Under the pieces are notes generated by a model, which saw nothing but the letters and a program-made list of their open reading frames with translations, had not been told where the DNA came from and did no database searches. This document shows, one piece after another, positions 1 through 64,000 of a DNA stretch of 64,000 nt. The translations under genes were made by a program, and so were the position numbers. Origin of the DNA: Guillardia theta CCMP2712 (Eukaryota > Protista > Cryptophyta). The DNA is taken from contig NW_005434583.1 in assembly GCF_000315625.1 (NCBI RefSeq), positions 258,776 to 322,775 on the forward strand. Reading direction: 5' to 3'. Numbering within the stretch: position 1 is the first letter of the stretch; the number at the start of each line of letters is the position of its first letter.

Positions 1-216
1 TCTTCTTCTTCGCTCAGGATCGATGGGTCAAGAGTCAAGCGGACATCGACCTCGATTAGGCCGTTGAGCGTTTCAATCTGAACTGGTGCAATGGAACAGG
101 CCGAAGTGAGAAAAATGTGCCAACGTTGGCTGAGATTCGGTAGAAAGCATTTGGTAAGGCAGTAACTCACGGACATCCGAGTGGTTCATCGGGTGTTCAA
201 CATTGTTGTGGTACAT
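1..216 (-). CDS. 5' part of a hypothetical protein running off the window start
   Basis: ATG at 216 gives MYHNNVEHPMNHSDV, followed by a GTGAGT donor at 170 and a downstream exon reading LQIETLNGLIEVDVRLTLDPSILSEEE. No recognised homology. Confidence 0.3.
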
Positions 217-393
217 GAAAAAACAGAAAAGACTGAGACTCCGCGTTCACATGAATGTTTATAGTCCCTTGAAAATCGTTCAAAACTTATGCTGGTGCAT
301 TTCCTTGTTCACCAGCGCATTCCCCTCCCCTGAGATTGGTTTTAAGCAGCTTCATGCCGTGCCAAACCTACCTACCGCATTCGCTTCAAGTGT

Positions 394-1392
394 TCAAACG
401 TTGGCCTGAGCCCACTCTAGTATGTCCCTCCAAACCTCCCCGTTGACTGGCTCTGGCTCCCCGGAGGTAAGTGCATGCCATGCATCCTCGTAGACCTTGA
501 TGGTCTTCTTCTCTGGCGAGCACCCGGCTCTTGCATGCAATGCTCTGCTTCCTTCGATGTTTGTGATGACGTCGGCCGAGCCATGCAGGACTAGGAACGG
601 AGTCTTCATCTGCTCCATCTCGCTGTCCAGCTTTAGGGTGGCATCGTAGAGCTCACGAGCTGTTGCGAGACGAGGAAGTCCGACGTAGCAGAGCGGGTTT
701 GCCTTTCCAACCGCCAGCATGTCAGGCCTGCGAATCATCTTTTCTACTGAGATGTCAGACGGGACCATCGGAACAGACGGGATAATGTGGGAGAGGACGC
801 GAAGGGCTCCAACCATGAACTCCGAAGGCTTCATCTCAGGCGCTATGGTGCACATGGGTGCCTGGAGAATCGCCCCGTGGACCGGCTCCCCCTCCCACCC
901 TTGTTTCTGCGCCTCAATTGAAGCGCGGATCGCCACCATGCCGCCCATGGACTCACCGAAGATCAGCCAGCGCAGCTCGGAGAACTTCTTCTGCATGTGC
1001 TTGAGGTACTCGAAGACGTCCTGCAGCGCTAGCTCGAAGTTGTCCAGCATCGCGATGTTCCCATCCGACCAGCCATGCCCCTCCATCTCCAAACCCGTGA
1101 CGACAAACCCCGCTTCCACGAACTTGACCATGGTGTCGCATAGGAACCATCGCAAGTGGTCTCCGTACCCGTGGCAGATCAGAATGGCTCCCCGAGGAGG
1201 GTCTGTCGGTGTCATCGTCCGAGTGAAGAGCCTAAGGCCTCGTGAAGAAGTGAAGTACTCGTCGGTGGTGCTGCTTGCCAGCTTCTCAAGCATCTGCTTC
1301 GTCTCGGCCGGAAACATGGGATGGTCTTCCGGCGTGATCGTGCGTCGCTTCTCCGCTGTTTCAATCTTCTGCATGCTTGCTGGGAGGAACAT
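394..1392 (-). CDS. Alpha/beta hydrolase, monoglyceride lipase/lysophospholipase (Hydrolase_4) family, single exon
   Basis: Oxyanion motif ICHGYG, EGHGWSDG, nucleophile elbow GESMGG, PFLVLHGSAD (Asp) and YEDAWHAL (His). First ATG is at 1392. Confidence 0.9.
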   Translation of the reverse strand: MFLPASMQKIETAEKRRTITPEDHPMFPAETKQMLEKLASSTTDEYFTSSRGLRLFTRTMTPTDPPRGAILICHGYGDHLRWFLCDTMVKFVEAGFVVTGLEMEGHGWSDGNIAMLDNFELALQDVFEYLKHMQKKFSELRWLIFGESMGGMVAIRASIEAQKQGWEGEPVHGAILQAPMCTIAPEMKPSEFMVGALRVLSHIIPSVPMVPSDISVEKMIRRPDMLAVGKANPLCYVGLPRLATARELYDATLKLDSEMEQMKTPFLVLHGSADVITNIEGSRALHARAGCSPEKKTIKVYEDAWHALTSGEPEPVNGEVWRDILEWAQANV

Positions 1393-2253
1393 GGTTCTAC
1401 TTGCACCTGCAACAGGTAGATCAGAATAAGCAGAATCGTACAGCAATCTCCTCTCCTAAGCTCCCTACTCCCCTGCTTCACCTCAACTGATCTGCGCTTC
1501 TCCTTCTCCTCTCCTTCTTCTCTCCTTCTCCTCTCCTTCTCCTCTCCTGCTCCTCTCCCCCGCCATTATCCGTAGCTTCCCCACCCCTGGTCCAGCATTG
1601 TCCTACTCGCTCCCAGTAGTTTTAAAAAACACGTGTTTTAATTTTAGCAATAATGACTCATCATTAGTACTGGCAACCTAGGCTGATCAGCTCCCCAGGA
1701 CTGTTCACCCTTCTAAGTACGCAGTCAGGCATCAAAAGTACGCTCCTTGAAAATCTCCGAATGGGCGTTTATCATCGCCCTCATTCTCATCAAGGTGGGT
1801 CGGAGGGCGATGAACGTCCTCATCGGGGATTCAAATTCAAAATGGATGGGGTCCTCTCACTGGGGGGTCCTGGTAAGAAGTCGTGGATGGGGGTACTGGA
1901 TTATGAAATCCAGGGTACAGGGGTGGGGGGGGAGGGATCACAGAGGGTAGTAGATTGGTTGCTTGAGCACTGGAGGGAGCAGGAAGGAGGGCAAGAGATA
2001 GGGGCAGGGGCAGGGACAGGGACAGGGACTGAACAAGTAGCTGTTGCAGACTTAGAAGACGAAGCTTTGTGAAAGCAATCACTTCCATGAGCCTAAAGGT
2101 TTGATCTCGGACGATTGTGAAGCAAGTGGACACGAGAAACAATTGCGAAATTGGAACAGGAAGTAAGTGACATTCTCAAAGCATTCAAACAGAAAGATTC
2201 GTCGATGATGTTTCTCTGAATGGAAATTGGACTTGAATTTTGACTGCCTAATT

Positions 2254-4773
2254 ATGCTCGCTGAGACACCTATTGTCAATCCCAAGCGATTTAGAGCAGT
2301 TTTGCTATCATCAGCTTGTATTTTGGCGCTTTCTTGGCCGAATGCTTGTAAGGCGGCTCAAATCAATGTAATTCCGGATGGTTTCCCGATCCCCAGTCCA
2401 TCAAAAGTTCAGCCGACCTTCTATGAGACGAAGGAGCAAACCTTTGACAGCAAACAAAGAGATACATTTGACGACGATCCTCTGTTTGGTTCCCATGTTT
2501 CGAGCATGGAATCCAAACCACCATCCCAAGACACAGATGATCAGATGGTATAATGCAGAGTCAAGTTGTTTGTTCGTTGATTGGGCTGACCCTTCTGAAG
2601 GCGAGCTTGATGAAGAAACAGTTACACATGGCAAGGAACCAGCTACAAAGAGAGATGAACATGGTCAGAAAGTGACAGTCAGTGATCCTGGATGTTGATT
2701 TTCTTTCTAGATGCAAAACAATGAGCAATCAGCTCCAGCCGCCTGGAACCACCAGATGGGCTATCCGTACTACCCATACAACAACCCATATTTCTGTCAA
2801 CCGACGAATGGGCAATGTGATCTCGCTGGACTCGAATGTCTGTTGCTGAATTCTATTAACAGACATGATGCATCCGAACCAGTTCCAGTACCCGCCATTC
2901 GCTCCTCCTCCCGCTCTGTCTCTGCGGGAAGCTCTTATGAACTCCAAAAGTTCTCACGGGCAGCCTCCAGGTAACTTCCCACTCCATGCTGTGCTCTTTG
3001 CAAGACTTGACACGCTTGTGTGCTGAAGACGATCGAGGTTATATGAACATGGGAGGCAACTATATGAGAGGTGCAGCGATGCTCAAGGCAGCGACCAGCA
3101 TGGGTCAACAGAACCTCTTGGATGAAGGCTATTACGTCGAATCCGATCCCTCCGAAGATGTGGAAGCAAGATTCCGTGCACTGGCTTCTAGAGGCCGAAC
3201 AAGTTCAGGTCGACGTGCTAGACAATCTGGGTATGCAAATAGAAATCGCTTTTTCGACGCTTCAGATATGGATGAGGTTGAGGATGCCCATTGCAACCCG
3301 CCTGTGCCTCACAATCTTCGCAGTTCCATGATGTATCTCTCTCCCCGCAATTCTCGTCACGAGGATCTCGAGGAAGGAAGCCGCGAGGTCAGAACTGACT
3401 GACTTGGTGGCAATGTTGACTCTTCTGCTGTAGGCTCCTCATCCAGAGCTCTCACGTTTGGGCGTACTTCAGGGAGAAAACCCCAGGAGCCCATGTTGAG
3501 AGACGTGACTTCGGAAGACTTAGCCACGTCTGGTGGCAACGATCCGATCCAGATCCTGCGTGAACTGAACAGCAAGAAGTCGCCGAAGGATTTTGATAAG
3601 TTGATCCTCGAGCACTTCTCCAAGAAAGAGAGCACACCAGAGGAGTCGAACGAGGACTCTTGGCTCAACGAGCTCCATGAATCACTTGACAAGATCGGGG
3701 ATGAACCTGAGAAAGATTCAGCGCTGGTCAAGGAAAAAGGAGCGCAGGGGGGTGCACGAAAGAGCAAGGGGATCAAGCCGGAGGAGCAAGTGGCTGACTT
3801 GAAACCGCAAACGTCGAGGGGAAGGAAAGCAACCAAGCAGCTACAGACGGAAAAGTCGACAAGCAGAAGCTCGAGCGCGCCTCGCGCGGCTTCGGCTCCT
3901 TCCCTCCGGCCTCCCTCCGGCGGAAAGAAGCCTGCCGCTCGAGGAAAGCTCGCCATGCCAGCTGCGACGCCAAGGGGAAGAAAGACAGCTGCTGTCTCGG
4001 AGGCACCAAGCAGCTCCGAGGAAGGAGGCAGCACCAGCTTGAGCCGACCAGCACCACGGAGAGGGCGGGCAGCAGGGGCACGAGGAAGAGCAGGAGCGAG
4101 CGCCAGGGGGAGGAAAGCGACGAGCGTGAGAGGGAGGGTGGCGAAGGCAGGGCAAGGGGGGAGGACGGCGAAGGCAACGAGCACAAGGGGGGCGAGGACG
4201 ACGAGGAGTACAGGAGGGGCGAGGAACAAGGGCGGCGCGAGAGGTAGACCTGGCGTTGCACAGGCAGGATCGATTCAGACAAAAAAAGGTTCGGCGACTG
4301 AGACAAGCGGAGAGCTCACCTCAGATTCGATGCCTCGCACAAGAGCCGCACAAAGCAGATCAAGCAGAAGCTCGAGCGCGCCTCGCGCGGCTTCGGCTCC
4401 TTCCCTCCGGCCTCCCTCCGGCGGAAAGAAGCCTGCCGCTCGAGGAAAGCTCGCCATGCCAGCTGCGACGCCAAGGGAAAGAAAGACAGCTGCTGTCTCG
4501 GAGGCACCAAGCAGCTCCGAGGAAGGAGGCAGCACCAGCTTGAGCCGACCAGCACCACGGAGAGGGCGGGCAGCAGGGGCACGAGGAAGAGCAGGAGCGA
4601 GCGCCAGGGGGAGGAAAGCGACGAGCGTGAGAGGGAGGGTGGCGAAGGCAGGGCAAGGGGGGAGGACGGCGAAGGCAACGAGCACAAGGGGGGCGAGGAC
4701 GACGAGGAGTACAGGAGGGGCGAGGACGACGAGGAGCTCAAGTGTGAAGGCGGAGGGTGAGGAACTCAGTTAG
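2254..4773 (+). CDS. Hypothetical multi-exon protein with a hydrophobic leader and a duplicated Arg/Gly/Ser/Ala-rich basic C-terminus
   Basis: Consecutive ORFs 2227-2553, 2711-2974, 2986-3402 and 3493-4773 separated by intron-sized GT..AG gaps. Leader AVLLSSACILALSWPNACKA. Confidence 0.55.
3861..4726 (+). repeat. In-frame direct repeat of ~365 bp (3861-~4225 and 4362-~4726, offset 501 nt)
   Basis: Near-identical copies encoding SRSSSAPRAAS...TRSTGGAR. Confidence 0.95.
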
Positions 4774-5176
4774 AACTTGATACGATTGATTCACTGTACT
4801 TTATGATGTTTGAATGTGATGACGACACGGTTGCGGTTCAAGTGTATAAATGTTAAGAGGCAATACATGTTATGATGCCAAGGCTGGCTGCTCAAGCCAT
4901 GCTTCTTCTCTCTTCTCCCTCCTCTCCTTCTCTTCAGCTGTCTGTCTCCTGCTCTCTATCGCCACTCTCCCCCTGCTGGCTGCCGGCGAGTCGGGCTCGC
5001 TCAGCCCGTCACTAAGAGCCAACTGAGCACAAGTGCCCTTCGTGAGTAAGTTCAAAGAGAGTGTAAAGTATTTCGAGCCTGCCTCATTGTTCCAATAAAA
5101 ACAATTTGAGAGACAGTGATTTGACTGGGCTTTTGTTATAAAGGAAGAGAAATCGCTGCCTGGCAAAGAATACCAT

Positions 5177-5856
5177 NNNNNNNNNNNNNNNNNNNNNNNN
5201 NNNNNNNNNNNNNNNNNNNNNNNNNNNNNNNNNNNNNNNNNNNNNNNNNNNNNNNNNNNNNNNNNNNNNNNNNNNNNNNNNNNNNNNNNNNNNNNNNNNN
5301 NNNNNNNNNNNNNNNNNNNNNNNNNNNNNNNNNNNNNNNNNNNNNNNNNNNNNNNNNNNNNNNNNNNNNNNNNNNNNNNNNNNNNNNNNNNNNNNNNNNN
5401 NNNNNNNNNNNNNNNNNNNNNNNNNNNNNNNNNNNNNNNNNNNNNNNNNNNNNNNNNNNNNNNNNNNNNNNNNNNNNNNNNNNNNNNNNNNNNNNNNNNN
5501 NNNNNNNNNNNNNNNNNNNNNNNNNNNNNNNNNNNNNNNNNNNNNNNNNNNNNNNNNNNNNNNNNNNNNNNNNNNNNNNNNNNNNNNNNNNNNNNNNNNN
5601 NNNNNNNNNNNNNNNNNNNNNNNNNNNNNNNNNNNNNNNNNNNNNNNNNNNNNNNNNNNNNNNNNNNNNNNNNNNNNNNNNNNNNNNNNNNNNNNNNNNN
5701 NNNNNNNNNNNNNNNNNNNNNNNNNNNNNNNNNNNNNNNNNNNNNNNNNNNNNNNNNNNNNNNNNNNNNNNNNNNNNNNNNNNNNNNNNNNNNNNNNNNN
5801 NNNNNNNNNNNNNNNNNNNNNNNNNNNNNNNNNNNNNNNNNNNNNNNNNNNNNNNN
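5177..5856. other. Assembly gap (N run)
   Basis: Run of n. Confidence 1.
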
Positions 5857-6263
5857 GGCGAAGGCAACGAGCACAAGGGGGGCGAGGACGACGAGGAGTA
5901 CAGGAGGGGCGAGGACGACGAGGAGCTCAAGTGTGAAGGCGGAGGGTGAGGAACTCAGTTAGAACTTGATACGATTGATTCACTGTACTTTATGATGTTT
6001 GAATGTGATGACGACACGGTTGCGGTTCAAGTGTATAAATGTTAAGAGGCAATACATGTTATGATGCCAAGGCTGGCTGCTCAAGCCATGCTTCTTCTCT
6101 CTTCTCCCTCCTCTCCTTCTCTTCAGCTGTCTGTCTCCTGCTCTCTATCGCCACTCTCCCCCTGCTGGCTGCCGGCGAGTCGGGCTCGCTCAGCCCGTCA
6201 CTAAGAGCCAACTGAGCACAAGTGCCCTTCGTGAGTAAGTTCAAAGAGAGTGTAAAGTATTTC
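5857..6263 (+). repeat. Copy of 4668-5074 (gene 3' end plus downstream DNA) lying between two gaps
   Basis: Identical by eye at offset 1189. Confidence 0.95.
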
Positions 6264-6840
6264 NNNNNNNNNNNNNNNNNNNNNNNNNNNNNNNNNNNNN
6301 NNNNNNNNNNNNNNNNNNNNNNNNNNNNNNNNNNNNNNNNNNNNNNNNNNNNNNNNNNNNNNNNNNNNNNNNNNNNNNNNNNNNNNNNNNNNNNNNNNNN
6401 NNNNNNNNNNNNNNNNNNNNNNNNNNNNNNNNNNNNNNNNNNNNNNNNNNNNNNNNNNNNNNNNNNNNNNNNNNNNNNNNNNNNNNNNNNNNNNNNNNNN
6501 NNNNNNNNNNNNNNNNNNNNNNNNNNNNNNNNNNNNNNNNNNNNNNNNNNNNNNNNNNNNNNNNNNNNNNNNNNNNNNNNNNNNNNNNNNNNNNNNNNNN
6601 NNNNNNNNNNNNNNNNNNNNNNNNNNNNNNNNNNNNNNNNNNNNNNNNNNNNNNNNNNNNNNNNNNNNNNNNNNNNNNNNNNNNNNNNNNNNNNNNNNNN
6701 NNNNNNNNNNNNNNNNNNNNNNNNNNNNNNNNNNNNNNNNNNNNNNNNNNNNNNNNNNNNNNNNNNNNNNNNNNNNNNNNNNNNNNNNNNNNNNNNNNNN
6801 NNNNNNNNNNNNNNNNNNNNNNNNNNNNNNNNNNNNNNNN
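6264..6840. other. Assembly gap (N run)
   Basis: Run of n. Confidence 1.
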
Positions 6841-6845
6841 TTATT

Positions 6846-6996
6846 AAGAGGGAGGGAGGGAGGGGGGAGGGGGGGAGGGGAAGAGAGGGAGGGAGGGAGA
6901 GGGAGGGAGAAAGAGGGAGAGAGAGGGGTAGGGGAAGAGAGGGAGAGAGGGAGAGGGGAAGAGAGGGAGGGAGGGAGGGGGAGAGGGAGAGGGAGA
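6846..6996 (+). repeat. Purine (GA/GGA) low-complexity tract
   Basis: gagggagggagagggaggg... composition. Confidence 0.9.
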
Positions 6997-7060
6997 TCAT
7001 GCACACATTTTCGCGTCTTTTTCACAGTTCATGGTGATTGTTGACAAACGTCTGTTTCAA

Positions 7061-7823
7061 GGTCGTTGCTAATTCATAAGGTCGTTATCTTCTCCCGGAC
7101 AGCAAGACAAGAGATTATCAAGGGTTGCTGGGCTTCCTCCAGCTCGATGGCTGCAAGTTGAGCCAGCTCAGAGCACTCGCGGATGAATCCAGACTTTGCC
7201 AGCATCTTCTCCTGCTGTGACAGTAGGAGAACAGGGGAACGAGAAGTCACAGCAGGTGAGGCACGGGCCAAGCTGCCATGACTGACGGTCTTGACTCGTC
7301 CATGGTAGAGAGCCGAATCTGCGGAGTCGGTATCAACTTCAGAGCAGACAAGACTGGCGCGCTGTACGTCTCCTCCCTAGTAGAGAACGGTCAGCAGCTG
7401 CACAGGCAACCAGCCACATCTTACGGGTGATCCAGGTCCTGCAGACAAGACAGGGAAAGTTCGGCCTGGCGACGTCCTCTACGAGGTCGACGGGACAGTC
7501 GGTGATCCTCTGTTTCCTCGCCTCTGATGCCCACATGCTTGACGAGCGCTTCTCTTGCAGTTTACAGGAGCGGCCTGAGCCAGATCTCCAAGCACCTGCT
7601 GGGAGGCGACGGGACCATTGTGATGGTCGGCTTCCTGCGAGAAGGTGACCCCTTGTCTCTTGTTTCTCCTTCCCACTCCTACCAAGTCTCTTCCCCGTAT
7701 GGCTCTTCTCATGTTGATCTCTGCCGTACAGGGAAGAAAGTTTCAGTTGAGATAGTTCGCAAGCCTGTTCAAGCTTTGATGACTATCAGGCACATTCTCG
7801 AGGATGAGGAAGGTCTGGAATAG
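7061..7823 (+). CDS. 3' part of a PDZ-domain protein (5' end probably in the gap)
   Basis: Spliced exons read CGVGINFRADKTGALYVSSLVENG/PADKTGKVRPGDVLYEVDGQS/VYRSGLSQISKHLLGGDGTIVMVGFLRE/GKKVSVEIVR, a typical PDZ pattern. Confidence 0.8.
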
Positions 7824-8826
7824 TAGAGACGTGTGTATCAACAGTGACCATGTGTGTGAAGACGTAAATTGATAAAATAATTTGAAACCATGTTACGTGC
7901 TGTCATGATAAAATGCGACTTCACAACTTAATCCATCCTCTTTTTACATAAAGCTCTTGATCCCTTCGTCTCGATCAACTGAAACGTTCTCCTCCTTCTA
8001 CTTCTTTTTGCTTTCTAGGTCTTGTACAGCATTTCCATCCTACAGGGTTGGTTCTACAGCTCTACTTTGACGACCATCATCTTGCAGATCCACTTGCTCC
8101 ACCTGCATCCATCTTGTTCATTATCTTCACCTTGAACATCATCGTCGTCAACTTCGTCCTTGTCTTCATCTTCATCTTCATCCTCATCTCAGTCAGATAT
8201 CTTTCATTGTGACCCGCATGCTGGATTCGTTAATTGGGTCAACAGGTACCTTTGATTAACTTACAAGGGGTAGGGTGGTAGTTATTCACCTACTTTTCTT
8301 CCGCTTAAGAAGGTGGGTATTTGGGTGAGAAAGAAGGGGGTCACTACTGAAATACAGGGGTAGGTGATCTCTTGTTCGACGAGTTACGTGGAGCTGGGCT
8401 CTATCTATGGCATAAGGGAGCGAGGAGGGAAGGGGGGAGGGCAGGGATAGGATGGAATGCACGATCAAGATTGAACCATGAGGACCCGAAGAGATGTCAA
8501 TGGTGGGGAGGAGCTGCAGAAAGTTAGGATGGCGGAAGCGGGCTTGTAGGAGCAGGAGCAGGAGCAGGAGCAGGTGGTGAAAGACATAGGAACGCGATGC
8601 ATCAGTAAAATCAAATGGGGAGATGGGAGTAAGAAGATCTAGGAGTCTAGGATGACGAACGAAGGGGTATCGATGACTTCGAGGAGGGAAATAGGTATGT
8701 TTGCAGGGGCAATAAAAAAATTCGGCATGGTCGGCTTACATTCCTTTTATCAAACTTCCTCTCCCTTCTCACTGTCTGCCCGTCAGAATAAGAAGCACGT
8801 TTCTACGATCAAACTACTGAGGACAG

Positions 8827-11800
8827 ATGGAGCTGGGGAAATCTGTGGAGAGCGATCTATTTCTGAGGTACGCAACCTTTAGCTGCATGCTTTGCTATCG
8901 GGTACAAGAACTTCATTCTTGTTGATTCAATGATCGCTCAGTGCTGCTCATGGCAACTTGGAGAATATACAGAGACTCCTCTCGAATGGATCCGTTGTGC
9001 TTGATTTGTCGATGGAAATATCAAGGATCGAATTCACTGTACAGGTCACTTGTTGTGTTGACATGTAAAGAAACGAGCGTCATTGCGGGTTTTCAGATGC
9101 AAGCTCTTCTCAAGGAAGCGATCCAAGAGCAGAATTCCTTGGTAGAAGCTTGTCTGACTGTTCTGTCATGTTTGTGAACATGTCGATTTTTCAGATTCAA
9201 GCTAAAGACATCAGCATTGTCGGGATAACGGAATTTGTAGACTCTTTTATTGTTTTTTGAAACAACAATCTGATGAGGTTTTTGGCTAAAGGGATCAGGC
9301 TTGAATGTTGCCCTCAGGTTGATGAACTCTTGTAGCTCAATGATTTCATCTTGTTGCAGTATTAGTGCGGTTTCGGATTCAGATGTCAACGCGAGGAAAA
9401 TCGCAGAAATGGTGTCCCAGGCCAAATTCATTCAGAACGTCAGTGTGATTGTCGTCGTATATCAGTGTCACTGAGCGGTCGCTAGGTGGACAGGAAGCTT
9501 TCTGAGGCTGTGCGGACTGTAAAATGGAACCTGAAGCTCAACCAGCCTCCGAGACCGATAGTCTACAAGTGGGGGGGAAGAACGTGCGGTGTTGTCAACC
9601 CTGACGAGACTTTCAGGATAGACGATAAGGACAACATCGGTTGCACAGCTCTACATTGGGCTGCACTCAACGACAAGGTCAACGTCATGAAGTGGCTGAT
9701 CAAGGAAGGAGCGGATCTGAACGCTAGGGGCAATGACGGACACACGCCCCTACACTGGGCAGGGCTGAAGGGATTCTTGCGCGCTACTAGAGTTCTGATC
9801 GATGCAGGAGCAGACCTGAATGTGCAGGACAACTGGAAATTCACTGCAATGATCCGGGCAGCTCAGAACGGTCATGTGCTAGTGGTGCTTGCGCTGATGT
9901 ATGCTGGTGCTGACGTCACCATCTGTGACAACGAGAAGCACAACGTGCTGCACTGGGCCGTCTTCCACCGCCATCACCTGGTTGTAGAATGGATCTTAAC
10001 GTTCTCGTCCGTCCGAAGAATCATAGACGATGCGGACGACGATGGGTGTACAGCACTGCACTTGGCTGCCAAGAAGAGTGGAGGAGAAATGTGCAGGAAG
10101 CTGATTGCGGCGGGAGCAGAAATATCTTTGACAGACAACAAGGGAAAGACACCCGCGGACTATGCGGGGTCGTCGCACAGATTAAATGCTGCGAGACTGC
10201 TGCGTAATATCTCCATCATCCCAAAGAAATGGAGGCAGAAAATGCTTCAAAATGCAGAGCACGGCCGGACGTTCTACACCATACCCACAGTTCACGGAGC
10301 TATTGCGATGTTCTTCATTGTCCTTGCTTGTATCATCTACCTTCGCGTGAGCTCAACTGTGCTTTTCTAAATTCTCCTCACCGTCATGTTGTAGACATTC
10401 TTACCTGCACTATGGCCGAGATTGTTCTCCCTTCACTTCATCTTCGTTCTCTTCTTGCCCATCATGTATTATTGCTACTACAAGTCATGGAAGGGAGACC
10501 CCGGAACAATTCCTCCTCAACCGCAGGTTCGTGTGACTGGACTTCCTCGCTGCGCAATGGTTGACGGAACTTGTGAACACGCAGAAGATACTAGAGCAGG
10601 TGGCTGCTGAGGAAGTTTCTATGGATGATGTGATGGCTCTCGTGGAGTCTTGCCTGTCCTGATGCGCTGCAGGTGCTGCTCGTCGCAATGTCCACGAAGA
10701 TCCCGCGAGCCAAGTTCAGCCGCTTCTTCAACTGCTACGTGGCGAGGTGTTCACTGCTGTGACTCAGTCTCCCATGACTCTAAGAAAGGTTTGATCATGA
10801 TTGCCCGTGGGTCTCCAACGTCGTCGGGGCGAAGAATATCGGGTAAGGGATTGAGATGGGGGGAGTTGCCCTACCGCCTCCTGTTCTTGTCCTGCTCTGA
10901 CTCACCTTCGGTTTTTTACCTGCCCTGTAGAGTTTTTGTCGGATTCTGCTACTCGGTACCCGTTGTTTCCATGACTAGCGCACAGCTCACAGTGACTGTC
11001 AGGTTTCCGTCTGCCTGCTGTGTTGGGTCATCTTCTGCTTCCAGTATCTCTGGTTGAGGAGCTTCGCCGAGGCTCAGGCGCACTGCCCGGTCAAGGATCC
11101 CTCGTTCCCCCACATCCCTCACTCGTTGCCAGCAGGGCGTTCTAGCAAACTCAACATCCCTCGTGGCCTGTCCCAAGACGGGAGAAGTCATGGTGACTAT
11201 CTTACACAAGGACCTGGTGGGCGTCTGTCTTGTCCATTCCGCGGGTCTGAATGAATTTTCGCAGGGCATGAGCCTGTTGCTCATGATTTATGTCTTCTTC
11301 ACCTTCTTTACTATATTGATGTCCTTCTCACAGTGAGTGAATCCTCTCCTCCCGCTATCACTTGGATGATGCCCTGGGGCAGGACGCGGCAGATTTGTCT
11401 CAACGTGACCACGAACGAGCTGATCAACTGGCACAGGTAGAGAGAAGAAGTCAAGAGAGGCTCGTGCTGATACTGTCTTGTTGTTTTTCTCTCAGATACT
11501 CGGGTTGGACGCGTGAAGATGGGACGTTCAAGAATCCTTACGATAGAGGAGTGATTCAAAACCTGAAACAGTTCTTTCAGAGGTACCGTGTTATTGTTGG
11601 GTCCTTGGTAGTCACTGACCCCTATCAAGCTATCGTTCGTTTCTTCGTGAGCCCTCCAAGAACGACGAAGCTGAGGATCTCATCGTCAAGGTGCGCGACC
11701 CACTCCTGCCATCAGTTTGTTGGGCCTGACACGTCCCAGGTGGACCCGGAGAGCAGCAGCGCTTATCGCGACTCTCGCGTGAAGGAGGGGTATGGGATCG

Positions 11801-11871
11801 AGATGCAGACGACGGCAAGTCAGTACTCCAAGGAGGTCGAGGCGCAGCTGAAGGAGATTGGTTTTGATTAA
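8827..11871 (+). CDS. Ankyrin-repeat protein S-acyltransferase (AKR1/ZDHHC17/TIP1-like), DHDC variant
   Basis: Several ankyrin repeats (TALHWAA, TPLHWAG, TALHLAA), TM helices, GDPG, RFDHDCPWVSNVVG (10789-10845), NVTTNE (TTxE) and NPYDRGVIQNLKQFF (PaCCT). Confidence 0.88.
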
Positions 11872-11959
11872 GTCGAGAACTTCCCTTTTGTCTCCGACTG
11901 TCTCATCTCAGTTGAGATTAGCCCTGGCATGAGTCCTCTGAGATTGACTAGAAGTAAGA

Positions 11960-12240
11960 CTGTTCGCATATCACACTCCGAGTGGCACCGTTTCATCGTG
12001 ACTCCCCGCGAGCCCGGGCTGAGTGACTGTCGAATGAGACGCCGCCACTGCCGTGCGCCGGGCCCTTTCCTGAGCCTCGGAGGCTCCTGCCCGGTCAGTG
12101 ACGCCGGGTCAGCCGGACAGGCTCCCCGGGCCACAGAAAAGTGAAACCGAACTGACGTAAGTGGCTAACTGTACGGTCACCTCAGTCACTGAGTGTCACT
12201 GATGATCCTACTGGGCCTGCCTCCGAGTCAACAGCGAGCT
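11960..12240. repeat. Intergenic GC-rich palindromic-word island 1
   Basis: Dense CCCGGG/CCGG words plus TGACTC, GAGTCA, CAGTGAC and GTCACTG. Confidence 0.55.
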
Positions 12241-12479
12241 CCCTTTCCTGCCCCCTTTCAGCCTCTTGACGTTTTTTTTTAAACACAAAAGTACCGGTGC
12301 AGCTAATGACAATTGCGAGCCCAGGAGAGGGTGGTGGGTGGTCGGACGCCTTTTGCGGGAAGCGACATGCTTCAGACGGCGCGCAGGGGGAGGTGAGAAG
12401 AGAAGGAACAGGAGGGAAGCGAGCAGGAAGAAGAGAGGAGGAGATTCAAGATCGCTGACTCAGCAACTCACTTGACAAG

Positions 12480-14903
12480 ATGGCCAAAGGTGAAGTCTCA
12501 CAGAGGTGCCTTGACATGAAATTTAGTTGACCACGTTCCTGCAGGCAGTCAGAACGGAAAGTCTCCGTATACCACCGCCTACTCCTATGAAGATCAGCCC
12601 ATCGGAACAGCGATCCCCTACACTCCACAGGTTCCAAACCCATTGCTGAAAGTGTCTTCATGACTTTGCTGTAACTCCTCCAGGCTCGGACTGTGGAAGC
12701 GGCGGGGGCGCCCTGTGAGTATCAGTTTGAGGTTGAGGTGTAGAGCTGACTCAGAGACTCAACAGCGCTCGGATTCAGATCACCTTCGGAGATGATCAAA
12801 CCCTATCCTGTCTCTGAGAAGCAGTCTCACAAGAATGCTGAAGTAAGTTTACAGCCTGCTGACAAACGTCTTACATCCTTGCGTCAGAGCCACGCTGCAG
12901 ACAAGAAGGCTGTCCCTCTGCCAAGTATGCGCTATTCCCCACGTCTTAAAGTCCTCACGCACCTCATCTCCAGCCCTTCCAAGACCTACTATCTCCGTCA
13001 CTGACATCCCCGGGGCGTCCGCGACTGTAATAACAGGATATTGGTTTACTCTTGGTATACTCACAAAGGGTTTCAGCCATTCAGGATAGGACATTCACTC
13101 TCCCTGTCTTCTAGTTCGATATTGAAACCGATCAAACCTCCGCATAACGAAGGGTGCTCTTGAGAGAGTGCTAGAGGGATGATGTTGACAGGCTAATGGT
13201 GCAGGGAATCCAATGTAATCATTGTAGAAAAGAAGAAAAAGCATGACGCTTATCTCCACTCGACTTTCCCAGGTCCTCACAAACGCTTCCTTGTAATTTT
13301 GAATGTCTTGACTTGCTCCTAGCATTTGTTACGTTTGCCGTCGGGCTCCTTTTCCCTCCCATCTTGCTTTTTGGATATCGTTTCGTGCGATCAGTCAATT
13401 ACCGTGCCAAGGTCCTCGGCGTGGCAAGTTTGTTTACCTTTCTTCTCTATTGTACAGCAGGAATCATAAGTGAGCATCTAAATCACTCTCGTTGCCGTGC
13501 TGACCCTAATGGGCTCTCAGTCTTCGCAAAGTTCTGGAGGAACGATTCTTGGGTACATCCTTTCTCCCCGATTGTCAGCGTGTTTCATTCAACATCACTC
13601 ACAGGACGGTTCCGACCCCAGCTGCATTCGGTACACCATGGGAAGGTTATTCGCAATCTGAGGAGGAGGAGGAGTCTGAACTTTGATACAGTTCCACCAA
13701 TTATTTGAGTGCGGAACTTGGGAGGTAATTGAGAGTGTTCATCTTCGATTGTTTCACTTTCCTCTTTGTTGAACTCATCGTGCTCGAATCAGTCCCATCA
13801 GCATTCAAGGCCTTGATCCCGGAGCCAAGACCCTGCAGAACATCAGCCTGTACACGGGTACAGCTCTTGCGCGTGTCTTCCTCGTCTCATCACCCGATGC
13901 GACAGTCAACTGCATGTTCATGGGCCAACTCATGGTGGCCGAGACAACGGCCGACAAAAATGCTCCCAAGGTTGTGAACGCGCGTAAGGAGACCAGTAGA
14001 GGGTGACGATGAACGGGCAGGTGCTGGTGGTCAGGATGGTCTCTCCAGGCAAGGCTAGTCAGTGCAAGAGGAGCATCTGACGTCGAGAGGACAGGAACTC
14101 AAGGCGACGACTTTGGCGTCTACGCAAGGAAGATTGACGCTAAGATCAGCCAGGCAGCGATAGGTTGCTCTCGCTCTCTTCATCTTTCCTACCTTACCTG
14201 CTTCTCCCAGGTGCCAAGGCGCCATCCCGTGCCTGGCTTGAGTACGCCTCCCCCTACTTGAGCAACCCCTGGCCGCAGGGCTCTGCATACTTCGGCACCA
14301 GCCAGCGCCCGCCATGCAACGAAGGTAAGCAGGCGAGCTGTGCTGCAATGACAAAGTTCTCACTCTTCTCCTGTTCGTTCTCCTCCTTAATCCTTTCCTC
14401 TCCCCCTCACACCTCTCTCTGTCCTGGCGACCTCTCCGCCACCCCCCCTTTGCTCTCCTCTCCCCAGGAATGTGCGACGGCGTCTATGGGCAGTCCCTGC
14501 CTGCGCTGGTGCGTCTTGTCCCCTTGAGGAGGACCTCAGCTGACTTGCTGTGCAGTCAGGATCGCAGTATGAGGTGAGGGTGGACTTCTCGTGGTATCGC
14601 TACTACGTCATCATCGGTTGCCAGTGCTCTCTTCCTCCTCCTCCCTGATGCTCCGCCTCAGGAGTCGTCGCAAAGACCAAGCAGGCACTCGAGCGGCCCT
14701 TCTGCGTAGATACTTGTGTGCTCAATTACGTCGAGTCACCGCCAGGTAGCGGCAAGTACGTGGACCCATGCGCAGGGGTCGAGCTGGTATCCCTTGCTTC
14801 CTCTCTCTCAGTCTTCTCATCACGACTGTCTTTCTCTCAGGCTGCCTGTCCCAACATCAACTGCGTCTTCGCCACCACTCGCGCTCAGTGTCTCGGAGGA
14901 TAA
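12480..14903 (+). CDS. Hypothetical multi-exon membrane protein (two-TM hairpin, Cys-rich C-terminus)
   Basis: Exon AFVTFAVGLLFPPILLFGYRF...VLGVASLFTFLLYCTAGII, many short GT-AG introns, terminal exon ...CPNINCVFATTRAQCLGG*. Confidence 0.5.
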
Positions 14904-15197
14904 GCCGGCGGCTCCGGGGCGGCCCTGCATACTACTGAATCAATCGAGTCCTCCTCAGAGAAGCTGATAGCAAAGGTCATCGGGCAGTTATTTCTTAACT
15001 AGTCTCTTCTGTTCTCTACATGAAAAATGAGTAAAAGTTTTACACGTATGTACACGCCTAAGACGCCGCCATCTCCTTCGCCCCCCCCGATCTTTCTTCG
15101 CTCCCCCGCTCGTTGCTGCTACCTCCCTCCTCCCTGCCTGCCCTCCTCCTCCTCCTCCTCCGCTTCGTCTCCTTCCTGCCGTTCAACAAGCCGCACG

Positions 15198-16773
15198 ATG
15201 ATGTACGCTTATCTGCTGCTTGCATCCTGTATTCTACCAGCACAGTCCATGGCTTTTGCGCCATCGGCGGTGTCAAGCTCGCTGGCCATCCCTGCTCTCA
15301 GGCCCACCGTAAATCACCGCAGCCGCTTCGTTTCCTCCTCTTCCTTGGCTGCTGCTCGCCGCTCTCCTATCTTGATGATGGCGACAGAAACTTCGACTGA
15401 GAGTGTTGCTGAGAGCACAGGGGTCTATGCATGCACTCAGTGCAGCTCTCCGATCAGTCTGGAGGAGTCGGAATGCAGGAACTGTGGAGCAGCGATCAAG
15501 CGCGAGGAGGTGGGATATGTTGATCTCACTCCTGAGTCCATGAAGAAGCGCAAAGTTTCAACCTCCTCTTCGTCCAGCTCGGATGAATCTTCCCCGGTTC
15601 AAACTCTCAGGCAGCTCGCAAACAACCCCTTGGTGTCTGCCTTCCTTGCTGGAGCAGGAGCGCAGATGGACGGTCAACCTTTGAGACAGGAGCTCTTCAG
15701 GACCCCTGTCGTCTCTTGGCTGTACGAAAGAGGCTGGAGGGCTGGGTTCGCGTCTGCCGGCTTTCCTGGTATCGAGAAGGAGTACGAGCTGGTGATGGAT
15801 TTCTTTCAGGGTATGAGAGCTTGCCGTTGGATGGTTGACAACACTGACGATTGAGGAGCAGAAGCACGAAACAAGACCGTCGTCGATCTCTCCTGTGGGT
15901 GAGTATGACTCCTGATGGCTGTGTGGATAGCTGACCGTGTTGTGCGTCAGATCCGGTCTCATGGTCCGAAGGCTGGCCAAGAGTCGCGCGTACTCCAAGG
16001 TATGCTGTGCTGTGCTGTGCTGTGCTGTGCTGTGCTGTGCTGTGCTGTGCTGTGCTGTGCACGCAAGGCGATGGGTGAGAGGCTGCAGGTGATCGCCGTG
16101 GACTACAGCGAGAACATGCTGGGAGAAGTCATCCAGAGGTGCGGATTGATTCTCGCCAAGGAAGATGAGTTGACCCGGTGCTGTAGGAAGAAGGAAGAGA
16201 ACTGCCCGGACTTTGACATCATCCGTGCGGATGTTGCGGTGAGTGTGGAGGTCGTGTCAAGGTTGACTATGCGTGACGTGGAATCCAGTCTCTCCCCTTC
16301 GTGGATGGATCGTTGGATGCAATTCACAGTGGTGAGCGCGCAGGGCGCACGTGGAGGCGACGTGGGTGATGAGGTTGGCAGGAGCGGCGCTCCACTGCTG
16401 GCCATACGTGCAGGACGGCCTCAAGGAAGTACACCGCGTTCTCAAGCCTGGCGGAAGATTCTTCGCTTCCACCTTCCTTTGGGGAGTCCCCGACGAGGTT
16501 AGCCTCGAACGCGCTGAACTCGGACTGATGATGATGGTGAATGAACAGGTGATCAGCTTGCAAGCGAACTTGGGCCCACGTCAGCGACAGTACCGATTCT
16601 TCAGTGTTGAGGTTGCCCTGATTGTTTCCGCTACCTTGAATGGTGTTCTCACGGCTCGGCTCTGACAGGAACTCGAATGGCTCATGCGAGGAGCAGGATT
16701 CAAGGACGTTAACGTCGAGCGCCGTGACAGATGCGCGCTGATCCGATGCAGGAAGGAAGAAGCGACTGTTTGA
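15198..16773 (+). CDS. Plastid-targeted class I SAM methyltransferase (Methyltransf_11, plant At2g41040/At1g78140-like)
   Basis: Signal peptide ending SMA-F, Ser/Arg-rich transit peptide, CxxC..CxxC, FRTPVVSWLYERGWR..GFPG, VVDLSCGSG, DYSENML, GAALHCWP and RVLKPGGRF. Confidence 0.88.
16003..16060 (+). repeat. (TGCTG)n microsatellite in an intron
   Basis: Perfect pentamer tandem array. Confidence 0.95.
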
Positions 16774-16913
16774 TGGTGTAGTCGAGAATGACGGCAAAGT
16801 CTGAGCAAGTCAGACCTTCTGTCTCGTGTTCTAGTGGTTGAGTGTAAAGTGGATCTTTGAAGAGATGGATTGGAGGAGACAGGTGTGTGTGTTCAGGGCT
16901 TCTTTGCCTTGTT

Positions 16914-17731
16914 CTACTTATCAGGGAAGGGAATATGATCCATAAGGTTGTGAGTGGCCTCTGGAATCGAGATAACCATCCCTTGCAGCTCATCTCGTAG
17001 CGCAACCTGACAGCCCAACCGCGAGGTATCGCAGGGCTCATACGCAAGATCAAGCATGTCCTGCAATCCTTGTAAGCACAAGTTGAACACGTCAAAGATT
17101 TACCTGTTCGGCAACCTCGGGGTATCCTACTTTCTCAATCCATGCTGGATCGACAATGACGTGGCAAGTCGAGCACGCCATAACACCGCTGCATGCACAC
17201 TCGATGTACTCCCCAAGAAGTTCCGCTCCTTTCCCTTCTCCATGCTGAGCTATCTCCCTGAGCGTCATTCCCTCCAGCCCTTCACATTCGAACTCAAAAG
17301 AAGCATGCGGCACCTGCCCAGGTCATCAGCAACGCTACACGGCAAGCTGGAGTTTCAAATCTCACCTTAACGAAGAATTTGACGTGTTTCTTTCCGTCCT
17401 TCGTCGCCATTTCAACTTCAACAGCTTTTGCCAGCGACACAAGTCCTCCGTCTTCTCCAACTTCCCATCGGCCAGCAAGCGAACGGATTGTTTCCATCAG
17501 GTTTGATCCAGAGCTTTTCACCGTGGAAATGATGCCTTCGACGACACGTGGTTCATACTTCAGCATTGCAAGAAATTCACGTGCCTGACTTTCTTCGCTT
17601 TGCTTTGCAGTCAGTGAGAATTTCCGGTGAGCGATCCAGAGATGATTGTAACATCTATGCCAGAGAAGCCCGGGAGGGAACGTGCGCTGCTGTGAAGAAG
17701 GCGCTGGGTACGTTGGCGAAGTTCCTGCCAT
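16914..17731 (-). CDS. Adrenodoxin-type [2Fe-2S] ferredoxin with an N-terminal extension (probably mitochondrial)
   Basis: ECACSGVMACSTCHVIV and DMLDLAYEPCDTSRLGCQV across two introns. Start codon uncertain. Confidence 0.88.
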
Positions 17732-18099
17732 GTGCGAGTAGAAGCAACGAAAATACGAGTTGAAAGATGATGATCTCTTAGAGGAAAGACTGATTCGAGT
17801 GCTGAATGGGGATGAGAGTAAAAATGTCGTGGGACTAGGAAGGCGTGACCCCCGTTGAGCCAACCATCGGGGCAAACTTGAGGACCTGCTAGGGTTCATG
17901 TTGTTTCCTGAATAGAGGAGGAGAGAGAAGGGGGGATTGGAGAGCTAGTGCACATGATGCTTGTCTTAGACTTGGCGAGAGAGAACACGGCATAGGCCCT
18001 GGCTTTCTCCATCGCACGCTGCCACTCCCCGGCAGACATGGCAAGCACCTCCTTGCGGGCTGAAAGATGGTAGACCGTATTGCGAAACCTGAAAAGATG

Positions 18100-19050
18100 G
18101 TAGACCAGAGCCAAGTAATTTTTGGGTGGGGCAGGGTGGGGGCAATCTGGGGGAGTAAGGGGTGGAATCCCCTGATCTTGATGAGGGTGGGTGGTACTCA
18201 ACTGGAATGTAGGGGTGAAATTTCATTACGAAAGGAGGGGTGAGGCAGGGACATGGGAGATAGAATGGTACCAATCAGCTTCGGCAGGGGTGGGTGGGTG
18301 GGTTGAAAGGGCAGGGGTACTCCAGAGCTGTCGTGTGTATATCTCAGGACGTAGTTCATTTTAATTATAAAATAGTTATAGCGATCTGGTGGTAGGGGTG
18401 GGCTGGTCGTGCAGAGTGGGGATTAGACCGGGGTACTACGAAGAGCTTGAAAGTGATTGAAAACGAGGGGTGGCGGGTGGACGTGAGGGGTGGGTGTCCG
18501 TGCTAGGGGTGGGTTCACAGGGTGAAAAATTATAGTATGGGTTTGAGTAAAGAGGGTTGGGTGGGGTCCGTACGAGGGATAGTTATTAGTCAACATGTAT
18601 CTTGGTAGGGGTAAACTTTTAGTGAGCAGGGGTAGGGGAATTCCAGAAAGGGGTGGGGGTACAAAGACGGGACGTGGACGAGCTGGACGGGTTTGAATGG
18701 TAGGGTGGTATGCTTGTAAAGGCTGAACGACTTAGGAAGAGTTCTTTGAAATTTTATGAAAGGGGTGTTCACCCCATGCAAAGAATTTGGAAAAGACTAA
18801 GGGGTGGGTGGTGAAGAATCTTGAACGAGAGTTGTGGGTAGCGGGTTACTAAAAGCACGCCTGTCTGCTGTGAGGGTGGGGTACTGTAATTTATTTGATA
18901 CGGTATGTTCTTTGGGATGGGGTGGGTCGTACAAGGGGTGGGTAGATTGGACTGAAGGGGATGGAGTGATAACTTGTTTTTTTTTCATTCTTGAGTCGGT
19001 TAGGCGGAATTTCGCAGCATGGCGTGTTTGAGTGGGCGATTAGGGGGTGG
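18100..19050 (+). other. Intergenic G-skewed tract rich in GGGTGG/GGGGTA words
   Basis: Many ggggtggg/aggggtag motifs and no credible ORF. Confidence 0.6.
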
Positions 19051-19089
19051 CAGAGGAGAAGGGAGGGAAGGAGAGAGAACAGACGACTG

Positions 19090-21957
19090 CATGGGAACCT
19101 ATACTATCCATTAGAACAGCGCAGCAAAACACCAGTTCCATTCGAGGTGACTCAGACGAAGAATAGTGCGTGCAGCGATTGACACTTCCATAACTAAGTT
19201 GCTCGGCATAGGGAAAGTTTGCTGAGCATAGGGATAGTTTGCTACTGGAAGGTAGGATGAACGTGTAAAACAGAAAGACAGGAAAATATCGCATCATGAC
19301 TTCCGATTCAATGGCGTGTGACGAAATCAGCGAGAAACCCTTCTGATCCATCTCAACCACAATCATCATCCGCTCAGATGTGCTACTTGGAATATCACAA
19401 ATTTTCATTTGAGTCTGTGAGATATGATATTCCATGACAGCTTTCTCACCTGATGAGATGAATTGTTCTTGATTTTCTGTGACACATGTTTAATGAATCT
19501 TCGATGAACTTAGATCACTCTTGCATGTTCTGACACTTTTTTTTGAATAGTTTGTCGTGAACATGGATTCAAGATAACTGTTAATCAACTTGTCCCCGTC
19601 TTGAAGATGGATGATAATGTGAACAGGTAAATTTGACTTTGGATTGAATTTACAACGTGACTTGAACTTCCCAGAATGGATCTTCCAGGTTTTGTCCATA
19701 GGACAAATGGTATGATCAAGTTGTCCTGCCTTTTTTCTACCTTGAAATCTTGTTCTGCCTATTACTTGCAAACTTTGATTGCTTTTATTTACAAGGTGAG
19801 GAGCACGATGTTGCAAAACCACACGCTCAGCCGCCAGTGAGGAGAAAGCTTGCTCCGATAGGAAATCCCCTGCTGCGTCCTTTACCTAGGTTGCTTCAGA
19901 AGATGCGAATCGTTTTCTGACTCAAATTCGCATTAGAGAGAAAAGCTCCGATGAAGCACCGGAAGGATCAAACAGTTTGCAATCGCACATAAGGCAGGAC
20001 CTTTAATGATAAAACATGATTTGACAAACATTTCAGACAAATTGTACAGGAGGAAATAGCGAAAGCTCTGTCAAACGTTAGTTTGATTTATTGCAGAATT
20101 TACATGCAAGCATTTATGCAACCCTTTGCAGTATGGTACTTCACTGATACTTCATGGGAACGGAGGTTCGAGACAAGCTACACCGGTTTCCCTTGACTTG
20201 TTTAAATTGAAGCTATGCTGATACCTAACTGTAGAGTTCGCAAAATAGCATTGAGAAATGGGACGATGAGAGGCTCAGCGTTCCTAACTTGGACAGAATC
20301 GCATCAGTTGGCAAGTATGATGGCTGGCATTGTTCAAATTCACCAATTGTGAACGTTTCTCTGAATCAGCAATATGGATACAAGAAAAATGCATTTCCCC
20401 GATTCTTTGTGGAGCAAAGGCGGCCGTAGGAGGACAAGTGTGGTGAACGACAATTCATCTATGGAAGCTTATTCATTGGACAAGGTGGGTGTAGTGATAA
20501 AATTGAATGTAAAGTGCCAGGTCATGTGAACGTTATCCGTCAGGTCGAACAAGTGGCGGATGATGAAATCGAAGAAAGGTTTTGGCTTCCAGTGGTAATC
20601 AGTTTTCGATTTGGATGTTTCATTACGGGATACTGACCTTGTCAAAAGACTGAAAATGCATATGGAGCCTTCATACATACAGCATTGCAGGTCAACTCAA
20701 ATTCGATATAAGTCCTATTGAATTACTCTCTTGCCAGACAAACGTGCTCCGAGCCATATTGTTTTGTGGTCCAATGTTAACAGCCTCGGTTGTCTTGCAA
20801 GTGATGCTATCTTTCTCGATCTGAATGACTAGATTAGCTCAAGTATTCTGCAGTTGATCTTCTCTCTTGAGCTTCTTTTGGCTCTACCATCCATCCAACA
20901 ACAAAAACAGTGAATTTGCCTTCAAAGTTAGATGTCAGAGAGCTAAATCTTCATGTCAGGGAATCTTGTACGAATTCCGGAACACTTATTGATTGTGTTC
21001 AACCCCTTTGTCATATTCCTTCACCATTGCAGATCGCGGCGGTATTCTGCCTTATGCTTAAAGGATGTCTGATAAGTTTTCAGCTCGGAGTTTTCATCAT
21101 TCTTATGTTCAACAATGTCCCAAACATGTACAGACATGCTCAAATGGCTCTCATGACCACTCGTTGGAAAAATGGCACCGGGCAGATCATGCAAATAGAA
21201 AAACGTTGATCATCGCCTTCGTTTGCACTTTTTCTGACAATTTCTGCAGCACTTGGCTCCCGAATGATTATCTTCATCTTGGGTGTATGGACAGAAGTGG
21301 TCACCTTCTCTGCGATTCTAATCTCTGGGTACGTTGATGCGTATTTGACGTTTGTCTTGACGGCTTCGGCCAGATCCCTCTTTATCATCACCGCAAAGAC
21401 GGTAGACCTTGTGATCAGATCGACGGTGCAAGTCATGCTTTGCTGCTCCCTTTTATCTCATGTGCACGATTTTGTTCCGCAGGTCGCGATCATGTTTGTT
21501 CAGAATGTGGACGAAGTAGTTTTCGGTCTCATTCCCTTCCTTTGTGTATTGGTGACGAACCTCTGAGATTCTGACTCTCTTGGTGAAAGATGCGTGTTGC
21601 CCTCAAGAAATCACGCAGGAAGTTGGCTCAACAAGGTTTGCTGAGCTCCTTGGATGCATTGCTTCTGACCTGGCCTGGCAGGTATCGGGTGAAGTGGCTA
21701 GTCTTGATTCCTATGATGCCGCAAGATTTATCGATCAGCTTGGAGTATTATTATGGCAAGCATATCTGGCCAATCTGCTTGATTTCTGATTCCCGGAATG
21801 CAGGATTGTTTTTTCACCTTCCGTTCGTGTTCATCATCACAGTCTGCGTTGTTTTCACGATTCGATGGATTGGCCCAGGTCAGTGAGAGGTTGGTCTCAC
21901 AGGCTGTCTAATGCTTCACTTCCAGTTCCTTGCAATGATGTGTGGTGGGGTCTGTAG
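19090..21957 (+). CDS. Hypothetical intron-rich protein with a multi-pass membrane C-terminal region
   Basis: Hydrophobic exons (LQLGVFIILMF-like, MIIFILGVWTEVVTFSAILISG, VAIMFVQNVDEVVF, FFHLPFVFIITVCVVFTIRW). 5' end uncertain. Confidence 0.45.
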
Positions 21958-22129
21958 GGCACATTCAGCGCCCGACACACTTCAACACACTTCATTCATG
22001 TAAATACAAGTGAAGATGCCCGTCAGTTTCGCTACAAACAGATGCTCATCAGCTTTTTTTGACCTTTTTGGCTTCGGAACTTCCTTGTGACATAAAACTG
22101 CAACCAGCGGACTGACTCGCCCTACTCCT

Positions 22130-22465
22130 AGACGTGACTGAATCATACTTCTGCGGAGAGCTTGAGTCACCGTGAATCATCATGGCATGTTAGCCCTAGT
22201 AGGCGTTCACAGACTCCTCAGTCAGTGACGCTGACTCAGTGAGTGACCGTGAGCCGGGGGGCGGCCGCCCGGGCCGGCGGCGGCGGCCGCCGGCCCGGCC
22301 CGGGCGGCCGCCGGGCACCGTCGAGTCACTGCCGAGTCACACGGTTCACCGGCGCTCAGCCTGGCACGGCCCAGTGTACGTCGGGTCGGGTCGGATCACG
22401 GATCGAACTCTGGCCGGGCGGGGCCGGCCGGCGGCCCCCGCGGCCGGCGGCGGGCCTGCGGCCAA
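22130..22465. repeat. Intergenic GC-rich palindromic-word island 2
   Basis: Runs of ggcggccgcccgggccggc plus repeated GAGTCAC/TGACTCA/CAGTGAC. Confidence 0.65.
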
Positions 22466-23112
22466 AAACCCAATGCCACCGAAACGTATTTCGTAACGGT
22501 GTAAGTCCTTAACGGTTTGTAACGGTGAAGACGCGCTGCAGCTGAGGGCAACATGGCGGGAGAGCAGAAACAGCGCGCGATGTCTTTCCCTCCTCCTCCT
22601 CCTCCATGCCTCCTGTGCTATGCTGACATCATCCAATACCTGCTTGATCTCCTTCCTTCCGTCCTGTTGCAACCCTCCTGTGGCCTTGGACTCTTTCTCC
22701 TTCCCTCTTCTGCTACCCCCCTCCTTCCAGCTGATTGTCTTGCTCATCGTAGTTTTACCCTTCTCAAGATCCCGAATTTGATCATCACCAATCTGCATGG
22801 CTGACTTCAACCTGCATGAAAGTATCCTGCCTTCCTTGGTGCAACTGCTGAGGGTTGGAAGGATTAGCGAAGCAAGCGAGAAGAGAGTATTGATGGGCAG
22901 GAGTTGTTAAGAACGAACACAACAGCTCGATTGATTCCTTGCAAGAGCGCAAGATGTAATATGGAGATAGTTGATGATAGTTTGAGCATAATGACGGAAA
23001 GAGACACACCTGAAATGATACCTGGAATAATATTTGATGATCAACCTTTCCCAACTGAATCAAAATTTGTTTCAAAGATAGTAGGGTGAAAAGTGATCCG
23101 CGAGACGTGAAG

Positions 23113-26100
23113 ATGTCAAAAGCTTGCGGTGAATTTCTCATTCTTTCTTGGTTCCTCGCTCTTGCTGTAGTATCGTCACAGGTCTGCAAGAACTTCGCCT
23201 AAGAGATCCTGCTTGACCATTTAACACGCAGAGTACAAAGTACCAGAAGGGCGACCCAGTCCCGTTGTTTGCCAACAAGGTCTATCGTGATGTTGTAGGT
23301 TTGTTAGGCAAGTAGACTGACCATGTGTGCATCGGAATAGGTGGGACCTTTCGCGAATCCAAGCGAGCAATATGAATACTACACCTTGCCTTTTTGTGCT
23401 CCACGTGAGGAGTTCAGAAAGAGTCAACATCTTGGCGAAGTGCTTGCTGGGGATCGAATGATGAAGACTCTCTTCACTCTTCCCTTTCTTGGTGATGAAC
23501 ATCATCCTGCATGAGCCTTTATGTTGCTCACTGTATATGCAGTTCCCTTTGAAAGCAAGAAATTGTGCTCGTACAAGTTGTCCAGAAAGGACATCGAAGC
23601 ATTTCAACGTGCAATTGATGATGATTACTATTTTGAATTCATCTATGGTGAACATACGTCATTGTGGCTATCTGGTGCTGAGTGCTTGTGACAGATGACC
23701 TTCCGCTTTGGGGATTCATTGGTGAAAAGGAAACGAATCTTGTTGATGGACAAAATGTCACGTAAGTGAAGTGCCTTCTGATCCTATTCATGGAGAATTG
23801 ATTTGAGCGTGACAGGTCATACTTCCTTTTCACTAATTACATCTTTTCGATGGCATACAATAATGATGGTCAGGTAAAGCAGATGTGAAGACTCGACAAG
23901 AAAACACCACCAACCCTTCCTTGACAGATCGTGGAAGTGAATTGGGAACATGATCCAAACAATCGCCTCGACATATCGGATTCCACTGAGGTTCTCGACA
24001 AAAGTTGGGGGTGAGAGAACAAGGAGCTGACAAATCTTCCTTCCAGTCTCGTCCAATCTCCTTCTATTACTCCGCTCGTTGGTCCAAGTCGCATCTCCCA
24101 AGGTGCTGAGCCGTCCGTTGCTTCCTGTCTCACATCGCTCACACGATCGACTTTGACTAGTCGTGACCACGTGGAGCAACCGTCGCCTCAGCACCTGGAG
24201 ATTCGATGGTTCTCAATCTTCAACTCCATCGTAAGTGAAGATTTGTCACCCTGGACCTGGGATCTGATACATCTTTTCAGGTCACTGTTCTCCTCTTGAC
24301 CGGATTCCTTGCAACCATTCTTGTCCGCGTGCTGAAGAATGACTTCTTGCGCTATTCGCGAATGGACGAAGAGGATCATGGTTGGATTTCTGTTTCTCTC
24401 ACTGCGCAAGACGCCTTCATTGACACGTGACAGCAGAAGCTGAAGAGAGCGGGTGGAAACTTGTTCACGGAGATGTGTTTCGATATCCTCCCCAAAAAGA
24501 GCTCTTCTGCGCGATTCTAGGTCTTTCTTTCTCTGTGAAGACATCACAGCACGCGTTTGAAGATGATACAGGAAACGGGACGCAGCTTCTCTGCCTGTGC
24601 ATCGGAATTCTCTTCCTTGCATGCTTGGGAGTCTACAGGTTGTGACGGATGACAGTGCTCAAAGCACAATCAGAGGTTCAGACGACTGACATCCACACAG
24701 CCAGTACAACCGAGGAGCGTTGTTTGTCGCAGCTCTCTTCATCTTTGCGTTCACGTCTGGTGCTGCGATAGTCTCTCATCATTGAAGGGCTTATGACTTT
24801 TTTCAGGCATCAACGGGTATGTCAATGGGAATATGTACGCGAAGCTTGAGGGATCAAACTGGTAATACATCTCAAGGATCAAGGGTACTTGCTCATGATG
24901 GTGGAAGGGTATGGAGCTTGATCTATGGGTACTTCCTGTTCTTGGGTCCCTTTTTTGTTGTGGGTAAGCGTTTCTCGTTTGCTTTTCAAGCTTCCAATTG
25001 TGATTGCAGCTACATTCTTGAACTTTGTGGCTGTCTCGTACAATTCCTCGACGGCTCTTCCTTTTGGAACCATCGTGATTATCCTCCTCATCCTCACCCT
25101 CGGTTCTCTTCCCCTTGCAAGGGCCTTATCTAATCATTTATCACAGTGAGCTTCCCTCTCAATGTCATCGGAGGGATTTCTGGGAGGAATTTTTCTAGTC
25201 CCATGGATGCCCCTTGCAGGTATGGGGTCCTGATGCGACTTGGCTTCTGATCTTCGACAGAACGACCAAGATGCCTCGGGAGATTCCTCCCCTCCCATGG
25301 TGAACTTGACGTTCTCGGTCTGTGATAGAGTTTTCACCGGCCGTACAGGCACAGGAAAGCTCCTTGGCAGATCTTGATGGCTGGATTTCTTCCTTTTAGG
25401 TACTCTTCTTCTCTGCCGACTCGTTGTTCACTTCTCGTTCCAGTGCCATCTACATCGAGCTCTACTACGTGTTCGCGTCTGTCTGGGGCCACCAGTTGTA
25501 CTCCTTGTACGGCATCTTGACACTGGCAAGTTGCCTGCTCCTTGGGCAAGCCTGACCTTGTTGGTCAGGTTTTCATTATCCTCCTTGTCGTAACGGCTTT
25601 CATAACGATCGCTCTGACCTACTTCCAACTTGCGATCGAAGACCATCAGTGGTGGTGGCGTAAGTCGTCGCCTCCTCTGAACCCCGCTGTCTTATGCTCT
25701 CCTTCATTTCCACCCCCTTCGCTTCTTCCTCGTCATCCCATCGTCGCGTCTCCTCCTCTCATCACTTTACTACTCTCAGGCTCGATCTTCAGCGGAGGCT
25801 CAACCGGAATCTTCATATTTGTCTACTGTATATATTGTGAGCGCGACCTCCTACTTCGTCTTTGCTGTCTCCCTCGTACTGACTCGATGAACAGACTTTA
25901 AGTTCAAAGCGAGGATGTCAGGTGTGTTTCGGAGGGTAGGAAGGGCTTGTAACACAATTTCAGGTTTCATGCAAACTTCTTTCTTCTTCGGGTACATGGG
26001 CGTCGCGTGCTACGGCGCGTGGCTTCTTCTCGGTGCTTAGTTTCCTCCTACTCAGTGGTGGGGTGACGCAGCGCTTGCAGGATCCGTCGGGTTCTTTTCC

Positions 26101-26148
26101 TCCTTCTACTTCGTCCGTTACATTTACAAGAACATCAAGTGCGAGTAG
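23113..26148 (+). CDS. Transmembrane 9 superfamily (nonaspanin/EMP70, TM9SF1-like) protein
   Basis: Signal peptide, YQKGDPVPLFANK/VGPFANPSEQYEYYTLPFC, DDLPLWGFIG, HLEIRWFSIFNS, EESGWKLVHGDVFR, AGFLPF, AIYIELYY and C-terminal IYKNIKCE* (KxD/E). Confidence 0.95.
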
Positions 26149-26249
26149 ACGGCAGAGACTTGAGCGAGGCCGTCCGACTCGGGTGGAGGTGAAAGGCGAG
26201 CAGTGGGGTAATGGTGGGGAGGTGGTCAGAGCTAGTCGCCCCTCATAGT

Positions 26250-28613
26250 TTACATGTTCTGTCCCGAGAGGATCGAGTCCAACTTGCGGTGAACTACAGA
26301 CTGTGACTCCGACAGCACCTGCGTCCCTCCAGTGTGACCTTGAGATACTTGTACAGGGGGTGAGGGGAGAGGAGTGTATGGAAGGGCACGGGCAAGGGGT
26401 CAGGGAATAGAAGCTGTGAAAGGAGGGAGGAAGGAGAAGGGAAGGAGTGGGGTTGGGGCGGGGGGTGTTGACCTTGATCTGCTTGTAGAGCTCTCGGACC
26501 ATGTCGTTCACCTCTGGCTCAGGCATGGGGGGGTCCTGCTCTCTTGTGCAGTAGGAGTATCTCTTGAAGATAAAGGCAACGTCCTCCCTGCCGCCAGTCG
26601 TCAGCTAGAATTCAGCTGTCCAGTCAGCTACAAGTCGACCAACCTGGTCACGTTGTGCGGGCGGAGAAGCTCGTACAGCTGCTGCTGAGTCACTTCAGTC
26701 TCTTCCGTGAAGTCGGTAGTCTCCAGCCACTCTCGCAGCTGCCCGGCATCGGGCCCGTCATATCGATAAGTTTCCTCCGGGTCCACGAAGGAGCGGAAGA
26801 AGCTCAAGGCACGAGCGAAGCCGTAGAGGATCTGATGGACGATGTCGACGTGGCGGGTGCGGTTGGCCATGTAGACCTGATAGCTCTCCATGATGATGCC
26901 GACGACCAACTGAAGGACGATGAAGACGTAGAAGACGACGAAGGGGATGTAGAGGATGGGGGCTCCTGTGGGGTTCACTGCATGGAGGTCCGAGTACTTG
27001 ATTCCCTCTCCCAGCAACGTGGCGAAGAGAGTGAAGTAAGAGGAATTGAAGGTGGCAAACTCGAGGAGCGCGTGTCCGAAGAGGAGGTAACCGACGTATG
27101 CGAAGCCCACGTTGCAGACGCAGACGAGGATGATGTACTGCAGGAGATAGACCTTCATCACCAGAAACGTCTCGATCAGACCAGCCGTCATCGTACTCAT
27201 TGCCATGTACTTCAAGAAGCGCATCAGAGTTAGCAGCACGGTGAACGACTGGACGACGAAGTAGTTGTTGCTGTTGTATGCCGCAGGCATCAAGCTGAGC
27301 GTTGTGTTGTGCATTTGAAGCATGTCGAGGCTGACGTCCCTCCGAGCGCCCTCAATGATGGGGCCAAGTTGCACTTTGATGTCTCGTCGCACCGGGTCGG
27401 CAATGACGATCATCCAAAGGACGAAGTCCATGAAGAAGAAAGTGAATTGCAGGATGTCGATAATGATCCAGAAGCTGCCGAGGAACTGAGTGTAAACCTT
27501 CCCCGCAGCTCGATGGATCAGAAAATCCTTTACGTCTCCCACGACGTACATGATAATCCCCATCATCACAAGAATCTCGAGCACGATCTGAACGTAGTCG
27601 CGATTCTTGTTCATGTAAACTTCCGATCTCATACTTGAAATTTCGATCTTCGGCTTGACCCTTCCGAAAGTTGTAAACTCAACGATGAGCTCGATCTGAG
27701 CAAACATGTTCACCGACGGATTGAACGTCGCAAAGTCCAGGCGCCACCACTGCGTTGCCTCATCGATCCAGCGATCAGCCTTGAGCGAACGCAACTGAGT
27801 CAAAGTGTCGTTGTAGTTGAAGGGGAGTTTGATGACGAATCCGTTGTCTTCTCCTTGACTGGGAAAAGTAGTGTAGCGATACTTCTGATCATTGTAGTAT
27901 GGCCCAAAGGGTTGCCTCGATTCCACTCCTCCTGCCTCAAGCGAGGGGTAGCAGTAAGGGAAGAATGGGACATACTTGGCTGTCGGAGAACACTTGTTGA
28001 GGGCTGCTCGTCGTTGAGTCAGCCGAAGACCGTTGGCGATGCGATTGTGATCCAGCAAAGCACTCTTGTAGAAGTCTATCTTGGCCTCCCCATTGCTCCA
28101 GAACAAGTCGTAGTAGAGGGGAACAAACTTTCGCTCCAGCCATGTCCACAGCTCGTCGGTGGTTCTGATGTCTTCAAAGCGGAATTGGCCTCGAGTAGAG
28201 TCCATCAGGGGAGAGTTGAAGTAATCCTTGAACGTCACATTGATGTTGCAGGCGTCCTTACCATTCTTCTGATGGTACAGGGCGATGAGGTAGATCGTAA
28301 CGAAGAAGAGATATCTCAAGAAGGACATGGATAGAACAGTCCTGCTCCTCTTCACGTCTATCTCTTCCCACAACCTTCGAAGCGATAGGATCTTTCCCTC
28401 AGCTGTGGTGTAACTTCCCCTCCTCCCCATCATCTTCTCAGTCTTGCGGCTGATCAGCTGATTGTTGGCCGCTGAGTCTGGCTGGCCGTTGCCAGGGAAG
28501 GGCTGCAGCATGGGAGCAGAGAAGTGGGAGGAGATGACGAGCTGGGAGGAGGAGGAGGGCGGCTGCTCCTCCCCCTTCCCGTTCAGCTTCTTCGCCCCAT
28601 CGATCGCCGACAT
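26250..28613 (-). CDS. Polycystin-2/TRPP-like cation channel
   Basis: 661-codon exon with a TOP domain (GLRLTQRR, C..C, LKADRWIDEATQ, FNPSVNMF), six TM helices and pore region GYLLFGHALLEFATFNSSYFTLFATLLG. 3' exons approximate. Confidence 0.88.
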
Positions 28614-28762
28614 ACCAAGCGGCGCCCTGGCTCCAACAGTCAGGGGGGTGGGGGTGATCCAAGAGGGGTCATCTTGACTTACGAATGGGGGGTGGATTCG
28701 GACATGCGGTTGGAAGTGTAGATTTTAGGGAGGGTGGGTAAGTCACAGAGGGGAAAAAAAAG

Positions 28763-28789
28763 GTCAAACACTCCTGAGGAGTGTTTGAC
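28763..28789. promoter_or_regulatory. Perfect 13-bp inverted repeat ~150 bp upstream of the PKD2-like start
   Basis: GTCAAACACTCCT-G-AGGAGTGTTTGAC. Function inferred only from position. Confidence 0.4.
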
Positions 28790-29049
28790 GGGCCGACATC
28801 CTGCCGCAGTGCAGATACAAATAAGTGGGGTAGTAGGCGTCTGTAGCATTTTGTTTGTATGTCAGTGAGTACCCTTTACTGATCTGTAAGTAAAAGGGGG
28901 GTTAATATCAGGTGGAGCAAGAGAGCGATCGTATGTAAGAACAGACCGTTTGCTTGATCATTGTTTTGATAGGAATAGTGGAACAATTTCATGCCGCGAG
29001 GAAATCGTCGAAGACATTCAGAAAGGGTTGGGAGCGTTTAATCCTCTAC

Positions 29050-31309
29050 TCACTCCCATGGCCAACCAGTACAGACCTGAGCGTCTTCTGGAGCAAAAAA
29101 TCTCGACGTATTCTTGAACAATGATCAGGTCGAGAGATGCCAATCTCTTGATCAAACCTGCATGACGTCGGTTCTCGGAACGCTCTGGTACACTTCACCC
29201 CAGCAGATGACTCGTCCGGAAACTCTGCGCAGGAGCGATGAGACTTGAAGATCCGTCAGCTGCTCCTCACCTTTCAGCACCGCATGCAGCGTTGAAACCA
29301 ACATGAACGAACTGCAAAATTCAGAGGGAGACACGGAGGGAAGGGTATCATGTGTCACCAGGAGAGGACCTGTAGGAGCTAATTGGACCGTCGCGTTGGT
29401 CATGCAGGAGGTGTCAATCTTCTGAAGCATCTTCTCACATATGAAAGTCCAGCCCCCACATCCCCCTTGTACACATTCAGCACTTTGTAACGGGGCACTG
29501 CCTCCTGCAGCTGGTTGCGAGGTAGAGTACAGACGGGCTGCGAAAGCATCAAAGGATGACAGGGACGAGGGCCAGGCCTTGTCCGACCTGATCCTTTGCC
29601 GAAGCAAGTCAGCCTTCCAACTGCGTTGATGACGCAGGTGTGTCCCGACCCGCATGAAAGCGACTCGGTGATGGAATCTTGACGAACCTGATTCGATCAG
29701 GAGTCAGAAAGAATCCATGGGACCGAAGCTCTCATCTGTAAACCTCCTTCAACTTGCTTTCGTCCAGCATCTCCTCGCTTCCCCAGCAGACTGGCTGTCC
29801 TTGCTGATCAATAGCGCAAGTGTGCGCGTGTCCGGCCGCTGTGATGACTTTTAACAACAGTCAAGGCTTTGACTGGTACTTACAAATACCGTAGAATCCA
29901 AGTCCCGTCGGAGAATCAAGCCTTCCTTCTGCTGGGTTTCCCCAGCAAAGAATCTGAGCAGCATTAGGGTCCATGGGACGAGAGCCAAGCAACATACTCG
30001 TCCAAGAGCGTTCAAAGCGCAAGTATGAGAGAATCCGCAGCTGATCTCCTTTACCGACAACCCTTGAGGCACTCCCAGCTGACCCGAAGCGTTCCAACCC
30101 CAACAAGCAACTTGTCCAGACGGCATGCCGAAACTTCGGTCCGCGCGATCCTGACCGGATGTGTAGATGGCACATGCGTGGGCTCCACCAATAGAAATGT
30201 AGGACACATGCTCTAGCTTAGGAGGATTGCTCTTCCCGAAAACATTGTTACCCCAACACCTGTTTTGCAGATGTCAAACTCTCTACCCCCTTGCAGCGAG
30301 ACTTTCAACCTGATTTCCCTGCTTGCCTGTTGTCCAACCCGAACATTGCTCAAGATTTCGCTTACGATCACGCAAGTTTGCCCATCTCCAGTTGCAACCT
30401 GACTTGTTTCACAATTGATTGCAGCAAATCATATCATCTACCTGCCAGATCCTTGCGTTGTCCAAGTATGCAGGAGCTTGACTCTGCTGGTAATCGTTTC
30501 CTCCCCAACACCGTAGCTTTCCTTCTCGTCCAAGAAGGCAGGTGTGCGAATTGGACACTGAAATCTGTCCACTTGCAGAACGACGTAGCTGGAGTACTTG
30601 TCACAAGGACCATGAAGCATCGAGCTCTCTTCTTACCACCCTCCGTTGTTGGCTTTCAAATCTTTGCAGCTCCAGTAATTGTCTCTTCAAGTTGTCTACA
30701 AGCTCCGTGGTGCTTCGTAGCTTTCTTGTCTCGAAATCGAGCCTGTTGCATGCACATGATCTCAGCGCTCTAATGGCTTTAAGTTGTTTCACCTCTCGTA
30801 ATTTTGCACTTTCAACAGGTTGAGCTGCTCTGCCAGTACAAGTCAGGCAGTGTTGAGATTCTAGGACATGACAATTACTCGCCATTCAATGATTGCAGCA
30901 AGGCATCGACAGGACCTAGGTCGCTTCCTTGCACTGACAGCAAGTATCTCTGCCTGTCTGCCTCTGTGATACTATTTTTGATTTCGCTCTCGGCCTGAGG
31001 TCGGCATCATCCCAGCATAGGTGATGGCGCAGGAGACCTGGGCCATGGCGCGACTGAGATTGACATAGCGGGTGTTCTCCTCCTCGAATCTCTGTCCATA
31101 GTCTTGTAGAATCTTCTGAGTTTGTGACAGATTGACCTGCATTGCAGTGACACTGGGGACTCGTCAAACAGTCACACTGTGACGCCTACTTGCAGAGCCT
31201 TCATCATGGACAACTCCACTTCGATGCACCCACATGCCTGCTGCGACGACCCTTGTCCTCCTGACAGCATCAGCAGCATCCAGACTAACAGTCGCGTACG
31301 CATGATCAT
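29050..31309 (-). CDS. Signal-peptide protein with a coiled coil and RCC1/BLIP-II repeats
   Basis: Leader MIMRTRLLVWMLLMLSGGQG. Repeats ISIGGAHACAI, VACWGWNASGQL, ISCGFSHTCAL, AAGHAHTCAI..VCWG and GRVICWG. Confidence 0.75.
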
Positions 31310-31756
31310 GATGTCCTATAGGCATGCCCTCATGATCACTTACGGCTGTCCGAAGCCTGTCTGTTAGCCTAGTCAATCCTCGTACTGATTTTTAACTTAA
31401 CTTTGAGTAAAGGAACTCTCAGGCTAGGCCACCAGCTAGCGACTTTTACATTTTACGGGAGTCTTATAAAACAATTTTTGAAAGCCCCGGACGCACAAGA
31501 CGCCTAGAAAATAAAACAATTTACACTATGAAATGTATAATTTCAATAAATTTATGAGTTATAAATATCAAATATGGTACAATGCCAAAATGTAGATAGT
31601 AAAGGAATTCCTTTACATACTTCTTTATAAAAGGAATATTCAATCAAGCAGGTCCTAGGTCTGGTCATAGGAGTTCTTAGGTCTTCTCTTAGTCCGAGCA
31701 GTGTCCTAGAAAGTATATCAGCTACTACCACCTCCTACCACCGAGAAAGCCTCGCA

Positions 31757-34388
<2,632 letters not shown>

Positions 34389-34819
34389 GCATAAGATTGA
34401 TGGATAACCACATGGTTCCAAGGCTCCCAGAGTGACTTTGGAGGTTGTGATATATTAACTTTCGAAGTGTTCGATCTCGAGTCAGCCTACAGTGCCTGGT
34501 TTATGATGGAATGATAGTAAACTCTTCGTAGTGAAACTTATGATGGAACGTATGCCAGCCGTGCCAGTCAGATAGCGCCGAGTTAACAAAAACTCTCCTG
34601 TAAACCAAAACGTCTTACGTGGCGAGGCGGCATGTAGTACATGGGATGAAGAGGGGACTTTCCTAGCCGTCTTGTTAAGGTCCTCTCATGTCTGGATGCT
34701 TGGGTTTCACATCCTAGCATACAGTCTATCTCTCATGTGCTCCTCAATTCTGTTTTTGTGTGCATTAAACTCGGTCTTGAGCAAAAACTGTCTTGTTACA
34801 ACTGAGGTCGATGTGATGT

Positions 34820-35045
34820 CTGCGTGACTTTTCTGAGGTCGACTGACATACTAGCGTAGTCAGTGACTCGAAACGATATGCCTGACTCCGAGTCACAGGT
34901 TGGCCGGGCCTGAGTCCGGGTCACCCGTGCCACACCGGACCGTCGGACCCGGGACTCGTCACTGAGGGTTGGACCTTTTTTGACCGGCCCGGCCCGGGCG
35001 GTGCGGCGGCCGGGCGGCTCAGGCCCGGCCGGGTTGGCCTCATCC
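34820..35045. repeat. Intergenic GC-rich palindromic-word island 3
   Basis: TGACTC-C-GAGTCA hairpin (34883-34895) and ccggcccggcccggg runs. Confidence 0.6.
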
Positions 35046-35383
35046 ATCCTCAGACCCAGTTACTAAATTGTGTGTGCGCCGGAAATAGATCATCAAGCAT
35101 CAGCGGCTTCCTGTTGCTCCACCGCAGCAGCAGCAGCTTGGTCAGCTCAGCGTCTCTCCCTCTCCCTCTCCCTCCCTCCCTCCCTCCCTCTTCATCTTCT
35201 CTGTACTTCCTTCCTATCACCCTCATCCAATCCTTCAGGGCCTGCTTTCCTCGTTCCAACTGGTTGCCACTCGTTCTGTGAGCATGATTTCCTTTCTCAC
35301 GGATTGATCCTGTCCTATACCTGTTTCCAACTACAAAGCCTAGACATTTTAAGCTTTCAGACACAGAAAACCCTGCACCAAGG

Positions 35384-36784
35384 ATGTCAGACTGTGCAGA
35401 AAGAGCCACTAATGTACCCTCAGTCACTCATGTTGATCCGTTGAAAAGACGAAGAAGACTATTTGCGATCTCTCTTGCATTCTTTGCATGTTTATTTTCT
35501 GTATTGCTTGCTTGGATGGATAACAGCAGACAAGGAGCAAAAAGTATTGAAATGGGTCAAGAGTTAAATGGAATGTCAGCTTCTGAAAAGGAAGTGGGTC
35601 ATGTTACAAATCATGTACTTCAAAATCTGTTGGCGATGGTAGAGGAAGAGTCAGGTCATCGAGATGCAAGTCCAGTAGAACTTGCAGAGACTCAAACTAC
35701 TGGAGCAAAGAAGCCTTGCGGGAAAGAGGTAAGCAGTGCAGTTGTGTTGTTGTGTATGGCAAGGCTAATGCGGATGTAGTGTTTGGCACGAAAAAAGATC
35801 ATTGCGGCTAAAATGAAGGCTCTGAGGGATGAGATCAATCATGATTTCAAGGCTATGACAGGTGAGCTTAAGTTTCATCATGTTCGTGTGCTCAATGTGA
35901 ATGGTGCAGACTTCGGGCACAAAGCGGGTTATCTTCCTCCTCCACAGTCCATCAAGCAGCAAGTGATGCAAGGCACTCTGCTTGGAGGCGGAAAGAGCGA
36001 TACGGGGGCGAATGCTGTTGCTCCTCCTCCATTTGATCCTTCTAAAGTGTTAAGCTCCAAGTCGAGATCGGGTTCGGATTCAGGAAGCTCTAAAACAAGT
36101 CTTGTTAGCAAGTCAGATAGTGCTACATCATCGCTCCCTTCTTCAGATTCTCAGTCGACAGGTGAAAATGCCGTGTTATCCTCTTTGCTATTACGATGCT
36201 CATCTTCTCCCTGCAGTGGATCCGCCCCCACCTGTTCCTGACTCATCGGGGTCGAGTGCGATTTCGTCGGATGACTCTGGCACGTCGTCATTGGACTCTT
36301 CTCTGAATGTGGACGATTCCAGCCTTTCCCAAAGTAGCAGTGACTCCTCACTCTCGGATATGCATGCCGACCGTGGAAATTCTCATTCATCTCATTCTTC
36401 CGGAGACTCTGCGTGGGCAAAAGCGTTTTCTTTCATCAAGAAGACTGACAATCCCGTCGTTGGCTCGAGCAACTCGCGCACACAAGTGCACAACCACCAT
36501 TCCAAGGTTGTATGTCTCTCTCTTTTATTTGTACAAGTTTGACTGTGAGTAGGACAAGGACCCGCTTGCAGCGGCTGAGAATGACAAGTTTCTCCGTGGC
36601 TTCGAAGATCCAAGAACCACAGGACTCTCTTCTACCAAACGTGAACCTCCTTGTTGTTGCGTGGGACACTCATTGTTTGACAGACGGGAAGCATGATAGT
36701 CTTTTTGATCCTACATCTCCTCTGAAGAAGGTCCCCTGCATGTTTGTTGATAAGCTTTCTTTGACTCTGATATCAGGGAAGTGA
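35384..36784 (+). CDS. Hypothetical type II membrane protein with a Ser-rich region
   Basis: KRRRR followed by one TM (LFAISLAFFACLFSVLLAW), a coiled coil and Ser/Asp-rich exons joined by short introns. Confidence 0.55.
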
Positions 36785-37205
36785 CCCTTTGAAATCAGCG
36801 GAAAGTGACAAGTTTCTACGGGGATTTCTTGGTGCCTAATGATCGACGTCATTTCTCTAAATAAACATCAATGCTATGCATCCCATTGTTCGTTGGATTC
36901 CTCGTTAGTGTATCACTGAAACCATAGGAGCACAGCTCCTCACAGTTGAGGTCAACCATATGGGCCATTGAAGCACTGATTTCCTTTCCTGTGCTTCCAC
37001 CAGTGCAGAACGAACACAGCACGGTAAATATATCACACTTCTCCATTGACACTTACACAGTATACGCCTGTGTAACTTCTCATCACTCAGATCAGTTTCA
37101 AACAGGCGTGGGATTCAAAGCCATTTTTTGGAGGTAAAGAATCATATTTTCATTGAAATTTCACAAGACCACATGGCGCACTGCCTTTGTAACTAAATAT
37201 CACGT

Positions 37206-38310
37206 TTATGGGCCGAAGTAAGCCTCAGGGAAGCCGGGGATGGGCTTGAAGTTTCCGAGCTGCTCAAAAACTCCCTGCTTGGTGATGAAGTACTGGTGGG
37301 CAAATCTGATGAAAGAAATCAGATAAAAAAAAACCCTAGCTCTTATCTCACCCTCCGAATGCAATCATAGCAAGGCGTCCGTGCTTGATCTCAGCGAGCT
37401 GGTACTTCTCCAAGTTGGCCTCGTTCTTGCCCTGTTGCACATCAGCCACGAGAGAACTTGTTTCAGGATGAAGCTCACCGCGGAAAGGCCGAGAGGATCA
37501 AAGGAGAAGTCACCAGGGTAGCGAGTTCCCTGGATGGTCTGGAAGAGAGCGATTCCGCCGAAGATCTCGAGGAAGGAGGTCCACAAGAGGATCTGAGACA
37601 TGCCACCGGACTTGACGAGAAGGTCGTGGGCCTCGATGGGGGAAACCTGCAAGATGTGAGCTCATCTCGCGCGCTGTGCCAGTGAAGCAGACCTTGTCAA
37701 AGAAGGGGAAGGTGTAGGACTCCTGGACGAGCCATCCGAGAACGGCAAGCATGGCAATGCGACCGTGCTTGAGCTCAGCCTCTCTCAACACCTTGACATC
37801 GAACACTTCGGAGAAGCCAAGGGGATCAAATCCAACATCTCCGGGGAGGGATCCGTCAAGGTTGGTCGGCTGCTTCAAGAAAGGAACGGACTCAGAGAAA
37901 GATCCCTCGAAGACAGCCATGCGAGGTCCACGCGAGATAGCTGAAGACGATAAAGTCAGATTCACGTCACAAAAATAGGATCGTGTTTTCACAGACAAAG
38001 ATATCTTCACAGATGAACTGAAAACAATGATATCACACTGGAACATCTTCGAATTGACATTTCATTCGCACAAGTAGATGTCCTTGGTAGAATTCCTGCC
38101 TCTCACCCCCATGAACGTCCCCCCATGCCCACCACATCCTCCTGTGGTGGTTTCCACAAAATTCTCCAGACACAATTCTTTGAGAGCAGGTTTTCTCAAT
38201 CATTTCTCACCAGCACGAGACGCGGCGGGGGCGGAGAGCCTTCCCGCAGGCGCGGGGGCGAACGCAGCAGCGCTGGCGGCAGCGGCGAGGAGGCTGATCG
38301 CTCTGAGCAT
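37206..38310 (-). CDS. Light-harvesting chlorophyll a/c-binding (LHC) protein, plastid-targeted
   Basis: [19 protein letters not shown] leader, [35 protein letters not shown] and EIKHGRLAM. Confidence 0.96.
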
Positions 38311-38339
38311 GACCTGACGCGATTCGCCGCTCCCCTCCT

Positions 38340-38850
38340 TCTTATAACCCTCGCTACCACCCCCTCGTTCCCCTACCCCTTCTTGATCCTGACCCCCTAC
38401 CCGCCGTGTTGACTGGATACTACCCCCTCAAATCCCATCCAACCTCCCGAGAAATATAAAACCACTACCACCCACCTCGCTACAAAGCCATCTCACTCCC
38501 ACTACCCCTTCTTGAAGAAAAATCCAAGTACCCACCCCATTTCAGAACCCCTCTACCCCCCAATGCATCACAAGAGTGTTATCAAATGACAGGTAGTGCT
38601 TCTCGGGACCCCCCCCTTCTCTAGCTCCACCTGTGGTTTTCCCTTCTTAACTACCCCTCCTTCACGGTACCGACCCTCGGGACCCTCAGGACTTTAAAAA
38701 AAATACCCCACTGATTAAAGACACGAGGGTCGGGACCCCATGGGTCTTTGCTCATCCTACCTCATACACCCGTACTTTGATAATTGTAAAAGGGGGTAGT
38801 CATAGTGAATCTTCCTTGACCACCCAACACAATACTACCCACCCTCAGAA
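38340..38850 (-). other. G-skewed (minus strand) GGGGTA/GGGTGG tract upstream of the LHC gene
   Basis: Many tacccc/cacccc words on the plus strand. Confidence 0.55.
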
Positions 38851-39139
38851 CTTGATTCCTTTCTCACAAAATATTTTAGATTTGAAGAATAGATTTAGCA
38901 GGAAATAATCATACAAATATATATCTTTGTTTTATTAACTACCAGAAAACTTTATGTCACTCTATTAAATCGAATCAATATTTTCCAAAAGTATTGAGAC
39001 TCTTTTAATTAGTTTTTATTTCTATGGTTGAGGTCAATAAGTATTGTAAGTCTCTGACGATTATAAAAACCCGTCATACCTCTAAACATGCAACCCATTT
39101 ACAGTTACATTCCTCTGCTACGGTTACATCTCAGGCCTT

Positions 39140-39285
39140 GGTGATCTGGCCGCGCGCGGCGCCCGGTTCGCGGCCGCGAGTCTGGCCGGGCTCAAAGACC
39201 GGTCACCGGGGTTGTCGAGTGGTTTACCGGCCCATGCTGGAGCGGTTGCGGCACTGTGACTCTGGGCTGCGAGTGACTGACGTTG
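39140..39285. repeat. Intergenic GC-rich palindromic-word island 4
   Basis: ggccgcgcgcggcgcccgg, accggtcaccgg, gtgactc and gagtgactgac. Confidence 0.55.
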
Positions 39286-39337
39286 CCATACAGACATACT
39301 AGACAGACTGTTGTTTAATAAGAAATTCGAGCAACAT

Positions 39338-41789
39338 TTATTGAGTCCAGGGGAAGCTGTCTCCCATGGGATCATCCATCACAAGACGCCTACCTTCTCC
39401 TGTGATCAACCTCCCCTCAGTGTCAAACAGGGCGAGTTTAGGAATCCCCTCCACCCCGATCGCCGACGAAAGCGTGCTTCTGGCATTGCCATCTTGGAAA
39501 TCCACAGCGAACCAAGGCATCTGACCAAAATAAGAATCGAAGGCCTCTTGGCTACGGTCAGCTGATACGAAGACGATTTCGAAAGGTTTTCCGTCGGCTA
39601 TCTTGAGTTTGCTGTACATCTGGATCAGCTGAGGGGTGAAGGCCTTGCATGGCTGACACCAACTGGCACTGAAGTAGATCCCAACGTACTTATCCTTCAG
39701 GTTAGACGCATCAAAAGTGGTGTTTCCCGGCCCAACAAGTCGAGCGTCCTTCAGGATCTCGTGCAAGGTCATGCCCTGTTCAGTTTCTCCTGATTGGAGC
39801 TTGGGAGCTCCACCTCCAGCCGTAATGTTCTGATTCGCCGTCGCATGACTGATGGTAATGGTATTGATTGCAGCTTGCAGGATCCTGATCTGCTGTAGCC
39901 ACACTACCAATGAATCTTCATCGCCCGCCTTGGCAGCTGAGTCCACGTAGGAATGCATGAACCTTGAATAGAGCTGTACATGAGGCACGGGACCCAGGCT
40001 GGACTCTTCCTCTCCAGGAATTTTCGCCATGGCTTCCTCCTTGGAAATGATGCTTCCTTCAGCCGCAAGGTCAATAAAGATTGGTTCGGTTTGAGCAGTC
40101 TCTCCCTCTGCCACTGGAGTATCGTATCTCACGAGGAAGTCCACTGGACCTCGCATGCGCGAAGTGCAGTTCATCACCCGAAGAGGGTAACCAAGCTCCC
40201 TAGCAACAGCCATGTAGAGGAAACTCAACGCCATTGGAGAACCTTCCTTCGAAGCGAGCACGTGATTGATGAAATCGTGTAGCTCGACACCGTTGGGATC
40301 AATAACACCAGGAATAGTCTTGTACTGTTTGAAGAAATACGCACTCAAAGTCTTCAGCACAACATCAGGAGATTCGTTTCCATTCAAGGTTGCCTGAACA
40401 GTGTCCTTGATCTGGTTGACTGTTACAGGCACAGTCTTCATCTCTTCAGGCTCAATTTTCTCAGAGATCGTAGCAATCACAAGACCGCCCATTTCCACGC
40501 CTTCGTGCTGTATAACAGTTTTGTTTCCGCCATCTTGCAAGATTGCAACCCACTCTTCCAATTTCAGTCTTTCAGCCTCCTCTCTCACAATTGTGTCTCT
40601 AGATATGTTCAGAAACTTTCCTCCAAGGGTGTGCAAAACCTGAAGATGATTTAAATGGCGAATCGCAAATTCGCAACAGCAGACCTGATGCCAGAATACT
40701 TTGTGAAATTTGGCGTAAGACAATCCTTTGTAGTCCCGAGTTTGCAAGACAAGATCTAGAGAAGATCGCAATGGGCACCAACATCCGCTCTGGATCTCGG
40801 CTTCAAGCTTTCAACCAAGTTAGACCGATTTCAGGCAACATGAATGCCTACCTGCCCAGGAGCCCAAGCAACATACTTGAAGAAGAATCGGAAGTCTTTG
40901 GCCTCCGCTTTTCCCTCACTGACGAGTTGCATAGCATGCTCTGAACCACCATAATAGATTCCGTCAGAAACCTCGGTTGCGTTTCTGAGTCCAGGGACTC
41001 CATGGATCCTGCCAAACCAGTGAATCCACTTAGATCTCAAAACGATGACACTGACATGTAAACTCCCTCTCCAATATCGCCACCAAGATACAATGGATTC
41101 TGCTCAAACATCGGCAACTTCTTTGTGACGTCCCCGACGTTATATTGAGTGGGTCTGTTGATGATGAAGCCCGAACTTCCACTTGCTCCATGGCGAACAA
41201 GCAGAACAACCGATTGATCGAGAACCTAGCACAACGTTCATCTTGCAACCAACGGTTTATACATTTGACGGTACCAATCTAGAGCCGGCAAATCTGAAAG
41301 TCTCAGGTGAAGAAACCAGAAGGCAACCGGGTTGTACTTCGTCAATCTCAACAGCCCAGGTGCCGTTCCTCACGTCGTATCCGGCCAAAGCGCCCTTAGT
41401 GTCCTTCCTAACCCTTGAATATTCAGGAGGCACATGCTCATGCAGACAGGTAAGCACACCTTTGCTTCAGGTTGAGCCTCGGTCCGCCCCTGTTCAACCT
41501 GACGTTGGAGAGTACCTGCGTGTTACGGTTTCACCAACCCCGGCAGCTTAGGAGAAATTTCGACCTTGAAGATCTTCTCTCTGAATGGAGCATTTGTTTT
41601 GAGAAGGACAGCAAACCCTCCGGCCGCAACACTCAAAGGAATCAGGGGAACACCGCCACCTCGAAGGTTCAATGTAGTGGGCACCCCTTTCCTTCCATGC
41701 CGAGCAGGTTGCTGCGCCTGGAGTGGAGTGTTGCGAGCGGAGACAGCTGAAAGAAGAGCAGCGAGCAGAAAGCATCTGATAGAGATCAT
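39338..41789 (-). CDS. Signal peptide + DUF179 (AlgH/YqgE) + SirB1/transglutaminase-like core + nucleoredoxin-type thioredoxin fusion protein
   Basis: DUF179: PGCLLVS, DQSVVLLVRHG..SSGFIINRP, PLYLGGD, FRFFFKYVAWAPGQLEAEI. SirB1-like: FINHVLASKEGSPMALSFLYMAVARELG..DFLVR..IFID. Thioredoxin: GIYFSASWCQPC..FEIVFVSAD..GIPKL..FPW. Confidence 0.82.
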
Positions 41790-42359
41790 ATTCGTATGTA
41801 GCTGCCAAATTGACAGCGGTGGGAGATCTGTGATCCTTTCCTTAGCTTCGGGATAACACCAGTGGGTACCGGTACAGGATCCTGTGGACAAGCCCAGAGC
41901 TGAAAGCGAAGATGAGCTGGTGAAAGGAGGGGGAAGTGAACGCGAAGGTGGTGGATTAGGATAGGAAGGAGGCTGGTGAGGGAGGAGAGAGTCGGCGCTG
42001 CTACCAACGAGGAGGAGAAGCGACGACGAGGAGGCCGCGTCCCAGCATTAGCGCGGAGAGGACTAGAGGGGTTGCACAAAAACCAGACTGAGCTCATGCA
42101 GGGAACTCAAATGTCAATATTTCATCTATATTGAAAAAATACCATATTGATATTTCAAGTTTCTCCGAAAATTATTATTGAAATTCTAATCAAAAAGCAT
42201 AAGACGCCCCAGACGGGAATAATTGTGGTCCACTGAATCCCCTCTAAATGGGGTGGTGGGTCCGGGAGGTGTAAAGAAGGGGTGGGTGAAATACCCCTGA
42301 TGGGTTGGCTGAACCGGATCCCATGGCATAGAGGGGGGTGGGGTCATACCGTTGTAAGG

Positions 42360-42540
42360 CGGCTTCAAGGGCCCGGCCGGGCGGCCCCCGGGGGCCTACC
42401 GGCGGCGGGGCCGCACACTGGCACTGGCACTGACCTCCCGAGTCCCAGTGAGTAAAGGCCCAGTGACTCAGGTGCCGGTCAGTGCGACGCCGCGGCCCCG
42501 GCCCGCCTGGCCCGGCCCGCACGGACGTGATCGCCGCTCC
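42360..42540. repeat. Intergenic GC-rich palindromic-word island 5
   Basis: gggcccggccggg, cactggcactggcactg and cagtgactcag. Confidence 0.6.
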
Positions 42541-42576
42541 TATGCTGAATTGATTCATCAAGCGCTCATTCTTTAA

Positions 42577-42720
42577 CCTTGACCTGCTCCTTGACCTGCT
42601 CCTTGACCTCCTCCTTGATCTCCTTCTTGACGTCCTCCTTGACGTCCTCCTTGATCTCCTTCTTGACCTCCTTCTTGACGTCCTCCTTGACCTCCTCCTT
42701 GACGTCCTCCTTGACCTCCT
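42577..42720 (+). repeat. Degenerate 12-bp minisatellite (TTGACCTCCTCC)
   Basis: About 12 tandem units visible. Confidence 0.9.
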
Positions 42721-43186
42721 TCTCCCACTCACCCACTCACCCACTCTATCCATTCTTCATCCTGCATGATTCTCATTCCCCATGCGTTTCTCTTCGTCAA
42801 TCCGCCTCCACGCGCCATGTACTGAGTTTCCCAACATTTTCACTCTTTTGTTCCTTCTCCCATCCTCCTTTTCCTCTTCTTCCTCCTCCCCCCCCCCCAC
42901 ACCCGCCTCCTATCCCCACATTATACCTTCCTCGACTGCTTCTCTTCATCCTCTCTCCCTTTCATGCCTGCCCTGCCTTCGTGTCCCCCCCCTGAGCCTT
43001 CTTGCTGCAATGTTTCAGGTTCAGTCGCTGGTCGCACTTGTGAGAGTTGCTTGTTAACATTTGACACTTTTCAAGCCTCCCTTGGTTCTAGATACCAATC
43101 CTGATCTTCTACATACTACTTGCTCATTTTCTACATACTAATCATCATCTTCTTGACTACGGTACCAACTTACATGTAGCAGAAAC

Positions 43187-45406
43187 ATGCGCGAGGATTC
43201 TCCCAGGTCGGCGCAGAACGGAGAGGAAAGGTATGCTATGTGTTGTAGGGTTTAGGTTTTTTAACGCCTCAATTCTGTTCTCTTTCAACGACGATAGGAA
43301 GGGCAGGGATCGTTCAGCGTCACGCTCATTGTCTCCAAGACGGAGGTAGATGAAGGAAAGGCAACAATACCTTGAGTGTCATACAGATCTCCGCGCTACA
43401 GAAGCAGATCTCCTCGATATAGAAGCAGATCTCCGCGCTACAGAAGCCGATCAAGGCGAGTTTTTATCCAAATATGGGTTTGCTGAACTAGTTTAAAATC
43501 TGAACAGGTCAAGATCGTTTGAAAGAAGATCGAGGTGATAATGATTATCTACGAGTTGCGTTGGAACTGAGCATGCTTTGCTTTGGTATCCCCATGTGAG
43601 CAGGTCGAGGTCATTGCCAAGACGCGACAGGTTCAAATAGTTGAAATTCTTGTATGTTTGACCCAGGCACACAGACGATCAAGATCACGATCTCGTTCAC
43701 CTCGATACAGCAGGTGTCACCCTGGAAGGAAAAATCTGAGTCGGACTGAAAGTCAATGGAATGCAGACGCCAGCGAAATCCCTCGCCACCCCCTCGTGGA
43801 AGACGGTTTGAGAGGAACGAGGTGGAAACGCTTCACAATCTCCAACATCTGAGATATTAGCGGCAGCAGGGAGAAGAAGGACGCAGAGAGTTCAGGCGAG
43901 GGCCCAGGCGTAATGAACCTTTCGATCCTCCTGCAATCTTCTCTATCCATCAGGGAGTTGTTCGCAGAGTCGCAGAGTTCGGAGCCTTTGTGGAGATTGA
44001 GGCGCTGGTGAAGTAGAGGCTCTGCGCCGGTGGTACTCTGACGTCAATGCAGCCCGGCAAGTGGGGGCTCGTCCACTTCTCTCAGATTGTCAACAAGCCT
44101 GCAGGAGAGAAGGCGAGTCGGATGGAACATGAAGTCCTAGATTCTTTGTTGACATGTGTGGTTACAGGTGGTGGTAGATGAAGAATTGAAAGTCGGGGAC
44201 AATGTCAGGGTGAAGGTAGTCGACCTTTGCGTTGCATTGATGAGATTTGATCGATCATTGAAGGTTCTTTCTGTGGATGTGGAGAACCAGAAGATTTCTT
44301 TGAGCATGAAGGTTTTTGCTCCGATCAAAGATGAAGCAGAGTGCGTTTGACAGTTTGAGGTCAGTTTGTCGACCAAGAGACTGGGGAAGATTTAGATCCT
44401 TCATTGGTAATATTCTTGAGCGTTGTTTAGATACTCAGAAAGAAACCAGGTTGCGATGGAGAAAGAAAAACAGAATGACATGCAGCGAAGGAGAGCAGGA
44501 ATGTCTACTTGTCTTGCTCTCTCCTTCTGTATATGACGATCGTAATTGATCAGCCCGAATGCCCCGTGATGATTCAGAATATAGAAATCATGAGTGGGGC
44601 AAGAAAACTGACAAGAAAGATAAAAACGAGGAGGAGGAGCCTGAAGAGGAGGGCAAGAAAGAGACTGCCAATTATGGACTTTCTGGCCTCCTGGCTTCTG
44701 AGACCCGCACATGGAAGGTAATATTTTGAAATGTTTTCCGCGGCATTTAATTTTTGTTCAAGGGAGTGGAGTTGAAGTTCGTTGAACCGATGGAGGCGAG
44801 GATGCCAGACAAGAAGTGAGTTTGTTAAGAGTGATGGCATGGCTCAAGGCCTCTCAGGTGGAGACTGTATGAGTTCAAGGGGGACGAGCAGCTCCGTATC
44901 CTTCACTTGCACAGATGTTCTTGGTACCTCCTTGTCTTGATTCTACAGCAGTATGTGATGCTTTCTCAGCTACATCTTCGGACGAGATCGCAGCTTGGAG
45001 CACTTTCCAGGTTTTCAGCTTGCTCTCTTCGCAAAGTCAAGTTTTTGCAGGGTTCGTCGCCACCGACCATCCTTCCTGCTCAAAGCAGCACGCGGTCATT
45101 CAATTCCGGCAGCACGAGAAGGTCAATCTCGACGGTTATGCTTCCGAGCTCACTTGCTGCTGATGCGCAGGATGACGGAGTGGGAGGAGTCATCCTGAGC
45201 GTGAGGCCGTACCTGATGGACCTCAAGACCACAAACGGTAAGAACGGCGGACGCGCTCTCTCGCTTAGTTTACAATGACTTTAGGAACACAACTCAATGG
45301 CGAACGGATTGACGACATGCGCTACTATGAGCTCAAGGAGCGAGACAACATCAAGTTTGGCAACTCGTCTCGAGACTACGTGCTTCTCCATGAATCGTCC
45401 ACTTGA
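43187..45406 (+). CDS. RS-rich + S1 RNA-binding + SNIP1/DAWDLE/Pml1-type FHA protein
   Basis: RSRSPRY repeats. S1: GVVRRVAEFGAFVEI..GLVHFSQI..LKVGDNVRVKV..KISLSMK. SNIP1-type: NYGLSGLLASET, WRLYEFKG, DHPSCSKQHAVIQFR, RPYLMDL, KFGNSSRDYVLL. Confidence 0.85.
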
Positions 45407-45428
45407 TGCGCTGGGGAACAAAGACAGC

Positions 45429-48400
45429 CTAGAAGAGAGCCACGTTCTTCTCCTTCTCTCTGGATGCCTGATGCTCCTCCATACCTGGCGTTGCTGCCGC
45501 CGGTGAGCTCAACGAGGAGCTGGTGAGGGAGATGGCCGACGGAGAGTTCAGCCATGGCTGCATGCTTCCCTGCTCTTCAAAGAATTCGTTGGTGGGTGAA
45601 TTCGCGGGATTCTTGAGCTCATGCTTGTCGTTCCTGCGCTTTAGTGAGGGACCAGAGCGAGGCTGAACCATCAGAGTTTTACCAATCAGAGTCAGCGGGT
45701 TGAGGTTGCCAGTCAGGCGTGACTGGAGACGTCGACTTGCTCGCCTGATGCTGGATTGTCTTGTCCTCGCGAATGTTGGCGGTTTGCTGCCTGACAGCGG
45801 CAACGATCTCGCTCACCTACGACGACACGCAAGTCATGGGAGACACTAGCACGCAAGGCCGACCTTGAGGAGCATTTTTCCGTATTCCTCTTGAGTGAAA
45901 GAGGCATGGTTCGTCTGGACGCCCTTTGCGAAATGTTCTTTTCTCTTCACCCCTCGATCGGTCACTACCATACACCATCCGTTCAATTTGCCCCCTCCCA
46001 AGCTCCTCGAAACTTCCATCCGCTCTTGTAGGTGAAAGCGCCAAACCCATTGAACTTATCCTGGAAGAATTCGCCTTCGTAGCAGTCACCGTTGGCGTAG
46101 GTGTAGTGACCTTTCCCATGAGCAAACCCGTCATGCCACTCCCCCTCATATTTGTCGCCGTTGGACCATATGCAAGTCCCGAAGCCTTCGAACACGCCTC
46201 TGCTCCAGTACCCGTCGTAAATCCTTCCGTCTGCCCAAACTGTGATACCTCTGCCATTCGGCCAGCCGTCCTTGAGCTGACCCTGGTAGGTGGGCTTGGA
46301 CGCGTGCAGCGTTAGTTGTGTGCTTGATGGGAAAGTAGGAGAAATCCAAGGGATCGCCAAGTTGTCTTGACTTTGCTCGCCTGCAGGCACCATTGGCTGC
46401 GATGAGCTTGGGGAGGCTTCAAACATCCCCTGGAATGATTTTCCATCAGTTTCGGGACTGCGCGTTTTGACATCTGAGTTATTCGAATTTTCTGGAGAGC
46501 TCTTCGTACTCTCTGCTGTGGATTTGTAAAGAATGGACAACAAGTTCATTTCTCGCTCCTGCGAGTCTGATAATCTCTTTGACAAATTTTCAACTTTGCT
46601 CTGTTCAGTTTCAACCAACTTGCGGAGATCTCCCTTCTCAGCGTCATTCTTCTTACTTTCTTCTTCAAGGCGACTTTCCAGAAGAACCTTCCTTTGAGCG
46701 AGTTCCACTCCTTGAAACTGAAGCGATTTCAGCTCAGCATTGGCTTGCTCTAGCAATTCGAACTTTTCATTTAGCATCTGTTTGGTTATTTCATTCTGTT
46801 CTTTCAATTCTTCAATCAACTGGTTGGCCTGCACAAATAACGATGAGCTTCCCGTACATAAAGAACACTCAGACCTGAGACAGCTGACCCCGCATGTTCT
46901 CCTGTGCTCCTTCCAGCTTTGAAACCTTCGCTTTCTCGGCACTCAAAGTGATCTCGAGTTGCTCCTTATCATTGTTCAATTTCAATTCGAGTCCATGGAT
47001 GATATCCTTTGCCTGTCGGAACATTATTGTGTTGTAGACCAGCCAAGACGGAGTTTACCACATTCAGCTGTTTGAGGGCCTCTTCTTTGTCGACTCTCTC
47101 CTTGTTCAAGATGGCATACACTTCTTCTTTCTCGCTTCGCTCTCTCTCTATTTCGATAGCGCTATTGAATCTTTGCTTCTCCAAGGCGGAGTGGTTGTCT
47201 TGAAGCTGGTTCTCAAGATTTGCAATGTAGCTTTCAAGCTTACACAACACTGATCAGTTTTACAGCAAACGGGCAGAACAAATCACCTCTTTACTCTTGT
47301 GCTCAAGAACTGCACGTGCTTTTGTCTCATTTTGCATCGTCGAGGACACAGCTAGGACGATCTGCTCAACCTCACGATTCCAGTCCTCTACCATGTTGGC
47401 TTGGGATTCAAATGTCGGGCCTGACCTCGGCAGATGTTGACGAAGGTTGTGCACAAGTACGTCTAGAGCATGTCGAGTTGATCTCAGTTGATTATCCTTT
47501 TCGGCTATCATCGACTGGATCGCAATATTGTTTCTGATCGCTTCCTCGTCGTCACTTTGAGCATAAACCTTGAAAGAAGACTGCACAACATTGTCCCTCT
47601 CCTGCTGCAATAGTTTTATATGAGAGTTTGCAAGTTCAAGGCGCTGCTCCATGAGTTGATGGTGATTATCCAGATCATCTTCAAGCCTTTTAAAGGCCTG
47701 TTTCCATCGTTTGATTTCTTCTTCGTAGTCTGATATCGTTTGACTCTTGGCATCCAATGATTCTTGAAACTTTTTAAGTTCACCTGAGCTCTGTTCTTGA
47801 TTATACAGGCTACACTCGTCGTCCTGCATTTCCAAGAGTCAAATCAAAACAGCAGGTTTCAACTTACCATTCGTGAAAGTTGAAATTGAACACCTTTCTC
47901 CTTGCAGATCTCAATGCTGTGTGGAGAATAGTTTTTGCAAAATGCACTCTCTGAGTTCCGAAATTTTCGAAAGATCTCCAACACAATATGTGCAGGTTCT
48001 TTCACTATTGCAGCACCATTTCCGCCAATGGTAAGCAAGATAGACTTTCCGATCGCTCTCAACTCCGCTACCTGCTGCTTGGGAACTTCAAGACAGTGAA
48101 ATAGAAGATGTTGGAGGTCCTGTTCCAGGACATTCTTTCCAACCCTGATGGTCAGAGTGACGTCTCCGTCTCCCGCAAGAGACTCGAGCATGCTTTGAGT
48201 GGAGTGCAGTCTGTTGCTGTGTAACGCGTGCAGCTCATTCTGCAGGTCGATGATCTGAGCCTCCAGCTTTTCAACGTGCAGGCTCCATTTCTTTTCTGCA
48301 TCTTTGGCGTTCTCCTTCAAGTCAAGGAAGTCCAATCCCGCCTTTTGCAATCTGTCGATCTCTTTCCTTTGATTTGAAATGATTTCAGACGAATCAAAAA

Positions 48401-49190
48401 GCTGCGATTTCAAAGATGCGATCTGTGATTCGCTAAAGGCTAGGTTCTTGCGGAGTTTCTCCATTTCTTTTGGCATCTGATCATCTTGTTGTATCAGCAC
48501 GTGTTTCTCAGACGATGTTGCATGCCCTGAGCAAGGTAATCAATGTGCATCGCGCGAGTCTAATCAAGCTTACCCACTGAGTCCGGTCGTTCTTCCCGTC
48601 CGTGTTGAGTCTTCAACTCTTGACGAACATACCTAAGCTCTATTTTGAGATTTTCTAATTGTTTTTCTAATTCTAGATTCGTTGCAATCAGATTTTGATA
48701 ATCTAAGAAATTTCACAAATCAGAAACAAATCGAGCTTCTCGATCGTCTTAAACCTGAGGTGGAATGCTTCGCATAATTCTTCTTTTGTGACTCTTGCAC
48801 CCCTGTTTCTGCCTCCAGACTGAATCGTAAGCTTGACTTCGGCGCTGAGTTCATTTCAACATTGTCTCTCGCTTCGTTCCTTGCAGATTTCATCCCCTCT
48901 TTTGCTGCTGCCTTCCACGAAAACATGTTAGAGAAAGATCTTGGCGGAGGATGAATATTATGCTGAGAAGCTTTATCTCCTGTGAGTGCCCCTGACAGTT
49001 TGTAAGCAACGTTTCCTCGAAATTGTTGGCGTAGCATTTGCAGCTCCATCCTCTTGCTCGCAAGCTCTGCCTCCGTCACTCTTGAAGCTGGTCCATCTCT
49101 GAACGCCCTGACCGCTTCGTCGACGCCACTCGCGTCAGTATCAGCAAGAGCAGACTTCGGCGAAGATGCATTTCTTGCCAGCGAGTCCAT
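45429..49190 (-). CDS. Coiled-coil protein with C-terminal MORN repeats
   Basis: Coiled-coil exons, then YQGQLKDGWPNGRG, YDGYWSRGVFEGFG, YEGEWHDGFAHGKG and YEGEFFQDKFNGFG. 3' end approximate. Confidence 0.8.
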
Positions 49191-49874
49191 GCTGGAGGCT
49201 TTCAGTGCGATTCACGGATCCAGCCTCTTGCCCGGCCCGGCAGTTCGGTATCAAGCTGCTGCCGAACAAGCCCTCCACCAGCTGTAAGTCGTTCGGGGTG
49301 AGAGACGGAGGAAGGGTCTGCGATAGGCAGGAGCGAGAGACTCTCAGAGGAGGACGGACTCGGAGTCACTAGTAGGAGCCGTCTGACGACCAGCAGCCCC
49401 TTCACCGCGCGCCATAATCAGGTTCGAACTAAAATCATCGATGTAATTTAAATCTACTTGTAATGTTGAAGGGCGGTAGTAACCGACCGTTATTTTTAGC
49501 GCAAAAGGACCGCACTGTAACTACTGCAACTAAAAAGTAACGGCTCAACGGGATTCTTGCCGTCAACCCTGCAAACTGGAGAGAACATGCAGGAAAATAA
49601 GAGGGGGAGGTGGGGTTGAAGCTTGAGAAAGCTGAGATGCTGTAAAGGTTTCCTTTCCTAAAGCAGTTGCTGCATATTCTACAAACATTGGACTATTGTG
49701 AATACTCCATCATTCCATAGTTTTTGAAGTTTTATGAGCGAGTCAACAAAGGGGAAAAGTATACAGAAAACGATTTCATTCTTTTTTTGTCGAGAGATGT
49801 GGAGATATCTAGAATTGACATCTTCACCATTAGTTTCTAATTTGCTTTAATTTACAGAGACTTTGCCACTTATC

Positions 49875-50993
49875 ATGCAAAACACAAATGGATGGATGGG
49901 AGAGGCGGGTTCGTTCGAAGCAAGGGTAAAACGAAATAGCAGAGCGAACATGTCAGCACGGGACTCTGAAAGAGTTCAATTATATCAAGACGTAAACAAT
50001 CCTGCGGGTCAAGCACTTCTTGAGTTCAGCAACAGGGCCAGCAGCTTGTTCAGCAAGATTGACGCGAAGGGGCCGGAGGGAACACAAGACAGGACAACAG
50101 GAGCTTGGGTGGTCAAGTCTGAATCAAACGAACTGACAAACGTCACTGAAGATTCCAGAGAGAACCCTGAAACTTGGAACCCTAGGCGACCAACCTCAGT
50201 CTTCTCAACAACAGAGGAAACGTCCTATCGGTATTGCCCGGGCATGTCCTTGTTGCTACTGAGCTGCATTCCCAGGGATTTGGACAAAGACATTGAGGTG
50301 CTTGATGACAATCCATACGATCGCATTTGTACACAGAGCAAACACCAGGACAAGACAAGCACGAGAGAAGAGGTTGACGATGACGTCATCTTCATAGGTT
50401 CTTGTGGATCTGAGTCTACGCTGCTAAGGGAGAGCCAACGCTTCAGGGGAATTCTGGAGGAAGGTCTGGAAGGCGGTCGGGAAGGGGTTCGTAGTCAACC
50501 AAGTGATCCTCCCAAAGACAAGAAGCTGAGCAAATCCATGGAGGCCCCAGCGACTTCGCACATTCCCTCAAGAACTTCCCAGGCAACGAACAAGACTTGT
50601 TTTCAATTTTCACAGACAGGGAAATGCAGTCGTGGGTTGCACTGCAGATTCAAGCATGAAGTGCCGGACCATATCAAAAATCCAGAGCGGTACCTCTGCT
50701 ATGAAGTTGATTGGACCGAAGAAGAAGATCCGCGGAAAAATGGGGAGGCAGCTGCAGCAACATTCGAGCTTCTCCGCTCCCAAAAGAGAATCTCTGAAGA
50801 AGAGTTGCAACAAGACCAAGCGAGAAAGGAGCAAGAAACTTTAGAGAGACAAGCTCGTCTAGAGTCTAAGAAAGCAAAGACGATGTGTGAAATCAGGCAG
50901 TCCGATATGCATGCTGGGTCCGAACAAGAAAACAAGAAATCTCGATCCAAAAAGATTGTCAAGACCAGCAAGCTAAGTTTTATTGATGAATAA
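49875..50993 (+). CDS. TSSC4-like (U5 snRNP chaperone) protein with a CCCH zinc finger
   Basis: C-x8-C-x5-C-x3-H finger (CFQFSQTGKCSRGLHCRFKH) directly before VPDHIKNPERYLCYEVDW..NGEAAAATFELL. N-terminal FSNRASSLFSKI. Family assigned from motif recall. Confidence 0.6.
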   Translation: MQNTNGWMGEAGSFEARVKRNSRANMSARDSERVQLYQDVNNPAGQALLEFSNRASSLFSKIDAKGPEGTQDRTTGAWVVKSESNELTNVTEDSRENPETWNPRRPTSVFSTTEETSYRYCPGMSLLLLSCIPRDLDKDIEVLDDNPYDRICTQSKHQDKTSTREEVDDDVIFIGSCGSESTLLRESQRFRGILEEGLEGGREGVRSQPSDPPKDKKLSKSMEAPATSHIPSRTSQATNKTCFQFSQTGKCSRGLHCRFKHEVPDHIKNPERYLCYEVDWTEEEDPRKNGEAAAATFELLRSQKRISEEELQQDQARKEQETLERQARLESKKAKTMCEIRQSDMHAGSEQENKKSRSKKIVKTSKLSFIDE

Positions 50994-51055
50994 GTCGATA
51001 AATCAATTCTCAATTTGCCCAGAAGCAAGAATGGACTTCCTGATCCAAGTAATTC

Positions 51056-52768
51056 TCACAGAGTTTTACTTTTCATGTTGATCATTTCTTGAAGGGCGCG
51101 GAACACATTGTTTGTTTCACTACCCATCAGCTGGCCGCACTCTTCCACGATGACCTGTCATTTCATCACTCAGATATCAAGGATGTCCTCTAACCTTGCG
51201 CAACGGCTTGTAGTCCTCCCCTACTGTTGGAACCTATTCACCATCAGTCGTGTTTGACCAGTCCAAGAAAATCTTGTACAACCTCCGTAATCTTGTCTAC
51301 GGTATTCATCCCATCCAAAACCTGCAGAAGATTCTTGACAAGAAGCAGATGACAAGCTGCAATCAACTTTGCCGAACACAACAAATTTGCCATCGAGCCA
51401 CTCAGTGTTGTTGCAGGCAACTATGAAGAACTGACAGCCGTTGGAATCAGGCTCACCTGTTCATATTAGCCACGCTAGTCACAAAGCAGGCTATCACCAG
51501 CATTAGCCATGGAAACCGCCCCCCTGAAATGTTTGGTCGAGAGATTCTCATCTAGAAACCGCATGCCACCAAAAATGCTGTGAAAGAGCATGTGAGAACG
51601 CGAAGAAAACAGGCCAGGGGCGAGGTCAAGAACAAACAGAGCACATACCTATAGCATCCCGTCCCATCGTACTTCACAAAGTCTCCACCCTGAATTAGCA
51701 CACTGCATTTGTAGATCAGTCAGTGGAGTAAGAGATGAAGCAGAAGACCCCTTGACGATGCGGTGGATCAGCGTGTTCTTGTATCCTACCGGCTTGTGGT
51801 TCCGTGGGTCTTTGACCTCACAGGGGTTCAGAGGGGTGTTAAGACAAGGTTAAGCTTGTTTTCACCTCGCCAGTGCAGAAACATCGAAAGTTTTCAGCAG
51901 TCCGCGGAACAATGTGTGAGAAGAGCTCAATGGTTATTCGACCTTCGTGCTCGATCGTCGACTGTCTGTGGTTGCCAGTGAGATTTCTCGACAGGCGTAC
52001 ATTCGTTGCTGCCTGTCAAGCGATCGGATCGCCACGTCCAAGAACACAACGGCATTCTGCTGATCTTCCATATCCTCCAACCAAGGCGGAGGCCATCGCT
52101 TAGCGTAGCGCTCCATCCTCCAAAAGTCTCTCTCCTCCTTGGTCATGTTAGCGTCATCGCGTAGCTGTAGCTCAATGTCAGAAGAGAAGCTCGAGAGGAC
52201 TTCAGCTTTTCCCACCTTTTCCCACGCTGCCTCCGGGTTGCACTCAACCTCGCTTCCGTTCATCTTCATGGGTTGAATAACGCGCTTAGCTTCCTCCTGA
52301 CTGATGCCAAGAAGGTCGATCATGCTACAAGACTCGTCAGTCACGGCAAAAGGATACTAGGAAGGTTTGGCATGGTAGAGGGGCAGGTTTGGCGATTTCA
52401 CGATGGAAGGGAGGGAGGGATGGAGAAAGAGAGAGTTTCGCTGGGGGAGGGGAGACATCACAATCGGTCAGCAGCTTGATTCTCAGAGATCAGCTCGTCA
52501 TCGTCGCTGTCGAGCGGCTCCTTGCTTCTCTCTCCCTCACTCATCGTGTTCATCTGCAACCATCTAAGTCTTGACAACACAAGCAATTCAGTGCTCAAAA
52601 CAGTACCTGGACGTCTTCGGACCCTCCCCGCAGACCAAGGAGTATCAACGGTTTCGCACCTCCTCTGAATCCTCTCACTCCCGCCACTGTCCCTGTACCT
52701 ACCACTGCTCCATCGTCCCCGAGGTAGCATATCACCACCATCAACAGTGACATTCCTAGGGTTTTCAT
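51056..52768 (-). CDS. Cyclophilin, PPIH (cyclophilin H)-like, with a signal-peptide leader and N-terminal extension
   Basis: [65 protein letters not shown] and [11 protein letters not shown]. Confidence 0.85.
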
Positions 52769-52934
52769 GACAGCCCCTCCCTCCCCTACTCTCCCTTCCT
52801 CCTCACCGACTCCCTCCTCCCTCGTCCATCGTGCCCCGCAGTTCGCCTCAGAGTCCAACGCAACAAAAATGTTTGAAGAAAAAAAGAAGCGACAACCATG
52901 GCAGGAACAACTCTCTCCTCCCTCCTCCCTCTTC

Positions 52935-53058
52935 CCTCTCTTGCATGCCTAGCTCCCTCTCTTGCATGCCTAGCTCCCTCTCTTGCGTGCCTAGCTCCCT
53001 CTCTTGCGTGCCTAGCTCCCTCTCTTGCGTGCCTAGCTCCCTCTCTTGCGTGCCTAGC
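52935..53058 (+). repeat. 21-bp tandem repeat (CTCTCTTGCRTGCCTAGCTCC), about 6 units
   Basis: Units directly visible upstream of the cyclophilin start. Confidence 0.92.
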
Positions 53059-53199
53059 CAGCTACCGTTTGCTCTTCCACTTGAGCGAATAAAAACAGAA
53101 ACCCTCTCTCCCCTCCTCCCCTCTCCCTCTCCTCGTCTCTGTCCCCCGCTCCTTCGCTTGAATTTTTCTGACCCGTATTCTATGCCACTTAGCCTCCTC

Positions 53200-53395
53200 G
53201 CCTCTCCTTTCCTTTCCTTTCCTTTCGTCTCCTTTCGTCTCCTTTTCTCTACTCTCCTTTCTTTTCTTCTCGTCTCGTCTCGTCTCGTCTCGTCTCGTCT
53301 CGTCTCGTCTCGTCTCGTTTCCTCTACTCTCCTCTCCTTTCCTCTCGTCTCGTCTCTTCTCCTTTCGTCTCCTTTCCTCTACTCTCCTCTCCTCT
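53200..53395 (+). repeat. Pyrimidine-rich tract with a (CTCGT)n microsatellite
   Basis: Direct inspection. Confidence 0.85.
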
Positions 53396-53699
53396 AGTCC
53401 ACGTAGACGACTATCATTTCCGTCACCCACCTACCGATTACTCCCATTTTTTTGAGATGTACAAAAAGGCTGACTGCAATAAAGAGAAGTAGCATTGTAA
53501 ATCAGTGAGGTATACTGTGATTACAATCTACTATCAACATTCAAATGATGATATATTCATGACTTGTGAACTTGATTGATTGAAGTATAAATCCTCGCAT
53601 TTCAACATGTTTGTGTTGCCTTCACCCCCATATCCAATCAGTAAAATTCTGGACGCCCCACGGAAATCTTCACAAATCTGAATCGAAACAAGCAAGTGA

Positions 53700-54616
53700 G
53701 ACAGGCTCGTCTTATTCCCAAATTTTTTGAAAGATCTCCCCATCATTTGGATTTCTTGGATTTCTTGGATTTTGTTTCCTACCTCAAAGACAAGAATCAG
53801 ATTCACTCCATTGTGCCATCCACAGTTTAAAGAAAAAAGATTCAGGAGATGCGTTGATCTGGGGACCTTCTTTTTCTTCTTATCTTTCTTCTTTGACTTC
53901 TTGTGTTTTTTCCTCTTCTTTCTACGTCAAACACGCCCGTCAATCTCCTGTACACAAGCGCGTCGCTGTCACTTCTCTGACTCGCCCTCAGATCCTGAGC
54001 TTGAGCTCGAAGACGAGAAGGTCTGCAGCTCATCAGGGAAGGAGAAGGGAGGCAAGCCGGGTTACCTCTACCCTCTCGAACTTGCTGGGATCCCTCATGT
54101 TCTCCTCCTCTGCTTGAATCAGCAAGAGGAACAAGGAGAGAGCAAGAACCATAAAGCGCTGCCGATGCCGTCCTGCGCTCGTCCTCAGCGTTCGCAGCTC
54201 GCGCTCGTTTCCTTGCTTCCATGATCTGCCTGCGAGAAACTTCAGGCATCATCACGGCGCTCTCTTGACTCACAGGACCCGCTGCTCGTGCGACATGTCG
54301 GCGGAGCTCTTGTTGCTCGCGTACATGTCTCTAATTGCTGCTTGCTTCTGCTGCCATCGCGGTACCCCCACCTAATCATCCACCACTCACTTGCATATGC
54401 CTATAGCGTGCTTCACCTCCTCCTGCCCGAAGGCGTTGACGATCGTCTCCTGGCCCTGAGGCCTTGGAATTGCATTTTCGAGGAGAGTTCGAGCCAAACT
54501 TGCCTGTTCCTCCCTCAGTTTCTGTTTCTTCTGTCGTCAAACATCCGTCATGCCGGAACGCACGCGAAGAAGAATACTTTGCGAGTGTCGTCAATGAACT
54601 CATCATTGAGCGACAT
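53700..54616 (-). CDS. Hypothetical small protein with a Ser-rich and Lys-rich C-terminus (nuclear-like)
   Basis: Exons MSLNDEFIDDTRK / KKQKLREEQASLARTLLE / VPRWQQKQ / SSSSSSGSEGESEK / KKRKKHKKSKKKDKKKKK. End uncertain. Confidence 0.5.
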
Positions 54617-54870
54617 ACCGGTGGTGGAAGAAACCCGGTGACTACCAATGAAAGCACATAAGAGGAAAGCACATAACGCTAAGAGAATCTGTGAGTTTGG
54701 GGAGAGAAGAAGGGAGGTGAGATAGAGCAAGAGGAGAAGCGCACTCAAGAAAGACGAGGAAAAACATATCCTGACATTGCTGTGCTATCCCTCAATACCT
54801 CTTTCAGTGTCTGTCTATCTGTCTTTGTCTATACCTGTCTATGTGTCTATGTGTCTATGTGTCTATGTAC

Positions 54871-55165
<295 letters not shown>

Positions 55166-55279
55166 CCTCACTATGTACCTGCCTGTCTGTCATCCTGCTG
55201 GCCTCCACCTCCTCCCCGCATTCCTCCTTCACTCACTTCCGCAAGCCCGCCTCCCGTTCTTTTCCCTGCCCAGTACGAA

Positions 55280-57565
55280 ATGCAGGAAAACGCGACTGCG
55301 GCGATCACTTCGTGGGAGGAAGAGGTACAAGTGTGAGAGGAGGAGCAGAGCAAAGGAGAGCGCAGGGCAGGGCAGGGCAGGGCAGGGCAGGGCAGGGCAG
55401 GGCAGGGCAGGGCAGGGCAGGGCAGGGCAATAGAGGACTCGAACTGATAGGCATGCAGGTCTCTGCGCTTCGCAAGCATGTGGTCCAAAGGTTGAGGTTC
55501 GTTGAGCATGCAACCTTCATGTTGGAGCAGCGGCAAGAAGAGGACGAACAGGAGGAGAGTTCGAGGCGGGCTGCCAGTTTCCCTTCCCCCCCGCGGGCTC
55601 TTCCTTCAGCAAAGCTTGCTCAGTCTGTCTATTCTGGAGGCGGGAAAGAGAAGAAGATGAAAGTAGTAATTAAGCAGGCTGTAACGACGAGACCAAGGCT
55701 ACAAGGAGACAAGGATAAAGAAAACAAGGAGGATACAGATAGTAAACAAGAGGATGGAGATGTTGCTCATCATAATGATACAGATTTATGTGACCATGTT
55801 GCTTGGGTAACTACAAACCAAGATTCAATCGAAACTCATTAGTCTGCAGAGCATGTTGGATAAGAAATTGCAAGAAGCGCGAATGATCCGCACGCAGAAA
55901 GATGATACAAGGGCATTGGAAAGGTAAGGAAGGAACGATAGTCTATCGCTGATGCGAAGATAGCAGGTCCACGGGCGCGAGCGCAACCCCAACGAGCAAA
56001 CTACAAGGCTCAAAGTCAAATAGCGAGGAGATGGTGAAAAATCAGCACAAAAAGGAGGAATCGATTCAATCAGGTTTGCCATTCGACTCCACCTTGGAAG
56101 CTCTTTTGCATCAAGCAAAGGAGCTCGAAGTTTTCAACGCTGAGCATGAATCCTCGCAATCAAGGAAAGGAGTCAAGCAATTTCGTCAGGTGTCTCCGGC
56201 CAAGTCAGGCAAGGCTACAGGAGCCGGAGTAGGGGATTCCCCCAAAACGTCTTATGGCAGAGGACAAGAGGGCCTGGCAAGAAAACGGGACGGCTCTGAT
56301 AGGAAGCATGAAGGAAGACAGATGGTGCAGAGCAGAACAAAGGAGGAATCAGATCGAGGGGAGGCTCGAGGAGAAGGCCCTCCTCAAAAGCAGAAGCTCG
56401 TCGTCGTCACTCACTCAGCTGACCAAATGGACGGGAGTGCGGTGAGCAGATCGGGAAATCCCAACGTCAAGCAGCCAACCCCAGCTGCGCCTGAGCTCAG
56501 GCTTCCAATGCAAAGAGAAGACCGACTACGTCCCCTGAGCAGCCAAAAGAAGACTGAAAAGGCGGAAGATGGAGGGGAGGAGGAGGCATGGAATCAGTAC
56601 GTCAGAAGCTTGGAGCAGGTGACTCTGACTACGTGTGTAGTAGGAAGTGTGTTGACAATGTCTCAGGGAGACGCGGTGGCGGGTGGAATGTTTGCCAGGT
56701 GCGGGGGCGCATGGCTGTCGGAAGAGAGCATGGAGTTGACGTGTAGAGAGCTGGTCCACCTGCTGGAGGAGAGCAGCTTGTCAAAGCTGAGAGGCGATCC
56801 CTCGCTGGTTGAGGTGAGCAAGAGACCCTTGTCGCTGGATCCTAACTGAAGGACAGAATGTATCAGCCGAGGAGGCGGAAAGACTCGTGGCCTTGCATGA
56901 GGCGGTCGTGAGGGAAATACGTGGGATGGAGAGTTGCCGTTTTGCAAGGGGAGAAGGGAAAGAGACTTTGAGAAAGCATGTAGAAGACGTGAAGGAGGCG
57001 CTGAATGAGACGGAAAAAGAGACGAGGATTGAAAGCAGTCTCCTGCCTCAAGATCTTCCATGGGGGGGTGCAGACGAACTGCCTCTGCTCCATTGGATTC
57101 AACGGATTGACGATAATAAGTGGGAGGATGCGAGGAAACGACTCGATTGCTCGTCATTTTGTCGTTTACATGGAGAATCCGAGCAACTGATGGAAGTGAA
57201 TGAGATCAGACAGGAGATGCAAATGAGAATCATGCAGGATCACTTCGCGGACTTGGCAATGCAAAAACTCGGGCGACTGCTGGAGCAGGAAGTTGGGGGG
57301 AGCGATGCGCTCCAACGAGACGTGCTTGAGGTCTACCGCTTCCTCCACTCGGTGAGTATCAGGATATCACGTGTGAGGATCAGTAAGGGGAAAGAGTGAA
57401 CAAGATAGCGAAGGAGCTGTGGGGGGATAGCGGAAGGGAGGGGGGAAAGGAAGTAGGAGGGCGGGCATTTTTGATGGAAGTGGCAGGTGACCGTTAAGAA
57501 TGGCCGTCAAACTTGCGTTGCAGTCCAGCAGAGGCCCGAGAAGGTCTCGTAGCCTCATCAGCTGA
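55280..57565 (+). CDS. Hypothetical multi-exon protein, with (GGGCA)n in the first intron
   Basis: Chain of ORFs ending at 55842, 56849 and 57399 linked by GT-AG gaps. No recognised domain. Confidence 0.45.
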
Positions 57566-60500
57566 ATCTTCTTGTGCCTGAGCCACTGTCCAGTGCTGTA
57601 AATTTATGTTGATTGTACAGAATATCATGCACGCTTTCAAGCGCGATCAGAGTAGAACTTGTTGTAGTCCAGCTGCGAGCAGAGGTTGAGGAGGTGGGGG
57701 TCTCCTCCTCCCCGGCAATACGTCCGCAAGCTCTCGAGCAGCATCGTAACCTTCTCGTCGAACTCTTCTTGGTACTTTTCGACCGTCTCTCGGTGCTGAG
57801 AGTCACGTCAGCTAGCAGAACGACCAAGAAGCAGCATATCAAGGAGATGGCATGATGAAGAGAAACAAGGGAGGGACAAGGGGAAACGACAAGGTGGAGC
57901 AATAACAAGCTTTGAGAGCCATTGAGCAAGCACAAGACTTTGGAGCCAGCACCTTGGGCTCCGAAGCCAAAGTAGAGGCTAAAGCGAAATATTGCTGGCG
58001 AGTGTGACGCTGCTTGACCAGGGAAGAGACACCCTTGTACTCCTCGCTGTCATCACGATCACCGCTTGTGCTTCCATCCATCGATCCTCCCTCTCTCAAG
58101 GAGAAGAGAGATGTCTTCGTCTGCTCTAGGCGTCAGCACAAGCAAAGGTGGGAGGGCAACAGGCCTTGATGTATCTTGCGAACTTCGTGCATGTTGCAAC
58201 AGATCGCGTCAAGAGCTTGAGGAGATGCGGGTCGTTAAGGACAAAAAGCTTGATGCAGGTGTCAAGAAAGCGGTCGTGAATGCGCAGGACGTCTTCCACG
58301 GTCTTAACTTGTCGCATGTTCTCCTGCTCGTCGTCATCATTGAACACTTGATTGTCTCTCAGCAAACCTTGAATGAGTGCCAGCAATTCTCCACCACGTC
58401 ATTCACCAAGAAATGCCTAGAAGAATTATACGAACCTCAGGCGAGATCACATTTCCCACGTAACTCACTGTAGACTTTGTATGAAGTGGAGCATCCGAAA
58501 TCTGTATTGAAAGATGAGAAGATTAAGACAAGCGAATCTCAAGAACACCTCAATGAGAAGTCCAATGCAAACGCATGATGCACTTGAAAGCCTTTCGTCC
58601 CTTGATGGCAAACCCATGCAGCATTGAGCTCTCGCTCCGCAGTCTGCGGTCAAGTTGATGGTGGTGGAATAAGGAGCGACGAAACAATTACCTTGTACAA
58701 GAAGAGATGGCGGAAGAGCCAACGGTATTTGGTCAGAGTCTTGCGCGAGAAGACTATATTCAACGGCCACTCCACCTGCCTCTTCCATTGAGAAGTGTAA
58801 GCGAGATGGTTGCAGACCTTGTAGGAGAGCGCAAAAGTCTCCAGGCCTGTTAAGATTGAAGTTTGTTCGAGAGCTTTACTCTTGATCCCTTTGTCTGTCC
58901 CGTCAATGCTGATCACATTCAACACCTGCACTCCTCGAGTCATTGAATCGGCTTGATTGACTCTGATTCTCTACCTCGTCCAAAGCAGAGCAATTCATCA
59001 TTTGGCAGGCGAGGTCGTCTTTGTAATCATCCGTATTGGCTGTGGATGTGACCAAAGACAAAGAAAGCATCGAATCCAACTTGTTCTTGTTGATATGCTG
59101 CACATCTTTGGAAAGCTCCTCCTGCACATGATACGTTAGTCCTATGGATTCATATCGCAGAACCAACATATGCTGTATCCATGAAATGCACGAACCAATC
59201 CCCAAGATCCAGCAAGAAGTAGTGTTTGACCTGCATGCCTGTGTTATTTGCAAGTCGGACGCAGCTGGTGAGAAATGCGTCAATGTGAGCAACAACTTAC
59301 GCTCTCAAGACGAGTCATCAGATTCTTTTGCTCGGTGAGGAGAGCGAGGACTCTTTGAGATGAAATCGTGTAGGCCTTGCTAACTGCATCATGCAACATG
59401 GCACAGATTTGCCAATTTCACCTGGTCGATTAGAGTGACATAAATTCTGCTGTTTGCGCTGTAGGTGAGCTTGACAGTAGTCGGGAAACAGACCGTTTGA
59501 CCACATTCCCGTAGTACAGTAAGGTACCTGACTCAGTTCTCAGTAATGATAATGGAATGGGAAATATCTAGACTATCTATGATCAAAATAAAAAATTGAT
59601 GGAAACAATTAAAGTCGATCTTAAATACAAATGCTTTTCATACTTTCCGGTTGTCATGATTTTGTGTACAACCTAAGAAAAAGTTTGATTCATCACATTG
59701 TATGTGCAAGATAGCTGCGAGACCTCTTTATCAGACAGGAAGGAAAGAATATGTTGTTCGCGTTTCAAGAATCGCTTTTCCCAGTAAGAATCATCGTAGT
59801 ATGGCCTGACACAATGCGTCAAGACTTGGCATCTTGTCTTTGTTACTTTCACCTGTTCGGTCTTTCCTCCACCATGAATTCGCTGTATGGGTCTTGCACC
59901 ACCCCCTAAAGAAAGAAGGAGCTGAAACTTTGTTGAATTACTGCAGTAATGAACCTGATAGATCCATTTCTCAAGCATCTCAAGGTATGGTACAGAACTC
60001 TTCTGAAGCAAGAAACTGTAAAGCTTTGAGACAGAATAGGAGTAAGTATTTCGAGTAAAGACAACAGATAGCACCTTGGAAGCGTACTGTTCTCCACTCG
60101 CTGCGTTGGCATATGCATGCAACACATTCAAAAGTGCTCCTCCTCTTGAAGCAGACTTTCCATTCTTGCCTGGACAAATATTCGGTACCACTTCAACTTT
60201 CAAGTCACAAATTCACTTGAACTCTCTACGGCTTCGACCAGTTCATACAAAGCACGAAGAGTGTGCATGGCGGGCTGAACATAATACCAAAATTTCTGCA
60301 CAAGACCAGTTATAATCGTATTCTTCTCAATCAAGAACGAGAATTCCTGAAGATTCAATTTTGAAGCAGCGAATTGATACTCTAATTGCGCCACGAGGAT
60401 GAGATACTCTTTGAGGAGTTCTTGAAGGGCAGCACAGAGAGCGTGATTGACAAGTCCTGCCAAGAGTTGATCAGTTCCATGATACAAACTCGAAGGAATT

Positions 60501-61344
60501 CTCACCAAATTCATAATGTTGACGTAATTCTGTGAAACGAACAACTCGAACGTAATACTGGCACAGTGATACCATCCGATCCACCATATCTGAGAGTGAC
60601 AAATCCAAAGATGAATCGTGTTTGACAGTCAAGCCCGGCCCCGAAGCAGTCACCTTATTAGTTGAGATGTCAGTTAGAAGACTTCCATATTAACACGAAA
60701 ACAAGCTGGCAGCAGCAACAGATTTTTTTCTATGTAAACTGAAACTTTTGAGAAAGATGAAGCAAATTCTTGTGCAGTCACAAGAACCTATTGAAAAATT
60801 ATTCAGCTACCTTGATCTTGAGATACTTCCCATCGATGCCTATCATCACTGATAAGAGATCTTCTATGATCTGGGCGAAACAAGTGACTGTCTGATAAAC
60901 CAGCTAGCACAAGGCGTTCACCATGAGCTCCTGCATGGATGTCGGAAAACTTCCTATTTTCTGCTTGCCTTCCTCAGGTTCGGTGCTTTTGGACTCAAAT
61001 AGATGAGAGAGAGTCAAGTAAGGCCTCGATACGGTCCAGCCAGGTGCAACTGGAATGTGTCCGAGAACGGCATTTCCCATAAGACCGGATCCTCCTGTCA
61101 TAGGAAGCCGGCTCTTTCCCGAGGGAGTCATGTAGCCTGGTATGGATGCATGCTCACTGGCTGATCCTCGAGCTATCATTGGGCTCGCTGCTACTTCCGT
61201 CATGCCGCAATCGATTCTGAACTTCAAGGTCAGACAAGAAGCGCTTTGTCGTTCAATGCTATGAACTTTTACATGACGATAAAATGTCTTTCTCCATCTT
61301 AAAATGCATTTGACCTGCTTCAGCCCATCATCCTCACTATTCAT
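57558..61344 (-). CDS. TUBGCP2: Gamma-tubulin complex component 2 (Spc97/GCP2)
   Basis: GIDGKYLK, GLVNHALCAAL..YLILVAQLE, RGGALLNVLH, PYLEMLEKWIYQG, YWEKRF, TTGKYL, GLETFALSYKVEWPLNIV and HDRFLDTC. Start uncertain. Confidence 0.9.
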
Positions 61345-61658
61345 GTGTGTAGGATCTTAGCTACATGCAGCAGCGAAGCTAGACCCATTCTAAACCTTAT
61401 CTTCTTCTACTTCTTCGTCTTCCTTCCGTTAAGTTGACCATCCAATCTCATGCCTTATTAGTTCTCTCTACCCATCAGTCATTCATTTTCCTTTCCATCT
61501 TCAATTTCTCTTCTTCCTTGTCGTCACTGTCCGGCATTGGCATACGGGCTGCATGGCGGGGAACTTGTCTGGGGAACCAAGTTTGATTACAACAGTGAAA
61601 TGTTTGGTAAAATTTCCAATTTTGATCTGAAGGCTTTTTCAAAGGTATCATCACCGAC

Positions 61659-62049
61659 GGTTTAGGGTTTGACCTTTAGGGTTGGACCTAAACCCTAAAC
61701 CCCCTGTTGGGTTCAACACCTGTTGGGTTTAGGGTTTAGGGTTTAGGAACGGGCCCCTTCCCGACCCAGCGGGCCCCTTCCCGACCCAGCGGTTTAGGGT
61801 TTAGGGTGTAGGGTGTAGGGTTTAAGGTTTAGCAGCAGTCTTAGGGTTTAGGGTTTAAGGCGCCGTTATTTTCGGCAGCATGGCTCCTTGCCAGGTGTAG
61901 GGGAAGCCGCCAGGGCGCCAAGGAAGCTGCAAGCGAGAGGTTTGTATACTTCAAATAGCTTTCTAAGTATGGTTCTTCAGTATGATGAAAATGTTCGCAA
62001 CCTGCTGTATCGAAGATCATGCCTTTAGGGTTTAGGGTTTAGGGTTTAG
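61659..62049 (+). repeat. Interstitial telomeric (TTTAGGG)n blocks interrupted by short unique or duplicated inserts
   Basis: Blocks at ~61659-61683, 61726-61747, 61792-61860 and 62024-62049, with one inverted CCTAAACCCTAAACC at ~61687-61701. Confidence 0.9.
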
Positions 62050-62213
62050 CGCCGGTTATTTCAGGCACCATGGCTGCACGCGTGGTGTAGGGGAAGCTGC
62101 CAGGGCGCCAAGGAAGCTGCAAGCGAGAGGTTTGTATACTTCAAATAGCTTTCTAAGTATGGTTCTTCAGTATGATGAAAATGTTCGCAACCTGCTGTAT
62201 CGGAGATCATGCC
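61861..62213 (+). repeat. Diverged ~163-bp direct repeat (61861-62023 and 62050-62213) separated by 26 nt of telomeric repeat
   Basis: Both copies start directly after TTTAG(G). Copy 1 ends ...gatcatgcc followed by TTTAGGG, while copy 2 continues into the long ORF. Confidence 0.93.
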
Positions 62214-64000
62214 AATACACGCAGAGCGGACTTGTGGATGCCTCTGTCCTCGAAGCTGATCTCGTCGAGAGGGTGAAGAGCTTCGCGAAGCGTTATCCGA
62301 ACAGCAGGACAGCCCAGGCTTGCAAGGCTGTGGAGGGATGCACCCCCGACGCTATCGCAGAAGCCATCCGCTCGACATGTCAGCAGGCACGACGTGAGCT
62401 TCTGCAAGAAGCGATGGCTGGATGGAGTGACGCATCCAGAGAGTGGTTTATGCAGCAGATTGAAGAAGCCAAGAAAGAGCAGGTCGAGACATACACCGCC
62501 TCAGCAGGCAACGAGGTGACTTCCTTCATCTCCATGACTCTCCTGGGCATCTCCTCGGTGTATGTCAACCATGAAGAAAAGCTGAAGAAGAAATTTGAAG
62601 AGATCGGACTGATCGTAGACTCAGTGCAAGAGAGTAAAGCAATCATGTGGAAGGCTCCGTATAGACCCGAGATAGCGAGTGCTGAGGAGATCCCGGTGAC
62701 TGTTTCCTTCCTCCGCAATGCACAAGCGGAGAAGCTCTGGCAGGGAAGAGAGGACTTCGCGATCGATGGTCGCAAGTTCACAGCTGTACATGTGAGCATC
62801 GTGCACGATCGATCTTTCAAGATTCGAGCCAAGAGAGGACCCTGGGGCAAAGGGGGCAGCTTGGCAGAGCTGACTCACCTGCTAACCTTGGGCGGCATGA
62901 CAACGGCTGAGATAGCTGCCGTCTATCGCTATCAGCTGCTGCGCCAGTCCCTGGCAGCGGTACAGCTCCAGCCGCTGGCAGGCATGCTGGTCGCTGGGGC
63001 GCCAGGCCAGCAAGTCCACAAAGGCTTAGGTCAGAAAGGCTTCATCGCTGTAGGGGCCAACGTCATCTGGAGACAGAGGGAGGTGGAGTGGATCGTCTCC
63101 TCGAGCTGCCCAGAGGCGAATGATACAGCATTTCGAGCTTTCCGAGAGAGCGAAGCGATGGAGGGAGTACACCTGACTCTGTTCAGCGAGGACCCGAAGA
63201 TCAGAGAGGCGCTCGCAGTCGAGTTGACAGCGGATCGCTTTGTGTCCAGAAATAAGTTGAAGAAGGCATCAAGACTGCAGAAGAAGGCAGGCGGCAAGGA
63301 CGGCAAGGAGATCAAGATCATCATCAAGTCGACGGCGGCATCTGGTCGCTTCACGAGGAAGGAGATGGAGGGGCTGTGCAACGGCGGCAACACGTCTATC
63401 GCAAGAGTCAAGAGAGTCTTGTTGGAGATCGCTAACAGGCTCGAGATCAACGTTGAAGGCATCGACATGGAGGAGGATTTGAACACCAAGTCCTGGAACG
63501 GGTCCAAGCTATGCATCCTCCTCGGCTCCACGGAGGATGCTCGACGCATGATGAAGGAGCTGCCCTTCTATCTCGAAGGCGCAGCAACCAAGCTCGAAGC
63601 AGTCGGCTTCGACAAGGAGCCTGACTCTGAGGCGGCTGGTCAGCGGGGCACCAGCGACGCAGCGCAGCGACAGGAGGAGAGCGAGGGAGAGTGGCTGGAG
63701 TTTACAGACCTGGAGAGGATCACAATGGAGGCAGCATCTCCGTCAAGCCAAGAGGACATGCAGCTCGTCAGCGAGCTGTCAGCAGTCATCGAAGATGCAG
63801 CTTCTTTGAACGAGGCGGGGACGAGCGAGCCGATCAAGCTGGTCCTGGACAAGGCCGTTGGCAACCTCCACGACACGTTCTACTCTCCGGGGAGCCTGGA
63901 GTTCATGTCGCTGGGAGAGTGGGCGAAGATGCCAGAGGACGCAGGGAGTTGGGCGCAACGTTCTCAAGGAGAAGCTGGGGAAGTGGCTGCAGAGCAAGCG
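62036..64000 (+). mobile_element. Putative telomere-associated retroelement: intronless ORF of >600 codons (first ATG 62159) with RRM-like segments, open to the window end
   Basis: Manual translation finds no stop from 62036 to 64000. The ORF abuts telomeric repeats and a duplicated terminus. No RT or endonuclease domain is visible in the window. Confidence 0.55.

What the first reader, a model, noticed from the sequence alone, without database searches (positions are those of the whole stretch)
39338..41789. Unusual three-domain fusion: DUF179(AlgH/YqgE) + SirB1/transglutaminase-like + nucleoredoxin (WCQPC) behind a signal peptide
Seen: motifs of all three domains in one spliced frame. The SirB1-like and thioredoxin parts share a single long exon, so that junction is not a splicing guess. 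Established: DUF179 and SirB1-like domains are mostly of unknown function, and WCxPC nucleoredoxin/tryparedoxin domains are dithiol reductases. I do not know this architecture from elsewhere. Inference: a Rosetta-stone link tying two uncharacterised families to thiol redox control in the ER or periplastidial compartment.
Basis: partly seen in the sequence, partly recalled or inferred. Interest (0 to 1): 0.72.

Follow-up and report, generated by a model that had tools for sequence, protein, structure and literature searches.

The report
Cryptophyte DUF179–SirB1–tryparedoxin fusion protein
This is a real gene of a cryptophyte alga that joins two poorly understood protein families (DUF179/YqgE and SirB1) to a thiol reductase domain; it is rare but conserved, so it hints that the three work together.

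Summary
A minus-strand gene (ATG 41789, TAA 39338-39340) encodes about 722 aa. In order it has a signal peptide, a basic stretch ending in LNLRGGG, a short hydrophobic segment, DUF179 (AlgH/YqgE), a SirB1-type transglutaminase-like domain without a catalytic triad, and a tryparedoxin/nucleoredoxin-type thioredoxin domain with WCQPC. Pfam supports all three domains above its cut-offs. The end of DUF179, the SirB1-like domain and the thioredoxin domain lie in one open frame. That frame probably holds a further 45-nt in-frame, stop-free intron.

The architecture is not unique. Full-length three-domain orthologues exist in other cryptophytes, including transcripts of Chroomonas sp. CCMP1168. DUF179+SirB1 proteins without thioredoxin occur as a second gene in this genome, in Bigelowiella natans and in unnamed marine eukaryotes. 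Plant DUF179-2 (AT3G19780) already joins a signal peptide, PDI-like domains and DUF179, and gshB adjoins DUF179 genes in bacteria. The DUF179-to-thiol link is therefore not new. The DUF179-SirB1 link seems undescribed.

A CWC motif in DUF179 occurs only in the thioredoxin-bearing forms. Function and compartment remain inferred. I read it as a new variant of known kinds, of moderate interest. An earlier scan note names the genome Guillardia theta. The scan had not noted this fusion elsewhere.

The parts
39338..41789 (-). Whole coding region: six exons, about 722 codons plus stop.
   Evidence: All five introns are GT..AG and 44-98 nt long. The exon junctions reproduce the orthologue sequences.
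41535..41789 (-). Exon 1. Signal peptide aa 1-18 (41736-41789), then a basic, acid-free stretch ending LNLRGGG (LRGGG at 41652-41666), then a second hydrophobic segment VPLIPLSVAAGGFAVLL (41601-41651).
   Evidence: Hydropathy. The motif L-x-LRGGG-(I/V)PPP-x-IPL plus an Ala/Gly-rich segment is conserved in all full-length orthologues. The exon 1/2 junction is the least certain one.
41275..41436 (-). Exon 2: pre-DUF179 region (GYDVRNGTWAVEIDEVQPGCLLVSSPETFRFAGSRL), which includes the first DUF179 strand.
   Evidence: Aligns to the orthologues. It has no Pfam hit on its own.
41056..41225 (-). Exon 3: N-terminal half of DUF179.
   Evidence: PF02622 profile 9-64, E 4.2e-10, 40.2 bits.
40852..41008 (-). 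Exon 4: middle part of DUF179.
   Evidence: PF02622 profile 71-119, E 9e-7, 29.4 bits.
40685..40807 (-). Exon 5: C-terminal end of DUF179 (LEAEIQSG-CWC-PLRSSLDLVL), with the CWC motif at 40775-40783.
   Evidence: Aligns to the QLE.E...W... end of DUF179, including E. coli YqgE. CWC is present in 17/17 thioredoxin-bearing orthologues and absent from forms without thioredoxin.
40640..40684 (-). Probable 45-nt in-frame intron (GT..AG) without a stop codon.
   Evidence: Its 15 residues (VCCCEFAIRHLNHLQ) fall in a gap in all orthologues. Its size matches the other introns of the gene.
39338..40639 (-). Exon 6: helical linker, SirB1-like domain, tryparedoxin-like domain and the stop codon.
   Evidence: Continuous ORF, Pfam, PDB sequence search.
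40010..40420 (-). Core of the SirB1-type transglutaminase-like domain (Transglut_core2). The triad positions read GSPMALS / PVDFLVR / FIDLAAEG, so there is no Cys nucleophile and no His.
   Evidence: PF13369 48.6 bits. Alignment with E. coli YchA. AF2 model pTM 0.78. Nearest ESM Atlas clusters are 100% PF13369, TM 0.65. PDB menin Z 12.3, followed by transglutaminase-fold proteins.
39410..39694 (-). Tryparedoxin/nucleoredoxin-type thioredoxin domain, with WCQPC at 39647-39661, the cis-Pro loop GIPKL at 39434-39448 and a C-terminal FPW.
   Evidence: PF13905 E 2.3e-27. Tryparedoxin I 1o7u E 8e-29. Foldseek places the orthologue model on tryparedoxins at TMt 0.75.

Best explanation
This is one genuine six-exon nuclear gene of a cryptophyte alga. 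The protein carries a cleavable signal peptide, a basic transit-peptide-like stretch ending in a conserved LxLRGGG motif, and a short Ala/Gly-rich hydrophobic segment. It therefore enters the ER-derived route. It probably goes on to the periplastidial compartment or plastid, or is tethered to one of those membranes.

The mature part is an older algal two-domain module: a DUF179 (AlgH/YqgE) domain followed by a SirB1-type transglutaminase-like/helical scaffold with no catalytic residues. In cryptophytes one paralogue of this module gained a C-terminal tryparedoxin/nucleoredoxin-type domain with an intact WCxPC dithiol site.

Shown here: the gene structure, the domain identities, the loss of the transglutaminase triad, the intact CxxC and cis-Pro, conservation on single transcripts in relatives, and the presence of a paralogue without thioredoxin.

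Inferred: the thioredoxin domain is the only catalytic part and carries out dithiol-disulfide exchange. The DUF179-SirB1 module is the client-binding or regulatory part that aims or gates it. A CWC pair that appeared in the DUF179 domain only in the thioredoxin-bearing forms is the most likely internal partner of the WCxPC site, which would make a redox switch. By analogy with E. coli YqgE (Lon-dependent, lowers protein expression), plant DUF179-1 and -3 (ClpC1 interactors) and SirB1 (prfA-prmC operon, predicted uS11 binder), the process controlled is probably organellar protein homeostasis or translation.
For: Gene and domains:
- Gene model. Pfam on each exon. The exon junctions reproduce the orthologues.
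- Single-transcript orthologues: Chroomonas sp. CCMP1168 (P0004, 744 aa) and MMETSP transcript P0109 (759 aa).
- Thioredoxin domain: about 45% identical to tryparedoxin I, E 8e-29, with WCxPC, cis-Pro and FPW aligned. Fold confirmed on the orthologue model.
- DUF179 fold: matches 2ew0, 2aj2 and AlgH 2mui.
- SirB1-like fold: AF2 pTM 0.78; Atlas PF13369 clusters at TM 0.65; menin at Z 12.3. Triad residues are absent, as in E. coli YchA.

Relatives:
- Second DUF179+Transglut_core2 gene at G000:C13, about 257.9-260.2 kb, with VWF in place of CWC and no WCxxC seen downstream.
- Two-domain proteins in Bigelowiella natans and in ENA contigs.
- CWC is confined to the thioredoxin-bearing forms.

Thiol context of DUF179:
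- AT3G19780 has ER_PDI_fam domains plus DUF179 and is predicted secreted.
- gshB lies next to the DUF179 gene in E. coli and in 5/5 sampled Pseudomonadota.

Proteostasis and translation context:
- PMC11634777, PMC8889267 and bioRxiv 10.64898/2026.08.26.747336.
- A Trypsin+Transglut_core2 fusion cluster in Planctomycetota.
Against: - There are no expression, localisation or activity data for this gene. The exon 1/2 junction and the 45-nt intron are inferred from homology only.
- The CWC-thioredoxin co-occurrence is a single phylogenetic event (one clade), so it is not independent evidence.
- The full-length AF2 model has pTM 0.55 and pLDDT of only 50-70 in the thioredoxin domain.
- The second hydrophobic segment is short (14-17 residues, with two Pro). 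It may be neither a membrane anchor nor a targeting element.
- The residue after the predicted signal-peptide cleavage site is Arg here and Leu in the orthologues. That leaves ER lumen, periplastidial compartment and plastid all open.
- The functional analogies come from distant bacterial and plant relatives whose own mechanisms are unknown.
Confidence: 0.55

Rival explanations
1. It is an ER-lumenal PDI-like folding factor, the cryptophyte counterpart of plant DUF179-2 (AT3G19780). On this reading the protein stays in the ER or chloroplast-ER lumen. The thioredoxin domain acts as an oxidase, isomerase or ERdj5-like reductase on secretory or plastid-bound clients, and DUF179-SirB1 is the client-binding part.
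For: - Signal peptide.
- The plant DUF179-2 family combines a predicted secretory signal, two ER_PDI_fam regions and a C-terminal DUF179.
- No aromatic residue follows the predicted cleavage site.
Against: - The thioredoxin domain is of the tryparedoxin/nucleoredoxin type (WCxPC), not PDI type (WCGHC). Its solved relatives are reductases of reducing compartments.
- The domain order is reversed compared with the plant protein.
- The word-index searches seeded with the DUF179 domain returned no plant DUF179-2 relative, so this would be analogy at best.
- No ER-retention signal: the C-terminus is FPWTQ.
- A conserved basic transit-peptide-like stretch follows the signal peptide.
Confidence: 0.2
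2. It is a type I membrane protein whose bulk faces the cytosol. The signal peptide is cleaved, the second hydrophobic segment stops transfer, and DUF179-SirB1-thioredoxin sits on the cytosolic face of the ER or outermost plastid membrane. There the nucleoredoxin-like domain would be kept reduced by cytosolic systems.
For: - There are two hydrophobic segments.
- Lys and Arg follow the second one (KTNAPFREKIFK).
- Nucleoredoxin and tryparedoxin relatives are cytosolic reductases (established knowledge; hits).
Against: - The segment is short, Ala/Gly/Pro-rich and only moderately hydrophobic in the orthologues.
- Positive charges also precede it.
- No topology predictor was available.
Confidence: 0.15
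3. It is a gene-model artefact: two neighbouring genes (a DUF179 gene and a SirB1-thioredoxin gene) read as one.
For: No transcript data from this organism were available here. This genome's own annotated protein did not appear in the searches.
Against: - The last DUF179 strand, the SirB1-like domain and the thioredoxin domain share one stop-free frame, 40807-39341.
- Transcript-derived proteins of two other cryptophyte cultures carry all three domains in the same order.
- The junction residues match the orthologues exactly.
Confidence: 0.03

Closest known systems
Plant DUF179-2 (Arabidopsis AT3G19780, 1059 aa)
   Same: Predicted secretory signal, thioredoxin-fold domains and a DUF179 domain in one polypeptide (PMC8889267, Table 2 and supplementary Table S2).
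   Different: - The thioredoxin-fold parts are PDI-like and lie N-terminal to DUF179.
- There is no SirB1-like domain.
- The word-index searches seeded with the DUF179 domain did not return it.
- Its function is also unknown.
Algal DUF179+SirB1 two-domain proteins (paralogue B at G000:C13; Bigelowiella natans Bigna1 73803 = P0200; ENA clusters P0161, P0165, P0169)
   Same: The same DUF179-then-Transglut_core2 order. A single origin of all fused DUF179 domains is not rejected (AU p 0.70).
   Different: - They have no thioredoxin domain and no CWC motif (VWF, VWY, YWR or CWR instead).
- Paralogue B keeps more canonical SirB1 motifs (RGNPITIS, SPRHFLV, VDPFNGG).
- P0161 has an AAA|F-type signal/transit junction.
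Bacterial YqgE/AlgH (UPF0301; PDB 2ew0, 2aj2, 2mui)
   Same: The same fold and Pfam family.
   Different: - The bacterial proteins are single-domain and cytoplasmic, and lack both PGC and CWC cysteines.
- E. coli YqgE promotes dormancy in a Lon-dependent way (PMC11634777). Nothing comparable has been tested here.
Bacterial SirB1/YchA (Transglut_core2 + TPR)
   Same: The same Pfam family, and the same loss of the Cys-His-Asp triad. The fold matches PF13369 clusters.
   Different: - The cryptophyte domain is more diverged (23% identity or less).
- It has a long N-terminal helical extension.
- It ends in two long helices with no detectable TPR.
Tryparedoxin / nucleoredoxin (Thioredoxin_8)
   Same: WCxPC, the cis-Pro loop and C-terminal FPW, with 38-45% identity to tryparedoxins. 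The genome holds several paralogues at 41-47% identity.
   Different: Here it is a C-terminal appendage of a DUF179-SirB1 protein behind a signal peptide. Gln replaces the first Pro of WCPPC.

Membership tests
DUF179 / AlgH-YqgE (PF02622) | Pfam profile match above the gathering score | tested here: met
   Exon 3 scores 40.2 bits and exon 4 scores 29.4 bits (cut-off 27), with collinear profile ranges 9-64 and 71-119. Full-length orthologues carry PF02622.
DUF179 / AlgH-YqgE (PF02622) | AlgH-like alpha/beta fold | tested here: met
   The AF2 model of orthologue P0004 has pLDDT of about 90 in this domain. Foldseek gives 2ew0 at TMt 0.79 and 2hrx at 0.74. This was tested on the orthologue, because the exons were not joined.
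DUF179 / AlgH-YqgE (PF02622) | C-terminal G-Q-L-E-x-E ... W motif | tested here: met
   WAPGQ|LEAEIQSGCWC spans the exon 4/5 junction and aligns to E. coli WEKGQLEQEILDNAWL.
SirB1 / Transglut_core2 (PF13369) | Pfam profile match above the gathering score | tested here: met
   48.6 bits against a cut-off of 23.5, E 7.8e-13, profile 7-129 of 155.
SirB1 / Transglut_core2 (PF13369) | Transglutaminase-like fold close to other family members | tested here: met
   The model of window:39746-40639 has pTM 0.78. The nearest ESM Atlas clusters are all 100% PF13369 (TM 0.65/0.77, 224 residues aligned). The PDB list is headed by menin at Z 12.3, followed by transglutaminase-fold proteins.
SirB1 / Transglut_core2 (PF13369) | C-terminal TPR repeats, as in YchA | tested here: inconclusive
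   There is no TPR Pfam hit. The model shows two long helices after the core, at residues 220-274.
Active transglutaminase / papain-like thiol enzyme | Cys-His-Asp catalytic triad | tested here: not met
   The Cys position is Pro (GSPMALS) and the His position is Asp (PVDFLVR). E. coli YchA also lacks the triad.
Tryparedoxin / nucleoredoxin type thioredoxin (PF13905) | Profile match, WCxPC active site and cis-Pro loop | tested here: met
   95.6 bits. WCQPC and GIPKL align to WCPPC and SIPTL of 1o7u, E 8e-29.
Tryparedoxin / nucleoredoxin type thioredoxin (PF13905) | Disulfide reductase activity | not testable with these tools
   This needs an insulin or DTNB reduction assay.
Plant DUF179-2 (PDI-like + DUF179) | PDI-type thioredoxin-fold domains N-terminal to DUF179 | tested here: not met
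   The thioredoxin domain here is C-terminal and tryparedoxin-like. The word-index searches seeded with the DUF179 domain recovered no plant DUF179-2 relative.
Cryptophyte periplastidial or plastid-targeted protein (bipartite signal) | Signal peptide followed by a transit-peptide-like region, with aromatic +1 for stromal import | tested here: inconclusive
   A signal peptide and a basic, acid-free stretch are present. The residue at +1 is Arg here and Leu in the orthologues. No predictor or experiment was available. The rule itself comes from my own knowledge of the literature.

The most novel reading that the evidence does not exclude
DUF179 (YqgE/AlgH) and SirB1 (YchA) are two halves of one conserved machine. 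In bacteria they would be encoded separately and in algae fused. The machine would bind ribosomal or other basic client proteins and set their fate (translation shut-down, or hand-over to Lon/Clp-type proteases) under thiol-redox control. If so, the cryptophyte fusion with a tryparedoxin domain and its co-evolved CWC motif would expose the missing chemistry behind the YqgE-dependent persister/dormancy phenotype.
Probability: 0.15. Interest if true: 0.8.

Novelty: new variant of a known kind. Interest (0 to 1): 0.5.

Why it matters
DUF179 and SirB1 are widespread families with no known biochemical function. DUF179 was present in 271 of the 301 Pseudomonadota genomes sampled. E. coli YqgE (DUF179) was recently shown to be a major, Lon-dependent driver of dormancy and antibiotic persistence, by an unknown mechanism. 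Plant DUF179 proteins are ClpC1 interactors.

A conserved fusion of DUF179 with SirB1 gives a concrete and cheap hypothesis to test in E. coli: do YqgE and YchA interact, and is ychA needed for YqgE-induced lag? Three lines point to thiol chemistry: the tryparedoxin fusion here, the PDI fusion in plants, and gshB synteny in bacteria. For cryptophyte biology, the protein is a candidate redox component of the compartments around the complex plastid.

Tried and rejected
Exons were searched one by one by reference. The natural full-length orthologue P0004 served as proxy for full-length folding and searches.
- Word-index searches from the DUF179 domain, as a single sequence and as a 74-sequence profile, found only the cryptophyte family and short DUF179 proteins. 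They did not reach plant DUF179-2, so that link rests on the paper's supplementary table.
- ESM Atlas feature search gave no usable hit.
- Foldseek against PDB with the SirB1-like model gave no match at E of 0.001 or better. VIA-align and the Atlas shape search were needed.
- The first AU test, on 113 rows, was killed for memory or time. A reduced 36-row set was used instead. It does not reject a single origin of the fusion, so I dropped the idea of two independent DUF179-SirB1 fusions as positive evidence.
- Phylogenetic-profile test of DUF179 against SirB1 in bacteria: abandoned, because DUF179 is in 271/301 sampled Pseudomonadota, which makes co-occurrence uninformative.
- The idea that LRGG is a ubiquitin-like cleavage site: noted only. 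Deubiquitinases need the ubiquitin fold, and nothing here tests the idea.
- No supplementary data of PMC11634777 were held, so I could not look up ychA in its CRISPRi screen.
Full report
**What is there**

On the minus strand, the first in-frame ATG at 41789 opens a coding region that ends at TAA 39338-39340. My model has six exons:
- 41789-41535
- 41436-41275
- 41225-41056
- 41008-40852
- 40807-40685
- 40639-39338

The five GT..AG introns are 98, 49, 47, 44 and 45 nt long, and the CDS is 2169 nt, or 722 codons plus stop. Each was searched by reference, and a natural full-length orthologue stood in wherever a whole protein was needed.

**Domains**

Pfam, exon by exon:
- DUF179 in exon 3: profile 9-64, 40.2 bits.
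- DUF179 in exon 4: profile 71-119, 29.4 bits (cut-off 27).
- Transglut_core2 in the long open frame 40807-39341, at residues 130-266: 48.6 bits, cut-off 23.5.
- Thioredoxin_8 at residues 372-466: 95.6 bits.

The start of that same open frame (LEAEIQSGCWCPLRSSLDLVL) is the conserved C-terminal end of DUF179 and aligns to E. coli YqgE QLEQEILDNAWL. So the end of DUF179, the SirB1-like domain and the thioredoxin domain share one stop-free frame.

Residues 42-56 of that frame (VCCCEFAIRHLNHLQ; 40684-40640) are missing from every orthologue. They are bounded by GT..AG and have the size of the gene's other introns, so they are probably a sixth-exon boundary. Because the stretch is in frame and stop-free, it does not affect the fusion.

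**The thioredoxin domain**

It is tryparedoxin/nucleoredoxin-like. Tryparedoxin I (1o7u) matches at E 8e-29 over 128 residues, with WCQPC, the cis-Pro loop (GIPKL) and the C-terminal FPW all aligned. The genome has several paralogues at 41-47% identity.

**The SirB1-like domain**

An AF2 model of window:39746-40639 (pLDDT 76.8, pTM 0.78) has these matches:
- The nearest ESM Atlas neighbours are clusters that are 100% PF13369 (TM 0.65 by query, 224-227 residues).
- The best PDB match is menin (Z 12.3, 214 residues, rmsd 3.7).
- Next come transglutaminases, arylamine N-acetyltransferases, XPC/Rad4, PNGase and LapG, all of the transglutaminase/papain-like fold.
- Foldseek alone gave only weak rows.

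The catalytic positions read Pro, Asp and Asp. E. coli YchA also lacks the triad. The domain is therefore a non-catalytic scaffold.

**The DUF179 fold**

It was confirmed on the orthologue model, with 2ew0 at TMt 0.79.

**The N-terminus**

Residues 1-18 are a typical signal peptide ending in AVSA. Residues 19-46 are basic and free of acidic residues, and end in LNLRGGG. Residues 47-63 form a second, moderately hydrophobic Ala/Gly/Pro-rich segment.

In all full-length orthologues the order is the same, and the motif L-x-LRGGG-(I/V)PPP-x-IPL is nearly invariant. The residue after the predicted cleavage site is Arg here and Leu in the orthologues. From my own knowledge of cryptophyte targeting, an aromatic +1 residue marks stromal import and its absence marks periplastidial proteins. 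On that rule, this looks like a bipartite signal for the periplastidial compartment. ER lumen, plastid and a membrane-anchored topology are not excluded.

**Is the architecture unique? No.**

A word-index search with the long exon found proteins carrying PF02622+PF13369+PF13905 at 41-53% identity (P0001-P0004, P0006). Cluster look-up shows:
- P0004 is a transcript-derived protein of Chroomonas sp. CCMP1168 (744 aa).
- P0109 is another MMETSP transcript (759 aa).
- Other members are 716-797 aa.
- JGI's automatic names already read 'AlgH/UPF0301 family transcriptional regulator/thiol-disulfide ...'.

An exhaustive HMMER search of 1.84 billion representatives, using the DUF179+SirB1 part of P0004, gave 3796 hits. 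The best non-orthologues are eukaryotic single-domain DUF179 proteins of 250-450 aa, for example from Tribonema and Phaeothamnion. Four longer representatives carry DUF179+Transglut_core2 without thioredoxin: P0161, P0169, P0165 and P0200, the last being Bigelowiella natans.

**A second fused gene in this genome**

The window's own genome (87.1 Mb, 669 contigs) matches an earlier scan note that names it Guillardia theta; I checked only the genome size and the cryptophyte orthologues. It has about seven DUF179 loci and four Transglut_core2 loci.

One further locus, G000:C13 at about 257.9-260.2 kb, has collinear DUF179 exons (profile 5-40, 42-99, 104-127) and Transglut_core2 exons (33-59, 58-92, 84-118). 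It shows no WCxxC downstream. Its Hanusia phi orthologue is P0198.

**Origin of the fusion**

On a DUF179-domain tree, the three-domain proteins form one clade (SH-aLRT 100) and the two-domain proteins group elsewhere with weak support. On a reduced 36-row set, the AU test does not reject a single clade of all fused forms (p 0.70).

The simplest history is one old algal DUF179-SirB1 fusion, a duplication in cryptophytes, and the addition of a tryparedoxin-like domain to one copy. This is compatible with the data but not demonstrated.

**A correlated change: the CWC motif**

The two residues flanking the invariant Trp at the end of DUF179 are Cys-Trp-Cys in all 17 thioredoxin-bearing sequences. 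They are V/Y/K/S/A-W-F/Y/R/I/L in every form without thioredoxin, including the paralogue in the same genome (VWF). Only B. natans keeps the first Cys.

The other cysteines conserved in the family are the widespread PGC, an N-C-(T/S) in the SirB1 core, and the WCxPC pair. Because all CWC carriers are one clade, this counts as one event. It is a hypothesis for an internal redox partner, not proof.

The full-length model (pTM 0.55, low confidence in the thioredoxin part) could not show whether the two sites can meet.

**Context from known biology**

- DUF179 and thiols, plants: supplementary Table S2 of PMC8889267 lists AT3G19780 (DUF179-2, 1059 aa, predicted secreted, not a ClpC1 interactor) with ER_PDI_fam regions at 30-163 and 603-823 and DUF179 at 898-1054.
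- DUF179 and thiols, bacteria: in E. coli K-12, yqgE follows gshB. In five of five sampled Pseudomonadota genomes the glutathione synthetase gene lies 0.1-1.2 kb upstream of the DUF179 gene on the same strand. Those five were the top DUF179 scorers and are not known to be independent.
- DUF179 and proteostasis/translation: YqgE drives Lon-dependent dormancy and lowers protein expression, and an in-silico disulfide-isomerase prediction is cited (PMC11634777). Plant DUF179-1 and -3 are ClpC1 interactors.
- SirB1: ychA sits in prfA-prmC-ychQ-ychA. An AF3 proteome scan ranks YchA among three confident partners of ribosomal protein uS11. Its role in Klebsiella is 'undefined'. A Planctomycetota cluster fuses Transglut_core2 to a trypsin-like protease.

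I found no paper that discusses a DUF179-SirB1 or DUF179-SirB1-thioredoxin protein. The library is not complete.

**Verdict**

The protein is a lineage-restricted variant built from known families. Its thioredoxin link to DUF179 repeats something already visible in plants and bacteria. Its most useful content is the conserved DUF179-SirB1 pairing and the CWC/WCxPC co-occurrence. Mechanism and compartment remain inferences.

Noticed in passing
window 41652-41666, and the orthologues P0002, P0003, P0004, P0049, P0109: The LRGGG that follows the signal peptide (the subject of another first-stage note) is part of a nearly invariant motif, L-x-LRGGG-(I/V)PPP-x-IPL, in all cryptophyte orthologues. 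It is therefore under selection and is not a chance ubiquitin-tail look-alike. Its role (maturation site or start of a membrane segment) is unknown.
   Followed up: partly
G000:C13 about 257900-260200 (+) = L012 about 2400-4700: This is a second DUF179+SirB1 gene in the same genome. It has no thioredoxin domain, keeps canonical SirB1 motifs (RGNPITIS, SPRHFLV, VDPFNGG) and has VWF where the window gene has CWC. Its Hanusia phi orthologue is P0198.
   Followed up: partly
window 42577-42720: There is a 12-nt tandem repeat (CCTTGACCTCCT, 12 copies, 88% matches) about 0.8 kb upstream of the ATG. It lies inside a GC-rich, strongly skewed stretch that reads as Arg/Ser-rich or Lys/Glu-rich ORFs on the two strands (42244-42753).
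   Followed up: no
window 38700-39150: There is an AT-rich trough (GC 0.31-0.35) directly downstream of the stop codon. It is probably the 3' UTR and intergenic region. It is preceded by a C-rich stretch with strongly negative GC skew at 38100-38850.
   Followed up: no
G000:C144:148624-149457 and G000:C43:40338-40736: There are further tryparedoxin/nucleoredoxin-like domains in the genome: a tandem pair in one 428-aa frame and one inside an 828-aa open frame. This suggests the family has expanded and been recruited into several fusions.
   Followed up: no
P0161 and P0169 (ENA marine contigs): These two-domain DUF179+SirB1 proteins from unnamed eukaryotes start with signal peptides followed by Phe (AAA|FRAP, ASV|F). 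That is the pattern of plastid-targeted proteins in algae with red-type complex plastids.
   Followed up: no

Follow-up and report, generated by a model that had tools for sequence, protein, structure and literature searches.

LINEs that are specific to telomeres have been described in insects, in a fungus, in Giardia and in a green alga, and each of them is informative on how a retroelement chooses its target and on the link between retroelements and telomere maintenance. SART1 and TRAS1 of Bombyx mori belong to the R1 clade: their only endonuclease is of the AP type, their ORF1 is gag-like and bears CCHC knuckles, and they end in poly(A); the HeT-A, TART and TAHRE elements of Drosophila attach to the very end of the chromosome with their 3' ends toward the centromere, and replace the telomerase repeats. 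The LINEs known as Dualen/RandI were reportedly first described in Chlamydomonas. In SART1, with which the Drosophila telomere elements have been contrasted, the sense strand lies on the G-rich strand and the bottom strand is nicked inside the telomere repeats (PMC7265360). MoTeR1 and MoTeR2 of Magnaporthe oryzae, an autonomous element and its short partner, are arranged head to tail in telomeres with short tracts between them, truncated copies and unstable ends, and their 5' ends are the ones nearest the chromosome end (PMC7367193). The Dualen group is defined by the presence of both an AP and a restriction-like endonuclease in one LINE ORF2 (PMC4640811), and LINEs of this class have been reported from cryptophyte genomes by repeat annotation, with G. 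theta as the exception, having no Dualen expansion (PMC12747079). A search of the literature, with Repbase outside its scope, found no published description of telomere-specific LINEs in Guillardia or other cryptophytes, or of a telomere-specific Dualen element.

The sequence investigated here, a window of 64,000 nucleotides, covers positions 258776-322775 of contig C91 in the 87.1-Mb, 669-contig genome assembly of Guillardia theta CCMP2712. BLAST placement on the genome showed that the final base of the contig is window base 64000. A retroelement of a cryptophyte, located next to a chromosome end on the right, had been suggested by the original prediction; the host is indeed a cryptophyte, and since the plus strand is the G-rich telomere strand and the window end is the contig end, the chromosome end does lie to the right. 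Our reading, to which we assign a probability of about 80%, is that the right-hand end of the window reaches into a terminal array of non-LTR retrotransposons specific to telomere repeats, of which it contains the proximal edge, and that the element reached there, family A, is a 2.68-kb non-autonomous, ORF1-only member which would be mobilised in trans by the ORF2 of LINEs.

The last clear host gene before the array is, as anticipated, a gamma-tubulin-complex gene: a GCP-family gene on the minus strand at ~58.1-60.5 kb (PF04130 and PF17681). The sequence is unique until ~61660 and then gives way, for 200 bp, to degenerate units of the telomere type that lie in both orientations and enclose a 20-bp tandem. 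From this point to the end of the window the features are as follows.

61661..61749, both orientations: degenerate telomere-type units (G-type at 61661-61689 and 61725-61747, C-type at 61687-61702)
61750..61792, plus strand: 20-bp unit repeated 2.2 times, ending in CAG, with telomere units on either side (Tandem Repeats Finder)
61793..61860, plus strand: telomere units, imperfect and then perfect, adjoining copy 1 (G-rich strand)
61861..62023, plus strand: copy 1, the first 163 nt of sister subfamily A2, truncated on the 3' side, where telomere units follow immediately
62024..62049, plus strand: interstitial telomere tract of three full units and TTTAG
62050..64000, plus strand: copy 2, nt 1-1951 of the 2,679-nt family A element, ending at the contig end, without leader repeats
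62050..62158, plus strand: 5' untranslated leader of copy 2, 109 nt, whose first ~26 nt are the segment tandemly repeated in other copies
62159..64000, plus strand: codons 1-614 of a 715-codon ORF1-like gene, with no stop inside the window

The innermost of these features, at 61661..61749, is a decayed telomere-like tract between the array and unique DNA. The 20-bp tandem that follows it resembles the 5' leader repeats of the LINEs and may be the orphan leader of a family yet to be identified; a genome-wide search revealed no second tandem copy of its unit. The head-to-tail copies with a common start at TTTAGGG junctions, central to the original prediction, were confirmed by both Tandem Repeats Finder and BLAST. 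The former returned a 190-bp period at 61841-62213 (92% matches, score 653), and copy 2 begins at 62050 at the same first nucleotide as copy 1. With copy 2 as the BLAST query against the genome, copy 1 was found to be 93% identical to it (E 1e-62); its leader differs slightly from that of copy 2, and the same leader variant is present on many other contigs. Judged by sequence, copy 1 is a member of the sister subfamily A2 and not a truncated twin of copy 2. Copy 2 itself is cut by the assembly, as window base 64000 is the end of the contig. One plus-strand frame stays open between 62036 and 64000 and has its first in-frame ATG at 62159, and none of the minus-strand frames is longer than 178 codons.

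The full family A unit measures 2,679 bp and consists of a 109-nt leader, a 715-codon ORF, a 425-nt 3' UTR in which an internal 76-bp repeat precedes a conserved terminus, and a (TAA)n tail that varies in length and is joined to the GGG of the next telomere unit. A census of the family, made by pattern counts and by reading about 45 loci, yielded at least 172 5' ends in the genome with a 40-nt 5' probe and at least 127 3' ends with a 24-nt 3' probe, while reversed-pattern controls for the two probes gave 0 matches. By BLAST, copy 2 has at least 40 near-full genome matches at 99% identity. In total the family amounts to about 170 copies, or roughly 0.5 Mb of chromosome ends. As the original prediction had anticipated, there are many genomic copies near contig ends that adjoin telomere units. 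Among the minus-strand 5' matches listed, 43 of 44 are located no more than ~26 kb from the contig start; plus-strand matches are at high coordinates, several of them on loci cut by the contig end. With minus matches near contig starts and plus matches near contig ends, the sense strand coincides with the G-rich strand at either type of end, and insertion into the telomere repeats has a fixed orientation. The order of element families varies between chromosome ends, and the innermost copy of several arrays is, as in the window, only 2-4 telomere units away from unique sequence. The lengths and orders given for the arrays are minimum descriptions, since it is precisely here that the assembly is fragmented.

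The 5' and 3' boundaries of the element against telomere units are precise in unrelated arrays; tails of differing length followed by telomere units were seen in ~24 full-length copies, and LTRs are absent. As originally predicted, this is a retroelement family associated with telomere repeats; its copies lie head to tail with a constant 5' end, and now and then a truncated one is followed by telomere units. The pattern of a constant end with variable truncations was less general than first proposed: it is present, with the 5' end as the constant one, but most family A copies are full length with a defined 3' end, truncation is the exception (a minority of 5' fragments, cut at 69, 76, 132, 163 or 2,376 nt), and the truncated copy 1 comes from a sister subfamily.

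These data bear directly on the class of element originally proposed, an endonuclease-deficient Penelope-like element of the Athena/Coprina type priming on the G strand. Such an element would anneal to the G overhang, be reverse-transcribed there, become truncated at its 5' side and be capped by telomerase, which would account for head-to-tail copies with a fixed end next to telomere units and for occasional truncated copies followed by telomere units; Athena and Coprina are also similar to the present elements in forming telomere-associated arrays with telomere units between the copies. The scheme predicts, however, that the antisense strand lies on the G strand and that the 3' end of the element is proximal, whereas the observed ORF is on the G strand and the proximal fixed end is the 5' one. 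It is further at odds with the full length and microsatellite tail of most copies and with the coding content, since the unit has no reverse transcriptase (RT) and the related RTs are of the LINE type, accompanied by AP and restriction-like endonucleases. The hammerhead motif that the original prediction had proposed to search for was not found either: no hammerhead or other Rfam family matched over the element at E values up to 1. Athena and Coprina themselves differ in RT class, in having no endonuclease, in their opposite orientation and in their 5' truncation, none of which match here. This explanation has almost no probability left, and a Penelope/Athena identity was rejected on the grounds of orientation, RT type and the absence of hammerheads.

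The family A unit contains a single ORF of 715 codons and no reverse transcriptase or endonuclease. No Pfam domain was detected in the ORF product, a PDB sequence search gave nothing meaningful and an ESM Atlas search gave no usable match. The AlphaFold model of the protein was poor (pLDDT 48.5), and the sole recurrent structural match was to a widely occurring ferredoxin/RRM-like module at residues about 380-485 (Z 7-10, rated middling in the structural search); we take a fold of this kind at these residues as a possible lead only. A profile search among 1.84 billion representatives matched only 56 proteins, and the named homologues were all 'hypothetical protein GUITHDRAFT' entries of Guillardia theta CCMP2712, with the addition of one Hanusia phi protein (37%); a fragment with 100% identity, deposited under a dinoflagellate transcriptome, is probably carry-over. 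The informative similarity was found at the same chromosome ends, where autonomous LINEs of roughly 10 kb possess an ORF1 that is 31-61% identical to the family A ORF over its full length. On this alignment, the family A protein is a homologue of LINE ORF1.

On contig C63, past the telomere tract, the next element carries a diverged homologue of the family A ORF and behind it an ORF2 that exceeds 2,100 codons and contains RT (PF00078, E 4e-35) and AP endonuclease (PF03372, E 5e-8) domains. The same two domains are present in a second G. theta family and in metagenome relatives. With an RT probe, 64 candidate RTs of the lineage were recovered from the genome, and almost all of them lie at contig ends in the same orientation; they comprise two intact families, one at about 100% identity with open frames up to 2,504 codons and the other at 58-59%, and some decayed copies, including those of a third type (52-55% identity to family B). 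In a word-limited search, the homologues of the RT were Hanusia and metagenome relatives only, followed by LINEs about 25% identical. Upstream of the endonuclease, ORF2 contains a Ulp1/C48 protease domain (PF02902, E 5e-7 in the second family), and near its C-terminus a CCHC finger precedes a PD-x14-E motif, with no variation among five copies from the two families. A model of the latter region (pLDDT 60) retrieved R2 retrotransposon proteins first and then PD-(D/E)xK cap-snatching endonucleases (best E 7e-4); this fold model, itself of moderate confidence, moderately favours an R2-like, restriction-type second endonuclease. For RNase H, ORF2 gave no Pfam match, and a feature score of 0.89 provided a lead to an RNase_H-bearing cluster. 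The RT and endonuclease domains that were to be looked for beyond the repeat are accordingly missing from the unit itself and present, as AP endonuclease, restriction-like endonuclease and RT, in the linked LINEs. A LINE-type RT and endonuclease in the autonomous ORF2, no LTRs, a variable microsatellite tail and copies flanked by the target are the features by which these elements are recognised as LINEs.

Complete relatives were found on metagenome contigs, with an ORF1 of 701-713 codons and an ORF2 of 2,481-2,575 codons. One of these contigs (L044, 10,737 bp), whose DNA is about 82% identical to the second G. theta family, begins with the 3' end of an A-like element, continues with three telomere units and a complete 10.4-kb autonomous element, and closes with its (TAA)n tail and at least 15 telomere units; by this layout, arrays of the same architecture are present in a second genome. 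The last ~24 nt and the tail of this autonomous element nearly match those of family A, and the rest of the 3' UTRs are unrelated. A shared short 3' terminus is the pattern expected if a non-autonomous element borrows the RT of a LINE via its 3' terminus. The terminus in common is short, and the 3' link between family A and the autonomous elements consists of these last ~24 nt in L044; when the family A 3' UTR was compared with the autonomous G. theta copies that were read, no nucleotide similarity was detected.

An alternative to a borrowed RT is that family A is itself autonomous, the 2.7-kb units having arisen by internal deletion or 3' processing from a longer A-type element that has an ORF2 of its own and was missed by the assembly. 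An autonomous element with an A-type ORF1 could be hidden in unassembled ends, given that chromosome ends are collapsed in the 669-contig assembly; moreover, 5' ends (172) outnumber 3' tails (127), and decayed RT copies of the third type do exist. Against this, no RT was found downstream in register with an A-type ORF1 at any locus read, both intact RT families carry their own diverged ORF1, and 25 distinct copies present one fixed end-to-end 2.7-kb structure. We consider an autonomous family A very improbable, and a non-autonomous, ORF1-only element remains the preferred reading.

The 25 distinct full-length family A copies display a median identity to the reference of 99.25%, and 23 of them have kept the full ORF. 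In 25 distinct intact coding sequences, the 63 variable sites are distributed over codon positions 3, 1 and 2 as 41, 17 and 5, and pN/pS is 0.17; by these figures, the family is one that has spread recently under coding constraint. One possible explanation for such copies, about 99% identical and in tandem with telomere tracts between them, is a subtelomeric gene family comparable to the Y' elements of yeast, spread and homogenised purely by recombination or break-induced replication, with the telomere tracts as scars. The lack of an RT in the unit would agree with this, and so would an ORF under purifying selection, as a host gene would be. The ends of the element argue against it. At 14 of 44 distinct 5' ends the element directly adjoins telomere units, as does copy 2; at the other 30 the first 17-26 nt of the element are present in tandem, in anything from 2 to at least 20 copies with short linkers between them, and the length, linker and number of these leader units vary between copies. 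Leader structure and tail length thus differ from copy to copy, whereas block duplication would have carried both over unchanged, which argues that most family A copies are separate insertions. Recombination as the sole process is also opposed by the precise 5' and 3' boundaries against telomere units in unrelated arrays, by a LINE-like microsatellite 3' tail in common with an autonomous element, by the identity of the protein as the ORF1 of neighbouring LINEs and by the differences in family order from end to end. As the only process it is improbable; recombination between chromosome ends has likely contributed part of the amplification and homogenisation, a part that is inseparable here from transposition.

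The preferred reading, retrotransposition into telomere repeats, suggests the following course of events. Family A RNA would be packaged with ORF1 protein and copied in trans by the ORF2 protein of the ~10-kb autonomous relatives. One of the two ORF2 endonucleases would nick the C-rich strand of double-stranded telomere repeats; from the 3' junctions we infer a nick at or next to CCC^TAAA, with microhomology blurring the exact positions. The freed 3' OH would then prime reverse transcription on the (UAA)n tail. With the G strand carrying the sense sequence and the tail distal, first-strand synthesis must have started from a C-strand 3' OH at a nick in duplex repeats, as it does in SART1, and not from the G overhang. 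At the 5' end of the RNA the enzyme would often jump back repeatedly, giving rise to the tandem copies of the first 17-26 nt, and the cDNA would subsequently join an upstream telomere tract whose last letters are TTTAG or TTTAGG. Repeated insertion distal to earlier copies would build head-to-tail arrays with short telomere tracts between the copies. In the window, copy 1 would be the older insertion, its distal part having been lost at the chromosome end and replaced by a telomerase cap, with copy 2 later inserted 26 bp into the new tract; we give healing by telomerase an about even chance in this case. Some 5' fragments run straight into the leader of another copy with no telomere units between them (locus L016), so template switching may be the source of some truncated copies.

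When compared to the described systems, the Guillardia elements are similar to SART1 and TRAS1 in having double-stranded telomere repeats as their target, in the retention of canonical repeats, in their fixed orientation, which is that of SART1, and in their many-copy arrays at chromosome ends. The SART/TRAS-type insertion named in the original prediction therefore fits as a way of working and fails as a family assignment: the Guillardia ORF2 has, besides its AP endonuclease, a Ulp1-like protease and at its C-terminus a restriction-like endonuclease; no domain is recognised in ORF1, copies end in (TAA)n, and the most frequent Guillardia member is entirely without ORF2. A gag-like CCHC ORF1, a single AP endonuclease and a poly(A) tail, by which the R1 clade is described, are not those of the Guillardia system. 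The MoTeRs similarly form arrays of an autonomous element and a short non-autonomous partner, and have a restriction-like endonuclease; they are opposite in orientation, however, and lack an AP endonuclease, and MoTeR2, unlike family A, has no ORF1-type gene conserved under selection. A parallel to the role of family A is offered by the gag-only HeT-A of Drosophila, which relies on RT-encoding relatives and is likewise found in head-to-tail arrays at chromosome ends: family A encodes an ORF1 homologue, has no RT, has a 3' terminus in common with an autonomous element and would be mobilised in trans. In contrast to Drosophila, telomere repeats persist between the Guillardia copies and the orientation is reversed. 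The autonomous partners carry both endonuclease types, as do Dualen elements, and on the basis of this architecture may be Dualen-like.

To the telomere-specific LINEs described so far, the Guillardia system adds a host that is a cryptophyte and has telomere repeats of the ordinary plant type, an autonomous element that joins both LINE endonuclease types and a protease, a highly successful ORF1-only partner, and conspicuous 5' leader repeats that would record template jumping copy by copy. Dozens of GUITHDRAFT 'hypothetical proteins' are in fact transposon ORF1 genes, and the arrays account for the breaks in the G. theta assembly at many chromosome ends. The system also offers a natural setting in which to ask which of two endonucleases decides target specificity, and how a LINE recognises a partner with which it has only a 24-nt terminus in common. 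A further scenario, which we regard as unlikely, is that the arrays are part of the building or protection of chromosome ends and not just parasites, with the ORF1-only element supplying a telomere-bound protein or RNA, or a telomerase-independent re-extension of eroded ends. It draws on the fact that well over a hundred copies of the ORF1-only element have stayed intact under purifying selection, all of them directed outward. If true, it would represent a partnership like that of Drosophila or Bombyx, independently evolved in a cryptophyte from a dual-endonuclease LINE.

The original prediction had the housekeeping genes stopping at GCP2 just before the candidate telomere-attaching element. 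The last clear host gene before the array of LINE-type elements does encode a gamma-tubulin complex protein, which may be GCP2. This gene and the features at the array's inner border are as follows.

58126-60544, minus strand: exons of the gamma-tubulin complex protein gene, with PF17681 (N-terminal) and PF04130 (C-terminal) domains
61661-61702: telomere-type units placed head-to-head, G-type and then C-type (opposite orientations)
61750-61792: 20-bp unit repeated 2.2 times and ending in CAG, with telomere units on both flanks

The head-to-head units may have been left by an old rearrangement at this inner border. The 20-bp tandem is similar in look to the tandem 5' leaders of the G. theta LINE families; it was assigned to none of the families seen in this organism, and no second tandem form of the unit was found in the G. 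theta genome.

An additional ORF1-only element was found elsewhere in the assembly (L039, G000:C8:1187700-1194100), with telomere tract on either side and its own leader repeats of 20 nt. Its 700-codon ORF shares about 89% DNA identity with the ORF1 of the second family, one of the autonomous LINE families. The non-autonomous family A is therefore not the sole ORF1-only lineage, and there are several.

Three loci bear on the 3' ends of these elements and the joints between families. Near the start of one contig (L032, G000:C4:1-10000), a second-family copy is broken off within ORF2, and despite this cut carries an (ATA)5 tail followed by telomere tract; this copy is 3'-truncated and tail-bearing, perhaps as a result of internal initiation of reverse transcription. 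In another (L036, G000:C160:1-10000), an element of the autonomous family B is joined by its 3' end directly to a 5' end of the type of A2, the sister subfamily of A; the joint lies around contig coordinates 480-520, has zero telomere units in it and leaves one reading frame open across it. A family-A copy at a third locus (L002, G000:C63:7917-12866) has a 3' end of the second family's type rather than the usual A terminus, which suggests chimeric copies or swapping of 3' ends among families.

Beyond the Guillardia/Hanusia group, the closest RT (33% identity) is encoded in a 3,423-codon ORF on a 16.8-kb ENA contig (L045). The preceding gene has a ubiquitin hydrolase (UCH) match and a weak SET match, and no telomere units were found on this contig.

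About 79% of the sampled family-A words were found in lake, freshwater and aquatic metagenome runs (X12, X14-X19), even though G. theta lives in the sea. The words may come from close relatives in fresh water, from carry-over or from a laboratory source. A 461-residue protein (P0013) with 100% identity to the family-A ORF was recorded under a Heterocapsa arctica transcriptome, probably through cross-contamination with Guillardia. Its presence in a transcriptome implies that the family-A ORF is transcribed.
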